A DNA stretch of 63,401 nucleotides, the filler included, from Chlamydiia bacterium (GTDB lineage: Bacteria > Chlamydiota > Chlamydiia > Chlamydiales > FEN-1388), in the NCBI GenBank assembly GCA_903848235.1. It is 3 parts of 3 records of this genome, joined end to end, with 100 filler letters (N's around TTAATTAATTAA, not from the genome) between each part and the next. Parts side by side here need not be neighbours in the genome. Positions count along the whole stretch, not along the records: positions 55,862 to 63,401 come from CAINFV010000185.1; 2 more parts are not named here. One strand, written 5' to 3'. The notes beneath the pieces were generated by a model. It searched no databases. It was given only the letters and a program-made list of their open reading frames with translations, and was not told where the DNA came from. Both the position numbers and the translations under genes were made by a program. Positions 1 through 63,401 of this stretch are shown one piece after another (position 1 is the stretch's first letter; the number at the start of each line of letters is the position of its first letter).

Positions 1-2248
1 CTCCTTGAGACGGCCCCTCATTCGGGCCGATAGTGCCGACGACTGGCAAAAGGACCACTGGAGGGACATACGTATAATGATCAGCTGCAGTGATAGGAGA
101 GCTTCCGGTTTGGGTTTGTACTACGACGTCGACAGTTCCTACTGTACCAGGAGGGGCCGTTGCGGTAATTGATGTCGGAGAATCAACGGTGCAGGTCGCT
201 GCTATAGAGCCAAAATTGACTCCTAACACGTCCATGAAGTTTTCCCCAGTAATTGTTACGCTATCGCCACCTTGATAATCACCCTCATTCGGGTTGACAT
301 TGTCGACGGCGGGCGGAGGGACGACATACGTGTAATGATCAGCTGTGGTGATAGGAGAGGTCCCGGTTTGGGTTGCTACTACGACGTCAACAGTAGCACC
401 TATAGTACCAGGAGGGGCCGTTACGGTGATTGATGTGGGAGAAACAGAGGTGATGCTCGCTGCCGTAGAGCCAAAATCAACCTCTAACACGTCTATGAAG
501 TTCTCTCCTGTAATTGTTACGCTATTGCCCCCTCGATAATCTCCCTCATTCGGGTTGACATTGTCAACGACGGGCGGTAGGACGACATACGTATATTGAT
601 CAGCTGTTGTGGTAGGAGAGGGCCCTGCCTGGGTTTGTACTACGACGTCGACAGTTCCTACTGCACCTGGAGGAGCCGTTGCAGTAATTGTTGTCGGAGA
701 ATCAACGGTGTAGGTCGCTGACGCGGAGCCAAATAAGACATCTGAGGCCCCGAGAAAATGTTCTCCTGTAATTGTCACGGTAGTGCCACCCAGTATCGAG
801 CCTTGATTTGGGTTAACATTGGTGACAATGGGGGGGTCGGCCTTGGTCGCAGACCTGACAAACACTTCATCGTTTGACCCCGTCCATACAACCAGGGGGA
901 AGTTGTCGGAACCAATGACCAAGCATGGATTGTCATTTGTCGTGGGAGGATCTTCTGTACCGGAGATTGTCTCGGCTGCCCCCCACGTGTCATCATTATT
1001 TTTGGTGGCGGCCTGAACGACATCTCTCGAATTTATTCCGTCATAAGTGTAAAACCACCAAGCAGCTGTTGCAACACCATTGGCATCACAGGCAATGTTG
1101 AGGGAATACACTCCATAGGCCTCATCAGAAATAGTGACGGGCGCCTGCCAGTCATCGAAAGATGTCGCCCTTGAGGCAGCCATAACAGTGGAGACACTTT
1201 CATTTGGGTATTCCCAAACAGCTGTTACCTTGCCGTTCGGAGCAACAGCAATTTGTGGAAGATTGGATCCATTTGGGCCAATGTAAGCGCTATACGACCA
1301 ATTGGGGTCTTTGGTGGAAAACCGAAGATAGCGATTCCAGTTTGGCGCTCCAGTAGTAATGGTTGTGACAACCGTCGGAATATCGTTGGGGTCAACAACG
1401 ATCTGGGGACCTCCAGATACCCCAGGAGCGAGTGCATCTGAAAGAATTGAGTCGATAGAAGAAAACGACCAAGAAGGCCCCCCGGTCGTCATGGGGGCTT
1501 CATTCACTTGAATTATACCCGTAACGGGGTCTTCTAGAAAGCCGCGAAACCAAACGGCTGTAAGTTTATTAGTTGAGTCAACACCGAGTTGCGGAGCAAT
1601 ATCCGCCATGCCACCCGCAGCATGTGGCGAAACATTAACCGGCTCCAGCCAGACTCCGTCGTTGGGGCCGCTGGACGGTCTTGTCGCTGTTTGAATGAAT
1701 GCTGCGTGAAAATCTGATTCGTCAATATGATGGGACCAAATCACAGTTGTATTGTCATCTTGATCAACGACAATCTGTGGGGTAAACGAGTTGTTCATCG
1801 TGTGTTCTGGAGGGTCCGCTACCTCAGACACCCGTATGGGAGTATTATCCCAAATGCCACCAAAGGGCTTCGTTGATGCATATACAACGCTGATTGAGCG
1901 AGAATCATAGTCCACCAACCAGGTCCACACGACCGTAACCTTTCCCGTGGAGTCAACGGCAACCCGATGATCGTTGTATTCAGTCGTCGAACTTGAAACA
2001 ACAAGAGGCTCCTCCCACTCCGCTCCAAGAGCCTTGGTCGAAGAATAGAGACTGTAATTACCGGACCCATGCTCAAGCCAAATGGCCGTGGCATTTCCTG
2101 CCGGATCCACGACGACTTTCGCATGGCTTTTGCCTTCATCGGGCAGGCCATCAAAAACCGTTTCCGGCGGCAACCACACGCTCGCTGCCGCCAAAAAAGT
2201 AGACCACAACACACCGAAGAGGCACAAAGACTTAAGCAGGCGAATCAT
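1..2248 (-). CDS. Secreted protein: signal peptide, beta-propeller-like repeats, tandem IPT/TIG domains (3' end outside window)
   Basis: Not in the ORF track. Manual translation from ATG 2248 (GAGG upstream): MIRLLKSLCLFGVLWSTFLAAASVWLPPETV...VVVDPAGNATAIW...VAVDSTGKVTVVW. At about 1-830 there are IPT repeats such as PPIVTNVNPNQGSILGGTTVTITGEHF...ITATAPPGAVGTVDVVV...DQYTYV, period 258-261 nt. Confidence 0.8.
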   Translation of the reverse strand, partial: MIRLLKSLCLFGVLWSTFLAAASVWLPPETVFDGLPDEGKSHAKVVVDPAGNATAIWLEHGSGNYSLYSSTKALGAEWEEPLVVSSSTTEYNDHRVAVDSTGKVTVVWTWLVDYDSRSISVVYASTKPFGGIWDNTPIRVSEVADPPEHTMNNSFTPQIVVDQDDNTTVIWSHHIDESDFHAAFIQTATRPSSGPNDGVWLEPVNVSPHAAGGMADIAPQLGVDSTNKLTAVWFRGFLEDPVTGIIQVNEAPMTTGGPSWSFSSIDSILSDALAPGVSGGPQIVVDPNDIPTVVTTITTGAPNWNRYLRFSTKDPNWSYSAYIGPNGSNLPQIAVAPNGKVTAVWEYPNESVSTVMAASRATSFDDWQAPVTISDEAYGVYSLNIACDANGVATAAWWFYTYDGINSRDVVQAATKNNDDTWGAAETISGTEDPPTTNDNPCLVIGSDNFPLVVWTGSNDEVFVRSATKADPPIVTNVNPNQGSILGGTTVTITGEHFLGASDVLFGSASATYTVDSPTTITATAPPGAVGTVDVVVQTQAGPSPTTTADQYTYVVLPPVVDNVNPNEGDYRGGNSVTITGENFIDVLEVDFGSTAASITSVSPTSITVTAPPGTIGATVDVVVATQTGTSPITTADHYTYVVPPPAVDNVNPNEGDYQGGDSVTITGENFMDVLGVNFGSIAATCTVDSPTSITATAPPGTVGTVDVVVQTQTGSSPITAADHYTYVPPVVLLPVVGTIGPNEGPSQG

Positions 2249-2510
2249 ATCAACCTCTAAATTTTAATTATTCAGAGCTTGATGTTAAACGAGATTCTTT
2301 GTCAATCAAACTTTTCAATTAATAGCTTAAGATAACTATCCCTCTTCTTGTTCAAGAAAAGGGATATCACTCCGCCTATGGCAGAGCGGTTCTGTTAAGG
2401 CTATGGCAGTTGAAGAGGGAATTGAGAAAGATCAATCACTTCTGGTAGCCTAAAAGAAGTCAGAGAGGATCACCCGTCCCTGTGTTTGCCAGATACGAAA
2501 GGTTTCTCCT

Positions 2511-3143
2511 ATGTCAACCCTTACCACCAAGCAACATCGAGTCTTTGACGCTATCGAGAAGTATACCACCACACATGGCCATCCCCCATCCTATCGTGAG
2601 CTCATGGTAGAACTTGGCTATCAATCTACAGGGAGCATCTATCGCTTTGTAAAAGCTCTGAAGACAAAAGGAGCTCTTGAAGAAACACCTCGCTCATGGA
2701 GAAATGTCAAACCAACTCGATCCCTCCGGCATGAGGGCAATGTCCTCGAAGTCGAAGTCATCGGCCAGGTCTCACGTCAGCACCCTCCGGAGCTCTTTGC
2801 AAAGACCTCCCTCGTCACTGTCCCTAGCCACCTTGTCAGCCAACATGCTCCGGTGTATGGACTTGTCATCCAAGATGCGTCATTCCTTGATGAACACCTG
2901 CTGCCAGGAGATCTCATCCTCGTAGAACCCGCCGACAGCATAGAACCCGGCGAGCTAGTCCTCGCCTCCACCCACCATTCCATCATTGGCCATTATTTTG
3001 ACGAAGGAGCTACCCTCCGCTTCCGCTCCAGCCCCTACGCCCCAAGCGGCGCTCTGGCCAGCATCGCTGCGCCGACCGACGACACGCAAGTCTGGGGAGT
3101 CATCGTCGGCTGTATCAGAAGCTTTGGCCCACAGAAAGAGTAA
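2511..3143 (+). CDS. lexA: LexA-family repressor (wHTH + degenerate S24 domain)
   Basis: N-term LTTKQHRVFDAI...GHPPSYRELMVELGYQSTGSIYRFVKAL matches the LexA DNA-binding domain; C-term GDLILVEP and VWGVIVG match S24 fold motifs. Confidence 0.85.
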   Translation: MSTLTTKQHRVFDAIEKYTTTHGHPPSYRELMVELGYQSTGSIYRFVKALKTKGALEETPRSWRNVKPTRSLRHEGNVLEVEVIGQVSRQHPPELFAKTSLVTVPSHLVSQHAPVYGLVIQDASFLDEHLLPGDLILVEPADSIEPGELVLASTHHSIIGHYFDEGATLRFRSSPYAPSGALASIAAPTDDTQVWGVIVGCIRSFGPQKE

Positions 3144-3153
3144 TACCAAAACG

Positions 3154-3969
3154 TTAGGAATTTTCCTCTTTGTCTTCGGACTCATCAAGAGCTGCCAGTC
3201 GCTTGCCTTGCGCCAAACGGACGCAGGCCACGGCCCATGCCCCAAGAACATAGCCCCATGAGATCAAAAAGAGAGCAGCTGAAAAGTTATTCAGCGCAAG
3301 AAGAAGAATGATAGATGAGACGCTCGCCGCTATCACGATCAGCCGCAAGCTCGACACACGCACGTTAATCGATTTGAGGCTTTGAAAGCGCCACCTGCTG
3401 ACCATGAGATAGGCAAGAAGAAAAAAGACAGCGACCGCCACGACAGAGCGGGTAAACTCGGTCGTCGGACACAGCTCTTGACATGTATCACTCATCATAA
3501 AAAGCGTCGGTGACACTGCTGCCATGGCAGCAGCGGTAATAGGAAGCCCTGTGAAGGTTCCCTTTTTTTCTGGGTCTGTGGTAGGAGGGGTGGTTGAAAA
3601 GCGCACCAAACGGAGGACGCCCCCTACTGAGTAGGTGATAGCTCCTGCCGCCAAAAACCATGAAAGAAAAGTCCCCGGGACAGCAGAGAGTGTTTTCAAG
3701 ACAACGACAGATGGAGCAATGCCGAAAGAGACGGAATCTGCCATGGAATCAAACAGCCCTCCGAACTCACTTTCTACTTTCATGGCACGAGCAAGAGCGC
3801 CGTCGAGAACGTCAAGGACAGACGCCACCAGCAAGATTTTGACGCAGTACTGCACTTGTTCGAAAACCGCTGTTCCTGGGTGGATCATATTCATCTTAAA
3901 GATGACAAACAACCCGCAGCACAGACTCAAAGCGGTCAAAAGATTAGGAAGAACAATTTGTCGTTTCAT
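3154..3969 (-). CDS. pssA: CDP-diacylglycerol--serine O-phosphatidyltransferase
   Basis: LPNLLT start and DVLDGALARAMKVESEFGGLFDSMADSVSFG CDP-alcohol phosphatidyltransferase motif; start moved to ATG 3969 (AAGGG upstream). Confidence 0.9.
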   Translation of the reverse strand: MKRQIVLPNLLTALSLCCGLFVIFKMNMIHPGTAVFEQVQYCVKILLVASVLDVLDGALARAMKVESEFGGLFDSMADSVSFGIAPSVVVLKTLSAVPGTFLSWFLAAGAITYSVGGVLRLVRFSTTPPTTDPEKKGTFTGLPITAAAMAAVSPTLFMMSDTCQELCPTTEFTRSVVAVAVFFLLAYLMVSRWRFQSLKSINVRVSSLRLIVIAASVSSIILLLALNNFSAALFLISWGYVLGAWAVACVRLAQGKRLAALDESEDKEENS

Positions 3970-4022
3970 AGTACCCTTAAAATGCTGGCCGCACGAAAAT
4001 TGAGCAACCAAAGGATCAATTA

Positions 4023-5690
4023 TCACGCGGTATCCATTTTATCACCACCATGTTGTTCTGGTGGCCTAGGAGAGTGAGGCCCATGGGGTAGAAGCGCTTC
4101 TCTCTCTTCCTCTCTTCGCTTCAATTGTGCCCTCAACCTTCGTTCGGCATACCTTCGAAGAACAGGGTTTACAATTCCAGCAACTGCATCTCGCGTGCCA
4201 CTCGCAATTCCTGGCCCATATTCCCCTGCAGCATTTCCTGCGGCAAAACCAACACCAGGCCCAAATGCAATTCCTACTCCAATCCCTACTGCAACCCCTA
4301 GAACAGTCTGTTTCACACTCCATCTGGGAGCTACTGCCGCACTCAACGCCAATCCAGCTACAATTTGTGTAGCAGGATGAAGACTTGATAACGCACCGGC
4401 CGTTGCAGCTGCACGTTCTATGAAAGTGGCCTCACTAGCCGCTGCCACAACAATGTGCGCCGCATCTTGTACTACGAAGGCCCCAGCAGTCGCAACAACC
4501 GCCGAGACCGCCCCGAAGCGTCGTATAGAACGTCCCTCTTCTGATTGAGCTTCGTGTGCTTCTTTCTGAAGACTTCTCTGAGCCGGAACAATAACGCGCT
4601 CATAGACAAGTTTGTGTTCATTTACAACCTCTTCTCTCGCTTTTTCTCGTTCTTCTATTTTCCGCCGTTCATCTATCAAGCGCAGATCTCCAAATCGCGG
4701 CCCTACCGCTGCGCCTACCCACTGTTCCGAACTGCCTAGGGACGCTACACTTTGTGTAACATGGTGAGGAAAGACCCCTCCGGAATCAGAGGTGATGATC
4801 TTTCTAAGCTCACCCTGAAGTATTTCTAGAGTTTGTATCTGCTCTGAAAGCTCTTGGCTGTTCTGCGCCGCACCACCTTCACGAAGAAAATCGCGAGCTT
4901 CGCCAAGCATTGCTTCATTTCGACGCCACATCGCAGCCGATAACCTCAGCATTCTTCCCTGACCTGGCAACCGCACGTCTCTTAATGCCCGACGCGTCTC
5001 GTCTTCACATACAGCAAGCCTTGCTCTCACCGCCTCTTGGGTGATAGGAGGACTGATCTCCTCTGGCGAACCTAATTTTCTTCTCTGCAGAGGCATTTCT
5101 TGTTCTCGTGGCGGAGGACTCTCTGCTACCCGTTTTTTTCTTCCCCCAGAGTCTTCTGCTGCTTTTTGCCCTTCTTCATCCATCGGCATTACTAGAGCAT
5201 CAGCACCCCGCTCTCTTTTAGCAGCAGGCACTTCCATATACGGTTGCGCAACTCGTACTAATTCTTCATGCAGAGTTTCCACTCTTTCAATCACCGACCG
5301 CAGCTCTTGCCGCCGCACTTCTGGACTTACCTTTGCGGGTTTTTTCGTCTCTTTTATAGGTCTTTCTACAGCAGCTCGAGCTTCCCGCAACACATCGCCA
5401 TTCTCTTTAATCCGTACTCGTACCATGCCTGCGTAGAGTCGAATATTTTCTTCGATTTGGCTCTTACACGCCGCTCCATCTTCAGTTCTATATTTCGTCA
5501 AAATCGCCTGAATCCTTCCATGAGGGACTTCTCGCATCTGTAGAGGAAGGTCGAGAAACCCACCCATCATTATGAGCTCGGCTCTCATTTCATCAATTTT
5601 TTCTAATAAAACTCTTGTTTGTTCTTGCACATGGGAGCAGCTCGCTGTTGCACTCATGAGCTCTTTGGAAGAAATCGAAGAAACAGTCAT
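4023..5690 (-). CDS. Hypothetical coiled-coil protein with C-terminal bilobed hydrophobic region (Inc-like effector)
   Basis: 555-aa ORF, Ser-rich N-terminus, GAGG RBS, hydrophobic stretches IVAGLALSAAVAP and VLGVAVGIGVGIAFG. Confidence 0.6.
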   Translation of the reverse strand: MTVSSISSKELMSATASCSHVQEQTRVLLEKIDEMRAELIMMGGFLDLPLQMREVPHGRIQAILTKYRTEDGAACKSQIEENIRLYAGMVRVRIKENGDVLREARAAVERPIKETKKPAKVSPEVRRQELRSVIERVETLHEELVRVAQPYMEVPAAKRERGADALVMPMDEEGQKAAEDSGGRKKRVAESPPPREQEMPLQRRKLGSPEEISPPITQEAVRARLAVCEDETRRALRDVRLPGQGRMLRLSAAMWRRNEAMLGEARDFLREGGAAQNSQELSEQIQTLEILQGELRKIITSDSGGVFPHHVTQSVASLGSSEQWVGAAVGPRFGDLRLIDERRKIEEREKAREEVVNEHKLVYERVIVPAQRSLQKEAHEAQSEEGRSIRRFGAVSAVVATAGAFVVQDAAHIVVAAASEATFIERAAATAGALSSLHPATQIVAGLALSAAVAPRWSVKQTVLGVAVGIGVGIAFGPGVGFAAGNAAGEYGPGIASGTRDAVAGIVNPVLRRYAERRLRAQLKRREEEREALLPHGPHSPRPPEQHGGDKMDTA

Positions 5691-5701
5691 CGCCTACCTC
5701 A

Positions 5702-8700
5702 CTACTGCAATTTAGTTACCTTATGTCGAATCGGCTCCACAACCCCTTGTCCTTCCTTAAGGCTACCGAGTGTCTCACTCCGTAGCACCGCATGCGGTGC
5801 TGGCATGGGAGGAACAGTTTGTTGAAGAGTTCCAGCTCCACCCACCCCCAAGGCGGCAGCTCCCTGATGAATCTGAGAAGAAGAGGCATCCATTTGTTGC
5901 CTGCCTCTGATAAAGGCATTCGAAATACGGGTAAACCAGCCTGCCTTTGAAGGTCCTGCAACGGCAACAGGTGGAGGAGCAGACGGTGGGACAGATAGCT
6001 CAACGAGAACTGGAGGTATCGCTGCCTGGATTTTTGGCCCAGATGGCAGGAGAGGGGGAGGAGCCACAGATGGGGAGCCATATCCTAGAGAGCGTTGGAG
6101 GGTATCGAGAAACTGCGGGCCTGTTCCTGCAGCAACGGCGGCCTCATACTGACGTTGAATTTTAGGCGTCCACGCCCCTGCTACACTCGCTGAGGCGACG
6201 GCTGGCGGCAGACAGATATCAGAAGCGACAGAGCCACCCACTAGGGATTGCGGAGAAGGGACTCGCGCTGACAGCGCCGCCTGTTGCTGCACAGGCACTC
6301 CTGCCCCTTCTAGCTGAGCTTGCGGCAGCACAGGAACCACAGATCTTGTCGACCATCCTTGGTAGGCCCTGTACCCAACATAGAGCACCGCTGCAGAAAG
6401 CCCCACTCGCCAGATGTATTTTAAGGGTTTTTGGATCGCTACGGGCAGCCTCTCACACTGCCTGTCGATAAATGATCCGACAGGAGCCACGAGTGCACTG
6501 CCCACAGTGATGATCAGCGGAGCGGCCACGGTAAGGCCTATGGATGCAACAGCTCCTGCCACACCAAACGATTGTATCAATGCAGGAGCTGCATACATGC
6601 CAATGGCACTCATCATCGCTGACTGTGCAACTCCATTAATGGTAATCACATTATGAGACAGCACATGGGTGGTCGTAGTAGTCTGAGGAGAAGGCGCTGG
6701 CGGCGGGAGCTTTATTGCAATAGCCTCTAACGCTTCGTCGATCATCTTCAGGCATACTTCATTATGTCGAAGGATCGTCTCATCATCGATAGCGCCTACA
6801 GAGAACGCTCGTAACGAGGTTTTCAGAGCACGGAGGTTAACTGCTGCCGCTGTGAGAGACTCTCTATCTTTCAACCGTTCAATCTCTGGCAAGACGATTG
6901 ACAGGACCTTCTGTTGTATCTGCTGATAAAATGTGGCAAGCGCTTTTCCCATCGTTGCGTTGAGCTGCCCGTCAAGGCGATCTCGTAACTGAGGAGGACA
7001 GAAGCGTGTCAGCTGATGGATTTCCTCTTCCTGACCGAGGAACATCTCTTTAAGACGAATAGCCTCTTCTCCTGCCACACGGTGAAAAGTCTTGAAGTCC
7101 GCCCCCTCCTTCAATGCGGCCAACGACTGAAGGCATCGCGCATTCCATGCATTTTCGAGGCGAGTGACAAGAGGCTCAAAATCTTTGGGGATAAAAGGGA
7201 TATACCCCTTCTCACCCCTTAGCTGGCGCATCGCAGTCGTCCATGCCTTGAGAATCTCTTCAGAGCCCTCAACATCTCCTATTGTCTGGCAAGCAATAGT
7301 GGCTGACGTCTGAGCAAACTGCCGTTGTTGGGCCTCTGAAAGACTGGGATAAAAGATGTCAAACAGCAGGTGCAACTTTGGGATATCATTGACACCGTGC
7401 GATAGTTCTTCAAGTCGACGAATGGTAACAGAGAAAGCGCCCCTGGCCTCTTCTCCTAAGGTAATGCCTGCCTCTTGCATCTCACTGCGAGTACTCCTCC
7501 ACAGATCGATCATCTCATCTAAAGTGTGCGCCCCTTCTAGATCATGACAGAAGGCGCCGCAGATCGCTGTTGTTACCCGTGTTTTATCCTGTGGCAGGAG
7601 AGCCTCATTGATCACAGAATACAACTCGATCAATTGCGTCGTCTGTCCTCCTTCCAAGAGAGGCTGAATTCGTTCTACGACGTCTTTGCTACAGGCAGCG
7701 GCCTCCTCTTTTGGAAGAGTGATGCCGGCTTCTGTGATGGCCGTCATCCCGCTCTTCCACGTGTCTCTTATCTGGTCGAAGTTCGTAGCACGCTCTAAGC
7801 TCCTTCGAAACACTACTGCAAAGGACGCTACAAACCTCTCTCTGTCCATCTCACTGAGCAGCCCATGGGAGCTTACATATAACCTAGCAAGCGTTGGGAT
7901 GTCGGCAGTATTTTTTTCAACACAAGTTTCTACAGCATTGACAAGCGACGAACATCCGTCCGCAAGGTTATTGCCAGGAATAATGATATCCGCTTCTTTC
8001 AGTATTTGCAGGTCCCTCTCCCATACTTTGGCAACCTCACCCAATGTCTTTGCCTGCTTCACATGCTGGCGAAGGACAAAGCCGATGATTCGCACAAGAG
8101 AGGCTCGTTCTTTATCTGTGAGAACTTCTTGTGTTGCACTGAAAAGCATTGCTACATTCTGCAACTGAAGTTTTCCCTCTTTTGCCAGAGGCCACGCGCA
8201 GTCCACGAGTGTCCCTCCGAAGGATCTCTCGACTGTTAAATCTCTTACCTCAAGTTCTTCTGGTGCCACTTCCCCACCTTGCAGGCCCATGAGATAGTTT
8301 TTGAGGATCTTCTGACTGGTTTCGGTGAGTGGTGGTTCGCAGGCTAACTTATCAACATTCAGAGCAAATTGGAGGACGTGAAGCATCCGCTCTTTGTCGG
8401 GAGGCGTCTTTAGATGTGTCACCTCTTGCAGCGCGGAGCGAAACAGATGTCGTATCTCGCGTACGTTAGATGGGGTGTCGTACATCCGCACCTTCAGCCC
8501 AACCCCTGAAACGGTAAACGCCGTTTCTCTCCGGAGGACACTACGTACAAACCAGTGAGCGACTCGTTGGAAAAAGTGAGGACGCTGTTCGAAGGCCGTT
8601 GCTGGATCCGCAATAGAGCGGACACACACGTCGGAGATCTTCAGATGGTTCTTCCGGACAACGGTATTGAACGATGCTGCCAGCGCGTCTAACCGCTCGG

Positions 8701-8734
8701 CGGCAGATACGGGATTCATCTCGGCTGAGGACAT
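5702..8734 (-). CDS. Hypothetical effector-like protein with four ~86-aa helical repeats, hydrophobic hairpin and Pro-rich tail
   Basis: 1010-aa ORF, AGGAGG RBS, internal repeats ending EAGITL, TM-like segments near aa 700-800. Confidence 0.65.
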   Translation of the reverse strand: MSSAEMNPVSAAERLDALAASFNTVVRKNHLKISDVCVRSIADPATAFEQRPHFFQRVAHWFVRSVLRRETAFTVSGVGLKVRMYDTPSNVREIRHLFRSALQEVTHLKTPPDKERMLHVLQFALNVDKLACEPPLTETSQKILKNYLMGLQGGEVAPEELEVRDLTVERSFGGTLVDCAWPLAKEGKLQLQNVAMLFSATQEVLTDKERASLVRIIGFVLRQHVKQAKTLGEVAKVWERDLQILKEADIIIPGNNLADGCSSLVNAVETCVEKNTADIPTLARLYVSSHGLLSEMDRERFVASFAVVFRRSLERATNFDQIRDTWKSGMTAITEAGITLPKEEAAACSKDVVERIQPLLEGGQTTQLIELYSVINEALLPQDKTRVTTAICGAFCHDLEGAHTLDEMIDLWRSTRSEMQEAGITLGEEARGAFSVTIRRLEELSHGVNDIPKLHLLFDIFYPSLSEAQQRQFAQTSATIACQTIGDVEGSEEILKAWTTAMRQLRGEKGYIPFIPKDFEPLVTRLENAWNARCLQSLAALKEGADFKTFHRVAGEEAIRLKEMFLGQEEEIHQLTRFCPPQLRDRLDGQLNATMGKALATFYQQIQQKVLSIVLPEIERLKDRESLTAAAVNLRALKTSLRAFSVGAIDDETILRHNEVCLKMIDEALEAIAIKLPPPAPSPQTTTTTHVLSHNVITINGVAQSAMMSAIGMYAAPALIQSFGVAGAVASIGLTVAAPLIITVGSALVAPVGSFIDRQCERLPVAIQKPLKYIWRVGLSAAVLYVGYRAYQGWSTRSVVPVLPQAQLEGAGVPVQQQAALSARVPSPQSLVGGSVASDICLPPAVASASVAGAWTPKIQRQYEAAVAAGTGPQFLDTLQRSLGYGSPSVAPPPLLPSGPKIQAAIPPVLVELSVPPSAPPPVAVAGPSKAGWFTRISNAFIRGRQQMDASSSQIHQGAAALGVGGAGTLQQTVPPMPAPHAVLRSETLGSLKEGQGVVEPIRHKVTKLQ

Positions 8735-8787
8735 TGTTTGCCTCCTTTCCTAGTGTTCCCTTCTTCATAGCTCTCTACAGATTTTTT

Positions 8788-8950
8788 TACACCAAAACAA
8801 GTTGAAAAATTGAGAATTTGCCAACGCCGAAAGCCACAGATTCGACTCCAAAAAAACAGCCCGCTATTTGCTATAGGGGCTGTTTTTTTGGAGTCGAAGA
8901 TGGGGTTTTCGGCTAAGGCAAAAACCAATTTTTCAACTTGTTTGGGTGTA
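8788..8950. repeat. Palindromic MITE/REP-like element, family A, copy 1
   Basis: Ends TACACCAAAACAAGTTGAAAAATTG / CAATTTTTCAACTTGTTTGGGTGTA; nested inner IR TTCGACTCCAAAAAAACAGCCC / GGGCTGTTTTTTTGGAGTCGAA; homologous to 25688-25853. Confidence 0.85.
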
Positions 8951-8999
8951 CATCAGCCAATTCTCGGTATCAGCTCATCCCTTTATCGAAAATAACGTT

Positions 9000-11900
9000 T
9001 CAAAGAGCCTGGACCTCACGTTTCCGCTCCTCTATCAGCCGACTCCCCACAAAATCCACATAATCGGCTTTTGATTTCTCCACCGATCCTTTCAGCCTCA
9101 GAAAGCCTGCTTTTGCTCTCGCATCCTTTCCAGACAGGACATTTCCTTCCGATAACTTTACCCCCCCTACTGTTGAAACATAGGCTTTACACGTTTGACC
9201 CCGTGCGTCCTTTTGATCGATCAAGGAAGGATGCTCTGCGATAAGCAATATAATGATTTCTTCGATTTTCTTTTTTTCTTCTTGTGTCGTACAAGCAGCA
9301 AGCTGGTCAACAGCAAAATGAAGCAGGGGTTTGCCATCATCAGTTCGTAGGCTCGGATCGTCCCAATCAGGTATAACATTCTCATATCTTCTGGTGGGAT
9401 CACACAAGACGTGAAATAACGTAGTGTTTCCTGCCTGAATGGCGACATGAATTGGAGTCAATCCATGGACGTTCTTTGCCAGAAGTTTTTTTCCAGTTGT
9501 TGGGTTTATACATTCATTGAAATATTTAAAATCCTGCTCCTTAGCGATTGTATGCCAAGGATTATTTCCCTCTTCGTCATCTTCTAGTTGAAGCGCCGAT
9601 GAAATTTCTTTGGGTAATTCATGAAGCGGCGATGTCGATGCCAGAGTAATTTCTTTTTTCAACGCTTCAAGCGCATCAGTAGTAGTAGCATCTCGACATC
9701 TACCTCGAATTTCTTCTAGTCGCGCCTCCAGAACACCTTGTTGCTCGCCGACATAAAAGGCAACCTGATCTACACAAGTCGCATAGTATTCAATTTCTGG
9801 GGGAATAGATACGCCTTGTGCTCGAAGCTCGCCGAGCCGAGCACCAAAAGTTTTTCCTTCTTTATCTTTTTGCTCAAATACTTCCGGATGCGTGGAAGCA
9901 ACAAAATACATCATGAGAGCAATTTGTTTTCTTCGCTCTTGGATATCTGGTTTGTCGGAAGCAGGCGCTCGCTCTTGTTTGTCGAGATCCTGTAAAAGCT
10001 CGAGAACGGGATCGAGGAGATGGGCCATCTGAGGAACCAAGCTTAAATCTACCGGTAATTCATCTGATTTTGGTATTGAAGCAAACAATTTAGCCATGAC
10101 AGGCATATTGACTGTTTTCATAGCAATTTGAACCGGCGTAAGGCCTTCTGCATTAGGCATGCACCAAGGATTTATGCCTTCGGGTGGTTGGAGTGTTTCT
10201 AACTCTTTCAACCACAAATCTAATGCCGGTCCTTGCAGCGACGCCCCCTTCCTCGCCAACACATGCCATGGGCTGTCTCCTGCGGCGTTGACAAACTCAG
10301 CAAATCGTAGATCTTTTTTCCCAGACAATTTCAAACCCATTTCAGGGAGCAAATCCAATTTATCTTTCTGAATAGCGACCAGAAATGCATTATTTCCTTG
10401 TGTATCCCTAAGTAAAAGCTGTTCAGGAGTCGCTCGTTCAATCATCTTCTTGGCCATAGATGATGATTCACCAGCTACCGCATGATGAAGAGGTGTCTTG
10501 CCATCTTTGTCCTGAACCCCTACATCTCCTCCCAGTTCAATAAGAGCATCCAAAGCTTCCTGATTTTGAGACTTTAATACCTTTAATACATCGTGCAATG
10601 GCGTCCTTCCATCATTATCAACAGCATCAATCTTAGCCCCCGCAGCGATAAGGGCCTTGACTAACGCCGCGCTGCCAGCCCTCGCAGCATAGTGAAGAGC
10701 TGTCTTGCCATCCTTATCAACAGCACAAACATCAGCCTTATATTCGATAAGGAGCGCGACAGCCACTTCATCACCTTTTTCTGCTGCGTGATGTAGGGGA
10801 GTCTTTCCTTGGTTATCAGCGTGGATACGGTAGTCATCTAACTGACACAGCTTCGTTACAGCTTTTTCTTGGTCAGCAGCTATGGCATAATCCAGAGGCG
10901 TCTCCCCAGCCCTATCGACAGGAATGGCAACATTCTGCTTGGTTCTTAATAGAGCTCTAAGTAATAATATCGCCCCTTTTTCTGCAGCATAGTGCAGCAA
11001 AGACACTCCGCTAGCATCAACAGGAATGCAATCATTTTCAGAAAATTGAACCCTCATCTGATCTAATTCTTCTCCGCTGAGGTCCTTCCACGACTTTTCT
11101 TTGAGCGCTATTTTCTTCTGTTGAATATCCTGTAGCGTTTTCGCAAACAATCTGTTTACACTTTTTTCAGCAAGGAATTTGCCTATAGTAGAATCTCTTC
11201 GTCCCTTTGCTCTTGCTACAGCTCTACGTTGAGCATAGTGTGCGTGAGCTTCGACCTCTTCAAGCTGCTCCAAACTCATATCTTGGCTCCTCAGCCGAGC
11301 ACCAATCACCTCAATCGTCCTCACCACCCTCCCTGTCGTTGCGCCTTTCAGGTCAACGCTCCATGTACGAGCTCTAGGCAGAGAACACTGCGCATGTGCT
11401 AAAAGGCTGGGGCTTCCTTCATCAAAAACACTACTTCCATCTCCACAACTTCCGACAGCACCATCAAGCGATGTCACATGCTCAGTTCGAAGATTTCGGC
11501 CAAAGGAATCACCGTTGTTGTGATCAACCTTGGCAATCCCTTGTGGGAATCTTTCTGCTAATTCGTCACCGAGCAAGAACTTCCCATTTTCATCATATAC
11601 CTCTTTCATTGGCCGAACATCTCTCCCAGGGAAAACATTCTCATAGAGGCCAAGGAGGAGGGGCTCATCTCCGAAAGTATTTGGAACAACATATCGAAGA
11701 TTTGGCAATCGATCTTGTCCTATATATCGAAATGCCAAACATTGGAGACGATTCATCAGCGGAGCACTGAATTGTTGAGCAAAAATAGCGGGCGGCATAA
11801 TGGTGTATATATACGGTTTATGTCCTGCTTCTAGTATAGCAAACTCGTTTCGAAGCTGATGAAGATATGTCGTAAAAAAGAGCTCTAGCGAGATGACTTT

Positions 11901-14900
11901 GCCATTTACCTCTACATACTTATCTTTCAGAAGGCCGGGGATTGTATCAGGGTTGGGGTCTGAAATTGCTGCTTCGAGCATTTCTTTCGCCTTACTTTCA
12001 TTCAATATCCCCTTGGCGGTTGCTTCGGATTTGGCAGGTCTTACCCCACCAGGATACAGATGGAAGATGAGGTGTTTGAGTAACTTTTTATCATAATCTT
12101 CTCTTTCCTTGGCCATCCAGCCAGCTCGCTCTTCTCTGGACGGAACATCAAAGTCATCACGCAAAGGCTCTCCCACAATCTCTTCATCCGTCAGTGCAGC
12201 TAGCTCCAAGAAGACGTTCGCTAGCTCACAATCTGGATGAACCTGGCAGCTTAATAAAATCTCACGAACCTTCCCTGGATCAAGTTTACCGATAGCTTTA
12301 GCATGAAACACATCCGCCCCCATCTTTACCTTCGCCACTCCACAAACGAAATGACGAAAAAGGGACTCCATGTTTGAAATATCTGTTGCTGGCGTTTTTC
12401 CTTCGACCTCCTGGTATTTCACACCCATGGCACTATCGCCTTGGTCCCTAAACAAGTGGACCATCATCGCCTTAGGGACAAGAGAGCTGTAGGTAAATGT
12501 AGGGTTACCAGGTTCACTCGCCTGTGGATGTTTCAAGGCCCATGCACGATCGAACGCTCCTTCACACCCCGGTACTTCTTGAACCTGAGTAGAGTCTGGA
12601 AATAGGGTGTCTTTAACTGTAACAACTGGAAGCTCTTGTAATTCTTTGGACGACATCGGAATGCGATGGGACATCCCAGTTGATTCTGTTCGCCATGTGC
12701 TGTCTGCATCTCGAATTTGCAATTGCCGTTGAAGCCATGAAATGTCACTACCCTGCACCGCTTTTGCACTTTCTTCAGTCTTAAAACCAGGAGGCCGGTG
12801 CTCCATGACCAGCGATTCCGCATACAGTTGCTTCCTTCGAAAACGAGAGGTTTTTCCCAAACTCATTTCTATTGCAAGATCGACATCTTCTTGAGGAATC
12901 TCGTTGAAAAACTGACTGACTTCAAGGAATTCGGCATCAGTAAATTTTTCTGCTGGAGTACGCGTCTGATTGATATAATCAAAAATACATTCGCTGGGGA
13001 CACCAAGAGAAGCTCTGTAGCGAACAAGAACTGCCACGTCATGCAGTGTGACATCAGGTGACTGCCTCAGAACTTTTGAGATCGACCCTCGATCGACCTC
13101 AGTTATATCCGGAGGCAATTTCTCCATCTGGAATTTAATAATGATATCTGGCCTATGAAAAGGAATGAGAGAGAATAAGATGTTCCTTTTTTGAGCGACA
13201 ACAGCCCTCAAAGCAGCAAAAAGCCCATCTGCCAGTTTCTGATCTTTTTCTGGAATTAAAAGATTCTGCCTCTGTTCAAGAAAAACGGTAACATCACGTA
13301 ATGTAACAGCAGAATCCCAACTTAGCACTCTCAAGATCGGATCTCTAATCTCCGGCAGGCCGGCAGGGCACCATTCTTCACAGTCGGCGGGAAATTTATT
13401 TCCTCTGGAAAATATTTTAAGAGAGGAACAGACACCTATTTCTCCGGTGTGAATCTTCAGCAAAAAGGTGTCTACAAATCCACGGATTTGACTCGCCTGA
13501 AGCTTATCCTCTTCTCGTGAGGATCGATCCAATGTGTCAGCCCGATCGGCTAATGCTCTGGCTACATCAGACGCCGGCCCAATACCTCTACCATTTTGTA
13601 ATCGATGAGCGTCAAAATCTCGTGCTGCGCAAAGGCACATTAGTTCTGTGGCTAGCGCCCTCTTTCGCTCAAGTGGACCGTTGTTTGCACAAAACGCGAT
13701 CAATGGCGAATTTTCTGCTGTTAAAATATTTACAAGTCGATCTTCTCTGGTTATGCCATCAAATGCAATCATTGCATCTAAAACGGCCTCTACATTCCCT
13801 GTAATTTCACGTTTTAATACAGAACAAATCTCGGGTGACAAAAGCTTCTCAATTTTATTGAAGATCAACACTTTTCGGTTGAAGATCAGCGCCTTCATCT
13901 CTAGGCTTTCAAGCCCTTGTACATTAAATTTTGTCAGAACTTGACCTGCAAAGGTAATAATAGCACTCGTAACGTTGCCACTCTCATCAACTGTGCGACG
14001 GAACGAGGAGTCGGTCAAGATAGTTCCTAACGCGGGACTATTGACAATGCCTTCTAACACCAACTGAAGGGCCAGAATTTCTTCAATTTTTTGCTCCTCA
14101 ATATTCACTGATGAAAATAACGCGCTAATCCCACCCCAAATTTTGGACAATAAAGCTTTCTTTGTCTCCGGAGATAGATAAGGACTTTTATGTACATCAT
14201 CGGCGATCTGCCTAAGAACAGAAATTTTTTTTTCCCTCCCCTGCGGGGTAGGATCTGGAAGAACTGTACTTAGCCATGTTACTATCCTAGTTGTTGCGGC
14301 TACGAAACTCTGCTCGACCTGTGGAAAATCTGCCTTCAAACTTCCTTCACTCCACTCCCCTTTCTTACCAATATTTTCCAAGGAAGAAAGTACAGAGCAG
14401 ATATTACGAGCAGTTTGAACCAATGAAATTTGTCGGGTCAGGAGAGAAATTTTTTCTTTCACCACCTTTTCCGCCGATTCTTCCTCCACCTTTTCCGCCG
14501 ATATTGACTCTCCCAACCGTTCAAATTTTTCCTGATTCAGTTTAAAGGCTCTCTCATGCAACGTTCTCAATGCTTGGGCCTTTTTACCTGCATCAACATC
14601 CGGTCTTTCCTTCATACACTCACAAACATCACCAAGCGACGTCACTTGGGCTTCCGTAGCGTTACCTGCCAACTTTTGGATGCGTGCCAAGATAAATGAA
14701 GCGGGTAAAAATGAAAGTATTATCGGATTGTTTTCGCAGATTTCTTTATCAACATAAGTAGTCGGTGGTTTTTGTAAAAATTCGGATATCGTCCGACGAC
14801 TGATATCCAAACTCGCCCCTCCTACGGCCGCCTTTAGATAGTCGATAATCAGTGGAGGTGGGATATTGAGGCTGTCGTAATATGAGACAAGAACAGCCAC

Positions 14901-17606
14901 ATCATCAACCGTGGCGTCCGGTCTTCTAGTGAGAACTTTCTTGATGGACGATAATTCATCGTCTGTAAACTTACTTCTTATGTCTTCAATAAAATTATCG
15001 AATATCGAAGAATTGGCTTCCGTAATCACACCTAAATCTTGCCAAGAGGCTCCCACTTCCAAAGCGACAAGACTACCTTCGTGTGACATCATCCCTTGAG
15101 CCATAAAGTGAGGCAGAGAGCCCTCAACTGCCAACCTCAGGAAAGTTGAAACCCCATCCAATAATGCTGTCGCCAGTGCTCTCTTGCCAGACAGGGTCGA
15201 TCCGTTAAATTTCGAGCGCAACTTCTGAGAAACGGCTCGAGCTTCGACATAATTTGTTGCAGATGAGAGATCGAGCAAAACTCTCGCTCTTTCCATTTTT
15301 TCAGCTAATGGCGATGTAGAGCAAAGACTGCTCAGCGCAGATTCTTCAGACAGCATTTTTTTAATGGTTTCCCGATCTCCTGCCTCATCGACAACGTCTG
15401 AACCCACCCGACCTAATAGTTTTTTCACTTCCTCTGACAAAGATGGGTCAATCTTGTCTTTGCGATCAGGACACAGTGAATTGAGAATGGACACCTCTCG
15501 GCTTAACGTCTCAACCCTATCGACTAGCTTTTGATGAGGCTGAGCAAGCAATGCGTTCTTAACCGACACCCCCTGCGTCGATAGAGCGGTTCGAAACTCA
15601 ACTGTATCTAACCTTGGCTTCAACAACTCTTCTTCGCATTTGGCAATAGTCTCTAAGACTTTGTGCGTCTCACATAATTCCGCAGTCGTCATCGTTCCAT
15701 ATTCAAGACTCGTAAACAAAATCCGAATAGTGTTTCGAATTCCATTTAATATAAATGTCTTAGTGCCTGGAGCCAACGATGGATTCATTTGAACAGCAGA
15801 CGCCATGTCCTTGAGTTCTGCGATTTTCTCTGCCAATGTCCACGATCCCCCATCACGAAGAAGCTTCCTCCTGCCCTTGACTACTTCTAAAGCCTTGTTA
15901 TCAAATCTGTCCTTCGTCAATTGAAATTTGTCCTTTAGCCCTGCATCACGCCGAATGATACCTATCAACAGTGGATCTTTTTCAATCTCCGCGATCGCCT
16001 TACCCACCTCTTCGATGTCCTTACATGTCGCAATACGATCAACCACTGTGTCCAGCCGACCCAGAACAGTACCTACCGCATTTTTTGTCTTCTCCCCTGT
16101 GAACCGATCAAAAATCCCAGGAGCAGGAACTACTCCTTTCGCTCGCTCGAATTCAGTTTTTGCTAAGCTCATCCTTTGTGCATGAATAGCCTTTTCAGCT
16201 ACTTCTAGATCTAGCCGATTTTTTCCCTCCAAATCAACTCTCTCTTTCAAGCATTGACATACAAGAAGTAAAATCTTTGTCTCAACCTCATCAGCTTGTT
16301 GAGCGCACGACTGAATTTCAAGAATAACCCCTGGAAAATCTCGTGCATCCCTTGGATTTGCAAGACTTAAAACACAGTGCAACTCTGGTAAGGAGATCGC
16401 TTTTGCTGTCAGCCTGGCCATGTCCGAAGGTTGCGCTCCTTCTACAATCGCCTTAAAACTTTTTTCCGGAGCGCACGTCGCTAAGACAACCAAAAAACAG
16501 TCATTTTTTCTGAGTTTCCCAAGCAATTGACCAAAATGCTGGTGCAATGCTTCGTTTGATCGTATATGCGATTGTATTTTCTCATCTTGCAGGAGGACGA
16601 ATCGAGCGACTAATTGGTTCGACAACTCCAGGTCTTGGGCCCCAATATCAGCTAATTCATCCAATGAACTTAAAACTGCTTCTATCTTAGAAGGCATTTC
16701 ACTCAAACGTGCTCGCTCCAAGGCCTTCATTTCTTGATCCAGACCCTTAACTCTTTCCGAAAAAGGACCTTGAGCAGCCCGTTGATACGTCTGGGGAGAA
16801 CATGTCTTCCACGCCTGTAAAAATGTCACTTTTTTGGTGAGCAAAACGTTCTTAAACAACGCTGCGCGCTGTTCATCCGTCAGATCTTCAAGTATTTGTT
16901 TCGCATTTTCCGCCAACTTCTCACCGACTTGAGAAAGCGTATGCGTCGAAAAAAAGATAGCTAAGTCTTCCGCAAGACGAGCTCTATCCACGGGTCGTAA
17001 TTTTATAAAATCTTCAGGCTCCAAATGTTTTCCCGACTGTATTTTCATCATACAAACAATGTATGCATGGCACTGGATTGGCTCGGGTTCACATTTCTGG
17101 ATGATGTCGTTTAATATTTGCTTTTCTTGGTGAGTAAGAGTCCTTTTAGAACTCAATATACCTTGTGCTTTCCCCTTTTTTTGGGCCAAAACATCAAGAT
17201 CTTCTTGCGAAAAAATCCGTGACACCCCCCCCTCTCCTGGCACAAACATTTCATTTACAGTTTCCTGCAGCTCTAAAATGTCGGCCCCAACTTTCCTACG
17301 GAATAGGCGAGATAAGAGCGATTGTCCGTGAACAGAAGACCGTTTATCTCTCTTCGCTTCTTCAACGACCTTGGAGGGCGACAATCCTCCCCCTTCCTCA
17401 GCATGAGGCATCCCTAGGATCGTTTTCCTCTGAACAGGTACTTCCTTTTGCTCACCCACGCCCGTTGTGGAAAATCCAGCCACCTCCACAACACGTTCTA
17501 TTCCCTTATCAACCCGCGAAAGAGGACCACCTTCCAAAGGGGGTTTTAGCACCGGAGATTCCTCAGGCCCTCTTACACCACCAGCTCCTGACCCAAACTC
17601 TGTCAT
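9000..17606 (-). CDS. Giant (~2868 aa) ankyrin-repeat effector-like protein
   Basis: Uninterrupted ORF; GAGGTG RBS before ATG 17606; C-terminal ankyrin motifs GKTPLHHAA, GKTALHYAA, GRTPLH. Confidence 0.85.
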   Translation of the reverse strand: MTEFGSGAGGVRGPEESPVLKPPLEGGPLSRVDKGIERVVEVAGFSTTGVGEQKEVPVQRKTILGMPHAEEGGGLSPSKVVEEAKRDKRSSVHGQSLLSRLFRRKVGADILELQETVNEMFVPGEGGVSRIFSQEDLDVLAQKKGKAQGILSSKRTLTHQEKQILNDIIQKCEPEPIQCHAYIVCMMKIQSGKHLEPEDFIKLRPVDRARLAEDLAIFFSTHTLSQVGEKLAENAKQILEDLTDEQRAALFKNVLLTKKVTFLQAWKTCSPQTYQRAAQGPFSERVKGLDQEMKALERARLSEMPSKIEAVLSSLDELADIGAQDLELSNQLVARFVLLQDEKIQSHIRSNEALHQHFGQLLGKLRKNDCFLVVLATCAPEKSFKAIVEGAQPSDMARLTAKAISLPELHCVLSLANPRDARDFPGVILEIQSCAQQADEVETKILLLVCQCLKERVDLEGKNRLDLEVAEKAIHAQRMSLAKTEFERAKGVVPAPGIFDRFTGEKTKNAVGTVLGRLDTVVDRIATCKDIEEVGKAIAEIEKDPLLIGIIRRDAGLKDKFQLTKDRFDNKALEVVKGRRKLLRDGGSWTLAEKIAELKDMASAVQMNPSLAPGTKTFILNGIRNTIRILFTSLEYGTMTTAELCETHKVLETIAKCEEELLKPRLDTVEFRTALSTQGVSVKNALLAQPHQKLVDRVETLSREVSILNSLCPDRKDKIDPSLSEEVKKLLGRVGSDVVDEAGDRETIKKMLSEESALSSLCSTSPLAEKMERARVLLDLSSATNYVEARAVSQKLRSKFNGSTLSGKRALATALLDGVSTFLRLAVEGSLPHFMAQGMMSHEGSLVALEVGASWQDLGVITEANSSIFDNFIEDIRSKFTDDELSSIKKVLTRRPDATVDDVAVLVSYYDSLNIPPPLIIDYLKAAVGGASLDISRRTISEFLQKPPTTYVDKEICENNPIILSFLPASFILARIQKLAGNATEAQVTSLGDVCECMKERPDVDAGKKAQALRTLHERAFKLNQEKFERLGESISAEKVEEESAEKVVKEKISLLTRQISLVQTARNICSVLSSLENIGKKGEWSEGSLKADFPQVEQSFVAATTRIVTWLSTVLPDPTPQGREKKISVLRQIADDVHKSPYLSPETKKALLSKIWGGISALFSSVNIEEQKIEEILALQLVLEGIVNSPALGTILTDSSFRRTVDESGNVTSAIITFAGQVLTKFNVQGLESLEMKALIFNRKVLIFNKIEKLLSPEICSVLKREITGNVEAVLDAMIAFDGITREDRLVNILTAENSPLIAFCANNGPLERKRALATELMCLCAARDFDAHRLQNGRGIGPASDVARALADRADTLDRSSREEDKLQASQIRGFVDTFLLKIHTGEIGVCSSLKIFSRGNKFPADCEEWCPAGLPEIRDPILRVLSWDSAVTLRDVTVFLEQRQNLLIPEKDQKLADGLFAALRAVVAQKRNILFSLIPFHRPDIIIKFQMEKLPPDITEVDRGSISKVLRQSPDVTLHDVAVLVRYRASLGVPSECIFDYINQTRTPAEKFTDAEFLEVSQFFNEIPQEDVDLAIEMSLGKTSRFRRKQLYAESLVMEHRPPGFKTEESAKAVQGSDISWLQRQLQIRDADSTWRTESTGMSHRIPMSSKELQELPVVTVKDTLFPDSTQVQEVPGCEGAFDRAWALKHPQASEPGNPTFTYSSLVPKAMMVHLFRDQGDSAMGVKYQEVEGKTPATDISNMESLFRHFVCGVAKVKMGADVFHAKAIGKLDPGKVREILLSCQVHPDCELANVFLELAALTDEEIVGEPLRDDFDVPSREERAGWMAKEREDYDKKLLKHLIFHLYPGGVRPAKSEATAKGILNESKAKEMLEAAISDPNPDTIPGLLKDKYVEVNGKVISLELFFTTYLHQLRNEFAILEAGHKPYIYTIMPPAIFAQQFSAPLMNRLQCLAFRYIGQDRLPNLRYVVPNTFGDEPLLLGLYENVFPGRDVRPMKEVYDENGKFLLGDELAERFPQGIAKVDHNNGDSFGRNLRTEHVTSLDGAVGSCGDGSSVFDEGSPSLLAHAQCSLPRARTWSVDLKGATTGRVVRTIEVIGARLRSQDMSLEQLEEVEAHAHYAQRRAVARAKGRRDSTIGKFLAEKSVNRLFAKTLQDIQQKKIALKEKSWKDLSGEELDQMRVQFSENDCIPVDASGVSLLHYAAEKGAILLLRALLRTKQNVAIPVDRAGETPLDYAIAADQEKAVTKLCQLDDYRIHADNQGKTPLHHAAEKGDEVAVALLIEYKADVCAVDKDGKTALHYAARAGSAALVKALIAAGAKIDAVDNDGRTPLHDVLKVLKSQNQEALDALIELGGDVGVQDKDGKTPLHHAVAGESSSMAKKMIERATPEQLLLRDTQGNNAFLVAIQKDKLDLLPEMGLKLSGKKDLRFAEFVNAAGDSPWHVLARKGASLQGPALDLWLKELETLQPPEGINPWCMPNAEGLTPVQIAMKTVNMPVMAKLFASIPKSDELPVDLSLVPQMAHLLDPVLELLQDLDKQERAPASDKPDIQERRKQIALMMYFVASTHPEVFEQKDKEGKTFGARLGELRAQGVSIPPEIEYYATCVDQVAFYVGEQQGVLEARLEEIRGRCRDATTTDALEALKKEITLASTSPLHELPKEISSALQLEDDEEGNNPWHTIAKEQDFKYFNECINPTTGKKLLAKNVHGLTPIHVAIQAGNTTLFHVLCDPTRRYENVIPDWDDPSLRTDDGKPLLHFAVDQLAACTTQEEKKKIEEIIILLIAEHPSLIDQKDARGQTCKAYVSTVGGVKLSEGNVLSGKDARAKAGFLRLKGSVEKSKADYVDFVGSRLIEERKREVQAL

Positions 17607-17833
17607 AAAAAACACCTCACCTCAACTGTTCGGCTTGCAAGTACGATCCATCTCCCGCGAAGAGCCAAGACAAAAAATGAAAATCCTCTGTTCTCTCATA
17701 TATAATTCAATTGAATTCGACTCCATCTAAATAGCTATTAATGAGACAACTCCAATCCCTCTCCTCGTCACAAATCCCCAAAATCCCGTACCCTATTCCC
17801 TTCACCCATCCCTTTGCTGGAGAAGATAAGCCC

Positions 17834-20815
17834 ATGACAGTCCCATCTACCGATGCATTCATAACAGGCTTTCGCTACGGCTCGTTTGTCGTTGATAAGG
17901 CCCGCGATGTCCCCGAGCTGAAGTGCCGCCTGATAGAGCTACGGCATGAAGCTTCAGGAGCTCGTGTCATCCACATTCCCGCTGACGACCCAGAAAATCT
18001 CTTCTGCCTCTCCTTCCAAACTCTCCCCTACTCGTCGAACGGCATCGCCCATGTCCTCGAACACTTGGTCTTATGCGGCTCTGAGAAGTTCCCTGTCCGC
18101 GATCCGTTCTTCTCCATGAGTCGAAGGAGCATGAACACCTTCATGAACGCGCTGACCGGCACGGACTTCACCTGCTACCCTGCAGCATCGCAGATAGAAC
18201 AGGACTTCTACAACCTCCTCGACGTCTACCTCGATGCTGTCTTCCACCCTGCGCTCGCTCCGCTAAGCTTCCTACAAGAAGCCCACCGCCTGGAGTTTGC
18301 AAAGAAGGACAACCCCCTCTCACCATTGACCATCAACGGCGTTGTCTTCAATGAGATGAAAGGTGCTATGGCCCAGCCCATGCGGCGGCTGATGAATGCG
18401 ATGTGCGCCTCACTGTTCCCCGATACGTCATATGGCTTCGACTCCGGAGGAGACCCTCAGGAGATCCCATCGCTGACACTCGACGAGCTCAACGCCTTCC
18501 ATCAGACCTACTACCATCCAAGCCGCTGCCTCTTCTTCTTCTATGGCAATTTCCCACTAGCCCACCATCTAGACTTCATCGAACAGCGTGTGCTCCATAA
18601 TGCTCAAATGCTGCCACCCCATCCGCCGATACCACGCCAGCAGCACCTTCCCCATCCTATCGCCAAGACCATCGAATACCCATGCGCCCATGGCGACAGC
18701 CTCGATAGAAAAGCGTATATCGCCTTCGGCTGGCTCACCGCTGACATTCGCAACCACGTCGAATGCCTTGCGCTATGCCTTCTTGACATCGTGCTCCTTG
18801 AGACTGATGCATCCTTGCTCAAATATCGCCTCCTTCAGTCCGGCCACTGCCGCCAGGTGTCAAGCTCATGCGACACTGAGATGCCACAGGTGCCATTTGT
18901 CATTCTGCTGACAGGCTGTAATACAGAGGATGTCAACCCCATCGCATCGATCATCTTCTCCACCCTCCAAGAGGTCGTCCGTGATGGTCTTCCCATGGAA
19001 AAGATCGAGCATGCCCTCCACCAACTCGAACTAGCAAAGTCCGAAATCGGCAGCGACCATGGGCCGTTTGGGCTATCCCTCTACTCACGGGCAGCGCTGT
19101 TAGCCCACTATGGGGAAGACCCTATGAGAGGCTTAGAAATCCATGCGCTGTTCGACGAGCTGAAAGAGACGCTCGCCACTGACCCATTCTATTTTGCAAA
19201 GCTCATCCAGAAGTACTTCCTTGACAACACCCATGCTGTCCGCATCGTGATGACGCCAAACCCCGATCTCGACGAACACGAGCATGCAATTGCTACAGAG
19301 CACCTCAAAGAGATACGCGCTGCCCTCGATGAAAAGGCATGCCAGAAGATCGTCGACGAAGTCGAACAGCTCAATGCCTTCCAAGAAGAAGATCAGGACC
19401 TCTCCTGCCTACCCTCCATCCATGTGAAGGATGTGCCCACGACCTGTCGCCATATCCACCTCTCAGAAGAGCCAATAGGCAATATCGAATGCTTTTCCCA
19501 TGAAGTGTTTACCAACGACCTCGTCTACCTCGATGTCATGACTCCTATGCCTCGGATTGCCAAAGAGGATCTATGGATGGCGCGGCTGTTCGCAAGCCTG
19601 CTGCCACAGCTTGGCTGCGGCACGAGGGGCTACCAGGAGACACTCGAATACCTCCAGGCCTATACTGGGGGCGTCGGCGCCAGCATGAGCCTAAACGCTC
19701 AGGCGAGCAACGCTCATGCCATCAGCCCTTCATGGCATCTTCGAGGAAAAGCTCTCGGACGAAATGCAGAGCGCCTATGCGACATTCTCAATGACTTCCT
19801 GACGGCGCCACGGTTCGACGACCGCCATCGCATCAAAGAGCTGCTTGAAAAACGCTATACAGATCTCGAAAATGCCATTCCTCACCATGCCCTCGAGTAT
19901 GCTACAAGCCGAGCAAATGCACCGCTGTCAGAGCCTCTCTATATCTCCGAGCTATGGTATGGGTTGTCATACCTCCAGCAGTTGCGAGAGCTTGTTCTCC
20001 ACTATTCAGAGAGGGAAGATGCCTTTTTAGAGAAGATGGAAGCTCTGTCCAAGGCAATGCTTGGCAATAACGGAGTTCACTTGGTGGCATGCTGTGATAG
20101 CAAAACCATGCTGACGATGAAAGAACAGGGGTTCTTTGGCCTTTGCGACCTTCCCAAAAAGGCTTCTCACCCGTGGGAGTCTATCGGCAGCATCCCAGAA
20201 CGCCGAAGAAACCAAGGATATATCATCTCATCCTCAGTCAGCTTTACCGTCGCCAGCACAACGACAGCCTGCTATGCGTCGCCCGACGCTCCGCGCCTCG
20301 CTCTTTTAGCACAACTGATGAACGACACCTTCCTCCATCGTCAGCTGCGAGAGCAAGGGGGGGCGTATGGCGGCGGCGCAGCATCAAACGCCATGGCAGC
20401 CACCTTCTCCTTCTACTCGTATAAAGACCCAAACCTCTTCTCAACACTTCAAGCCTATGAAGCCGCTGTGCAGTTCATTCAAAGTGGCGCGTTTGATGAA
20501 ACAGAATTAGAAGAGGCAAAGCTTGGCGTTCTCCAGGACCTTGACAGCCCTATCGCACCAGGAAGCCGTGCCGAAGTAGCCTATGCATGGCGGCAAACTG
20601 GAAAGACAGAGCCAATGCGCCAGCACTTCCGTGATCTTCTCATTAGGACGAACAAAGAGGATATCTTAACCCTCATCCCGCGGTACTTTCCCACAGGGTG
20701 GAGTACCAACGCCTTTGTCGCCTTCGCCGGAAAGGAGCTCCTCGAAAAAGAGCAGCCGCTGTTTGAGGGGATGGGAAGCGCTCTTGAGATCAGGGCTGCG
20801 TCAGGGCCTTGCTGA
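17834..20815 (+). CDS. M16C insulinase/presequence-protease-like metallopeptidase
   Basis: HVLEH inverted zinc motif, KFPVRDPFF, TFMNALT, LREQGGAYGG. Confidence 0.92.
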   Translation: MTVPSTDAFITGFRYGSFVVDKARDVPELKCRLIELRHEASGARVIHIPADDPENLFCLSFQTLPYSSNGIAHVLEHLVLCGSEKFPVRDPFFSMSRRSMNTFMNALTGTDFTCYPAASQIEQDFYNLLDVYLDAVFHPALAPLSFLQEAHRLEFAKKDNPLSPLTINGVVFNEMKGAMAQPMRRLMNAMCASLFPDTSYGFDSGGDPQEIPSLTLDELNAFHQTYYHPSRCLFFFYGNFPLAHHLDFIEQRVLHNAQMLPPHPPIPRQQHLPHPIAKTIEYPCAHGDSLDRKAYIAFGWLTADIRNHVECLALCLLDIVLLETDASLLKYRLLQSGHCRQVSSSCDTEMPQVPFVILLTGCNTEDVNPIASIIFSTLQEVVRDGLPMEKIEHALHQLELAKSEIGSDHGPFGLSLYSRAALLAHYGEDPMRGLEIHALFDELKETLATDPFYFAKLIQKYFLDNTHAVRIVMTPNPDLDEHEHAIATEHLKEIRAALDEKACQKIVDEVEQLNAFQEEDQDLSCLPSIHVKDVPTTCRHIHLSEEPIGNIECFSHEVFTNDLVYLDVMTPMPRIAKEDLWMARLFASLLPQLGCGTRGYQETLEYLQAYTGGVGASMSLNAQASNAHAISPSWHLRGKALGRNAERLCDILNDFLTAPRFDDRHRIKELLEKRYTDLENAIPHHALEYATSRANAPLSEPLYISELWYGLSYLQQLRELVLHYSEREDAFLEKMEALSKAMLGNNGVHLVACCDSKTMLTMKEQGFFGLCDLPKKASHPWESIGSIPERRRNQGYIISSSVSFTVASTTTACYASPDAPRLALLAQLMNDTFLHRQLREQGGAYGGGAASNAMAATFSFYSYKDPNLFSTLQAYEAAVQFIQSGAFDETELEEAKLGVLQDLDSPIAPGSRAEVAYAWRQTGKTEPMRQHFRDLLIRTNKEDILTLIPRYFPTGWSTNAFVAFAGKELLEKEQPLFEGMGSALEIRAASGPC

Positions 20816-20834
20816 CACCAGAGGTTTTTTTTTG

Positions 20835-20861
20835 ATAAGCGCCACCTTCTGTGGCGCTTAT
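20835..20861. terminator. Hairpin between convergent genes (probable terminator)
   Basis: ATAAGCGCCAC-cttct-GTGGCGCTTAT perfect 11-bp stem. Confidence 0.55.
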
Positions 20862-20868
20862 GGATCTT

Positions 20869-21567
20869 TCAGAGTGGGGAGGGTTTGAAATCGCGGCGTG
20901 CAAAAATCAAATCACAGGACTTTTTCTCCACCAACGAAAATCCCTTGCTATCGAGTAATTGAACGAAACGAGGGTCTTTGTAATTATCTTCAACGGTAAT
21001 AACATCGATCAAGCACTTAGAAAAATCAATACTCTCGAGGATATCATATTCTCCTCCCTCAGTATCGATGCTCAGAAAATTCACATGGGTAATCCCATTG
21101 CTCTCCATCAGATCATTAAAGGTATAGCATTGCACACGAATCTCTTTTGAATACCCGCCTGCCTCTCGCAACTCTCGGTTTAGTCTTTCCACATGACGAG
21201 GATCGTATTTGTCGATAAGCCCGCCGAGGGCTGCCACTTCTGACATGTATAAGTATTTCGCCTCCCCTGGCTTATCACTCACACATCCCTGGATGCACTG
21301 GCATTTTCGATTCTGTTTGAGCTTTTCAAATATATCAGGATTAGGCTCTACACAGATTCCTCCCCAGCCAAGCTCATTTTCGAAAAAAAAGGCGTTGCTG
21401 TAGGTAACACCGTCGAAAGCACCTATCTCAACGAACGTGCCGCCTTTCATGCCGTTAAAATACTTCTCATTAACAAATTGATCCTGACTATATTGCCCGT
21501 AGTATGTTGCAAAGGCGCTCTGCTGAATCGCAAGAGCTACCAAAAGACTCAAAATACATCTTTTCAT
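20869..21567 (-). CDS. FkbM-family methyltransferase with signal peptide
   Basis: YGQYSQD, FVEIGAFDG, WGGICVEPNP, FLSIDTEGGEYDIL. Confidence 0.88.
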   Translation of the reverse strand: MKRCILSLLVALAIQQSAFATYYGQYSQDQFVNEKYFNGMKGGTFVEIGAFDGVTYSNAFFFENELGWGGICVEPNPDIFEKLKQNRKCQCIQGCVSDKPGEAKYLYMSEVAALGGLIDKYDPRHVERLNRELREAGGYSKEIRVQCYTFNDLMESNGITHVNFLSIDTEGGEYDILESIDFSKCLIDVITVEDNYKDPRFVQLLDSKGFSLVEKKSCDLIFARRDFKPSPL

Positions 21568-21621
21568 GCTTCTTCCCTTTCTTTTCGGTTCCGCACATAC
21601 CACCTATGCCTTTCGTTACTC

Positions 21622-22638
21622 TTACAAAGCCTTAACAAGAAGCTTCTCCCAGCTATTTTTCCATGCTATCCCCTGCTGCACCTCAGCGCCAAACCGTCTT
21701 CCTACTTCCTCGAGCAGCGCTCGGAGACAGGAAGAATCGGAGAGCTCGGGGAAGAAATGCTCTTTATAAAAACTCTTAAGGATATCAGAGGCAAGCCCTG
21801 GCACAACGAAGAAATCAGCTCCTATGGCAAGAGCAGAGCCAAAGCCCTGTGCCAGAGCATGTTCTACATGTCGATAGTAGTGGTCAACGGTAGGCCCGAT
21901 AAACCTGCGAATGGCTGTCAGCCCAATCACACCCCCGCGACGGACAATCTCTTGTGCAAATTCATCAGGAATATTTCTTGGAACATCGGTGACGGAACGA
22001 AAATTGGAATGGCTTGCCATTACCTGCAGAGGACTTTTCGTCTCGTCAAGATAGGTAAGAATATCACAAGCCAGCTGGTCTGAGGCATGGCTTAAGTCCA
22101 CAGCCGTCACATACCCTCTGATAGCATCAAGGACACGTCGCCCATCATCCTTCAGCCCTGCGGTTGAAAGCGCTCCGCCTCCGCAGCGATTTTCTTGATT
22201 CCAGGTGAGGCTGACATACAAAGGGCTAATGCCAGTAGAAAATACTTTTTTCAACCGCCGCAAGCCGCGCTCGAAAGGCTCTGTCTCCCCTAAGAATGTC
22301 GAACAATTTTCAATCGCACAGCAGGTGGCAATCTTTCCATCCACACGTTCTTTAAGAGGACAAAAGTGTTCACTATATCGCTGATGTAGAGCGGTATACA
22401 AAGCGCTCTGACGGGCAAGCTGATATTCAGACTTCCGCCTTGTCTGTGAAAAGGCGACGACAACAAGAATCCCCACACCACCTGCTTGCAGCTGCTCTAT
22501 TGAAGAGCGCGTCGCACTGTCATGAGGGCTATGCGACGGTGAGGCGACAAGATAGCTTAAAAGATCATTATGCAGATCGATGACCTTGTTCTCTTTCCAA
22601 ACTGTCTGATACTCTTCGTGATACACATCAGCCTCCAA
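21622..22638 (-). CDS. Membrane dipeptidase (peptidase M19)
   Basis: IDLHNDLL, SLTWN, VDLSHAS, ASHSN, IGADF; start uncertain. Confidence 0.88.
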   Translation of the reverse strand: MEADVYHEEYQTVWKENKVIDLHNDLLSYLVASPSHSPHDSATRSSIEQLQAGGVGILVVVAFSQTRRKSEYQLARQSALYTALHQRYSEHFCPLKERVDGKIATCCAIENCSTFLGETEPFERGLRRLKKVFSTGISPLYVSLTWNQENRCGGGALSTAGLKDDGRRVLDAIRGYVTAVDLSHASDQLACDILTYLDETKSPLQVMASHSNFRSVTDVPRNIPDEFAQEIVRRGGVIGLTAIRRFIGPTVDHYYRHVEHALAQGFGSALAIGADFFVVPGLASDILKSFYKEHFFPELSDSSCLRALLEEVGRRFGAEVQQGIAWKNSWEKLLVKAL

Positions 22639-22650
22639 AGGGAAGAATGT

Positions 22651-24072
22651 ATGGTAACGATGGATTTAGAGTTCTTCAAGAAGTACTTTCACGAAAACCG
22701 GGGTTCTATTGAAAAAACCTATACTGAGTTTCTCCGTTTCAGAACGGTCAGCTCAGATCCGGATGCTATGCCCGACCTGAAGGCATGCGCCACCTGGCTT
22801 CAGAACCGCCTTCGTGCCAATGGATGCACCGTTGAAGAATGGGATGGTGGCGGAGCGCCGATTGTCTTCGCCTCACTTCGCTCTGAGAAGGACGATGTGC
22901 CCACAGTACTCATCTATAATCACTATGACGTTCAGCCTGTCGATCCTCTCGACGAGTGGAGAAGCAACCCATTTGAGGCATACTTCGAGCAAGATACCGT
23001 CTATGCTCGCGGTGCCCAAGATAATAAAGGGCAGTGCCTCTATGTCCTCTTAGCGCTTGATGCTCTTTGCGCGGCTAAGAGTCTTCCCTGCCATGTGAAA
23101 TGTATCATCGAAGGTGAAGAGGAAAATGGCAGCGCCTCTCTTACCAAACTCATCAACACAAAAAAGAAAGAGCTGGCAGCAGATTATACCATGATTGTTG
23201 ACGTTGGAATGCGTCATCCAGACGTACCGGCGATCAGCCTTGGAACCCGAGGGTTAGTCAATCTGACACTAACCATCAAAGGCACAAATCAAGATCTCCA
23301 TTCTGGCCTTGAAGGAGGCTTAGCATACAACCCCCTTCATGCCATGGCATCAATGCTCTCCGCTCTCAGGGCTTCTGATGGTTCCATCACTGTTCCTGGG
23401 TTTTACGATGACGTACAGATGCCATCCAAAGAGGATCTTGCAACCCTCGCTCAGACATTCGATGAAAAAGCCTGGGAGACGAGGCTCGGGACACCGCCGA
23501 CGGGAGGAGAAAGCTCCTATCCGCCTCTTGTTCGAAATTGGCTCCGTCCGACACTTGAAATTAACGGTATTCATGGCGGTTATGGCGGCGCTGGAAGCAA
23601 AACCGTCATCCCGAAAGAAGCGATCGCCAAGATCTCCTGCCGTCTTGTGCCGAATCAAGATCCAGTGATCACTGGCAACAAGGTGCGGGCATATCTGCTC
23701 TCCTTAGCCCCTAAGGGAGTGACGGTAGACGTCACAATCCACGAAGGAATGGGACGGGCAACGCGGACATCGAACTCATCTCCCGGGGTCACGGCATTCG
23801 CAAGAGCATTAGAACTTGTATGGAATAAAAAACCAGAATTCATCTTGGATGGCGCTTCTATTCCCATCATCCCGCTTCTTCAAGAAGCCTCTGGCGGTGA
23901 GATCATCGCCTGGGGTGTTGGGCTCCCCTCAGATCGCATCCACGCTCCGAACGAGCGATTTGATTTCAGAAGAATGGAACAAGGCTTTATTTCGTTGTGT
24001 ATGGGACTTTATTTTTTCAGAAAACCTTCCCATCGACCCGCTGATGCTAACCCACAGCCTCTTCAGTCGTAA
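22651..24072 (+). CDS. M20 family dipeptidase
   Basis: YNHYDVQP, ARGAQDNKGQ, EGEEENGS, DLHSG, IHAPNE. Confidence 0.9.
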   Translation: MVTMDLEFFKKYFHENRGSIEKTYTEFLRFRTVSSDPDAMPDLKACATWLQNRLRANGCTVEEWDGGGAPIVFASLRSEKDDVPTVLIYNHYDVQPVDPLDEWRSNPFEAYFEQDTVYARGAQDNKGQCLYVLLALDALCAAKSLPCHVKCIIEGEEENGSASLTKLINTKKKELAADYTMIVDVGMRHPDVPAISLGTRGLVNLTLTIKGTNQDLHSGLEGGLAYNPLHAMASMLSALRASDGSITVPGFYDDVQMPSKEDLATLAQTFDEKAWETRLGTPPTGGESSYPPLVRNWLRPTLEINGIHGGYGGAGSKTVIPKEAIAKISCRLVPNQDPVITGNKVRAYLLSLAPKGVTVDVTIHEGMGRATRTSNSSPGVTAFARALELVWNKKPEFILDGASIPIIPLLQEASGGEIIAWGVGLPSDRIHAPNERFDFRRMEQGFISLCMGLYFFRKPSHRPADANPQPLQS

Positions 24073-24184
24073 AATAATGGATCAGCAGAATCCCACTTCC
24101 CTTCCACCTACTCCTTAGAGTAAAATGGAAACTTCATTTCCCCATTATAGGGGTTCAATTGTTGGTAACGTAGGAGTCGCAATC

Positions 24185-25624
24185 ATGATGCACCGATGCA
24201 GGATGCTTTCTTTTCTTCGATGTATGACCTGTCTGTCTATCTGCGGAGTTGTTCCTCTCATGGCGCAATCCTCAGACAGCATGCCAAAGGTAACCCATAG
24301 TTTTTCTCAGCCGTTTATTGACGCTGCAAAAAAAGCTCAGCCAAGTGTCGTTTCCATTAAGTCTCGGATGAAAAAAGGATCTTCACAGTCCTGGCAGCGA
24401 GATGACGACCAAGATGAGATAAGCCCCGATGAGTTCTGGGAGCGTTTTTTTGGAATGCCATCTCCTGACCGACACAGTCGTCAGCCAAAATCTCACATTG
24501 CCTATGGCTCAGGGTTTATTGTCTCCCCTGATGGCTACGTATTGACCAATAACCACGTCGTAGAAAAGGCTGATGACATCACTGTCACCACGACGGAAGG
24601 CAAAGAATACCGAGCAAAGAAAATCGGCACCGATCCAAGTACTGACATCGCAATTTTGAAAATTGATGCTCAAAATCTTCTACCCTTATGTCTCGCCGAT
24701 TCTTCGCTCGTTGAAGTCGGGGAGTGGGTGCTGGCTGTTGGAAACCCCTTTGGCCTGCAAGCATCCGTCACCTCTGGCATCATCAGTGCCAAAGGCCGTT
24801 CTGACTTAGATATTGTTCGCGTAGAACAATTCTTCCAGACAGATGCTGCCATCAATATGGGCAACTCTGGCGGCCCTCTTGTCAACCTTCACGGTGATGT
24901 AATTGGCATGAACACAGCCATCGCCAGCAATACCGGCGGGCACATGGGTATTGGCTTTGCCATCCCCAGTAACTTGCTCAAAGATGTCATGAAAGAGCTC
25001 ATCGAACATGGGCATCTGTCACGAGGGTATCTTGGCGTCGCCCTTCAACGTGTCGATGCTGATATTGCTGCTGCCGTAGGCCTTTGCAAACCTCAGGGAG
25101 CGCTTGTCTCAGAAGTTCTGCCAGGAGGCGCTGCTGAGAGCGCAGGGCTGCAATCAGGCGACGTAATCCTTGAGCTAAATGGAATACCGATCGAAAGCCT
25201 TGGTTCTTTCAGAGGTGACATTACTCTCAGCAAACCTGGTCAAAAAGTGACCATGAAAGTTCGCCGGAATACTCAAGACATCATGATCACTGCCACCATC
25301 TCTGAAAACCGAGAAGCAGAAGGACAGGGCGGGGTCATTGCAGATACGTACGGGCTGATGCTCGAACCCATCACTGCAGAACTTGCCAAGAAGTATAATC
25401 TAGAGGCGAAGACAGGGCTATTAATTGTGCAGATCGACCCAGAGTCTTCTTCCTACCAAGCAGGCCTGCGAGCTGGATATGTGGTCTTAGCTGTCAACGG
25501 CACCGCTGTAGCCTCTGTTGATGAATTTGCACAAGCAGTGCAGAAAAGTGAGGCTGGAGGACGGCTATTGCTTCAGATCAAAGTCGGACAAAGCATCCGC
25601 TTTGTTCCTCTCACAGTTGAATAG
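24185..25624 (+). CDS. htrA: DegP/HtrA serine protease with two PDZ domains
   Basis: GSGFIV, TNNHVV, DIAILK, TDAAINMGNSGGPL; AGGAG RBS before ATG 24185. Confidence 0.93.
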   Translation: MMHRCRMLSFLRCMTCLSICGVVPLMAQSSDSMPKVTHSFSQPFIDAAKKAQPSVVSIKSRMKKGSSQSWQRDDDQDEISPDEFWERFFGMPSPDRHSRQPKSHIAYGSGFIVSPDGYVLTNNHVVEKADDITVTTTEGKEYRAKKIGTDPSTDIAILKIDAQNLLPLCLADSSLVEVGEWVLAVGNPFGLQASVTSGIISAKGRSDLDIVRVEQFFQTDAAINMGNSGGPLVNLHGDVIGMNTAIASNTGGHMGIGFAIPSNLLKDVMKELIEHGHLSRGYLGVALQRVDADIAAAVGLCKPQGALVSEVLPGGAAESAGLQSGDVILELNGIPIESLGSFRGDITLSKPGQKVTMKVRRNTQDIMITATISENREAEGQGGVIADTYGLMLEPITAELAKKYNLEAKTGLLIVQIDPESSSYQAGLRAGYVVLAVNGTAVASVDEFAQAVQKSEAGGRLLLQIKVGQSIRFVPLTVE

Positions 25625-25660
25625 AAGAGCTTTCTACTGAACATTCTCTGATCCTGTCGT

Positions 25661-25688
25661 AAGCCCGGGAGAAAATCCCGGGCTTTTT
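25661..25688 (+). terminator. Intrinsic terminator after htrA
   Basis: AAGCCCGGGA-gaaaa-TCCCGGGCTT followed by T-run. Confidence 0.75.
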
Positions 25689-25853
25689 ATACCCAAACAA
25701 GTTGAAGAATCGGAAATTTGCCAACGCCGAAGGCCACAGATTCGATTCCGAAAAAAACAGGCTCACTATTAGCTATAGGGCCTGTTTTTTTCGGAGTCGA
25801 AGACGGGGCTTTCGGCTGAGGCAAAAACCGATTCTTCAACTTGTTTGGGTATA
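25688..25853. repeat. Palindromic MITE/REP-like element, family A, copy 2
   Basis: TATACCCAAACAAGTTGAAGAATCGG...CCGATTCTTCAACTTGTTTGGGTATA perfect terminal IR; homologous to 8788-8950. Confidence 0.85.
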
Positions 25854-25962
25854 CTACACCTCCCACGCACGAACAAACGCACTTTGGACAACCCATGGCG
25901 TCTGTTGAGAGCTTCCTTGCAGTGGTCTAGGCTGGGCCTGTGAGTCACCAAGCGAACAATGT

Positions 25963-26045
25963 GTCAACTACCCCTCCCTAAAGGAAGGGGCTTGTAGCAG
26001 ACTGCAAAGGCCGCTACCATTGGCTCGTTGACAAATGCCGTTGAC
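25963..26045 (+). mobile_element. IS200/IS605-superfamily (ISC/IscB-type) end sequence, non-autonomous remnant
   Basis: GTCAACTACCCCTCCCTAAAGGAAGGGGCTTG hairpin, with complementary GTTGAC at 26027 and 26040. Confidence 0.6.
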
Positions 26046-26407
26046 GAGACAGCAGACTCGCCAAGCTTCAGTAGGTTGATCGCTGCATTGCGATCGTTGT
26101 GCTGATAGCTTCCACATCTAGGACACGTAAAAGGTATCCTCCAAGGCTCGGGTGAACTGTTCTGAGGGATCTTTTTTCGTCAAAATGAGATCGTACTTCA
26201 TGGGCGTTTTCCTCAATGTTTTGTTTACAGTACAAAAACTTTATTGAGGATACGCCCATTTCATCTCAGGGCCTTCTGATTAGAAATTCTTAACAGTTTT
26301 TGGCGAATATCCTAGACAGCAATCCTCGCAAGTATGCAGGCTCATACGCCGCATTGCGCCTTACATCGGCCATTCCTCGACTCGGATCGAGGGTCCTGAC
26401 AATGTTC

Positions 26408-26507
26408 NNNNNNNNNNNNNNNNNNNNNNNNNNNNNNNNNNNNNNNNNNNNTTAATTAATTAANNNNNNNNNNNNNNNNNNNNNNNNNNNNNNNNNNNNN
26501 NNNNNNN
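26408..26507. other. Artificial contig linker
   Basis: N-run with central TTAATTAATTAA (stops in six frames), 100 nt. Confidence 0.98.
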
Positions 26508-26623
26508 CAAGCTCTCCAAAGATCTTGAAAATCGGTGAATCTGCAGCAAGTTTGATGGTCATGTCTACCCCTATAGAAAAAATCAGGGATACACAGCACA
26601 CCTAGACGTAGGTATTTGTCAAT

Positions 26624-27214
26624 TTATTCTTCATGCAATCGCCCTGGCGCCAACAATGACCCGATTGTTTCTAAACTGTGTCCTTGGAAATGAGCTTTAC
26701 TTTTCTGAAGCACGCCAGACCATTTTTTGCTTTCCATGGCTTCGAATATTGGATTTTTTCTTGATGTTTTCATCACAATATATAGGCGCCCGCCGGGCTT
26801 TAGAGCTGCGAATATTTTTTTAAGAGCTCCGAGCTGATCCTCAATCCAGTGAAAGGCCTCAAAACTTATCGCCCTGTCAAATTTGTCTTTCATATCAAAC
26901 TTGGTAGCATCAATCCGCTCAAATGATACGTTAGGAACATCGCAATACGATTTTTGAGCTTCGCGGATCATGTTTGCAGAGATATCGATACCTAGGACAT
27001 TGCCCTTGGGAACGCGCTTTGCTATTTCGATGGTAAGTCGTCCCTCGCCGCATCCGACGTCAAGGACTCTTTCATCTTCTTTGAATTGCATCGAATCGAG
27101 GACGCTTATCCCTAACTGAAATTGGTTGCCAGAATTTTTTTTATAATATTCTGCATTCCAACGATCTACTGCTGAAGTGAATCCCACTCTTCCTCCTTTG
27201 AAGGTGGCTCGCAA
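26624..27214 (-). CDS. Class I SAM-dependent methyltransferase (Tam-like), C-terminus possibly truncated
   Basis: WNAEYYKKNS, RVLDVGCGEG, LGIDISANMI, AFHWIEDQ, LKPGG. Confidence 0.75.
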   Translation of the reverse strand: MRATFKGGRVGFTSAVDRWNAEYYKKNSGNQFQLGISVLDSMQFKEDERVLDVGCGEGRLTIEIAKRVPKGNVLGIDISANMIREAQKSYCDVPNVSFERIDATKFDMKDKFDRAISFEAFHWIEDQLGALKKIFAALKPGGRLYIVMKTSRKNPIFEAMESKKWSGVLQKSKAHFQGHSLETIGSLLAPGRLHEE

Positions 27215-27229
27215 CGGCCCCCTAGATGG

Positions 27230-28222
27230 CGCGCAAGAAAATCTTCTGTTGCGGCGGCAAGACGGAGCACATTCTCAGGTCGACGAATGTCATGCCCTCC
27301 ATTTGGAAAAACAAGATACTCAACTGGAAGCAACGTTTTTCTCATAGCAGCGACAATTTAATCACTTTCAGACTTCTTGACACGAGGATCATTAGTTCCT
27401 TGAACAATAAAGAGGGGCTTTTTTATTTGTTCCACTTGACACATTGGGGATCGAGAGAATAAAAAACCCTCTCCGTCTTTGGATTACCGACCATTTCGTG
27501 CCAGCGAGCAATCTTAGAGGCGGAGTACGAGGGCATAGACTCAAGCAACGTTACGAGATTGGAAGGGCCACAGAAATCCACTCCACAGCAAAATTCATTT
27601 GGAGTGAAGCTTAGGCCAACGAGTGTGGCGTATCCTCCATAACTGCCTCCATGAATCGCGACTTTATCGGGATCGGCTATTCCTTGTTCAATAACCCAGT
27701 TCTTTCCATCAAGGAGATCTGTTTGCATCTTTCCGCCCCACTCACGATTACCGGCATTCAAGTACTTTTTCCCATATCCGATAGATCCTCGATAGTTGAT
27801 TTGGAGCACGGCATAGCCCCGATTAGCAAAAAGCTAAACAGCTGGCTGAAAGCCCCAAGAATCTCGCTCCCATGGCCCACCATGGACGAATACAATCACT
27901 GGGAGATGTTTGGGGTCTTTACCAACAGGCAGGGTCAGATACCCAAATAATTGCATGCCGTCTCGTGCTTGAAAGGCAATTGGTGTCATCGCGCTAAATG
28001 TGTAGCGTTCAAGATCTGACCTTGTGCTAAAGAGCAACTCCATCTTTTTTGTTTTGCGATGGTAGAGATAAAAACGATGAGGATGTTGATCTGAGATCAA
28101 AGAAATGACCCAATTTTGATTGCTAAGATCTCGGCTGACTATGTCAAATGTTCCTTCTTTACAAAGTACGCAGAGTTCTTCAAAGTCCGAAATTAATTGG
28201 GCATCGAGAGGGATCCACTCAA
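27230..28222 (-). pseudogene. S9 acylaminoacyl/dipeptidyl aminopeptidase pseudogene
   Basis: Fragments in different frames: VHGGPWERD (27834-28100), NYRGS and GGSYGG (27423-27809), then DPRVKKSESD*IVAA...VEYLVFPNGGH with an internal stop; 5' part missing. Confidence 0.85.
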
Positions 28223-28388
28223 GTGGGGTGAGACAAACGCTCGTTCCTCGCGTCTGTCTTAGCTTGTGTTGTTACAGTTTTTACATCCAAATGTCTTAAC
28301 CGAGATTTCTCTCGTCTTGTTGAGACAAGAACGAGCTGGACAAAATCGCTAAGACAGACGCGAGGAACGAGCGTTTGTCTCACCCCAC
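28223..28388. repeat. Palindromic MITE-like element, family B
   Basis: 41-bp perfect terminal IR GTGGGGTGAGACAAACGCTCGTTCCTCGCGTCTGTCTTAGC. Confidence 0.75.
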
Positions 28389-28550
28389 CATGAGGCATAC
28401 AAATTCATGTGTTGTCCAGGCTTTCTTGTTACAAAGTGCAACCAAACGTTCTTTTTCGGTCATACATGCGTCCAAAACACCCTGGAGCACAGGTTCGAAT
28501 ACTACGTTACTCATTGTCTCCTCCATGTATACGGCTCGAGATATATTGTA

Positions 28551-29651
28551 CTAATTTTCTTGATCGTTCGGCCGTGTCCCTTTTTCGGACATATTTTCTA
28601 GCCGTTGTCGCGCGTGCTCAATGGCTTTATGTAGTTTTTCGCGAAGCACTTCTTTTGACGGGAGGGTCGTTAAGTATTCTGCGACGTGGATGCCAGATCT
28701 CCCCAACTCAAGGAGTTCGATCTGCTCTCTTTTTTTCCCAGCACACAAAATAAGTCCTATTGGTGATTCTTCTCCCTGACAGCGCTCATGCTTGTCAAGC
28801 CACCGTAGATACAGCTCCATTTGTCCCTTGTGTTCTGGCTTAAAGTTCCCCAGCTTGAGCTCGATAGCAACGAGCCTCATTAGCTTTCTGTGAAAAAAGA
28901 GAAGGTCCAAATGAAAGTCCTCATCGTCTATTGTGATGCGCTTTTGTCGGGCAAGAAAACAAAATCCACCCCCCAATTCCAGCAGGAACTGCTCCAATTC
29001 TCGCATGATAGCGTCCTCAAGGTCTCTTTCGAGGTAACGATCATTGAGGTTGAGAAATTCCAGAACGTACGGATCACGAAACACAAGGTCAGGAGTGAAG
29101 CGATCTTCAGAACGCAACGCCTCTAATTCAGCTCGAGCAACAGCTTCGGGCTGTTTAGAGAGCGCGGTCCGCTCATAAAGCATAGAATCAATTTTATTCC
29201 GCAAGGTCCGAACACTCCACCGTTCGACTCGACACATCTCAGCATAAAAATCGCGCTTTATGGGATCCTTGAGTGCAATAAGGGCAATGAAATGTGTCCA
29301 GCTCAATTGTCGTATCAGTGATACGACAATCTGCTCATCGGAAAAGACCTCGGAAAATTGTATCATCCGTCGCAAACTCTTCTCTGCAAAACCGTTCCCA
29401 TAATCCATCGACAATTGTCGCGACACTGTGGCGACAATCTTTTGCCCATATTCTGCTCGCTCGTTTTGTAAAATTTCTTTACGGATACGATTTCCGACTT
29501 GCCAATACAACACTGTTAAACCAGCATTGATGGCGGTAGCTATGGATTGACGAGCTCCGTCGATCATTTGTCGGAGATCTCCAAGCAAATTTTCCGGAAC
29601 AACGGATAAGACGAGGTCTTTTTTGGAATTAACAAGCGATTTTTTGGTCAT
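28551..29651 (-). CDS. YhcG/DUF1016 PD-(D/E)XK nuclease domain protein
   Basis: YWQVGNRI, LSWTHF, RDPYVLEFL, DLLFFHRKL..LVAIELK, GQMELYL, PIGLILC. Confidence 0.93.
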   Translation of the reverse strand: MTKKSLVNSKKDLVLSVVPENLLGDLRQMIDGARQSIATAINAGLTVLYWQVGNRIRKEILQNERAEYGQKIVATVSRQLSMDYGNGFAEKSLRRMIQFSEVFSDEQIVVSLIRQLSWTHFIALIALKDPIKRDFYAEMCRVERWSVRTLRNKIDSMLYERTALSKQPEAVARAELEALRSEDRFTPDLVFRDPYVLEFLNLNDRYLERDLEDAIMRELEQFLLELGGGFCFLARQKRITIDDEDFHLDLLFFHRKLMRLVAIELKLGNFKPEHKGQMELYLRWLDKHERCQGEESPIGLILCAGKKREQIELLELGRSGIHVAEYLTTLPSKEVLREKLHKAIEHARQRLENMSEKGTRPNDQEN

Positions 29652-30718
29652 AAGTTCGTCCCTTTAACAATTCGTTTTGAAATCTGTGCGCTGATTTTCT
29701 TCGTCACCTGCACGTCGAGGTGGATATAGCGCTGAAGCATTTCTAGGGTTCGATGACCCATGGCTGTGGCAAGTTCGAGGTTGGAAGCGCCTTGGCTGGC
29801 GGCAAGGGTGGCAAAGGTATGTCTCATGTCATGTGCTCGACAATTGTTGATTCCGGCCCGTTTTAGAGCCTCTTTCCAGGCTTTCTTAATATCGATTCGA
29901 CCAAACGCTGTTTTGCTAGCAAAGACCAGAGGTTTTGCCTGATTTCGAGAGGTGAAAAGCCTTTTCAATTCATCAACGACAGGATCAGATAGAGAGATGC
30001 TTCGTGGTCTGCCATTCTTGGTTTCTCTCAGGAACGCCAGCTTATTGTCAAAATCGATGTCTCGCCATTCAAGGTTGAGTATTTCACCCTGGCGAGCCCC
30101 CGTAGTCAGCGATATGAGAACAATGCAATAGAGATAAAGAGAACGGCTTTGATGGCATGCTAAGAGTAAGTGAGAGATCTCGTCATCAGATAGAACACGA
30201 TCGCGACCAGGATTTTCCTTGAGCCTCATCAGGTTCGCGCAAGGGCTGTCCTTTATCCATCGAAGCTGTTGTACTGCATAGCTGAAAAGGGCAGAGCGAG
30301 TGGCAAGGTAGCGATTTACGGTTGCAGCAGCACGCTGAACCCCTTTTGGAGTGGGAGTATTCAGCAAAAACTGCCGTTCTTTCCCAACAAGTTCTGCCGT
30401 GATATGAACAAGGGCAAAAGCCCCTAGGCGTGTCTTCCAGTAGGTAATGTGACGACGAGTATCGTTAGCCGAACGATGGTGCTCAAGAGAACCGTCACGA
30501 AGAAAACGATCGGCTAGATTAGAAAAGGTGTTATTAACGCTCTGTCTATCAAACTGATACTGACCCAGTCTGATTTGTCGTTCGATATCAGCCGCCCAGT
30601 CATCAGCTTCTTGCTTTCGCTCAAAGTGGTTACATACAGAAGGATGACCTTTGATCCTCACAACTGCACGCCAACAGGTTGTACAGTCTTCGTTTTTACG
30701 CTTATATACTGATGCCAT
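29648..30718 (-). CDS. Tyrosine recombinase/site-specific integrase
   Basis: TGARQGEIL, TKNG, HDMRHTFAT, MGHRT..ML.RY catalytic residues; next to a tRNA 3' end. Confidence 0.93.
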   Translation of the reverse strand: MASVYKRKNEDCTTCWRAVVRIKGHPSVCNHFERKQEADDWAADIERQIRLGQYQFDRQSVNNTFSNLADRFLRDGSLEHHRSANDTRRHITYWKTRLGAFALVHITAELVGKERQFLLNTPTPKGVQRAAATVNRYLATRSALFSYAVQQLRWIKDSPCANLMRLKENPGRDRVLSDDEISHLLLACHQSRSLYLYCIVLISLTTGARQGEILNLEWRDIDFDNKLAFLRETKNGRPRSISLSDPVVDELKRLFTSRNQAKPLVFASKTAFGRIDIKKAWKEALKRAGINNCRAHDMRHTFATLAASQGASNLELATAMGHRTLEMLQRYIHLDVQVTKKISAQISKRIVKGTNL

Positions 30719-30869
30719 TGCTCAAACCTCTAGTTTTTGGTTCGAGCGGTTGGTTGGCGTTGGTAAGATTGTTCTTCGTTGCACCGCCATTGCACCGCGA
30801 GGTTAATTTCTAGCTTGAGGATGGATATACCATCAAGCTAAATCATGCCCACAGCTATGTATGAAGAAG

Positions 30870-30942
30870 TGGGGCAAGTAGGGATTGAACCTACGACCGA
30901 CGGATTATGAGTCCGCAGCTCTAACCGCTGAGCTATTGCCCC
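30870..30942 (-). tRNA. tRNA with CAT anticodon, most likely tRNA-Ile2 (lysidine)
   Basis: GGGGCAATAGCTCAGCGGTTAGAGCTGCGGACTCATAATCCGTCGGTCGTAGGTTCAATCCCTACTTGCCCCA cloverleaf; lacks initiator features; CCA not encoded. Confidence 0.9.
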
Positions 30943-31268
30943 ATGATGAAAATCACAATCTGGACATCTCTCGTACCATGGATACACCCTTTTCCTCAAC
31001 CTTCAAAGATAGGGAACCTCTCTTTTATATAAAAAAACCAGACCCGCTCCCTCGACATGTATCCGTTGATCTCGCTATCCCTTGATTTATTTTATACCAT
31101 GTCAATAAGATGGCCGCGCCCTGGTAAACACTCATCAAGATTCTACTGAGATAGTGATCTCAAGGCTCTTGAGAATAGAGAAAAGCATGAACGTTGGCTT
31201 CTCTCTTTTGCCTCCAGAGGCTTTCGGGGTTGGTTTGTTAAACGTGTACTAACCAAGAGGAATACAAT

Positions 31269-31649
31269 ATGAGCACTGTCCCACCAAGCACACCATCATT
31301 CTTTAGTTCAGCCCTAGCAAATATCGAAGCACCATTCACCGCAGTTCGCGATTTTGCGACACCTGCTGTGAACTTCATCGCTACAAGAGTCCAAAATATT
31401 TGGGACTTCATCCAACCGTATTTAGCCTCAGCCGCGAAATTCCTGACATCAAGACTCGGGGTTTCTCTCGAGCTGCTCGGCCTTTCTATTATTCCTCTGA
31501 AGCTGGCTGGAACCGTGGAGAATAAGATTCTCTCCGTAGCACTCCTCGCAGCGGGCATCCTCATCGCAGGGGCAGGCGGACTTTTCCTCGCTTCCTCAGG
31601 AGCCCTCCCCTCCTTCATCACAGATGTAACACGAATTGCCGCTGTCTAA
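31269..31649 (+). CDS. Small Inc-like membrane protein
   Basis: GAGGA RBS, S/T/P-rich N-terminus, bilobed hydrophobic C-terminal region. Confidence 0.65.
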   Translation: MSTVPPSTPSFFSSALANIEAPFTAVRDFATPAVNFIATRVQNIWDFIQPYLASAAKFLTSRLGVSLELLGLSIIPLKLAGTVENKILSVALLAAGILIAGAGGLFLASSGALPSFITDVTRIAAV

Positions 31650-31750
31650 AGCACACAACACCCTCTCTTATGTCCATTGCAAGAATAACGCAATGGACAT
31701 GGGAGCGGGCATTCCTTAGACTCTCAAGGCTTTTGCAAAAGCCTCTCTCT

Positions 31751-33928
31751 TTAGCTTTTTATCAGACGTGGGGCGGCGCCAGGCGTCCAGTCCACAGAAT
31801 ATCTCCAACTCGGGGCCATGTACGGCTCTTCAATAGCTTCTATGCCACCAGTGGGCGTCTGACGCAAGGTAACCCGCGTTCCATCACGGACAGTGAGGGC
31901 AAAAAACCCGCGAATAGTGATATTACATGCCACAAGCTCTGACGCCCCCATCAGACGGATCGTGCAGGAAGAGTCACGAGCAACAGTTCTCGTCACATGG
32001 TCTGAGAGTGAAGACGAGAGTATCCCTTCGTTTTCGATGGAGACATTCTCCAATAATACCCTTCCAACATCAGGCCTAAAATGACGCCTGCCCTCCCTGT
32101 CGTTCCTTCCAACGACCTCCTCACACAGTATTCTGAATGTCCCTCGCACTGAAAGGTTTCGTGCAAAAAGTTCAGCTATTTCAAGTTCCAATTCTGCCCC
32201 TGCAAAGAGCCGGCCTCCAGAAAGCTTCTGGCCAATAACCTCCCAGAATGGACCTAATGCTGGATGAAAGAAAAAGGTAGCGTTCGGGCCTTGCTCTAAA
32301 AACTGCTCGAGCGACTGCGTAGAAGGAAGCTCAAACAAACAATTCTCGGAAAGCAGCTTCCTACATGCAACATACCAATCATACAGACAGGACTCCGGAG
32401 TCTCATAGGGAGACTGCCCAGGCGTGAGCAGTCTCTTCGTCACAGACATCACCTTCCCACGCTCATACAATGCCAAGAAGGTCGGCAGCTCTTTTGATAG
32501 CCCTGCCATCGCCAACGGCATCGACACAGGAACCTCCATCGCATCGGCGATGTTTTGCATCATAGACTCCAGGCGAGCGACAGGGCGCCGCACGCTCTGG
32601 CCCCCCTCAAGAATGTCAGCTTCACATTTTGCATTCACCACCATTCCTGGGATGGGAAGCTTCTTCAATGCTTTTGTCACTTCCTTCAGATTGGCGAAAA
32701 GGATATTCGTATTCGCAGGACAGGACCCTTCCATAAGATGAGGATTGACCTTCTGCAAAGCCCCGAATTTGGTGTATTCAATATTCGATATCCCAGCGCT
32801 CTTTGCTCGGCTCACAATAAGGACATTCAGCCCTTCAGCGAAGCCAGGATGGGAAGGGCAGGAGGTAAAACCAAATGCCTTCTTCTCATGGATCCCCATG
32901 CCAAGAAAAGAAAAAAGAGTGTGATCAAGACCTGCCAGAGGGTTATTGATTTGTCGAACAACAGCTGATGAGATGTTGCGATTGGCCAGCCATTCAAAAG
33001 CTCCTGCATCGTGAGCCAGCTTCCAGATGACACCATGGCCTCCAGGCTTCGCCATCAAGGTCAGAGGCTGTGTGCATACCCACTGGCCATCTGCTGCGAC
33101 GACAGGGACTAAAGATTGCACAACATGGAATATCTGGTCTGAGGGCTTGCCAAACCAGGCATGTTCGCGGCAGAGCATCTCAATCTGCACGTCATTGTTC
33201 TTCTCCTTCGAGGTCATCAGCAAGATAGGAACAGAAATCTGCTTTCCAAAAGCTCTGTAATGCCAGTATTCCAACGCTTCTAGATCGCGGAAAAGCCATT
33301 CCAAAAGGGTTCTTCCGCCAAACACAAGCCTGGCAACAGGAAGCGGTTCTTTGGTATCAGGGTCGATCAGTCGAAGTCGCTCGCCAGCACCACCAACAGT
33401 AAAGATCTGGGCAGACTCCCCTAAACGAGCTGTCCCTTCATAACAATATCGCCACACCTCTTGCGTCTTCTCGCGCATGTCACACAATGGGGGAGGGAAG
33501 AGGTCTGGGAATGATTCTTCCTTTCCTGAAGAGAGGAGATGCAACACCTGAACATAGTATCCTAAAAGCCCTCCTATAGGACTATAAAAGCGTTCTGTAG
33601 TAACCAACAAATCCAGAAGCTCTCTGATAGCATCGAGCCTATTATCAACCTTTTCTACCCCATTGAAAAGACGATCAAATTGCCCGAAGAGAACGACTAA
33701 AGAGAGGACAAAAGCCTCTTCTAACCCACTTTGAGACAGGATATACACCACATCTGGATACCTCCCAAAAGCCTCCTGCACTCGTGAGTCTTTCTGCATC
33801 CACTCTAACTTTTCATCCATGCTCTGAAAACGCGATAGTGAGGAGCGAAGAGCTTCTACGTTCTTCACTGTATTGAACAGACGTGACCTCGTCACCTGCT
33901 CTACAACATTAAATGGATGCGCCGTCAT
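31751..33928 (-). CDS. UTP--glucose-1-phosphate uridylyltransferase-like protein (plant UGP3-like, chlamydial type)
   Basis: GGAGERL, KPGGHGVIWKL, RQINNPLAG, NIEY, PANTNILFA, RLESMMQNIAD; start moved to ATG 33928. Confidence 0.85.
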   Translation of the reverse strand: MTAHPFNVVEQVTRSRLFNTVKNVEALRSSLSRFQSMDEKLEWMQKDSRVQEAFGRYPDVVYILSQSGLEEAFVLSLVVLFGQFDRLFNGVEKVDNRLDAIRELLDLLVTTERFYSPIGGLLGYYVQVLHLLSSGKEESFPDLFPPPLCDMREKTQEVWRYCYEGTARLGESAQIFTVGGAGERLRLIDPDTKEPLPVARLVFGGRTLLEWLFRDLEALEYWHYRAFGKQISVPILLMTSKEKNNDVQIEMLCREHAWFGKPSDQIFHVVQSLVPVVAADGQWVCTQPLTLMAKPGGHGVIWKLAHDAGAFEWLANRNISSAVVRQINNPLAGLDHTLFSFLGMGIHEKKAFGFTSCPSHPGFAEGLNVLIVSRAKSAGISNIEYTKFGALQKVNPHLMEGSCPANTNILFANLKEVTKALKKLPIPGMVVNAKCEADILEGGQSVRRPVARLESMMQNIADAMEVPVSMPLAMAGLSKELPTFLALYERGKVMSVTKRLLTPGQSPYETPESCLYDWYVACRKLLSENCLFELPSTQSLEQFLEQGPNATFFFHPALGPFWEVIGQKLSGGRLFAGAELELEIAELFARNLSVRGTFRILCEEVVGRNDREGRRHFRPDVGRVLLENVSIENEGILSSSLSDHVTRTVARDSSCTIRLMGASELVACNITIRGFFALTVRDGTRVTLRQTPTGGIEAIEEPYMAPSWRYSVDWTPGAAPRLIKS

Positions 33929-34251
33929 CTTTTCTTCATCACCTCTGCTCTTTTTAGCCCAACCCGTCTTCAATCCACACAAACATCCCCCGTCTTGTAC
34001 ACCTCTATTTTCTATGTTTCCCAGAGGAAAATAGACGGGTATCCTTGGAGGGTGTACATTTCTTCGTGTCTTAAAAAGGGGCAAAATCTGCATACTCCCC
34101 TAGAGGATACACAGGTTACCGGCCAGACGGAAGAGCAGAATCTTTCTGTTTGGACAAGAACATGAAAATCTGTGTTGAAGATATTTCATGTGACGGTTAT
34201 CAAAAACAGTACGTATTTGAGTGTTACCCCAACATCGCAAGGAGAACGAAA

Positions 34252-34512
34252 ATGAAAAAGCAATCCGCTTTGATGAGACCTGTTCAAGTAAGTGATGCCC
34301 TGGCAGAGATCGTCGGCAAAGGGCCAATGCCACGCACCGAAGTAACGAAAAAACTTTGGGACTATATCAAAAAGAATAAGCTCCAAGATGCCAAAGCAAA
34401 ACGTCAAATCAACCCAGATCAAAAATTGGGTCGAGTCATTGGCACGCAACAAATCGACATGTTCCAAATGACGAAAAAAGTTTCGTCACATCTGAAAGAA
34501 GCCGGCAAATAA
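34252..34512 (+). CDS. SWIB/MDM2 domain protein
   Basis: LAEIVGKGPMPRTEVTKKLWDYIKKNKLQD..KRQINPD..IDMFQMTK; AGGAG RBS. Confidence 0.93.
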   Translation: MKKQSALMRPVQVSDALAEIVGKGPMPRTEVTKKLWDYIKKNKLQDAKAKRQINPDQKLGRVIGTQQIDMFQMTKKVSSHLKEAGK

Positions 34513-34532
34513 CCTCTAGTTTGCTCTTCATA

Positions 34533-34563
34533 AAAAGCCCCCCTTTTCTAAGTGGGGCTTTTT
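34533..34563 (+). terminator. Intrinsic terminator after SWIB gene
   Basis: AAAAGCCCC...GGGGCTTTT stem with T-tract. Confidence 0.65.
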
Positions 34564-34622
34564 CACATTGAGATTTTTCTCTTTTCTCTTCCATGATCAG
34601 ACTCTAACTTAAAGTAGGCAGC

Positions 34623-35696
34623 GTGAGCATAGCAACACCTCGAAAATCATGGTTTGAATGGCTTTTTGATGCTCTCTGTATAGCGTCTATCGTCGGTATC
34701 TACCCTAGGTTCATCGAACCTCGGCTTATCGTCACTTCCCGCCGTCGCCTGTTTTTGCCTACTCTCCCCCCCTCTCTTAACGGGATGAAAGTACTACTGC
34801 TATCAGACCTCCATATCAACCACTATTCTTCTCCCGGAACTCTCCTTCGCCTGCAAAAGACAGTGGCACGCCTCTCGCCAGACATCATCCTCTTCGCAGG
34901 AGACCTCCTCACCTATTCCCAGCTTCCACGAGCAGACCTCGCCTCAACGCTTTTCAACAATCTCAAAGCCCCCTTCGGCATTTTTGCCTGTCTTGGCAAC
35001 CATGACTACAAGGAATACTCCACACTCGACTCTTCGGGGGAGGCCGTCAGCGGCTATCCCAATGGCCACCCCCTTCTCCAAGGGATAAAACGTCTCTTTG
35101 GCGCCCCTCGTTCCTCCCGGCAACACCCTCTCACCGAGCCACTCCCTCTCAACCGCGAACTCCTTCGTTTCTACTCCGACCATAACGTCACTGTCCTAGA
35201 CAACGAAACGGTACACATAGGACACGGCAGCCAACGTATTAACCTCACTGGACTCGGAGATATCACGGCAGGACACCTCTCTCCAGCAACTGCCTTCAAG
35301 GGCTATGACCTCCGCCTACCAGGAATCGTCTTCGCCCACAGCCCCGACGCCTACGCTCAACTATCCTACTTCCCCGGAGACCTCTTTCTCTTCGGCCACA
35401 CCCACGGAGGGCAGGTAAACATCCCCTTTTTCTGGGAACGCATCACCCCACTCCTCGACAAATCCCTAAAAAGCGGCCTCTACCACCGCGAAGGGCGTAC
35501 CATCTTTGTCACACGCGGCATTGGCGCTACCTTTCCATTTCGTCTCTTCGCCCCCCCTCAGATCGTTCTCTTAGAACTGTTCCGCGGCGGCGTCCTCCGC
35601 TCCAATGCTCTCTCCTCCTCTCTCTTCGAAATAGCGCCCGCAACCCCCTCTTTTGCCACTCACCGCATCACCCCCAACGAAGAGCCTCTCCCATGA
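34623..35696 (+). CDS. lpxG: UDP-2,3-diacylglucosamine diphosphatase (calcineurin-like metallophosphoesterase)
   Basis: SDLH, GD, GNHD, HSPD, GHTHGGQ; N-terminal TM; chlamydial position after SWIB. Confidence 0.8.
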   Translation: MSIATPRKSWFEWLFDALCIASIVGIYPRFIEPRLIVTSRRRLFLPTLPPSLNGMKVLLLSDLHINHYSSPGTLLRLQKTVARLSPDIILFAGDLLTYSQLPRADLASTLFNNLKAPFGIFACLGNHDYKEYSTLDSSGEAVSGYPNGHPLLQGIKRLFGAPRSSRQHPLTEPLPLNRELLRFYSDHNVTVLDNETVHIGHGSQRINLTGLGDITAGHLSPATAFKGYDLRLPGIVFAHSPDAYAQLSYFPGDLFLFGHTHGGQVNIPFFWERITPLLDKSLKSGLYHREGRTIFVTRGIGATFPFRLFAPPQIVLLELFRGGVLRSNALSSSLFEIAPATPSFATHRITPNEEPLP

Positions 35697-36538
35697 AATC
35701 CTTCCTCACAGAAGAAGAACATATCCCTTTGATCAACGAGGGTGCTGAGGGTAACGGTCTGCGCCCTATCACCACAACGTACCGAATGGTCATAGCGTAT
35801 GATGGAACGGAGTTTTCCGGGTGGCAGGTGCAGGTGAGCGATGTGTCTATCCAGGGGCTTATCGAAGAGGGGCTGAAAACTATCACTCATGAAGAGGCGC
35901 GGGTGATAGGTGCTGGGAGAACGGATGCTGGTGTTCATGCCTTAGGGCAGACAGCCCATGTCCGGCTAGAGAAGGATGTTGATTGTGAAGCGTTAAAGAG
36001 GTCGTTGAACGGGCTGCTGCCTCCTGCCATTCGCATTCTCGAAGTCTGTCGAGCTCCTGAGATATTCCACGCTCAGAGATCTGCTATTGGCAAAGAATAC
36101 CACTATCACATCTGTTTAAAAGATATCGTCCTTCCTTTTGATAGACCGTATATATGGCACTGTCGCCGGCATGTCGATTGCGATCTGCTTGAAAGGGCCG
36201 CACAGTGTTTTGTCGGAGAACATGACTTCTTGGCGTTTGCCAATACCCCAGGACGTGGATGTGCGAAAAAGACCTCTGTGCGAATTATTCGGAGGCTTGA
36301 CGTCATACGAACAGAGAATGGCGTACGCCTTGAATTTGAGGGAAATGGCTTTCTCTACAAGATGGTCCGCAATATCACCGGCATGTTGATCAGTGTTGCC
36401 AGTTCAAAACGATCTATCGATGATATTGAAGCGGTGTTCAGGTCAAAAAATAGAAAGCTCGCGGAACCCGCCGCTCCTGCGCAAGGGCTCTTCATGATAC
36501 GCGTCTTTTACCCAGATTGGGTTTTTAAGAAAAATTAA
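35693..36538 (+). CDS. truA: tRNA pseudouridine(38-40) synthase
   Basis: YDGTEFSGWQ, GRTDAGVHALGQ, GFLYKMVR, APAQGL. Confidence 0.96.
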   Translation: MKSFLTEEEHIPLINEGAEGNGLRPITTTYRMVIAYDGTEFSGWQVQVSDVSIQGLIEEGLKTITHEEARVIGAGRTDAGVHALGQTAHVRLEKDVDCEALKRSLNGLLPPAIRILEVCRAPEIFHAQRSAIGKEYHYHICLKDIVLPFDRPYIWHCRRHVDCDLLERAAQCFVGEHDFLAFANTPGRGCAKKTSVRIIRRLDVIRTENGVRLEFEGNGFLYKMVRNITGMLISVASSKRSIDDIEAVFRSKNRKLAEPAAPAQGLFMIRVFYPDWVFKKN

Positions 36539-36606
36539 TCTTCTTCATTAAGAAAAACAATATTTATTACTAATATTTCATAATTAATAATTTTTAGGAA
36601 TTGTAC

Positions 36607-38931
36607 ATGAGTTTTTCACACATCCCAAAAAAAGGCTCTTTGACACCCGCTGCATTAGCTAACAGTCTCGATACCGAATCCCCCCCAATCATTGGAGCAT
36701 GTTTTGATGCGCTGCCTCTCATTCTCTCATATGTCGGGACAACCGAAGTAGGGTCTGTCTGCCGCGCTTTCAAGACCGCTCTCTCGTATACCCGGCACGA
36801 ACAAGCGGTGAATCTTTTCGACCTAGAATCTTCAACCCATCTTCTTTCAGCCCTGGAAATTTCATACCCGATACAGACAACTTCTTCCACTGCCAATCGA
36901 TATTTACACACACTGACGAGGAAGCTCGACGAGCTACGAAGAAAGATTCCAGGACTTTCTCCTTCGTTTCCAGCAAGCGCTTCTCTTATTCTAGAGCAGA
37001 GGCTATTAGAGCCTTTTCTTCGACAGGCTCTTCAGGCAGCTCTTACTCGTATATGTACAGAAAGTAATCTGCAGAAACTTCTGACCAACTTTGGGCTTCC
37101 CTGTTCAAAGACCATCGATTGTGCAGATAGCACAACCTTTTTCCCCTCATTACGCTCTCTTATCAACCGTTTCCGAGCAACTCTCCCTGAAGATGAACGA
37201 CAGCTCTATCCTGAAACTGCTGCTATGCTCTTCGACGAAAGGGCCTTATGGATATTTTTTCAACACGCGTATCAACATAATTTTGTGAACTGTTTTGCAC
37301 GTGTCGTTGACTATCCAGAAGGTGCAAATTTAGATGAAAAGATAGACATAGCGCAAAGATGGCTCCATAGTGAAGAAGCACAAAGTTGTGAGGAGCTGGA
37401 CTGCTCGGGACAAGGCCTCACCTGCCTTCCATGGCAAGTCTCCCAGCTCTCTCACCTGAAAAAACTGAATGCACATGACAATCAACTCACCACCCTGCCT
37501 ACAGAGCTCTCAGAACTCCACGAGCTTAGAATAGCCGTTCTTCATGGGAATGCTTTTGACAAAATCCCCGATGTTCTTTGCGAAATATCGACACTCGAGC
37601 AGCTTTTTCTCTCTGAGAATAAAATCAATAGTTGCAGTGAGAATATTCAACGCCTTACCCATCTTGCGTCTATAGACCTTTCCTCAAACAACCTCTCATC
37701 GCTTCCAGAGGCATTCTTCAACCTCTTTAGTCTCCAAGAACTTGATCTTTCAGGAAATCCACTATCAAAGCTATCGCCGAATATAGTGAACCTTCGACAG
37801 CTGAAGGTGCTCAAAGCCCTCAATAATCACCTCACCTACCTTCCTTACAGTATCGGAGATATGCCGCATCTGGAATACTTAAACGTCAACTACAACAATC
37901 TTCAATCCCTACCTGCTTCTTTGGGAAACGCGACCAATCTCCGCGTCCTTTGTGCTGTAAAAAACAATCTTGCCACTCTTCCCGAAAGCCTCTGCCAATG
38001 TCTGCAGCTGTCGGTACTGGATGTCAGCGAGAATGCCCTTGAAACGTTGCCTGAAGAGATAGGGAGGCTAGAACGGCTCTCCGTACTGTGCATCACCGAA
38101 AACAAACTGACAGAGCTCCCTCTGTCTCTGTGCCGGCTCTCCAATCTTCAACATCTGTATGCATCTGGTAATCACATCGAAGCTTTGCCAGAAGACATCG
38201 AGTTCCTCAGCTCTCTGCGCACTCTTAATATTGCCGACAATCAGATCACCGTTTTTCCACCAAGCCTTTTCTACCTACCACAGCTGCGTTCTCTGAATCT
38301 CAGCTATAATCTCGTAGACCATCTGCCTGATGAAATCCCCCACGGCTCCCATCTCATCGAGGTAAACCTCTTCCATAACCTCCTACAAGATGTCCCCGAA
38401 GCTCTTTACCGGCTATCACATCTTGATACTCTCAAGCTCGGCGACAACCAGCTATCTGCGCTGCCAGATCGTTTCTCTGATTGCAGAAGCCTCCGCTATC
38501 TCGACCTCAGCGCCAATCTATTCGAGACTATTCCCAGCGCACTGTGTGCACTTAGAAATCTAAAATTTCTCAATATATCGGAGAACTCCTTCTCTGAGCT
38601 GCCAGATCTAAGCCTCGCCACTCGATTGAAAACCCTCTATATAGAAAACAATATCATCCAAGAGTTCCCTGAATGGCTTACCGCTCTTCCCAACCTAGAG
38701 AATATATTCGCATCTCAAAACAGGATAGAAACAGTTCCTCAGTCCATTGGAGGCATGCGAAATCTTCGGAAACTTTTTTTAGATCAAAATCCTCTCCGCA
38801 ATCTACCACAGGAACTTCGTCAAGTGGCGACATTAGAAATCCTGGACATAAGCAGGACCCGTCTTGCAAGACATCTTTCGTGGTGGCTAGAAGATCTTCG
38901 AAGGCATGGAAAGGTTGTGTCAGCAATCTAG
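36607..38931 (+). CDS. Leucine-rich repeat protein with F-box-like N-terminus
   Basis: About 20 LxxLxLxxNxLxxLP 23-aa repeats; LPLILSYV...SVCRAF near N-terminus. Confidence 0.88.
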   Translation: MSFSHIPKKGSLTPAALANSLDTESPPIIGACFDALPLILSYVGTTEVGSVCRAFKTALSYTRHEQAVNLFDLESSTHLLSALEISYPIQTTSSTANRYLHTLTRKLDELRRKIPGLSPSFPASASLILEQRLLEPFLRQALQAALTRICTESNLQKLLTNFGLPCSKTIDCADSTTFFPSLRSLINRFRATLPEDERQLYPETAAMLFDERALWIFFQHAYQHNFVNCFARVVDYPEGANLDEKIDIAQRWLHSEEAQSCEELDCSGQGLTCLPWQVSQLSHLKKLNAHDNQLTTLPTELSELHELRIAVLHGNAFDKIPDVLCEISTLEQLFLSENKINSCSENIQRLTHLASIDLSSNNLSSLPEAFFNLFSLQELDLSGNPLSKLSPNIVNLRQLKVLKALNNHLTYLPYSIGDMPHLEYLNVNYNNLQSLPASLGNATNLRVLCAVKNNLATLPESLCQCLQLSVLDVSENALETLPEEIGRLERLSVLCITENKLTELPLSLCRLSNLQHLYASGNHIEALPEDIEFLSSLRTLNIADNQITVFPPSLFYLPQLRSLNLSYNLVDHLPDEIPHGSHLIEVNLFHNLLQDVPEALYRLSHLDTLKLGDNQLSALPDRFSDCRSLRYLDLSANLFETIPSALCALRNLKFLNISENSFSELPDLSLATRLKTLYIENNIIQEFPEWLTALPNLENIFASQNRIETVPQSIGGMRNLRKLFLDQNPLRNLPQELRQVATLEILDISRTRLARHLSWWLEDLRRHGKVVSAI

Positions 38932-38940
38932 TCTGAGAGC

Positions 38941-39615
38941 TTACAGCTCAGAAAAAGAGGCGATGACACTCAACCCTTTTTGCTGGCAATAGCCCCGTGC
39001 TGCTGTGTCATGGCCGTTCACAAGGATGGGCTGCACGCCGGCGGCAAGCAGCGAATCAATCCCTCGAACGGTATCCTCAAATCCTATAGCACGTCCTGGA
39101 GCAACCTTCAGGATGTCACAGGCAGCACGGTACCCGTCAGGAGCTGGCTTTGGAGCCTCATACATCTCACGAGCAACCCACTGTGTAATGAGCGAAAAAA
39201 CAGGATGGGACGCCTGTACCGTCTTTACGATTTTTGTCGATGAATGGGTCACCACAACCATCGGCTTCTGGAGAGTGGCAAGTCGTGACAAACACTGTTC
39301 AACCCCTTGCATCAGAGGAATGGGCGATGAGGCAAGAAGCTCTAAGAATTTTTCTTTTTTGATGGCATAGAGCTCATCCCACTTCCTTCCAAAAAACAGC
39401 TGTGGCATCTCTCGTTGTATACGACGCGCAATTCCGTCTGCAGAGCCTCCTGCAACCTGAAGATATGTCCGAAAATCCCAATCCAACGTATACCCGAATA
39501 CCTGGCACATCTTTTGATAGGCTTTCCAATGAAGTATCTCTGTATCCACTAGAAGGCCGTCTAAGTCAAAAAGGAAGAGGTCAATCTCTTCGAAGGTTCG
39601 CATGAAAAACTCCAT
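38941..39615 (-). CDS. HAD-family phosphatase
   Basis: FDLDGLLVDTE, PKPAPDGY, FEDT..GI. Confidence 0.92.
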   Translation of the reverse strand: MEFFMRTFEEIDLFLFDLDGLLVDTEILHWKAYQKMCQVFGYTLDWDFRTYLQVAGGSADGIARRIQREMPQLFFGRKWDELYAIKKEKFLELLASSPIPLMQGVEQCLSRLATLQKPMVVVTHSSTKIVKTVQASHPVFSLITQWVAREMYEAPKPAPDGYRAACDILKVAPGRAIGFEDTVRGIDSLLAAGVQPILVNGHDTAARGYCQQKGLSVIASFSEL

Positions 39616-39664
39616 ACCGTGTAGAGTGATAGTTCACATATCTTTCTAAAATGGCAGTTGCCTT

Positions 39665-40504
39665 ATGACACGCATCTTTGGTGCTGTTCTTCTTATCATT
39701 GTCTCATGTTGCCTTGGGATGGCGGCTTCAAAAAAGCTCATCCGTCGCCAACATCGATCTCCTCTTGCCTCGTGCCCTATCTCACGAGCTCTTGACGCAC
39801 CTTCCATCCTTCCTTCGGCCCTGAAAACGGAGGCGCTCCCCGCTTATCCTTGGGAAGGGAATCGAGGAGGGAGGATTTCACCTATTACCAAAGAGTATTT
39901 TCGATGTAAGGGCTCTTCACTGAACCCTCCAATCCCTATCATCAGCGATGGAAAAGTCCTTGAAAACCTCTTTGACTGCCACGGGGCGGACTCGCACAGC
40001 CTCCCCATTCGACATGAGAAAGAATTTATCTATCCCATTCTGCTCGAGCTGGTGAATGAAATCCAAGCTTCTACTGAAAAACCTGTCATCATTACTTCCG
40101 GTCATCGATGCCCAGCCCATAATCGCTATGTGGATCTGTCGCCTAAAAACCAAGCGTCCAAACATCTTATAGGCGCTGAAGTCTCTTTTTACGTTGCACA
40201 ACTCGAGCGCAATCCCGAAGTTGTCCTCAATGCCATCTTTGCCTTCTACCGATCAAACCCTCGATACGCCGCTGTTGGAAAAGCATACACTGAGTTTGTG
40301 AGGTATGACAAGGATGTTGATATATCGACAAAGCCATGGATCAACAAAGAGATCTTCATCAAGCTCTATCTACCCACCGAGGGGAGGAATGGCGACAACC
40401 GTCATCCATTTCCCTATTTCTCAATCCAGGTGAGGTTCGACAAAGACACGAATATGCCCGTCGCCTATTCTCCCGCTGACGCCCAGCATTTCTTACGCCG
40501 GTAA
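39665..40504 (+). CDS. Conserved chlamydial protein with peptidase M15-like motifs
   Basis: ITSGHRCPAHN...ASKHLIGAEV; ITKEYFRCKG; signal/TM N-terminus. Confidence 0.7.
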   Translation: MTRIFGAVLLIIVSCCLGMAASKKLIRRQHRSPLASCPISRALDAPSILPSALKTEALPAYPWEGNRGGRISPITKEYFRCKGSSLNPPIPIISDGKVLENLFDCHGADSHSLPIRHEKEFIYPILLELVNEIQASTEKPVIITSGHRCPAHNRYVDLSPKNQASKHLIGAEVSFYVAQLERNPEVVLNAIFAFYRSNPRYAAVGKAYTEFVRYDKDVDISTKPWINKEIFIKLYLPTEGRNGDNRHPFPYFSIQVRFDKDTNMPVAYSPADAQHFLRR

Positions 40505-40573
40505 CCGGAGGATCAACAGGTCCATAGCGGGGACCCTCAAGAAGATGGCCCCCAACAGAAGAAAGCCTCTCGT

Positions 40574-42694
40574 CTATTTCCAGGCTCGAATAAGCGCCGG
40601 CACCCCTTGTCGCTGAAAGCGATCATTATAGTCGCTATCAGGAATAGTTTTCGCAACTTCAAGAATAATCTGTAAAATATGCTGATCCTCGTCTCTCATA
40701 GGCGCCGAAGGACCCTGTCCCGCCTTATTCCCGAGAAACACCTCTGCTATCATCGGCAATAATCGAAGATTGAGCCTCTCGCCATCAAAATCCAATAACT
40801 CACCAATATTTTCAAGAAACGCTCCCCTACATGCCATCTTCTCTGACATCGCGCCTTTTCTCTGTGCTTGACGGCTCGCAGTACTAATAGCCGTCATCTT
40901 CGCATTCTCTATCTTCCTTCGAACAGCTTCTTCAATAACTCCGCAACCGAAAGAAAAATCAATCATCACAAGCTCGGAAACCTCTATGTGCGGAGATAGA
41001 TTTTCCAGGAAAATGACATTCGCAACAATCCTACTGGCCTCCTCAACTCCAACCGCTGGCCCTTGTCCCCCTCGTGGAATCATTTTGTTTAGGAGAGGCA
41101 GCAGTATCTCTTGTACAAACCTTGCATCCCCTGGACGCTGTTTTAATAACTCAAGCAGGCCGCTTATATCATCCATCACTGCTTGATATGCAGGTAAGGG
41201 AATCTGTTTTTTGAAGATCGATAGCCCTGCCAGAAGTGTTGCGGCTGGTTCTGCCGAATGTCCGACAACATCGAGAAAAACATTTAACACGCTCTCCTGG
41301 GCATATGATGGCGATATGGCAGGCGCCAGCACTTTCTTAGGAACGATAGCCTCTAGAAGAGGAATGAGATATTTTTGTACTAGATCGGCCCTCTCCATCA
41401 CTATGGGGAGCAGCGCTTTCAAATCATCGACAACAGGCCCATATTCTGTTCTGCTCAGAAACGACTCGAGGAACGGAAGCGCCCTGGCCAAAACAAGTGC
41501 AGGTTTGTCTGATTGCTTGGCGCTTGCCAAAATATGATGGAAAAACAGATGGAAATCACGTTGTTCATTTCCCGTTCGAAATGTGTTCGGACGAACAGAA
41601 AACACGTCTGAGATAGGAAGGCCAGATGCTACGACAGTCGCAAAAGTCGCAAGTCCGGGGAGGCTATCTTTTTGAGGAGACGCCATGCCGACGCCAGAAT
41701 ATAATCTCGTTTGGCTCTCTATCCAATCTCCCAAACCAAAATCCACGGCAGGCCAGTTGCCAAAAATATCCAACAGCGGTTTGAGAACCAGAAAACAGAC
41801 ATCTTCATCTCTCTTTTTATTCCCTTCGATCACTGAGATAAATTGTTGTACTCGTTCAATCAAACTAATTCGCGCAGGAATAGACCCACTCTTCGATCTC
41901 AAAAGCGTTAAACAATCTCTCATTGGGACTAGGGGATAGTCCACCAACGACAAACTGCGTAAGAAGAGGGGAATAAACCGTTTGAGCTTCGCGTCTTCAG
42001 GAATTCCACTTCCATACCCTTTTTGGAAGAGCTCGTAGATCCTCTCTGCCGTGGCGCCTTTTGTCAATAGCACACTCATCCCGCGTTGGATCTGCTCATC
42101 TACATCAGGTGTTGCTTCCTCATCAGGAAGGGCGTATGAAAACACCTCTTCAACAAGCTCCTCGGATTTTTTTAGTGTGGGCTGTTCGACTGCTGCATCA
42201 ACAATGTCAGTGATATCTTGAAGGGCTGCCTGTGTTTGAAAGAGATTTTGTTTCGCAACCGCTTGTACAGCCCTTGTCCGTGTTGAAGGAGGGGCCCCGA
42301 CCATGTGCGCCGAGATTCGAGCAGCTTGTTGCGGCTTTGCGGCCCTTGCTAACACAGCGTGTACGTTGATTTCTATAGCACGTTTTTCCGTCCCTACGGC
42401 CTGTGGCATTTGGACACATGTAGAGAAATACCGTCTACGAATCCCCGCCATCACCTTATCATCTTCCAAGACCTCAGCAACTCTTGAGGCAGAAAAGTCA
42501 CCTAATCCCCTCATAAAATTGTAGTAATCGCCCCAGGACATTTGCCCTGTTGTCAAATACTCTAGTGCCGGAACTCCATTGATCGTCACTCGTTTAAAAC
42601 CGCCCCATATCGAAGGCTGTCCAGTTGTCAAAGCCGAATAGGTAACGCTATATGGATCCGTTTTTGGGTCAAAACTACCTGTTGATGTAGACAT
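40574..42694 (-). CDS. Hypothetical protein (effector-like)
   Basis: 706-aa ORF, GGGGG RBS-like site, S/T-rich N-terminus, short internal repeat (FFHHILASAKQSDKPA / FLDVVGHSAEPA). Confidence 0.65.
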   Translation of the reverse strand: MSTSTGSFDPKTDPYSVTYSALTTGQPSIWGGFKRVTINGVPALEYLTTGQMSWGDYYNFMRGLGDFSASRVAEVLEDDKVMAGIRRRYFSTCVQMPQAVGTEKRAIEINVHAVLARAAKPQQAARISAHMVGAPPSTRTRAVQAVAKQNLFQTQAALQDITDIVDAAVEQPTLKKSEELVEEVFSYALPDEEATPDVDEQIQRGMSVLLTKGATAERIYELFQKGYGSGIPEDAKLKRFIPLFLRSLSLVDYPLVPMRDCLTLLRSKSGSIPARISLIERVQQFISVIEGNKKRDEDVCFLVLKPLLDIFGNWPAVDFGLGDWIESQTRLYSGVGMASPQKDSLPGLATFATVVASGLPISDVFSVRPNTFRTGNEQRDFHLFFHHILASAKQSDKPALVLARALPFLESFLSRTEYGPVVDDLKALLPIVMERADLVQKYLIPLLEAIVPKKVLAPAISPSYAQESVLNVFLDVVGHSAEPAATLLAGLSIFKKQIPLPAYQAVMDDISGLLELLKQRPGDARFVQEILLPLLNKMIPRGGQGPAVGVEEASRIVANVIFLENLSPHIEVSELVMIDFSFGCGVIEEAVRRKIENAKMTAISTASRQAQRKGAMSEKMACRGAFLENIGELLDFDGERLNLRLLPMIAEVFLGNKAGQGPSAPMRDEDQHILQIILEVAKTIPDSDYNDRFQRQGVPALIRAWK

Positions 42695-42853
42695 ACTTCC
42701 CCCTCTTTGGTCTTCCCCCCATACGTACCATGGAAAATTTTAAAATACACCATAAATGATGCTGCACTGAGTATCTCTTTGCACTTTAGGTAATCGTCTC
42801 TTGCGTCAAACAGTAAAAAAATACTAGCCTTTCAAAAAAAACGGAGCATACAT

Positions 42854-43927
42854 ATGTCCGCCATTGTGCAAATGGTTCTTGTGCTTGTAGGGTGTCTCTG
42901 CGCATCACTGTCTGCCGATATTGCTGTTGTGTCAGATTACTACTGCGATTCTCTAGGCCTTGACGAGATGAAAGAAGGTGCAGATATTGAAAAATTTCAC
43001 TCATGGCAATACCTGCAATATCTTCTACAACAGCGTGGCGAGACGCTTGTCCTCAACAACCTCCACGACGATGAAAAAGACCGGCTGCTCGCTCCTTCGA
43101 CAACCGCCGTCATCTTTAACAATCCTCCCTGGTGGTCAGGCAGAGATCTCTCTTCGCTATTATCCTCTATAAAAGCAAAAAAAATTCTTATCTGCTGGGA
43201 GCCTCCGACCGTGTTACCGCAGATGTACAACGACCAGGTCCTTTCTCTTTTCGATGCCGTTCTTATCTGGGACTCCACACGACAAGATAACACTCGCGTA
43301 TTCCCCATTCTCTATTCATGCCTTCGCCCAATGCAGAAGACGCTAAAACCTTTTTCAGAACGCCGACTTCTCACTCAAGTTTCACGCAACAAACACTTTC
43401 CCGGACCTCATGAGTTATACACACTTCGAAAGTCGATCAACGAGTACTTCGAAGCCCACCCCGATCTTGATTTTACCTTTTACGGACAGATGTGGAACCC
43501 CGCGTTGTATCAAAAGTGCGGCGGAGAAGTGGGTGACAAAATTGCCACCCTGCAAAATTTTAAGTTTTGTATTTGTTTTGAAAACACTGACCAAATACGC
43601 GGATACATCACGGAGAAGATATTCGATTGTTTTGCCGCTGGGACGGTGCCTGTCTACTACGGAGCTTCAGATATCTCGGATTACATTCCGAAAAACTGCT
43701 ACATCGCGTGGCAAGACTTTGGCGCGATAGAAAAAGTCTATGAACACCTAATGACGATCAAAGAAGATGAATATCTTCAATATCTTAAGAACATACGGTC
43801 CTTCATCGATTCCGAAGCAGGACAGCAATTTTCAAGCCATGCTTTTGCACTGAATATCATCAGGGCTCTCGACTATGGGAAAATGCCAGAGGGGGAGAAG
43901 AACACGGTTGCGGCCAAAAAGACTTGA
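42854..43927 (+). CDS. Glycosyltransferase family 10 (alpha-1,3-fucosyltransferase-like)
   Basis: WEPP; FKFCICFEN...GYITEKIFDCFAAGTVPVYYGA motif. Confidence 0.9.
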   Translation: MSAIVQMVLVLVGCLCASLSADIAVVSDYYCDSLGLDEMKEGADIEKFHSWQYLQYLLQQRGETLVLNNLHDDEKDRLLAPSTTAVIFNNPPWWSGRDLSSLLSSIKAKKILICWEPPTVLPQMYNDQVLSLFDAVLIWDSTRQDNTRVFPILYSCLRPMQKTLKPFSERRLLTQVSRNKHFPGPHELYTLRKSINEYFEAHPDLDFTFYGQMWNPALYQKCGGEVGDKIATLQNFKFCICFENTDQIRGYITEKIFDCFAAGTVPVYYGASDISDYIPKNCYIAWQDFGAIEKVYEHLMTIKEDEYLQYLKNIRSFIDSEAGQQFSSHAFALNIIRALDYGKMPEGEKNTVAAKKT

Positions 43928-43992
43928 ACTTTCACTGGGTTACCCCAACTAGAACCTGAATCTAGCGCGTCTACCAATTCCGCCATGACCGC
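43909..43992 (-). tRNA. tRNA-Leu(CAG)
   Basis: GCGGTCATGGCGGAATTGGTAGACGCGCTAGATTCAGGTTCTAGTTGGGGTAACCCAGTGAAAGTTCAAGTCTTTTTGGCCGCA, long variable arm. Confidence 0.92.
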
Positions 43993-44106
43993 ATGCAACT
44001 CTATGGCTTTACAAAGACGAAACGGAATTGTATGAGCATCAACCCCTTTTTGCCAAGGGTTTAGCCCGAGTTTCGGCCCTCCTGAAGAAAATGTCCCAAA
44101 GGCTCT

Positions 44107-47100
44107 CTACTTCTGAAGTCCCTTCTTCAAAAAGGCAATCGCCTCTTCTTTGGTGCGAGCATTCCCATACTGATCCTTATGTGCAGCAAGATAGGCCACC
44201 AGCTGCTCATCTTCACCTCTCTTTATGTTAGCCTTCAAACAATGCTCAAGGGCATGGATCGCTTTTTCTTGCCGGCTACCAGAGATAATCCTTGGGTTGA
44301 CAGCAACCTCAAACAGCCAAAAACGCTCAAGTAACGGAAGCTCACGTGTGATACGTTCGAGATCCTCTAGGTCCTGCGCGCCAAGCTTTTCAGAAGCGCC
44401 GCCGAGTGCTTTCACCCAGGCATGAAAAGCTCGCTCATCCGTATTCAAACTTCCTGCTGGCTCGCATGATACTAAGGAGCCTTCTGCATCAACATTTTTG
44501 ATGAGATAACGAATATCCTTATCGAGTCTCTTCCCCTTGCCTACTGTCACCCATGACTCTCGTACGTCAAGCCACTCCGGACGGGCAGGAGATCCACCTC
44601 GCACTTCTGCTGCCACATCTTCCACAGGTCGAGCCTCAGGAACGGCTAGACGTGGCGCAGGAGGCGCTACACCACTCGGAAGCACTGGCTGCGGCAGCCC
44701 TTGTTTCGGTGCTTCGACAGAGGCCTCAGTTGTTACAGGGTTTTTTTTCACTGCATTTTCAGCATCTGCAAAAGCGACAACATCCTTCATGACTTCATCT
44801 CTAAATGCAGCGAAAGTGGTAAATTTCTTCCCCCCTTTCAAACCAAAACTCCCAGGAATTGACTTAGAATCTATCTCGAGATCAAGAATTCGGCTCTCTT
44901 TCTCTTTATTACATATCACAAGATGATAGCGATGTTGATCTTTGCTCTTGAAGATGCATCCTACGGGCTTCTTGAGAAATGTAGCATCTTTCTGCATAGC
45001 CTCAACAAGCGGTTGTACATCAGCAATCGCGCCTTGAAAATACTTATACAAAAACACCGCTGTAAACAACCCGGCGAGCTTCTTCAACACCACCTTCCCT
45101 GTGCCAACTCCACTTGACTCGATTTCATGCTCTACAGCTTGGTGCCGCTCAAACCGTTGACGTATTTGTACGTGACTGTACGCGGGATCTATGCCAAGTT
45201 CTGAAGAACATGCCAGAATAAATTTCTCAATGGTGTCAAAGGCCTGTCCTCCCTCTTGAAATGCCCAATGGCCGTCGACAAAAACCAGCGGAAGAGGGAT
45301 TTCCTGCACCTCACCTTCCGGCATCCATACTTTGATGCCATACTTGTTCTCTATGCTTACGCCACTCACACGTGGTTCCTGCCTAGAAACGCGATCCCAC
45401 ATCTTCCCGCCAGCGTTCACTATCGCCCCCAGGACGCCGCTTCCTTTTTCTTCTACACCCCTTGGCGCTATCCACCATGCCTGAGGAAGTTCTATCCGAT
45501 GACTCATCGTACTGATTTGGTTTGATGGGTCATCTCGAACATACAATGGATTCTCATGGATTTTATCATGGACAAAATCATGCAATTGATCGGCCATAAG
45601 GAGGAGCGTCTGTGCGGAGACAAGTCCCGTTTTCGAACAACCAATCTCACCTTGCAGAAGCATCTCTAAAGAGAGATATGGGTCTTTCCCAGATACCGTA
45701 AACTTTCCTGGGTTGCTCATAATGTCAATAACGACATCGTGTTCTTTTTCTCCATCCCACCAGTGGATTGTTATTGTACGATCTTGGATATCTCGTAAAA
45801 GATAAGCATTTTTTGCATTTTTACCTAAGGAACGCACAAGGGAAGAAAACTCGCTAAGGCCCAATGTTGGTGCTTCAAGCCCCATGATTTCCTCACGTTG
45901 AGGCCCCACCTGTTTTTGGATTTCTTCAAATTCCACAGGGAAAAGAACATCGCTAACCCCCAATCCCACCTCTAAGGCACCTTTCACGCTATTTTGGGCT
46001 TCTTGGGGCCATAGAATAATATCCCCCCCCTTGTCTATATCTCGGGAAAGGATAATCTTCCCAGGCTCTGATGTGAAATCAAGGGGAAATGTAGAAACAC
46101 CACCTTCCTTCAATACCGTCAGAAAGAACTTCCCTTCAGCGTCCTTCCATGGTCGGCATGGCGTCATCCCCTCCTGCACAAGCCCTTTCATCGATGAGGA
46201 AGCAGCTATCGTTTCTTCTGCAGCCTCTTGCGTTAAGGCCGGGACTTCACCCCCAACAGCCCGCGCAAACTCAGCTATTGCTTCCGTCGCTTCACAGTGA
46301 CGCTTTTCTGCTATTGGAAGCGCATAGTTAATATGGCAAAGATGCTGGTCATGAAATATTGCCGCGTTAATCTGCTTTTGAAGCTCATCGAATGTAGATG
46401 CGCTATACTCTATCTCCTCAATCTTCACTCTGAAAAGCCTCTTGTTATCATCGATCACAAGAGCCACCGCATTCCCGCTCTCACCTACCCCAATCCGAAG
46501 AGAAGCCTTCTCTTTTTCTCCTGCCTGCTCTCCGGGAGAGACAAACATATACGTCAAAGACACCTCTGAAGAAGGCATCCACGTCTTTAGAAGTCCTCCA
46601 TGAAGCGCCATAGCTGCCTCATCAGCAATCAGTTTTTGATCCAGCTTCTGTTTTTCTGCTGCCCATAGAACATTCATGATAAATGTATCATCCGAGACCT
46701 CGACTCCAAAGAGCTCGTTGATGCTCTTGGCAGTCGTTGCTTCTGTTATCTTCACTTCCTTTTGCGGCTGTCCTTTCTGACAAAAGACATAGGCATCAAC
46801 ATTCTTCTTTCGAATATACCAAGACCCTTCAGGAAGCTCTGAAGGAAGTGAAGAGAGGGCTTTTTCATTCAATTCCTTCATGAGCAGTGCCCGATTCACT
46901 TGTGCTTCTTCAACCCCTTCACGAACATCATCTATTCTCTCACCCAATTCCTTCCACGTAGAAGCTTGTACAACCTTCCCTTCAACCGTTCCTCGAAGAT
47001 CCCCTTGCTCTGTCACTTCTACAACCGCCGTCGGCTGAGAGGGTTCTACTTTTTTCTCTGCCAACGTAATGGCAACCCCATGTTTTTTAGAAAAGTCTAG

Positions 47101-47580
47101 AGGAAGGGTCTTTGCAAATTCCTTCGTCATCGCCACATGCACATCGGCCGAAATCTTTTGAACGTCGACTGGTGTTGTAGAAATTTCCACGTATCGTGTT
47201 CTGGTAAAAAAACCGAAAAATTTCTTTACACTGATCACAGCTTTCTGCCAAAAAGAGAGTCCTGCCGGATACTCATGAATATGAAACTTAGATCTGGTCT
47301 CTTCAAGGAGCGCTGTTGCGGATGTAATGACTCCAGATGCCTTCTTGACTTCGGCCTGCTCTTCTTTCTCGCCAAGCCCCTTGTCTGCCACTTTCTGCAT
47401 ACGCGCTACGACATCATACACCCCTGCTTCAAGATCTGATAACGCGCGTGAAAAGAGACGGAGGTTTTTAGAAGGACCTCGCCGTAGACATTCACACAGA
47501 GAGGAATCCTCATTTGGATTCACCATTTTTTGTAACTGTTCCGTCGCAGCATGAAGTTCTCCAACCATTATCCCTGTCAT
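44107..47580 (-). CDS. Large hypothetical effector with tandem degenerate SH2-like modules
   Basis: GGAGG RBS before ATG 47580; repeated beta-rich units ending F/Y-x-S/T-L/F/I-x-x-L/F. Confidence 0.6.
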   Translation of the reverse strand: MTGIMVGELHAATEQLQKMVNPNEDSSLCECLRRGPSKNLRLFSRALSDLEAGVYDVVARMQKVADKGLGEKEEQAEVKKASGVITSATALLEETRSKFHIHEYPAGLSFWQKAVISVKKFFGFFTRTRYVEISTTPVDVQKISADVHVAMTKEFAKTLPLDFSKKHGVAITLAEKKVEPSQPTAVVEVTEQGDLRGTVEGKVVQASTWKELGERIDDVREGVEEAQVNRALLMKELNEKALSSLPSELPEGSWYIRKKNVDAYVFCQKGQPQKEVKITEATTAKSINELFGVEVSDDTFIMNVLWAAEKQKLDQKLIADEAAMALHGGLLKTWMPSSEVSLTYMFVSPGEQAGEKEKASLRIGVGESGNAVALVIDDNKRLFRVKIEEIEYSASTFDELQKQINAAIFHDQHLCHINYALPIAEKRHCEATEAIAEFARAVGGEVPALTQEAAEETIAASSSMKGLVQEGMTPCRPWKDAEGKFFLTVLKEGGVSTFPLDFTSEPGKIILSRDIDKGGDIILWPQEAQNSVKGALEVGLGVSDVLFPVEFEEIQKQVGPQREEIMGLEAPTLGLSEFSSLVRSLGKNAKNAYLLRDIQDRTITIHWWDGEKEHDVVIDIMSNPGKFTVSGKDPYLSLEMLLQGEIGCSKTGLVSAQTLLLMADQLHDFVHDKIHENPLYVRDDPSNQISTMSHRIELPQAWWIAPRGVEEKGSGVLGAIVNAGGKMWDRVSRQEPRVSGVSIENKYGIKVWMPEGEVQEIPLPLVFVDGHWAFQEGGQAFDTIEKFILACSSELGIDPAYSHVQIRQRFERHQAVEHEIESSGVGTGKVVLKKLAGLFTAVFLYKYFQGAIADVQPLVEAMQKDATFLKKPVGCIFKSKDQHRYHLVICNKEKESRILDLEIDSKSIPGSFGLKGGKKFTTFAAFRDEVMKDVVAFADAENAVKKNPVTTEASVEAPKQGLPQPVLPSGVAPPAPRLAVPEARPVEDVAAEVRGGSPARPEWLDVRESWVTVGKGKRLDKDIRYLIKNVDAEGSLVSCEPAGSLNTDERAFHAWVKALGGASEKLGAQDLEDLERITRELPLLERFWLFEVAVNPRIISGSRQEKAIHALEHCLKANIKRGEDEQLVAYLAAHKDQYGNARTKEEAIAFLKKGLQK

Positions 47581-47804
47581 ACAAAGGTCCTCCCTCATCA
47601 ACGTGATTATAGCCTTTGATCGCACTGCATTGAAAAAAACCTTCCGTGCAACCATAGGCCTGGCTCTTCCATCACAAAACAGTAAAATATTTTTTTTTGC
47701 AAGGCCTAACACTACTGTTGCGCAATTCAAACCTACGTAGCAAATAGGTAACAACGTGGGTCTGAGTTTGAAATGATCCCTTCTTTCAGGTATATTCAGA
47801 TCAG

Positions 47805-47840
47805 TATGCCCAAACAAGTTGAAAAATTGGGAATTTGCCA
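47805..47840. repeat. Solo arm of palindromic family A
   Basis: TATGCCCAAACAAGTTGAAAAATTGGGAATTTGCCA matches the left arms at 8788 and 25688. Confidence 0.75.
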
Positions 47841-47944
47841 CTTGCCACCCTCCCTCCCCCACAATCTCGCCATAAGGGATCTGTAGCTTTAGGAGTCGGG
47901 CGAATTGAGTTTATAATCATGCACGCAACAAGGGACTTTGGACC

Positions 47945-49759
47945 GTGGAGTTTCGTTACGACCCTTCGCTCATTCGCAATTTTTCTATTATCGCTCATAT
48001 TGACCACGGAAAGTCGACATTAGCAGACCGTTTTTTGGAATTTACGGGGACCATATCTAAGCGAGAGATGCAAGACCAGGTCCTCGATGCTATGGATTTA
48101 GAACGCGAACGGGGCATCACTATCAAAGCTCATCCTGTTCGCATGCTCTATCAAGCCAAAGATGGTCGCATCTTTCAGATGAACCTCATCGACACCCCAG
48201 GCCACGTTGATTTTTCCTATGAAGTCTCGCGTTCTCTTTCTGCATGCGAAGGCGCAATTCTCGTCGTTGATGCTGGCCAGGGACTCCAAGCACAAAGTCT
48301 TGCCAATGTCCATTTGGCCATGGAGAGAAACCTCACCATCATCCCAGTTCTCAACAAGATCGACTTGCCAACGGCGGATGTTGATGGAACGCTCCAGCAG
48401 CTCGAAGACACGTTGGCAATGCCAAGGGAAGAGGTCATCCTATGCTCTGCCAAAACTGGCCTCGGAATTGAAGAGCTTCTCGAACGTATCATCGAAGTCA
48501 TACCAGCTCCAAAAGTACCACTGCTTCCTGCCTTGACAAGTCTTGTCTTTGACTCTCGCTATGACCCCTACCGCGGGGTGTTAGTCTATGTACGTATCAT
48601 CTCAGGGAAGATACGCAAAGGCGATTCTATACGCTTTATGGCCGCAGATGCGATATATGATGTGCTGGAGGTAGGCGTCTTCACCCCCGCACAACGTACT
48701 GTAGACTCTTTGTCAGCAGGAGAGGTGGGATACTTTGCTGCTAATATCAAGACCGTGGCTGATGTAAAGATTGGAGATACAGTCACAGGGGCTAAAGAGA
48801 CATCGGCGGTTGCCTTGCCTGGCTTTAAAGTCATCAAACCCGTTGTCTTTGCCGGCATCTATCCTGTTGACTCTCAAGACTTTGAAGCCCTACGCGACGC
48901 GTTTTCAAAGCTGCGCCTGAATGACTCTGCTCTGTACGTAGAGCAAGAGAGCAGCACCGCCTTAGGCTTTGGTTTCCGCTGCGGCTTTTTAGGACTGCTG
49001 CACTTAGAAATTGTCTTCGAGCGCCTCCACCGAGAATTCAATCTTGACATCATCACAACATCGCCTTCTGTCATCTATCGATTTTCTCTACAAAATGGCA
49101 CCGTTGTCGACGTTGACAACCCAGCCCGCTATCCTGATCCGGCAGCCATTTGCATGGTAGAAGAGCCCTATGTCATCTGTCACATACTGACGCCCCACGA
49201 CTATCTAGGAAATGTGATGTCATTGACACTCGACAAACGGGGCACCTGTGTGAAAATGGAGACGCTGGATGCAAAGCGCCTTCTCCTCACCTATCGTCTT
49301 CCGCTCAACGAAATTGTCACGGACTTTGCTGACCGGCTCAAATCAATGACAAAAGGATATGCTTCGTTCGACTATTCCTTTGAGGAATATGAAAAGGGGG
49401 ATATTGTAAAGCTTGAGATTCGAGTAAACGAGGAACCAGTAGACGCCTTTTCATGCCTTATACATAGGTCAAAGGCAGAAGCCAAGGGGCGCGCTATCTG
49501 TTCGAAGTTAGCAGAAGTGATTCCTATGCAGCTCTTCCGCGTTCCCATCCAAGCAGCCATTGGAGGGAAAGTGATAGCCCGTGAAACGATACGTGCCATC
49601 ACCAAAAACGTTACAGCAAAATGCTATGGCGGAGATATCACACGGAAAAGGAAATTGTGGGAGAAGCAAAAGGAAGGCAAAAAACGGATGAAGGAGATTG
49701 GGAAGGTGAGCATTCCCCAAGGTGCCTTTATGAGTGTCTTAAAGTTAAATAATGAGTGA
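47945..49759 (+). CDS. lepA: Elongation factor 4
   Basis: [42 protein letters not shown]. Confidence 0.98.
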
Positions 49760-50553
49760 TTCTAATGGTGGCCAATTCCGCTTCCCGCACTGACCTGAAA
49801 GAGATTGCTCCACAGGAAGGCCCGTTTTTCACTGATGCAGATCTTGTTTGCCTTCATGGCAATCGCCTTCCCCGCCATGTGGCTATCATCCCTGACGCCA
49901 ATCGACGGTGGGCCCAAGCCCACTGCCTTCCATTCGTCAATGGATACCTTGAAGGCTGCCAGACGCTCATCAAAACCGCTCTTGCGGCAAAAGAGCTTGG
50001 CATTCCCATCCTCTCCGTATATTCGTTTTCGACCGAAAACTGGAAGCGCCCTGAAGACCAGATTCAGATGCTGATGCAGCTGTTTGACGTGCACTTAAAC
50101 TTCTATGCAGACTCTCTTGTCAAAGCCGACATACGCCTTCAGATTATTGGTGATGTCGCACGTCTACCAACATTCTTGCAAAACACTATTGAAGAGGTGA
50201 CGAGAAAAACAGCCGATGGAAGATCCCTAGATCTCGTCCTTGCAATGAATTATGGGGGCCGAGATGAGCTGGTACGCGCCTTCCGAAAACTTGCCACGCT
50301 GTATCGCGATGCAGACATCAAGGAGATCTCTGAAGAAACCGTCAGTAGAGCTCTTGACACACACCGCCTGCCAGATCCAGATCTTGTCATCAGAACAGGA
50401 GGCGAAGAGCGTCTTTCCAATTTTTTACTCTGGCAAAGCGGCTACTCGGAAGTATATACTGATCTAGCGCAGTGGCCTGACTTCTCACCGCACCATCTGC
50501 TCCGAGCGGTTCTGACCTACCAATCCCGTGCACGGAGATACGGGGGAACCTAA
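49756..50553 (+). CDS. uppS: Undecaprenyl diphosphate synthase
   Basis: [47 protein letters not shown]. Confidence 0.95.
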
Positions 50554-50581
50554 GGCTGCGCGTATAATTGTAATTTTTTAC

Positions 50582-51472
50582 ATGACGCCTATTATGACTT
50601 TTTTTACCTGGCCATCGATCAACTTTTGGCAACGCCTTCTCTATAGCTGTGCCTTTATTATTTTCATTGGCACTTTTATTGGCGTTTCACATATCCCGCA
50701 CTACGAATGGCTGTTTATAGCTGGGGTTGCGGCCATTCAATTCGTGGCTTCCAAAGAATATGTCCATTTGTGTCATTTGAAAGGCTTTGCTCCAGCAGCA
50801 ACACTTCTCTCTAGGTTTTCTTTAGGATATCTGTTCATCTATTCGCTCGCCACTCTGTATCCGAAATTCGCTCATCTTCCAATGTTTGTGCTGATATTCG
50901 GGGCCATGATCATGCCTTTTGCCCTTGCCAATAAACAGCAGGGCGCTATCGCCAACCTTGCGGTCACACTTTTTGGCTTTGTCTATATCGTGTTTCCTTT
51001 ATGCTGCATCATCGACATCAATTTCCTTCCCCATCTCCCTGCTGATAGCTCAACTTCGTTCTGGATTACATGGCTTCTTGTCACCACAAAAGGCAGTGAC
51101 ATGGCCGCATATTTCTCTGGAAAGATCCTTGGCCGTCACCCTCTCGCCAGTGCTTTAAGTCCGAAAAAAACCATTGAGGGTGCGATAGGCGGAATTATTG
51201 GCGCTGCGGCGCTAAGTGCCTCGTTGCATCGCTTCTGGCACTATGCATCGCCCCAACTCCCTCTAGGGACATGGATCCTCCTAGGATGCATCGTAGGGGT
51301 CGCAGCGATGATCGGAGATCTCTCAGAATCCCTTCTGAAACGTGATGCTGGCGTCAAAGATAGCAACTCCATTCCGGGCCTTGGCGGAGTTCTTGACATC
51401 ATCGACTCTGTTCTCCTCTCAGCGCCACTTCTCTATGTCTATCTAAGGGTCATGGGAGTCCTTGGACTGTAG
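50582..51472 (+). CDS. cdsA: Phosphatidate cytidylyltransferase
   Basis: SDMAAYFSG, SPKKTIEG, GDLSESLLKRDAGVKDS..IPGLGGVLD. Confidence 0.95.
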   Translation: MTPIMTFFTWPSINFWQRLLYSCAFIIFIGTFIGVSHIPHYEWLFIAGVAAIQFVASKEYVHLCHLKGFAPAATLLSRFSLGYLFIYSLATLYPKFAHLPMFVLIFGAMIMPFALANKQQGAIANLAVTLFGFVYIVFPLCCIIDINFLPHLPADSSTSFWITWLLVTTKGSDMAAYFSGKILGRHPLASALSPKKTIEGAIGGIIGAAALSASLHRFWHYASPQLPLGTWILLGCIVGVAAMIGDLSESLLKRDAGVKDSNSIPGLGGVLDIIDSVLLSAPLLYVYLRVMGVLGL

Positions 51473-51606
51473 TGCGATGTATTGAAAATAACTCAAACGA
51501 TCCACCCGTCTGCGACCAGTTGGTCCGTTGACGATCGAGACGACGCTCATAGTGTGCTATGGGCTCGAGAAGGCGATCATCAACAGATCAATAGTCGCAA
51601 GCCAGC

Positions 51607-52515
51607 TTAGTGCCTAAAGAGCAGTTTTTGTATTCCCCAATTTGCAAACGAAATCAATATTGAGCCATAGATGAGGATGTGCGCAGGAACTGGCGCTATT
51701 CCAGCTAATAGTAAGACGCGGCCAGCAACGATACCTACTTTTGCCGCCGTCCTTACGCCCTTACATACCAGTAACATATTGGCCTTGCTCTCTATAGTCC
51801 CCACCAGTGTTGCTGCCTCGTCTACGGCATCTTCTCCACCCCTTTTCTGTAGTCTGCCTTGAAGAGAGACGATTTTTTTCTCGAGCCCCACTTCTTTCGC
51901 TAGACATAGCTTGGATTGGAGACGTTTCGGCTTGAGTTTTCCTAACTCTGTAAGGGCAAGCTGTGCAGCTTCAATCTTTTCTTCTGGCAAGGCTTCTGAA
52001 ATCATGAGTCTTATCGATCGAAGATCAGAATTCAATTTTACTGTTTTTGCAAAGCTTTTAGCCGCAAGACAAATAGATACTGGTTTTAAAAATGGATTCA
52101 CCACTTTGAATGCACGAATAGCATCGGTAGGGATAACCGGGGAGATGATACCAAAGTCATCGAGTAAACAATATATGGATAGAGCTCCAGCAACGGTCGA
52201 TCGCGTTCCCTTGATGACGAATAAAAGGTCCATACCTTTTTTTGATTGGTCGTCAGTTGCTAGGCGACTCAGGTTTTTTGTCAGCTTTTTTATCTTCGGG
52301 GGAAATCTCAATATTTTCACAGCCTTCGTACATTTCAATGCTACCTTCAAAGGCTTCGGTATCTCGGTGTCAGTAACCATCTCACTCATTTTCACTGCAG
52401 CACGTAAGGCTTTCGAAATTTTTGTGGCACCAGCGGACGAAAAAGGGCTTTTTTCCTTCTTTTTCTCGATAATTACAGCTGGCGAATTACTATCTAAATC
52501 AAATATCTCTACCAT
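51607..52515 (-). CDS. Hypothetical protein with hydrophobic C-terminus, inserted between cdsA and cmk
   Basis: 302-aa ORF, AAGGA RBS, opposite strand to the operon. Confidence 0.6.
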   Translation of the reverse strand: MVEIFDLDSNSPAVIIEKKKEKSPFSSAGATKISKALRAAVKMSEMVTDTEIPKPLKVALKCTKAVKILRFPPKIKKLTKNLSRLATDDQSKKGMDLLFVIKGTRSTVAGALSIYCLLDDFGIISPVIPTDAIRAFKVVNPFLKPVSICLAAKSFAKTVKLNSDLRSIRLMISEALPEEKIEAAQLALTELGKLKPKRLQSKLCLAKEVGLEKKIVSLQGRLQKRGGEDAVDEAATLVGTIESKANMLLVCKGVRTAAKVGIVAGRVLLLAGIAPVPAHILIYGSILISFANWGIQKLLFRH

Positions 52516-52695
52516 AATATTGTCCTTATTTAAGGTATTGAATATTATTATCTAATGAAAATTAAATATGTGTAAATATTTTGTTCTACAGCAACAACAA
52601 AGACGCGCCAAGCCCAGCAACAACGAGGGAGAAACTTGGGTTTTATGCAGCTAACCACTAACATCTGACAATGCAGTTGCTCCAAGGGACATTTC

Positions 52696-53760
52696 ATGAT
52701 CATTACCGTTGACGGACCGGCAGGAACAGGCAAAAGTACTGTAGCACGGGAAGTGGCTCGCACACTCTCATACGCCTTCCTCGATACAGGAGCTCTCTAT
52801 AGAGCCGTCGCCTATGCCCTTATCGTCTTCAAAATCAATTTGTCGAATGAAAAGGCGATAGCAGAATTCCTCGATGCAAACCCTCTTGATATCCTCACCC
52901 AAGGACAAGAAACGCGATATGTGATCGCAGGAATTGACGTGACACCCCACATACGTACACGCGAGGCCAGCAATGCCTCTTCCCTCATCTCTACATATGC
53001 TGTTGTTCGCTCTTTCCTGCTTCCCATCCAACGAGGTTTTGCCTTTCACCAGAACATTGTCTGCGAAGGTCGAGACATGGGCACCACTGTCTTCCCGAAT
53101 GCTGAGGTGAAGATATTTTTGACAGCTCGGCCTGAAATACGCGCCCACCGGCGATTTCTAGAACTTCGCGGAACGACCTCAACTTCCTTCGAAGAGACCC
53201 AAAAAGAAATGTCAGAACGAGATCAAAGAGACTCTACACGGAGCATCTCCCCCCTCATGCAGCCTCACGATGCTTCTCTCATCGACACCTCAGACCTCTC
53301 CATCTTACAGGTCGTCGATAGAATCGTTGCCCTTGCACAGGCATTTCCTCATTGGGAACACTTCCAGCACCAGGCAGATATTGGAATACGAGGTATTGGC
53401 ACCACCATTGCAGAAGCTTTTGCACAGGCAGCTTTAGCGCTTACCGCCGTCATCACAGACCCATCATCCGTCACTCCAAAGACCTCTATTACCATTTCAG
53501 TCTCCGCAGAAGACCTCGACGCATTGCTCTTTGACTTCCTCAACCTTGTGATCTACGAGATGGAGACGCGCCATATGCTCTTCTCTCAGTTTGATATCAC
53601 CGTCACTGGATCACAGCTCAGAGCCACTCTCACTGGAGAGCCTGTCGACACATCAAAGCACCATCCTGCAGTGGAGGTCAAGGCAGCGACATACTATGAA
53701 CTTCTCGTCTGCCACCAGTCGAATGACTCATGGTGCGCTCAATGCGTTGTCGATGTGTAA
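52696..53760 (+). CDS. cmk: Cytidylate kinase fused to C-terminal archease domain
   Basis: Cmk: IITVDGPAGTGKST, LDTGALYR, EGRDMGT.VFP. Archease: WEHFQHQADIGIRG...EAFAQAA...EVKAATY...VVDV. Confidence 0.9.
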   Translation: MIITVDGPAGTGKSTVAREVARTLSYAFLDTGALYRAVAYALIVFKINLSNEKAIAEFLDANPLDILTQGQETRYVIAGIDVTPHIRTREASNASSLISTYAVVRSFLLPIQRGFAFHQNIVCEGRDMGTTVFPNAEVKIFLTARPEIRAHRRFLELRGTTSTSFEETQKEMSERDQRDSTRSISPLMQPHDASLIDTSDLSILQVVDRIVALAQAFPHWEHFQHQADIGIRGIGTTIAEAFAQAALALTAVITDPSSVTPKTSITISVSAEDLDALLFDFLNLVIYEMETRHMLFSQFDITVTGSQLRATLTGEPVDTSKHHPAVEVKAATYYELLVCHQSNDSWCAQCVVDV

Positions 53761-53769
53761 TACTGGACT

Positions 53770-55200
53770 TTAGCCTTTTATGCAGACCAGCGGCACAAGT
53801 TTTGCCACCTTCTTGGAAAGGCCCGCGGCATCCGCTGCTTCGACAACGGCACTGACATTCTTATAGGCGTCAGGCGCCTCTTCGGCGATCCCTCGATAGG
53901 ACTTACAACGGATGAGGATACCCTGTTTTTCAAGGTCAGACATGATCTGCCGACCCTCATACCGCTTTGTAGCTTGCGTCCGGCTCATTTGACGCCCTGC
54001 GCCATGGCATGAGGAGGAAAATGCTCGAGCCTCACTTTCGAGAGTCCCCGCAAGAATATAGGAAGCAGTGCCCATGGTGCCGCCGATGAGCACCGGCTGG
54101 CCAAAAGAGCGCAAAGACAATGGCAGCTCTAGATGACCCGGAGGAAGTGCCCGGGTGGCCCCTTTTCGATGGACAAAGAGCGTCATCTTCTTCCCGGCCA
54201 CTTCATGCTCTTCTTCAAGGCATGTGTTATGAGATACATCATAGAGCAACGACAGCTCTGCCTGTGGGAAGATGCGAGAAAAGGCCTTCCGTGTCAAATG
54301 AGTCAATATCTGCCGGTTGGCAAGAGCGCAGTTAATCGCAGCTCGCATCGCTCCCAGATATTCCTGCCCTGTTTGCGAGAGGATCGGCGCACAGGCAAGC
54401 TCTCGATCAGAGAGAGAAATCCCGTTTTCCTGGGCAGCAATAAGCATCTTCTTGGAGTAGTCAGTCGCTACCTGATGCCCTAAGCCGCGTGACCCGCAGT
54501 GAACACTGATGACAATTTCACCCTTCTTCAGGCCATATGCAGCAGCTAGCACATCGTCATAGATATCTTTGATCTCTTGGATCTCCAAGTAATGGTTTCC
54601 CGATCCTAGGGTCCCCATTTCATCGCGCTGCCTATTTTTCGCATAGTCTGAGACAGCGGCCGGGTCTGCGCCATTGGCCTTTCCATGCATCTCAATCCGC
54701 TCTAAATCCGCTTGTACACCATATCCGTGATGAACCGCCCACTCCGCACCCCCGGCGAGCACGGCGTCTATCTGGCAAGCGTCTAACACAAGCTCTCCAT
54801 GACTTCCAACGCCAGCGGGGATGATATGAAAAAGAGCGTCTGCAATTGCTCCCTTGTGGGGAGAAAACTCTTCCTTTGAAAGCCCTGTCACTATAGTCCT
54901 GACACCGCATGAGATGTCAAATCCAACACCTCCTGCAGAGACAACGCCTCCCTTCTGCGGGTCAAAGGCAGCCACGCCGCCGATAGGAAAGCCATACCCC
55001 CAATGAGCATCTGGCATCGCATATGATGCTTTGACAATGCCTGGCAGCGAGGCCACATTTGCTACCTGGTCGAAAACCTTGTCATCCATCTGAACTACAA
55101 GCTGTTCGTCCCCAAAGAGAATCCCTGGTACATGCATACCCCCTTGAGGCGCTATTCTCCACTCATATTCCGAAAGCTTCTCTAACTTCAACAGATCCAT
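53770..55200 (-). CDS. rtcB: RtcB RNA ligase (archaeal/archease-associated type)
   Basis: MPDAHWGYGFPIGG, GFDISCG, GSGNHYLE, HCGSRGLGH, HNT, HRKGAT, CHGAGR, EEAPDAYK. Confidence 0.96.
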   Translation of the reverse strand: MDLLKLEKLSEYEWRIAPQGGMHVPGILFGDEQLVVQMDDKVFDQVANVASLPGIVKASYAMPDAHWGYGFPIGGVAAFDPQKGGVVSAGGVGFDISCGVRTIVTGLSKEEFSPHKGAIADALFHIIPAGVGSHGELVLDACQIDAVLAGGAEWAVHHGYGVQADLERIEMHGKANGADPAAVSDYAKNRQRDEMGTLGSGNHYLEIQEIKDIYDDVLAAAYGLKKGEIVISVHCGSRGLGHQVATDYSKKMLIAAQENGISLSDRELACAPILSQTGQEYLGAMRAAINCALANRQILTHLTRKAFSRIFPQAELSLLYDVSHNTCLEEEHEVAGKKMTLFVHRKGATRALPPGHLELPLSLRSFGQPVLIGGTMGTASYILAGTLESEARAFSSSCHGAGRQMSRTQATKRYEGRQIMSDLEKQGILIRCKSYRGIAEEAPDAYKNVSAVVEAADAAGLSKKVAKLVPLVCIKG

Positions 55201-55424
55201 GGCGCCTCCTCAATACAGCACACAACATACTGCATCGTCTCTTGGATTTTAAACTGAAAAATGTTTACAGTTGCACCGGTTGGTCCCGACACGGGAGATA
55301 TCAGCTAAAAATTGCTTTTTTACATCACTGACGGCGAATGATGCCATCAGGATCGACTTTGTACAAAGTCGAGATCAGGATGTAACCGATGTCTTACCGT
55401 CAAGAGATCGAAAAGAGGCGTGCT

Positions 55425-55626
55425 ATGTTCTTTTATCTTTTTTATTCTGTGCGCTACAGCACTGTCCCAGATATATGCTCTATCGAGTCCCGAGGAAATT
55501 TTCACACACATCTATGACAACAAATTATGGGGACAAAATGAACAAGGCGAGGGCTTTTCGGGAGGAGGGGTTCGTAGCAGCTCAATAAATTGTGGACTTG
55601 TATCAGCGATTCCCGATGGGCCGTAA
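55425..55626 (+). pseudogene. N-terminal fragment of a secreted SAM-methyltransferase-like gene
   Basis: Signal peptide, then EEIFTHIYDNKLWG...SGGG; similarity ends near 55570. Confidence 0.45.
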
Positions 55627-55761
55627 CTTGTTGATAAAGAGTCTGTTGAAGATACGTCTCTCGTAGATTGTGTGGCTGATTTTCCGACTTCGTCGCTTAG
55701 ATTTGGCACCCAGCTTTAGGGAACTTCTCCTGTAGAAGCATTCCTTGCTTCTTGGTCAAGG

Positions 55762-55861
55762 NNNNNNNNNNNNNNNNNNNNNNNNNNNNNNNNNNNNNNN
55801 NNNNNTTAATTAATTAANNNNNNNNNNNNNNNNNNNNNNNNNNNNNNNNNNNNNNNNNNNN
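55762..55861. other. Artificial contig linker
   Basis: N-run with central TTAATTAATTAA, 100 nt. Confidence 0.98.
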
Positions 55862-55990
55862 ATCTGTGCGCATCCCTCTGACAAACCCCGTGGGCTGTAC
55901 GGTGAAGTGGAAAGGACATGATGCTCACTGGATGCCAGATGATGCGTGCGACTTAGTACTGAAAAAAAAGTAAAACAAATACCGTCAGAT

Positions 55991-55999
55991 TGATACAAT
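55991..55999 (+). promoter_or_regulatory. Extended -10 promoter for Trp-leader/SSS1 transcript
   Basis: TGaTACAAT, 31 nt before the leader ATG. Confidence 0.5.
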
Positions 56000-56030
56000 G
56001 GGGCCAACTTTGCATTCGTAGGTTTTTTTC

Positions 56031-56087
56031 ATGTCCTCATCGAGGCTGTTTCACAGTTTCGTGTCCTTTCAATGGTGGCCCCGCTAG
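56031..56087 (+). CDS. Putative Trp-sensing leader peptide MSSSRLFHSFVSFQWWPR
   Basis: 18-aa uORF with tandem TGG TGG; stop at the loop/3' arm of hairpin 56075-56093; 75 nt before the SSS gene. Confidence 0.75.
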   Translation: MSSSRLFHSFVSFQWWPR

Positions 56088-56162
56088 GGCCATACCTTCT
56101 TTTTTCCCAACATTTTTATATTTCTTCTTCTAAAAACCCTGGTTTGAAAGGACAGGTATCCT

Positions 56163-57482
56163 ATGTGTTTACTTCCATTTTTTCTCGTCCTCATAGTCTC
56201 GATTGGCGCGAGCTATTTCGCCGCACAGAAAAAAGCTGACTACTTTTTAGCCAACCGCTCTCTTCAATGGCCAATGCTCCTCGGAACATTTCTTGGAGCT
56301 CAGATTGGGGGAGGGTTTATCCTTGGAAATACTGAAGTGTCGTTCCACCACGGCCTGTATGGCTCTATGTATGGCATAGGAATTGCTCTTGGCATGCTCT
56401 TGCTTGGCAGCGGCTTTGGGGCTAAGCTTCGCTCGTTGAACGTAGCGACATTGCCAGAAATGCTTCATCAGAAATACGGAAGCATAGCCTTCCAAAAAAT
56501 CGCTGCCATCGTGTCAATCCTCTCCTTGGCAGGAGGACTCATGTGCCAAGCCATAGGGCTGAAGATGTTTTTGGCCTCTCTTGGATTTGGCAGCCACCTC
56601 ATCTACTTTCTTGCATGGAATTGCGTCGTTCTCTACACGACCTATGGAGGCCTCCTTGCTGTCGTCTGGACGGACACAATTCAGGCAGTGATTATGATCA
56701 GCATGCTGGTGATCACCTGTGTCACGGCGTTGATGCCTCAGATGTCCACCATCATCGAGCAGACATCGCTGATGCCTCACGGACTGACAGGGCTGTCACT
56801 CTCTTCTCTTCTCTTTCCGCTGTGCTTTATTTTCGTCCAGCAGGACATGGCACAGCGCTGCTTTGCTGCCAAGACGCCAAAAGACGCTACCGTCAGCTGC
56901 CTTTTGACGGCTGCTGCCTTGATTGTCCTGTCTGCAATTCCTACCATGTGCGGCATCCTCGGAAAAGCGATGGGACTTATGCCTGGCAATGGCTCCATCT
57001 TCATGCAGGTGATGCAGAAGATTGCCCATCCAGCGGTATTCGTCATGGCAGGCTCCGCCGTGCTGCTCGCCATCATCTCGACAGCCTCTGCCATCTTGTT
57101 GGCCCTAAGCTCGAATGTTGCTCATGACATAACACGAAACCGGAATGCAGGGCATCTGACGACGTTGATCACGGGGCTTGTGGCAAGCTTCGGCCCTTTT
57201 TTCAGCGATGACATTATCGGAGGGCTCGTGGTGAGCTATGAGATTTCTGTAGGAGCGCTCTTCGTCCCGATCATCTGTGCAGTTCTGACACGGCGGGCAA
57301 GGCTCCCTAAGGAGGCGGCTATTGGAGCTGCACTTTTAGGATCGCTTGGAACCATCCTCTCGCAATGCTCCCAGATGAGCTTTCTTGGCCTTGCAGCGCC
57401 GTTTATTCTCTCTCCGACAGGCTTTGCTATCGGATGGCTCATCGCAAAGAAGAGGAAACCCGCCGTAGAGGTGTGCGGGTAA
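56163..57482 (+). CDS. Sodium:solute symporter (SSS) paralog 1, predicted Trp/aromatic importer
   Basis: DYFLANR, GGLLAVVWTDTIQ, QDMAQRCFAAK, AIISTAS; many TM segments. Confidence 0.9.
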   Translation: MCLLPFFLVLIVSIGASYFAAQKKADYFLANRSLQWPMLLGTFLGAQIGGGFILGNTEVSFHHGLYGSMYGIGIALGMLLLGSGFGAKLRSLNVATLPEMLHQKYGSIAFQKIAAIVSILSLAGGLMCQAIGLKMFLASLGFGSHLIYFLAWNCVVLYTTYGGLLAVVWTDTIQAVIMISMLVITCVTALMPQMSTIIEQTSLMPHGLTGLSLSSLLFPLCFIFVQQDMAQRCFAAKTPKDATVSCLLTAAALIVLSAIPTMCGILGKAMGLMPGNGSIFMQVMQKIAHPAVFVMAGSAVLLAIISTASAILLALSSNVAHDITRNRNAGHLTTLITGLVASFGPFFSDDIIGGLVVSYEISVGALFVPIICAVLTRRARLPKEAAIGAALLGSLGTILSQCSQMSFLGLAAPFILSPTGFAIGWLIAKKRKPAVEVCG

Positions 57483-57616
57483 CTATTTGGTGGTGAGTGG
57501 TATACCTCTTCTCCCGCTCACCATAATGTGCAAGCCTCGAATCGTTGTTTTTAAACCTCGTTGCGCGTAACATATTAGAGTCTAATTATTGCCTAAAAGA
57601 ATCTGAGGAGGCTTCT

Positions 57617-58474
57617 ATGCGGTTTTTCCTCGCTATCCTGTGTTCCCTCTCTTGTCTTGCAACACTTTTCCCAACACAGAGCCCGAGTCGTCTGGAGGAA
57701 GCGAATACCGACTTTGTAGAATTGAATTTCGTCGTAGACGAAACTGTTTTAATCACCACTCTTGTTTTTGCACCCAATAGTGCCCGATTCCACCCCGCTA
57801 TCGTCGAATTTCAAAAGCACATGTTCGATGCCTGCAAAGAGGAGTGCTTGCTCATAGCCCCGTTGGTAGAACAGAAGTATTTTCTCCCAGAATGGGCCGC
57901 TCTTGACTACAAGGATAAGGAGCCATACAAGAAGTGCTTCGACAAGCTTGTATGCGAGGCAAAGAAGACGGCTCAGTATCCCATTCTGTTAACACAGACG
58001 AAGCAACGGTTGGCAGAATGTAGAGATCAGTGGAGGAGAAATTACGAAACGACCTTTGCCTTCATGAAAGGGATCACAGGCATTCCGTTTCGCCACTCTT
58101 TTTCTATCTATATTATCCACCCAGGAATCCCTTCAGGATGCAACATGACAGAGAGAAGAATCTGCTGGGGAGGAGAAGAGAAAAAGAAAAACTGGACCAC
58201 GGTCTACCTTTGGCACGAAATTTTACATTCTTATCTAATCGACCCTACATACCTAGGTCACGCTCTCATCGAGATTGCAACCGACAATGAGCTTCGACAC
58301 CTGATCAATGGCAGGAATGACCCGGAGTGGGGCGGGCATGAAGAGTGCAGTGAGATAAAGAAACTCATAGCCTCTGACTGGAAAGCGTATATCGCCTCGC
58401 CAAAGAAAAACATCGTAGAGTTCTATCAGGAATTATGCAAAAAATACCCAGCTGAACGATATCCCGATGAATAA
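57617..58474 (+). CDS. Secreted hypothetical protein with HExxH motif
   Basis: GAGGAG RBS, signal peptide, LWHEILH...HALIE. Confidence 0.7.
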   Translation: MRFFLAILCSLSCLATLFPTQSPSRLEEANTDFVELNFVVDETVLITTLVFAPNSARFHPAIVEFQKHMFDACKEECLLIAPLVEQKYFLPEWAALDYKDKEPYKKCFDKLVCEAKKTAQYPILLTQTKQRLAECRDQWRRNYETTFAFMKGITGIPFRHSFSIYIIHPGIPSGCNMTERRICWGGEEKKKNWTTVYLWHEILHSYLIDPTYLGHALIEIATDNELRHLINGRNDPEWGGHEECSEIKKLIASDWKAYIASPKKNIVEFYQELCKKYPAERYPDE

Positions 58475-58487
58475 ACCATATTGTCAA

Positions 58488-58516
58488 TTCACAACAATTA
58501 AAGAACATGGTACAAT
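58488..58516 (+). promoter_or_regulatory. Sigma66/70-type promoter for His-leader/SSS2 transcript
   Basis: TTCACA-17 nt-TACAAT with extended TG. Confidence 0.6.
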
Positions 58517-58548
58517 AAGGCTCATCAACGAGGATGCATAGTTTCAAA

Positions 58549-58602
58549 ATGAGAAAAGATTCTTCTTTCTCACATCTGTCCCATCTCCACCATCGACCGT
58601 AA
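58549..58602 (+). CDS. Putative His-sensing leader peptide MRKDSSFSHLSHLHHRP (alternative in-frame start 58534 adds MHSFK)
   Basis: 4 His codons in the last 9; stop in the GTAA loop of ATCGACC/GGTCGAT hairpin; 72 nt before the SSS gene. Confidence 0.75.
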   Translation: MRKDSSFSHLSHLHHRP

Positions 58603-58674
58603 GGTCGATCATTTCTGTATTTTCTCTTCAGCTTTTATTCACATCACAAAAAACGTAACTAGCGTGGAGATGCT

Positions 58675-59997
58675 ATGATTCTCATTCCTTTTATCATTGT
58701 TCTAGTCGTCTCAGTAGGCGCCAGCTTTTTCGCCTCGAAAAAAGAGGGCGATTTTTTCTTGGCCAGCCGGTCGATTCGCTGGCCGTTGTTACTTGGCACT
58801 TTCGTAGGAACGCAAGTCGGTGGAGGGTTTATCCTCGGCAATACCGATGCTTCGTGGAAGCTTGGGGCTTTCGGCTCACTCTACGGCGTTGGCCTCGCTC
58901 TTGGCATGCTTGGCCTTGGCCTCGGCTATGGCGCTCGCCTTCGGAAGCTTGGTGTAGCAACACTTCCAGGGTTACTCGAACAGCGCTATGACAGCCCGCT
59001 GCTCAAAAAAGCCGCTGCCCTTTTATCAATCCTCTCCCTCGGCGGCATTCTCATGTGCCAGGCCATTGGACTGAAGAAGTTCCTATGTTCGATGGGCTTT
59101 ACAAGCGAGTGGATCTATCTTCTCTCATGGGGAGTTGTCGTCTTTTATACCACATGCGGCGGGCTGCTCGCCGTCGTATGGACTGATGTCATCCAAGCTG
59201 TCGTCATGGTAGTCATGCTTGCCATCACGTTCTTCAGCGCTCTCCTTCCCCAATGGCCTGTGATTTCCACCCAGATGACATCAATGGGATATGGCATCGA
59301 TGGCAGTATCCTCGCCTCATTGGTCATTCCATTCTGTTTTATCTTCATAGAGCAGGACATGGCTCAGCGGTGCTTTGCGGCAAAAACGCCACAAGACGCC
59401 ACCAAAGGGTGCCTATACACAGCCGTCATCCTCATACTCCTCAGCGTAATCCCAACACTCTGCGGTATCTTGGGCAGAGCTATGAACCTCTCTCCTGAGA
59501 ATGGTTCGATTTTCATGCAGGTGATGAGGCAAGCGTCCAATCCCTTTGTCTTTGTCATGGCCTCTTCGGCGGTCTTATTAGCGATCATTTCAACGGCATC
59601 CGCCATTCTCCTCGCACTTAGTTCAAATGCAGCTCAAGATATGAGTCTCAGCCAGAAAAAAGGTCGGCTGATCACTCTTATCATTGGAAGCGGGGCTCTT
59701 CTTGGGCCCTATCTAGGAAGCGACATCATCACGTGGATGGTAGGAAGCTATGAGATCTCCGTAGGAGCGCTTTTTATCCCTATCGTCTGTGCCGTATTCA
59801 CAAAGAAGGCTACGCTGCCGCTGCAAGCAGCATGGGGAGCAGCTCTCTTAGGCTCAGCTGGCACCGTCATTGCACAACAGCTGTCAACCTCTCTTATAGG
59901 AGTAGCCATTCCCTTTATCCTATCGGCCTTAGGATTTGCGATTGGGTGGGGAGTCTTCAAGATACAGGATAGAAGATGTATTCCTAACCGTTGCTAA
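58675..59997 (+). CDS. Sodium:solute symporter (SSS) paralog 2, predicted His importer
   Basis: Colinear paralog of 56163-57482 with the same motifs; GGAG RBS. Confidence 0.9.
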   Translation: MILIPFIIVLVVSVGASFFASKKEGDFFLASRSIRWPLLLGTFVGTQVGGGFILGNTDASWKLGAFGSLYGVGLALGMLGLGLGYGARLRKLGVATLPGLLEQRYDSPLLKKAAALLSILSLGGILMCQAIGLKKFLCSMGFTSEWIYLLSWGVVVFYTTCGGLLAVVWTDVIQAVVMVVMLAITFFSALLPQWPVISTQMTSMGYGIDGSILASLVIPFCFIFIEQDMAQRCFAAKTPQDATKGCLYTAVILILLSVIPTLCGILGRAMNLSPENGSIFMQVMRQASNPFVFVMASSAVLLAIISTASAILLALSSNAAQDMSLSQKKGRLITLIIGSGALLGPYLGSDIITWMVGSYEISVGALFIPIVCAVFTKKATLPLQAAWGAALLGSAGTVIAQQLSTSLIGVAIPFILSALGFAIGWGVFKIQDRRCIPNRC

Positions 59998-60001
59998 CGT
60001 C

Positions 60002-60050
60002 CAGTAGGTAAGTTGTATACGTGAATTTGCGTGTACAACTTACTGTTTTT
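60002..60050 (+). terminator. Terminator after SSS2
   Basis: GTAAGTTGTATACG / CGTGTACAACTTAC stem followed by TGTTTTT. Confidence 0.6.
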
Positions 60051-60132
60051 ACGCAAATTGATGAATTAATTCAAATAATTTATCTCTGTGTTATACTGAC
60101 AAGTATAAGGAACAAAATAGGGGGAGGGCAGT

Positions 60133-60558
60133 ATGAACCGAGTCATTACAACAATTGCCATAACAATTCTTTTGTCACTCGTGGCCAGTCTTCCAGTTAG
60201 AATTCTTACGGCACAAGATGGGGATACCTCTCAATCATCACCATATTCAAGTCTGCAGGAAATTCCTTCTGACGTACCTGCGAATCCCTACAACAACTAT
60301 CCCTTCTTCAACAATCCATACCCAGACTACAATAACTATCCCGGATACTCCGGTGGATATTACAATGGATACTCAAACTACAACAACAGACCACAGAACT
60401 ACTACAACTCATACCAAAATAGATATTATCAAAACCGTCAAAGACCATCAAATTACTCAAATCCACAGTATCGTAATAATGGTCCCTATTCAGGGCAAAG
60501 AAGGGATGGGGCCTATGGTGGCGAACGCGGGGAAAGAGGAGACCGCGGGGGACGATAA
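60133..60558 (+). CDS. Secreted low-complexity N/Y/Q/P-rich protein with RGG-like tail
   Basis: GGAGG RBS, signal peptide, YNN/NPY repeats, GERGERGDRGGR C-terminus. Confidence 0.75.
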   Translation: MNRVITTIAITILLSLVASLPVRILTAQDGDTSQSSPYSSLQEIPSDVPANPYNNYPFFNNPYPDYNNYPGYSGGYYNGYSNYNNRPQNYYNSYQNRYYQNRQRPSNYSNPQYRNNGPYSGQRRDGAYGGERGERGDRGGR

Positions 60559-60642
60559 GGAACTAAAAAAGCAGCTCCCTCTCTTAAGTCGCTATCCTTT
60601 ACAATTCATCTCCATGCACCATTAGTCCCATAGGAAAAACAG

Positions 60643-61476
60643 GTGAAGTCATACGAACTTCTAGACAGCGGTCACGGAAGAAAATTAGAACGCTTTGGCC
60701 CTTATGTCCTCAGCCGGCCCTGCTCACAAGCCCTCTGGCAACCAGCGCTCTCCAAAGACCAGTGGGAAGCTGCCGACGCCACGTTCTCCAGAGAAGACAA
60801 AGAAGGCTGGCGCTCTGCTACTCCTCTTCCAGCGTCATGGGAAGTACAGATCGATGGCATGAAGATGCGCATCCAGCCAACAGACTTCGGTCATGTAGGG
60901 CTCTTCCCCGAACAGCGTCCTTTTTGGAATTCTATCCGCTCTCTTGTACAGCAACGGCCAGCACGCGTCCTCAACCTCTTTGCCTATTCAGGAGGAAGCA
61001 CCATTGCCGCAGCACAAGGCGGGGCCGAAGTCTGCCATCTTGACGCTTCAAAAGGCATGGTACAATGGGCGCGTGACAACGCTTCCATCAACAACCTCTC
61101 ATCAGCTCCCATACGATGGATCGTCGAAGATGTGACGAAATTTCTCAAACGCGAAGAGAAGAGAGGATCGCTCTACGATGGCATTATCCTCGACCCGCCA
61201 TCATTCGGACGCGGGGCAAAAGGAGAGGTTTTCAAGATCGAAGAGGAAGTAATACCGCTGCTCTCATACTGCCGCTCATGCCTGTCAACAACACCGCAGT
61301 TCATCCTCTTCTCCTGCCACACCCCTGGCTTCACCCCCATCACGCTCCACCACCTCCTCGAAGATGCTATGGACAACCTCAAAGGCACCCTCGAAACGGG
61401 GGAGATGGTTCTTTGCAACCCGGACAACGATGTCAGAGCTGTGCCCAGCGGCACCTATGCCCTTTGGAGAGCTTAA
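60643..61476 (+). CDS. SAM-dependent methyltransferase (RlmI/RlmK-like)
   Basis: YELLDSG..RKLERFG, GLFPEQ, VLNLFAYSGG, ILDPPSFGRG. Confidence 0.9.
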   Translation: MKSYELLDSGHGRKLERFGPYVLSRPCSQALWQPALSKDQWEAADATFSREDKEGWRSATPLPASWEVQIDGMKMRIQPTDFGHVGLFPEQRPFWNSIRSLVQQRPARVLNLFAYSGGSTIAAAQGGAEVCHLDASKGMVQWARDNASINNLSSAPIRWIVEDVTKFLKREEKRGSLYDGIILDPPSFGRGAKGEVFKIEEEVIPLLSYCRSCLSTTPQFILFSCHTPGFTPITLHHLLEDAMDNLKGTLETGEMVLCNPDNDVRAVPSGTYALWRA

Positions 61477-61477
61477 C

Positions 61478-62302
61478 ATGACATCTCCATCCCTTGTCAT
61501 CACAAGCACAGCAAACCCAAAGATAAAACAGGTCACCACCCTGCGCGATCGTCGTGACCGCGATGCCACAGGACTCTTTCTCATCGAAGGCTATCGAGAG
61601 GTTTCACGGGCTATCGCCGGCAATGTCGCCATCGAACAGCTCTTCTATTGCCCTGAGCTTTTCCTCGGCACCAACGAGCCAGAACTCCTCGCCACAGCAT
61701 CCTCCAGGGGCGCCAGTCTCATCCAAACGGCATCTCACATCTTCTCCAAGATCTCATACCGCGATCGCCCTGACGGCCTCCTTGCAGTAGCCAAAAAGAT
61801 GAACCTCACCCTCACCGACTTCCAAGAAAAACTCTCTTCCTCGCACCCACCCCTTATCGTCATCGCAGAGGCCATCGAAAAGCCTGGCAACCTAGGAACG
61901 ATTATACGCTCATCAGACGCCGCCGGCGTCGATCTCGTCATCGTTGCCAATGGCTGCACAGATATCTATAACCCCAACGTCGTCCGCGCCAGCGTCGGCA
62001 CGCTCTTCACCATCCCTGTCATCGAGACATCTAACGACGAAGCCCTCTCCTTCTGTCAGCGCCACCACATATCCCTCCTCGCCGCTACACCAGAAGGATC
62101 GGCTATCTACACCGACGTCCCTATGACAGAGCCCTTAGGAATTATCGTCGGCACAGAACAGCTGGGGCTGACTTCATTTTGGAAAAACGCCTGCCACACC
62201 CTCGTACGCATCCCCATGCATGGCGTCGCAGATTCTCTTAACGTCGCTATGGCGACAACACTCTTTCTCTTTGAGGCGGTCCGTCAACGTCATGTCACTT
62301 AA
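61478..62302 (+). CDS. TrmH/SpoU family RNA methyltransferase
   Basis: ITSTANPKIK, EKPGNLGTIIRS, GTEQLGL, IPM.G.ADSLNVA. Confidence 0.93.
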   Translation: MTSPSLVITSTANPKIKQVTTLRDRRDRDATGLFLIEGYREVSRAIAGNVAIEQLFYCPELFLGTNEPELLATASSRGASLIQTASHIFSKISYRDRPDGLLAVAKKMNLTLTDFQEKLSSSHPPLIVIAEAIEKPGNLGTIIRSSDAAGVDLVIVANGCTDIYNPNVVRASVGTLFTIPVIETSNDEALSFCQRHHISLLAATPEGSAIYTDVPMTEPLGIIVGTEQLGLTSFWKNACHTLVRIPMHGVADSLNVAMATTLFLFEAVRQRHVT

Positions 62303-62936
62303 TATTCTCTACGAAGATAACCATATTCTTGCCCTCAACAAACCTGCAGGGCTGCTCACACAACCAACAGACTCGTCACCAGACAGTCTTGAAACGAGGG
62401 CCAAAGCCTTCATTAAGGAGCGCGACAGCAAACCAGGAAATGTCTTTCTCCATGCTGTCCACCGCCTTGACAGCCATGCCAGCGGGATTGTTCTCTTCGC
62501 CAAAAGCCAAAAGGCACTCTCACGCCTCTCAGCAGCCATCCGAGAACAGCTCTTTCAAAAGGAGTACGTCGCCCTCGTCGAAGGTTCTTCACCTCCTTCC
62601 CTTGGCGTCGTCATCACCTTCCTCCACCATGGCGACCACCGCGCAGAAGTACTCCTCCCATCACACCCTCTTGCAAAACGCGCAGAGCTCGTCATCATCT
62701 CCTGCAATCCTCATGCCGCAAACCAATGGAAGCTCAATATCATTCTCGTCACAGGACGCTACCACCAGATACGAGCACAGCTTGCTGCCAACGGTTATCC
62801 CATCATCGGAGATTCAAAGTACGGGAGTACAACCCCCTTTGCCGAGAATGCCATCGCCCTCCACCATTCACAGCTGATCTTCCCGCACCCAACGCTGGAC
62901 AAAGAGATCTGCGTGGAGTGCGCTCCGCCATTTTAA
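62292..62936 (+). CDS. RluA-family pseudouridine synthase
   Basis: ILYEDNHILALNKPAG, HRLD..ASG, TGRYHQIR, PIIGDSKYG. Confidence 0.93.
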   Translation: MSLNILYEDNHILALNKPAGLLTQPTDSSPDSLETRAKAFIKERDSKPGNVFLHAVHRLDSHASGIVLFAKSQKALSRLSAAIREQLFQKEYVALVEGSSPPSLGVVITFLHHGDHRAEVLLPSHPLAKRAELVIISCNPHAANQWKLNIILVTGRYHQIRAQLAANGYPIIGDSKYGSTTPFAENAIALHHSQLIFPHPTLDKEICVECAPPF

Positions 62937-63070
62937 ATAACGATCGTTAGTTATTTTTTAATTAATAGACCTTACTAAATTGAATCGGCAATATATCAGA
63001 TTTATATTGACGCTCCGTTTTACTCACGATATAATTTTGTTGTTTATTATAAATAATATTGGAGCTAACC

Positions 63071-63328
63071 ATGAGCGTTTCTTACAATTTTGCAGTTTCG
63101 CCAGATGAAGCATATCGTCAAGGGAAACATCTACTGAAAAACCTATGTCTCCAGGAATCTGTTCCTGCAGCTAGGAAGGCAGGGATCCGATTTCTAAAAT
63201 CTGCAGCTCACAATGACCATCCACGCGCCCAGTTCGCCCTCGCAATGCAATATTTGCAAGGGGCTAGTAACTGCTCGATAAAATATGGACATATCTTGAC
63301 AAATCCACCCATTTTGTCCAAGTTTTAA
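63071..63328 (+). CDS. Short Sel1-like repeat protein, possibly truncated
   Basis: GGAG RBS; GIRFLKSAAHNDHPRAQFALAMQYLQG Sel1-like motif. Confidence 0.55.
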   Translation: MSVSYNFAVSPDEAYRQGKHLLKNLCLQESVPAARKAGIRFLKSAAHNDHPRAQFALAMQYLQGASNCSIKYGHILTNPPILSKF

Positions 63329-63401
63329 CTGGCAAAAAATCATAATGCACATCTCCAGATCAAAGCATTTTTGTTTTTTCGTGCTATAGTTCAAACAAAG
63401 A

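What the first reader, a model, noticed from the sequence alone, without database searches (positions are those of the whole stretch)
55991..59997. Duplicated SSS transporters with matched Trp- and His-sensing leader-peptide attenuators
Seen: two paralogous SSS genes share an upstream layout: TGnTACAAT promoter, a 17-18 aa uORF, tandem control codons exactly two codons before the stop (WW-PR-stop vs HH-RP-stop), the stop at the loop of a single 7-bp hairpin, a C/T-rich G-poor tract, then the gene start 75 or 72 nt later. The leader sequences themselves differ. Known: trpL/hisL-type leaders sense charged tRNA through ribosome stalling, and tnaC-type leaders act via Rho. Inference: after duplication, sensor and transporter co-diverged into a Trp importer and a His importer. 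I see no classical alternative antiterminator, so a ribosome stalled on the 5' arm would directly block the hairpin or mask a rut site. I know of no such leader-controlled SSS pair described in Chlamydiota, and the leaders would predict substrates of otherwise unassigned transporters.
Basis: partly seen in the sequence, partly recalled or inferred. Interest (0 to 1): 0.9.

Follow-up and report, generated by a model that had tools for sequence, protein, structure and literature searches.

The report
Amino-acid-sensing leaders control chlamydial importers
Chlamydiae appear to switch a histidine importer on through a tiny histidine-rich upstream reading frame, and this genome carries a duplicate in which the sensor, the RNA switch and the transporter all seem to have been retuned to tryptophan.

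Summary
Every feature described is present. The His leader is an ancient Chlamydiota element. An ATG-started, His-rich uORF precedes 71 of 152 homologous SSS genes in 16 of 22 families, against 0-5 in shuffles. In 69 of 88 His-codon clusters only the His frame has both a start and a nearby stop (other frames 2 and 2). The transporters are His-depleted, so these 'PanF/proline permease' genes are probably histidine importers. Each leader pairs perfectly (11 and 9 bp, unrelated sequences) with its own gene's Shine-Dalgarno region, beside or over the control codons, which points to translational attenuation, with Rho as backup. The Trp copy is a local duplicate. Its 16-protein clade regained His, lost Trp and fixed three core substitutions. 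Its leader was seen whole only here and is partly covered by related contigs. No function was tested. Ten literature searches were allowed and nine run; none showed this element. New variant of leader-peptide attenuation; interest 0.78.

The parts
55991..55999 (+). extended -10-like promoter motif, Trp copy
56031..56087 (+). Trp leader uORF, 18 aa; Trp codons 56073-56078
   Evidence: unique in genome; partly covered by related contigs
56062..56072 (+). anti-Shine-Dalgarno arm just 5' of the Trp codons; 11 perfect pairs with 56144-56154
   Evidence: MFE and centroid, z -3.25; 1 of 1691 RBS windows reaches 11 bp
56075..56093 (+). 7-bp hairpin over Trp codons and stop
56092..56140 (+). G-free pyrimidine spacer (rut-like, loops out)
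56144..56154 (+). Shine-Dalgarno region of SSS1, partner of the anti-SD arm
56163..57482 (+). SSS1, predicted Trp importer (derived paralog; 8 His, 4 Trp; A46, G125, Q226)
57617..58474 (+). unrelated 285-aa gene between the copies; no Pfam/NCBIfam match, HExxH-like motif
58508..58516 (+). extended -10-like promoter motif, His copy
58549..58602 (+). His leader uORF, 17 aa (22 aa from ATG 58534); His codons at 58573, 58582, 58588, 58591
   Evidence: last 12 codons plus stop identical in G001; phylum-wide
58582..58590 (+). anti-Shine-Dalgarno arm formed by His-Leu-His codons; 9 perfect pairs with 58664-58672
   Evidence: z -3.68; 12 of 1691 RBS windows reach 9 bp
58592..58609 (+). 7-bp hairpin with stop in the loop
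58610..58660 (+). G-poor pyrimidine spacer
58664..58672 (+). Shine-Dalgarno region of SSS2
58675..59997 (+). SSS2, predicted His importer (ancestral type; 0 His, 9 Trp)

Best explanation
Each transporter mRNA starts with a short uORF that measures charged tRNA. When the amino acid is plentiful, the ribosome finishes and leaves. The freed leader then pairs with the transporter's Shine-Dalgarno region and blocks initiation, and the naked C-rich, G-poor RNA probably also invites Rho. When His (SSS2) or Trp (SSS1) is scarce, the ribosome waits on the control codons, covers the pairing arm and the rut-like tract, and the importer is made. The His version is ancestral in Chlamydiota. A tandem duplication in this lineage gave a copy whose control codons, pairing arm, SD partner and transporter core all changed towards Trp. 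Shown here: the elements, their conservation, reading-frame selection, complementarity and protein composition. Inferred: translation of the uORFs, stalling, direction of control, substrates and the role of Rho.
For: His leader: found in 71 of 152 homologs, against 0-5 in 20 shuffles and 1 on the reverse strand, and in 16 of 28 further named Chlamydiota loci. Frame test 69 vs 2 vs 2 of 88. In the small-genome family f22, 11 of 13 genes keep a 29-33 aa uORF with His three codons from the stop. In G001 the last 12 codons and the stop are identical at DNA level while CDS third positions are 51% identical, which indicates RNA-level constraint. Switch: both duplexes appear in the MFE and centroid folds. 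Own leader/RBS pairs beat swapped ones (p=0.0002; within-family p=0.0065, n=88; GC-matched p<=0.0012, n=86); 8 of 86 have >=8 perfect pairs vs 2.6 expected. Blocking His codons lowers the RBS opening cost by 2.0 vs 0.3 kcal/mol for a control block (n=77, p=1e-8). Substrate: SSS2 is the only His-free protein of 38 membrane proteins (background 1.57%, P=0.001). The SSS2 clade has His 0-2 and Trp 8-11 (n=15); the SSS1 clade has His 4-12 and Trp 3-6 (n=16). T46A, I125G and E226Q are fixed in 16 of 16 SSS1-clade proteins. HisD was found in 0 of 61 genomes; TrpA was not found in G000; Rho is present.
Against: No Trp-type leader was found among 152+28 other loci; the one candidate (L299) lies out of frame inside a 175-aa gene. 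The Trp leader's conservation rests on partial contig alignments with some differences not displayed. Strong SD pairing is a subset feature: the median cognate duplex (-7.0) matches the swapped one (-6.9), and only 21 of 80 leaders gain >=4 kcal/mol. By duplex energy alone the window's own pairs are not exceptional (73 and 157 of 1691 RBS windows as good; swapped -16.6 and -15.9). For SSS1, modelled stalling on Trp frees the RBS by only 0.5-2.6 kcal/mol, because the post-stop tract can re-pair with it, and a ribosome at the stop frees it more. About half of the homologs have no leader. T46 and E226 vary in some His-leader proteins, and P0108 outside the clade shares G125/Q226. SSS1's own Trp depletion is weak (P=0.09), and G000 already has a TyrP-family permease.
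Confidence: 0.6

Rival explanations
1. Same sensing, but the output is mainly Rho-dependent termination: the stalled ribosome shields a rut site made of the uORF's 3' half and the spacer (cruR/tnaC geometry), and the SD duplexes are secondary.
For: Across 69 leaders G falls to 4-11% and C rises to 30-38% around the His run. (C-G)/length is 0.20 vs 0.02 in leaderless upstream DNA. The median gap to the gene is 100 nt, only 12 of 69 have terminator-like sites, and there is no shared hairpin. Rho is present. Chlamydial Rho polarity is described in PMC7755916 (passages).
Against: The perfect, sequence-unrelated SD duplexes in both window copies, and the excess of cognate pairing, are not needed for this model. 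The C-richness is partly a by-product of His/Ser/Phe codons. The two models are not exclusive; this one may dominate in leaders with weak SD pairing.
Confidence: 0.25
2. The His system is real, but the WW uORF is a decayed copy or a coincidence, and SSS1 carries another substrate or is not Trp-regulated.
For: No second complete Trp leader was seen. The Trp hairpin z is -1.3. The modelled switch for SSS1 is weak. Other W-containing intergenic uORFs occur by chance in G000.
Against: It is the only WW-nn-stop uORF in the genome and has an 11-bp anti-SD, unique among 1691 windows. The leader is an island of similarity with unlike flanks in two Logan contigs, and a third has its indels outside the uORF. 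His and Trp shift reciprocally in 16 proteins.
Confidence: 0.1
3. The nascent peptide senses free amino acid in the ribosome tunnel (TnaC/SpeFL-type arrest), or the peptide binds the transporter as CbrX does.
For: A fixed short distance to the stop and frequent C-terminal endings such as HSC, HxAH and HRP. CbrX binds the His-transporting CbrA (PMC13488458, passages).
Against: The peptides vary from 17 to about 50 aa with no conserved sequence beyond the His run. Arrest by a plentiful ligand would induce an importer of an auxotroph when it is least needed.
Confidence: 0.05

Closest known systems
Mycobacterial polycysteine sORF attenuators (bioRxiv 10.1101/834739; abstract and outline seen)
   Same: uORF with control codons near the stop; a stalled ribosome blocks an RNA structure that sequesters the downstream RBS; no terminator.
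   Different: His or Trp rather than Cys; leadered rather than leaderless; controls an importer in an auxotroph; different phylum; untested here.
Actinobacterial LEU element and cys leaders (PMC1262725; passages)
   Same: The control-codon run pairs directly with the Shine-Dalgarno box (LEU); leaders without terminators were proposed to act through Rho (cys).
   Different: No pseudoknot or conserved RNA motif seen here; that paper notes doubts that the Leu codons regulate.
hisL/trpL classical attenuators, including Firmicute His leaders (PMC9413887, PMC2965389; passages)
   Same: Tandem cognate codons sensing charged tRNA.
   Different: No conserved terminator/antiterminator (12 of 69 weak terminator-like sites); no Rfam match; the target is an SSS gene.
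uORF/Rho attenuators tnaC, speFL, cruR, mgtL (PMC12360218; passages)
   Same: Ribosome position near the uORF stop governs a C-rich, G-poor tract ahead of a transporter gene.
   Different: Those sense ligands through the peptide or through Mg-linked translation; this one has cognate-codon runs and low peptide conservation.
Pseudomonas CbrA SLC5 domain (PMC13488458; passages)
   Same: An SSS fold that binds and transports histidine, with a short upstream ORF.
   Different: CbrA is a sensor-kinase fusion and CbrX is a bound membrane peptide; relatedness to CbrA was not tested.
PanF / PutP annotations of the chlamydial gene (PMC3459881, PMC5723314; passages)
   Same: Same superfamily; one homolog is named panF by its source.
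   Different: Scores far below both cut-offs; leader and composition point to His.

Membership tests
SSS/SLC5 transporter | Pfam SSF above cut-off and SLC5 fold | tested here: met
   90 and 69 bits vs 22.8; model matches CHT1/SGLT/SiaT, TM up to 0.83. TIGR00813 stays below its cut-off.
PanF or PutP equivalog | NCBIfam score above cut-off | tested here: not met
   panF 46-47 vs 328; PutP 38-67 vs 515.5
Classical hisL/trpL attenuator | uORF with tandem cognate codons under selection | tested here: met
   His; Trp: single genome plus partial contigs
Classical hisL/trpL attenuator | Alternative antiterminator and intrinsic terminator with U run | tested here: not met
   12 of 69 weak terminator-like sites, none in the window's His leader; no Rfam family; folds
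SD-sequestering uORF attenuator (Cys-sORF/LEU type) | Leader pairs with the downstream RBS at or beside the control codons | tested here: met
   Both window copies, G001 and G003; only a subset across the phylum
SD-sequestering uORF attenuator (Cys-sORF/LEU type) | Stalling opens the RBS | tested here: inconclusive
   Model gain 3.3-4.7 kcal/mol for SSS2 and 0.5-2.6 for SSS1
SD-sequestering uORF attenuator (Cys-sORF/LEU type) | Amino-acid-dependent expression in vivo | not testable with these tools
   Needs reporters or ribosome profiling
uORF/Rho attenuator | Rho gene and C>G unstructured tract at the uORF end | tested here: met
uORF/Rho attenuator | Rho-dependent premature 3' ends | not testable with these tools
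   Needs transcript 3' mapping with a Rho inhibitor
TnaC/SpeFL arrest peptide | Conserved peptide sequence | tested here: not met
   Leaders share only the His run and a Ser/Leu/Phe-rich run-up

The most novel reading that the evidence does not exclude
Chlamydiota run a transcription-factor-free set of ribosome-read leaders on their amino-acid importers, and in one family this leader-importer module is retargeted as a unit by duplication. His is ancestral; Trp is seen here; Tyr is predicted for a third paralog clade that is Tyr-poor and has its own core changes; Gln/Asn appears on an unrelated AGCS transporter (3 of 18 loci). Three substitutions (T46A, I125G, E226Q) would convert a His importer into a Trp importer, and the leaders would work as a code for assigning substrates to orphan transporters of intracellular bacteria.
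Probability: 0.35. Interest if true: 0.9.

Novelty: new variant of a known kind. Interest (0 to 1): 0.78.

Why it matters
No HisD was found in 61 chlamydial genomes, so these bacteria must import histidine. The gene the literature appears to call a PanF homolog or proline permease now has a specific, testable substrate. A Nature Communications paper states that C. trachomatis lacks TrpL-mediated attenuation and that its putative leader is unvalidated (PMC7755916). A His leader kept in 16 of 22 families, and reduced to a single His codon in most small-genome members, would be a phylum-wide cis-acting amino-acid sensor. The duplicate offers a natural experiment in which the sensor codons, the RNA duplex and the transporter pocket changed together.

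Tried and rejected
The first genome-contig scan found nothing. The family search added no Trp-type gene. No RNA holder was listed, which says nothing about expression. Rfam gave one chance hit outside the leaders. L299's Trp-rich ORF was rejected as out of frame inside a gene. Two apparent Tyr leaders in G000 precede a probable ATP synthase subunit E-like gene (recognised by eye, not scanned) and a probable antisense ORF; they were not pursued. L167/L168 share one leader-like sequence and are probably chance calls; they are counted and 78 and removed. A conserved hairpin as the universal switch was rejected. Cluster look-up gave no accessions, so co-location of His and Trp types in other assemblies rests only on equal contig lengths. 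No solved close relative was found. Earlier-findings look-ups returned nothing. A search of 1.84 billion representatives gave no genomic context.
Full report
OBSERVATION. All listed features are at the stated places. The two genes are SSF-family proteins, 63% identical, on one 7540-bp contig with an unrelated 285-aa gene between them. They score far below the PanF and PutP cut-offs; the AlphaFold model (pLDDT 85) matches SLC5 structures. Upstream of 1693 ORFs called by my script, the only WW-nn-stop and the only HH-nn-stop uORFs are these two. Named homologs place the organism in Chlamydiota.

THE HIS LEADER IS PHYLUM-WIDE. A homolog at E<=1e-20 was found in 152 of 400 genomes. I fetched most matches; 13 listed and 13 unlisted ones were not fetched, and 4 of 156 rows were dropped for short upstream DNA. 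Among the remaining 152 genes (including 9 distant paralogs and the window's two), 71 have an ATG uORF with >=3 His in its last 12 codons, in 16 of 22 families. Twenty dinucleotide shuffles gave 0-5, the reverse strand 1, and the same rule for Trp 0. Of 28 further non-redundant named loci, 16 have it. Of 142 orthologs, 88 have a His-codon cluster; the His frame has an upstream ATG and a stop within six codons in 69, the other frames in 2 and 2. The last His lies 0-2 codons from the stop in 59 of 69. In small-genome family f22, 11 of 13 genes keep a 29-33 aa uORF with His three codons from the stop, most with only that one His. The family's patchy pattern fits the statement that former Chlamydophila species have a 'PanF homolog' (PMC3459881, passage). 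C. pneumoniae CPn0486, 'putative proline permease', has a mapped start site 162 nt upstream of its annotated start (PMC3333780, supplement row), long enough for a leader; that it is the ortholog is my assumption and was not tested. Kin are not independent, so the p-values overstate.

SUBSTRATE. HisD was found in 0 of 61 genomes. SSS2 is the only His-free protein among 38 hydrophobic proteins of G000 (background 1.57%). Orthologs with a leader average 0.25% His and those without 0.43%. Depletion of a protein in the amino acid it procures is a known bias (recalled; PMC4209129 seen only as a search listing). An SSS domain that carries histidine is documented in CbrA (PMC13488458, passages; PMC7096432, listing). 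I put His import at about 0.85.

THE TRP COPY. On the tree SSS1 falls in a 16-protein clade nested in family f1, beside the SSS2 clade; the deep nodes are moderately supported. Neighbour genes fit a tandem duplication: the gene upstream of SSS1 and the methyltransferase downstream of SSS2 flank single copies in relatives. The clade has His 4-12 and Trp 3-6 per protein, against 0-2 and 8-11 in the SSS2 clade, with no overlap. T46A, I125G and E226Q are fixed in 16 of 16, at positions that are T 91%, I 88% and E 97% in 64 His-leader proteins of other families. G125 and Q226 occur in only one other of 287 sequences. By HMM alignment these positions map to SGLT1 S77, T156 and D294; S77 is described beside the sugar site (PMC10203128, passage), and the other two are core-helix positions by inference. 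A smaller residue and loss of an acid suit an indole in place of an imidazole (inference). Equal longest-contig lengths suggest His+Trp-type pairs in two more assemblies. Direct evidence for the leader is thinner. One Logan contig covers 56005-56427 with 28 differences and two indels, both outside the uORF; the displayed uORF changes are two synonymous and two conservative ones, and 5 differences were not displayed. Two other contigs fit only over 56019-56105 and 56054-56093, with unlike flanks. No complete second Trp leader was read. I put Trp sensing at about 0.8 and Trp import at about 0.65.

MECHANISM. Folding through the start codon shows what a shorter fold missed. Bases 56062-56072, just 5' of the Trp codons, pair perfectly with 56144-56154, and 58582-58590, the His-Leu-His codons, pair with 58664-58672; both partners hold the Shine-Dalgarno sequence (z -3.25 and -3.68). 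The two duplexes share no sequence. The 11-bp match is reached by 1 of 1691 RBS windows and the 9-bp match by 12. G001 and G003 keep the His duplex, G003 with changes on both sides. G001's last 12 leader codons carry no synonymous change. In the related contig one SD-side change keeps a U-G pair and one change breaks the terminal pair. Across the phylum, cognate pairing beats swapped pairing on average and blocking His codons opens the RBS more than a control block, but half of the leaders pair weakly. Equilibrium models give a clear gain for SSS2 and a small one for SSS1, where the post-stop tract can re-pair; that tract is altered in the related contig. All leaders share a C-rich, G-poor stretch, and few have terminators; Rho is present. 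The most likely picture is SD sequestration in this locus, with Rho acting on the untranslated RNA, and Rho alone in many orthologs.

COMPARISON AND NOVELTY. It works like the mycobacterial Cys sORFs and the LEU element, fails the classical-attenuator test, and resembles cruR/tnaC in geometry only. Nine literature searches and passages from the papers cited, plus PMC4833913 and PMC6171736, showed no His leader or leader-controlled SSS gene in chlamydiae. They did show candidate trpL peptides in C. felis and C. trachomatis (PMC3937554) and the remark that almost no predicted chlamydial attenuator has a function (PMC2965389). The library lacks most subscription journals, and the supplements of PMC4833913 and PMC2965389, which I did not open, may list these uORFs. 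No paper was read whole.

VERDICT. New variant of a known kind; interest 0.78.

Noticed in passing
L330 (G000:C57, gene 9396-10721 minus strand): A Na+/alanine-symporter-family gene has an intergenic uORF ending in an Asn/Gln run 60 nt upstream. Similar leaders occur in 3 of 18 loci (G000, G007, G100) vs a shuffle mean of 0.08. It may sense glutamine, since both tRNAs depend on transamidation in chlamydiae (recalled).
   Followed up: partly
proteins P0016-18, P0021, P0025, P0026, P0029, P0034, P0037, P0038, P0041, P0053, P0055: A third paralog clade with Q47H, E226T, F222Y, Y359N and Tyr at about 1% vs about 2%; possibly a Tyr importer. P0034 shares a contig length with His-type P0003.
   Followed up: partly
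window 57617-58474: Orphan 285-aa gene with an N-terminal hydrophobic stretch and an HExxH-like motif; Atlas neighbours are unnamed clusters of 53-72 members at 0.92-0.94; not found in the related loci searched.
   Followed up: partly
window 60133-60558: 141-aa ORF with a signal-like start and a Tyr/Asn/Gln-rich low-complexity body; no family match.
   Followed up: no
L005, L007, L009, L010, L014, L016, L017 (genus g7) and family f21: Whole groups have lost the leader and regained some His in the protein.
   Followed up: partly
His leaders, all loci: CAT is used 312 times vs CAC 49, above G000's genome-wide 62%; not compared with each genome's own usage.
   Followed up: partly
window 52696-55200: Cytidylate kinase fused to an archease domain, convergent with rtcB.
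   Followed up: no
window 55762-55862: N-padded join between contigs; the first bases of C185 also match contig C238.
   Followed up: no
L282, L287: Records titled 'Chlamydia trachomatis' MAG group by leader with family f39 environmental genomes, so the titles are probably loose.
   Followed up: no
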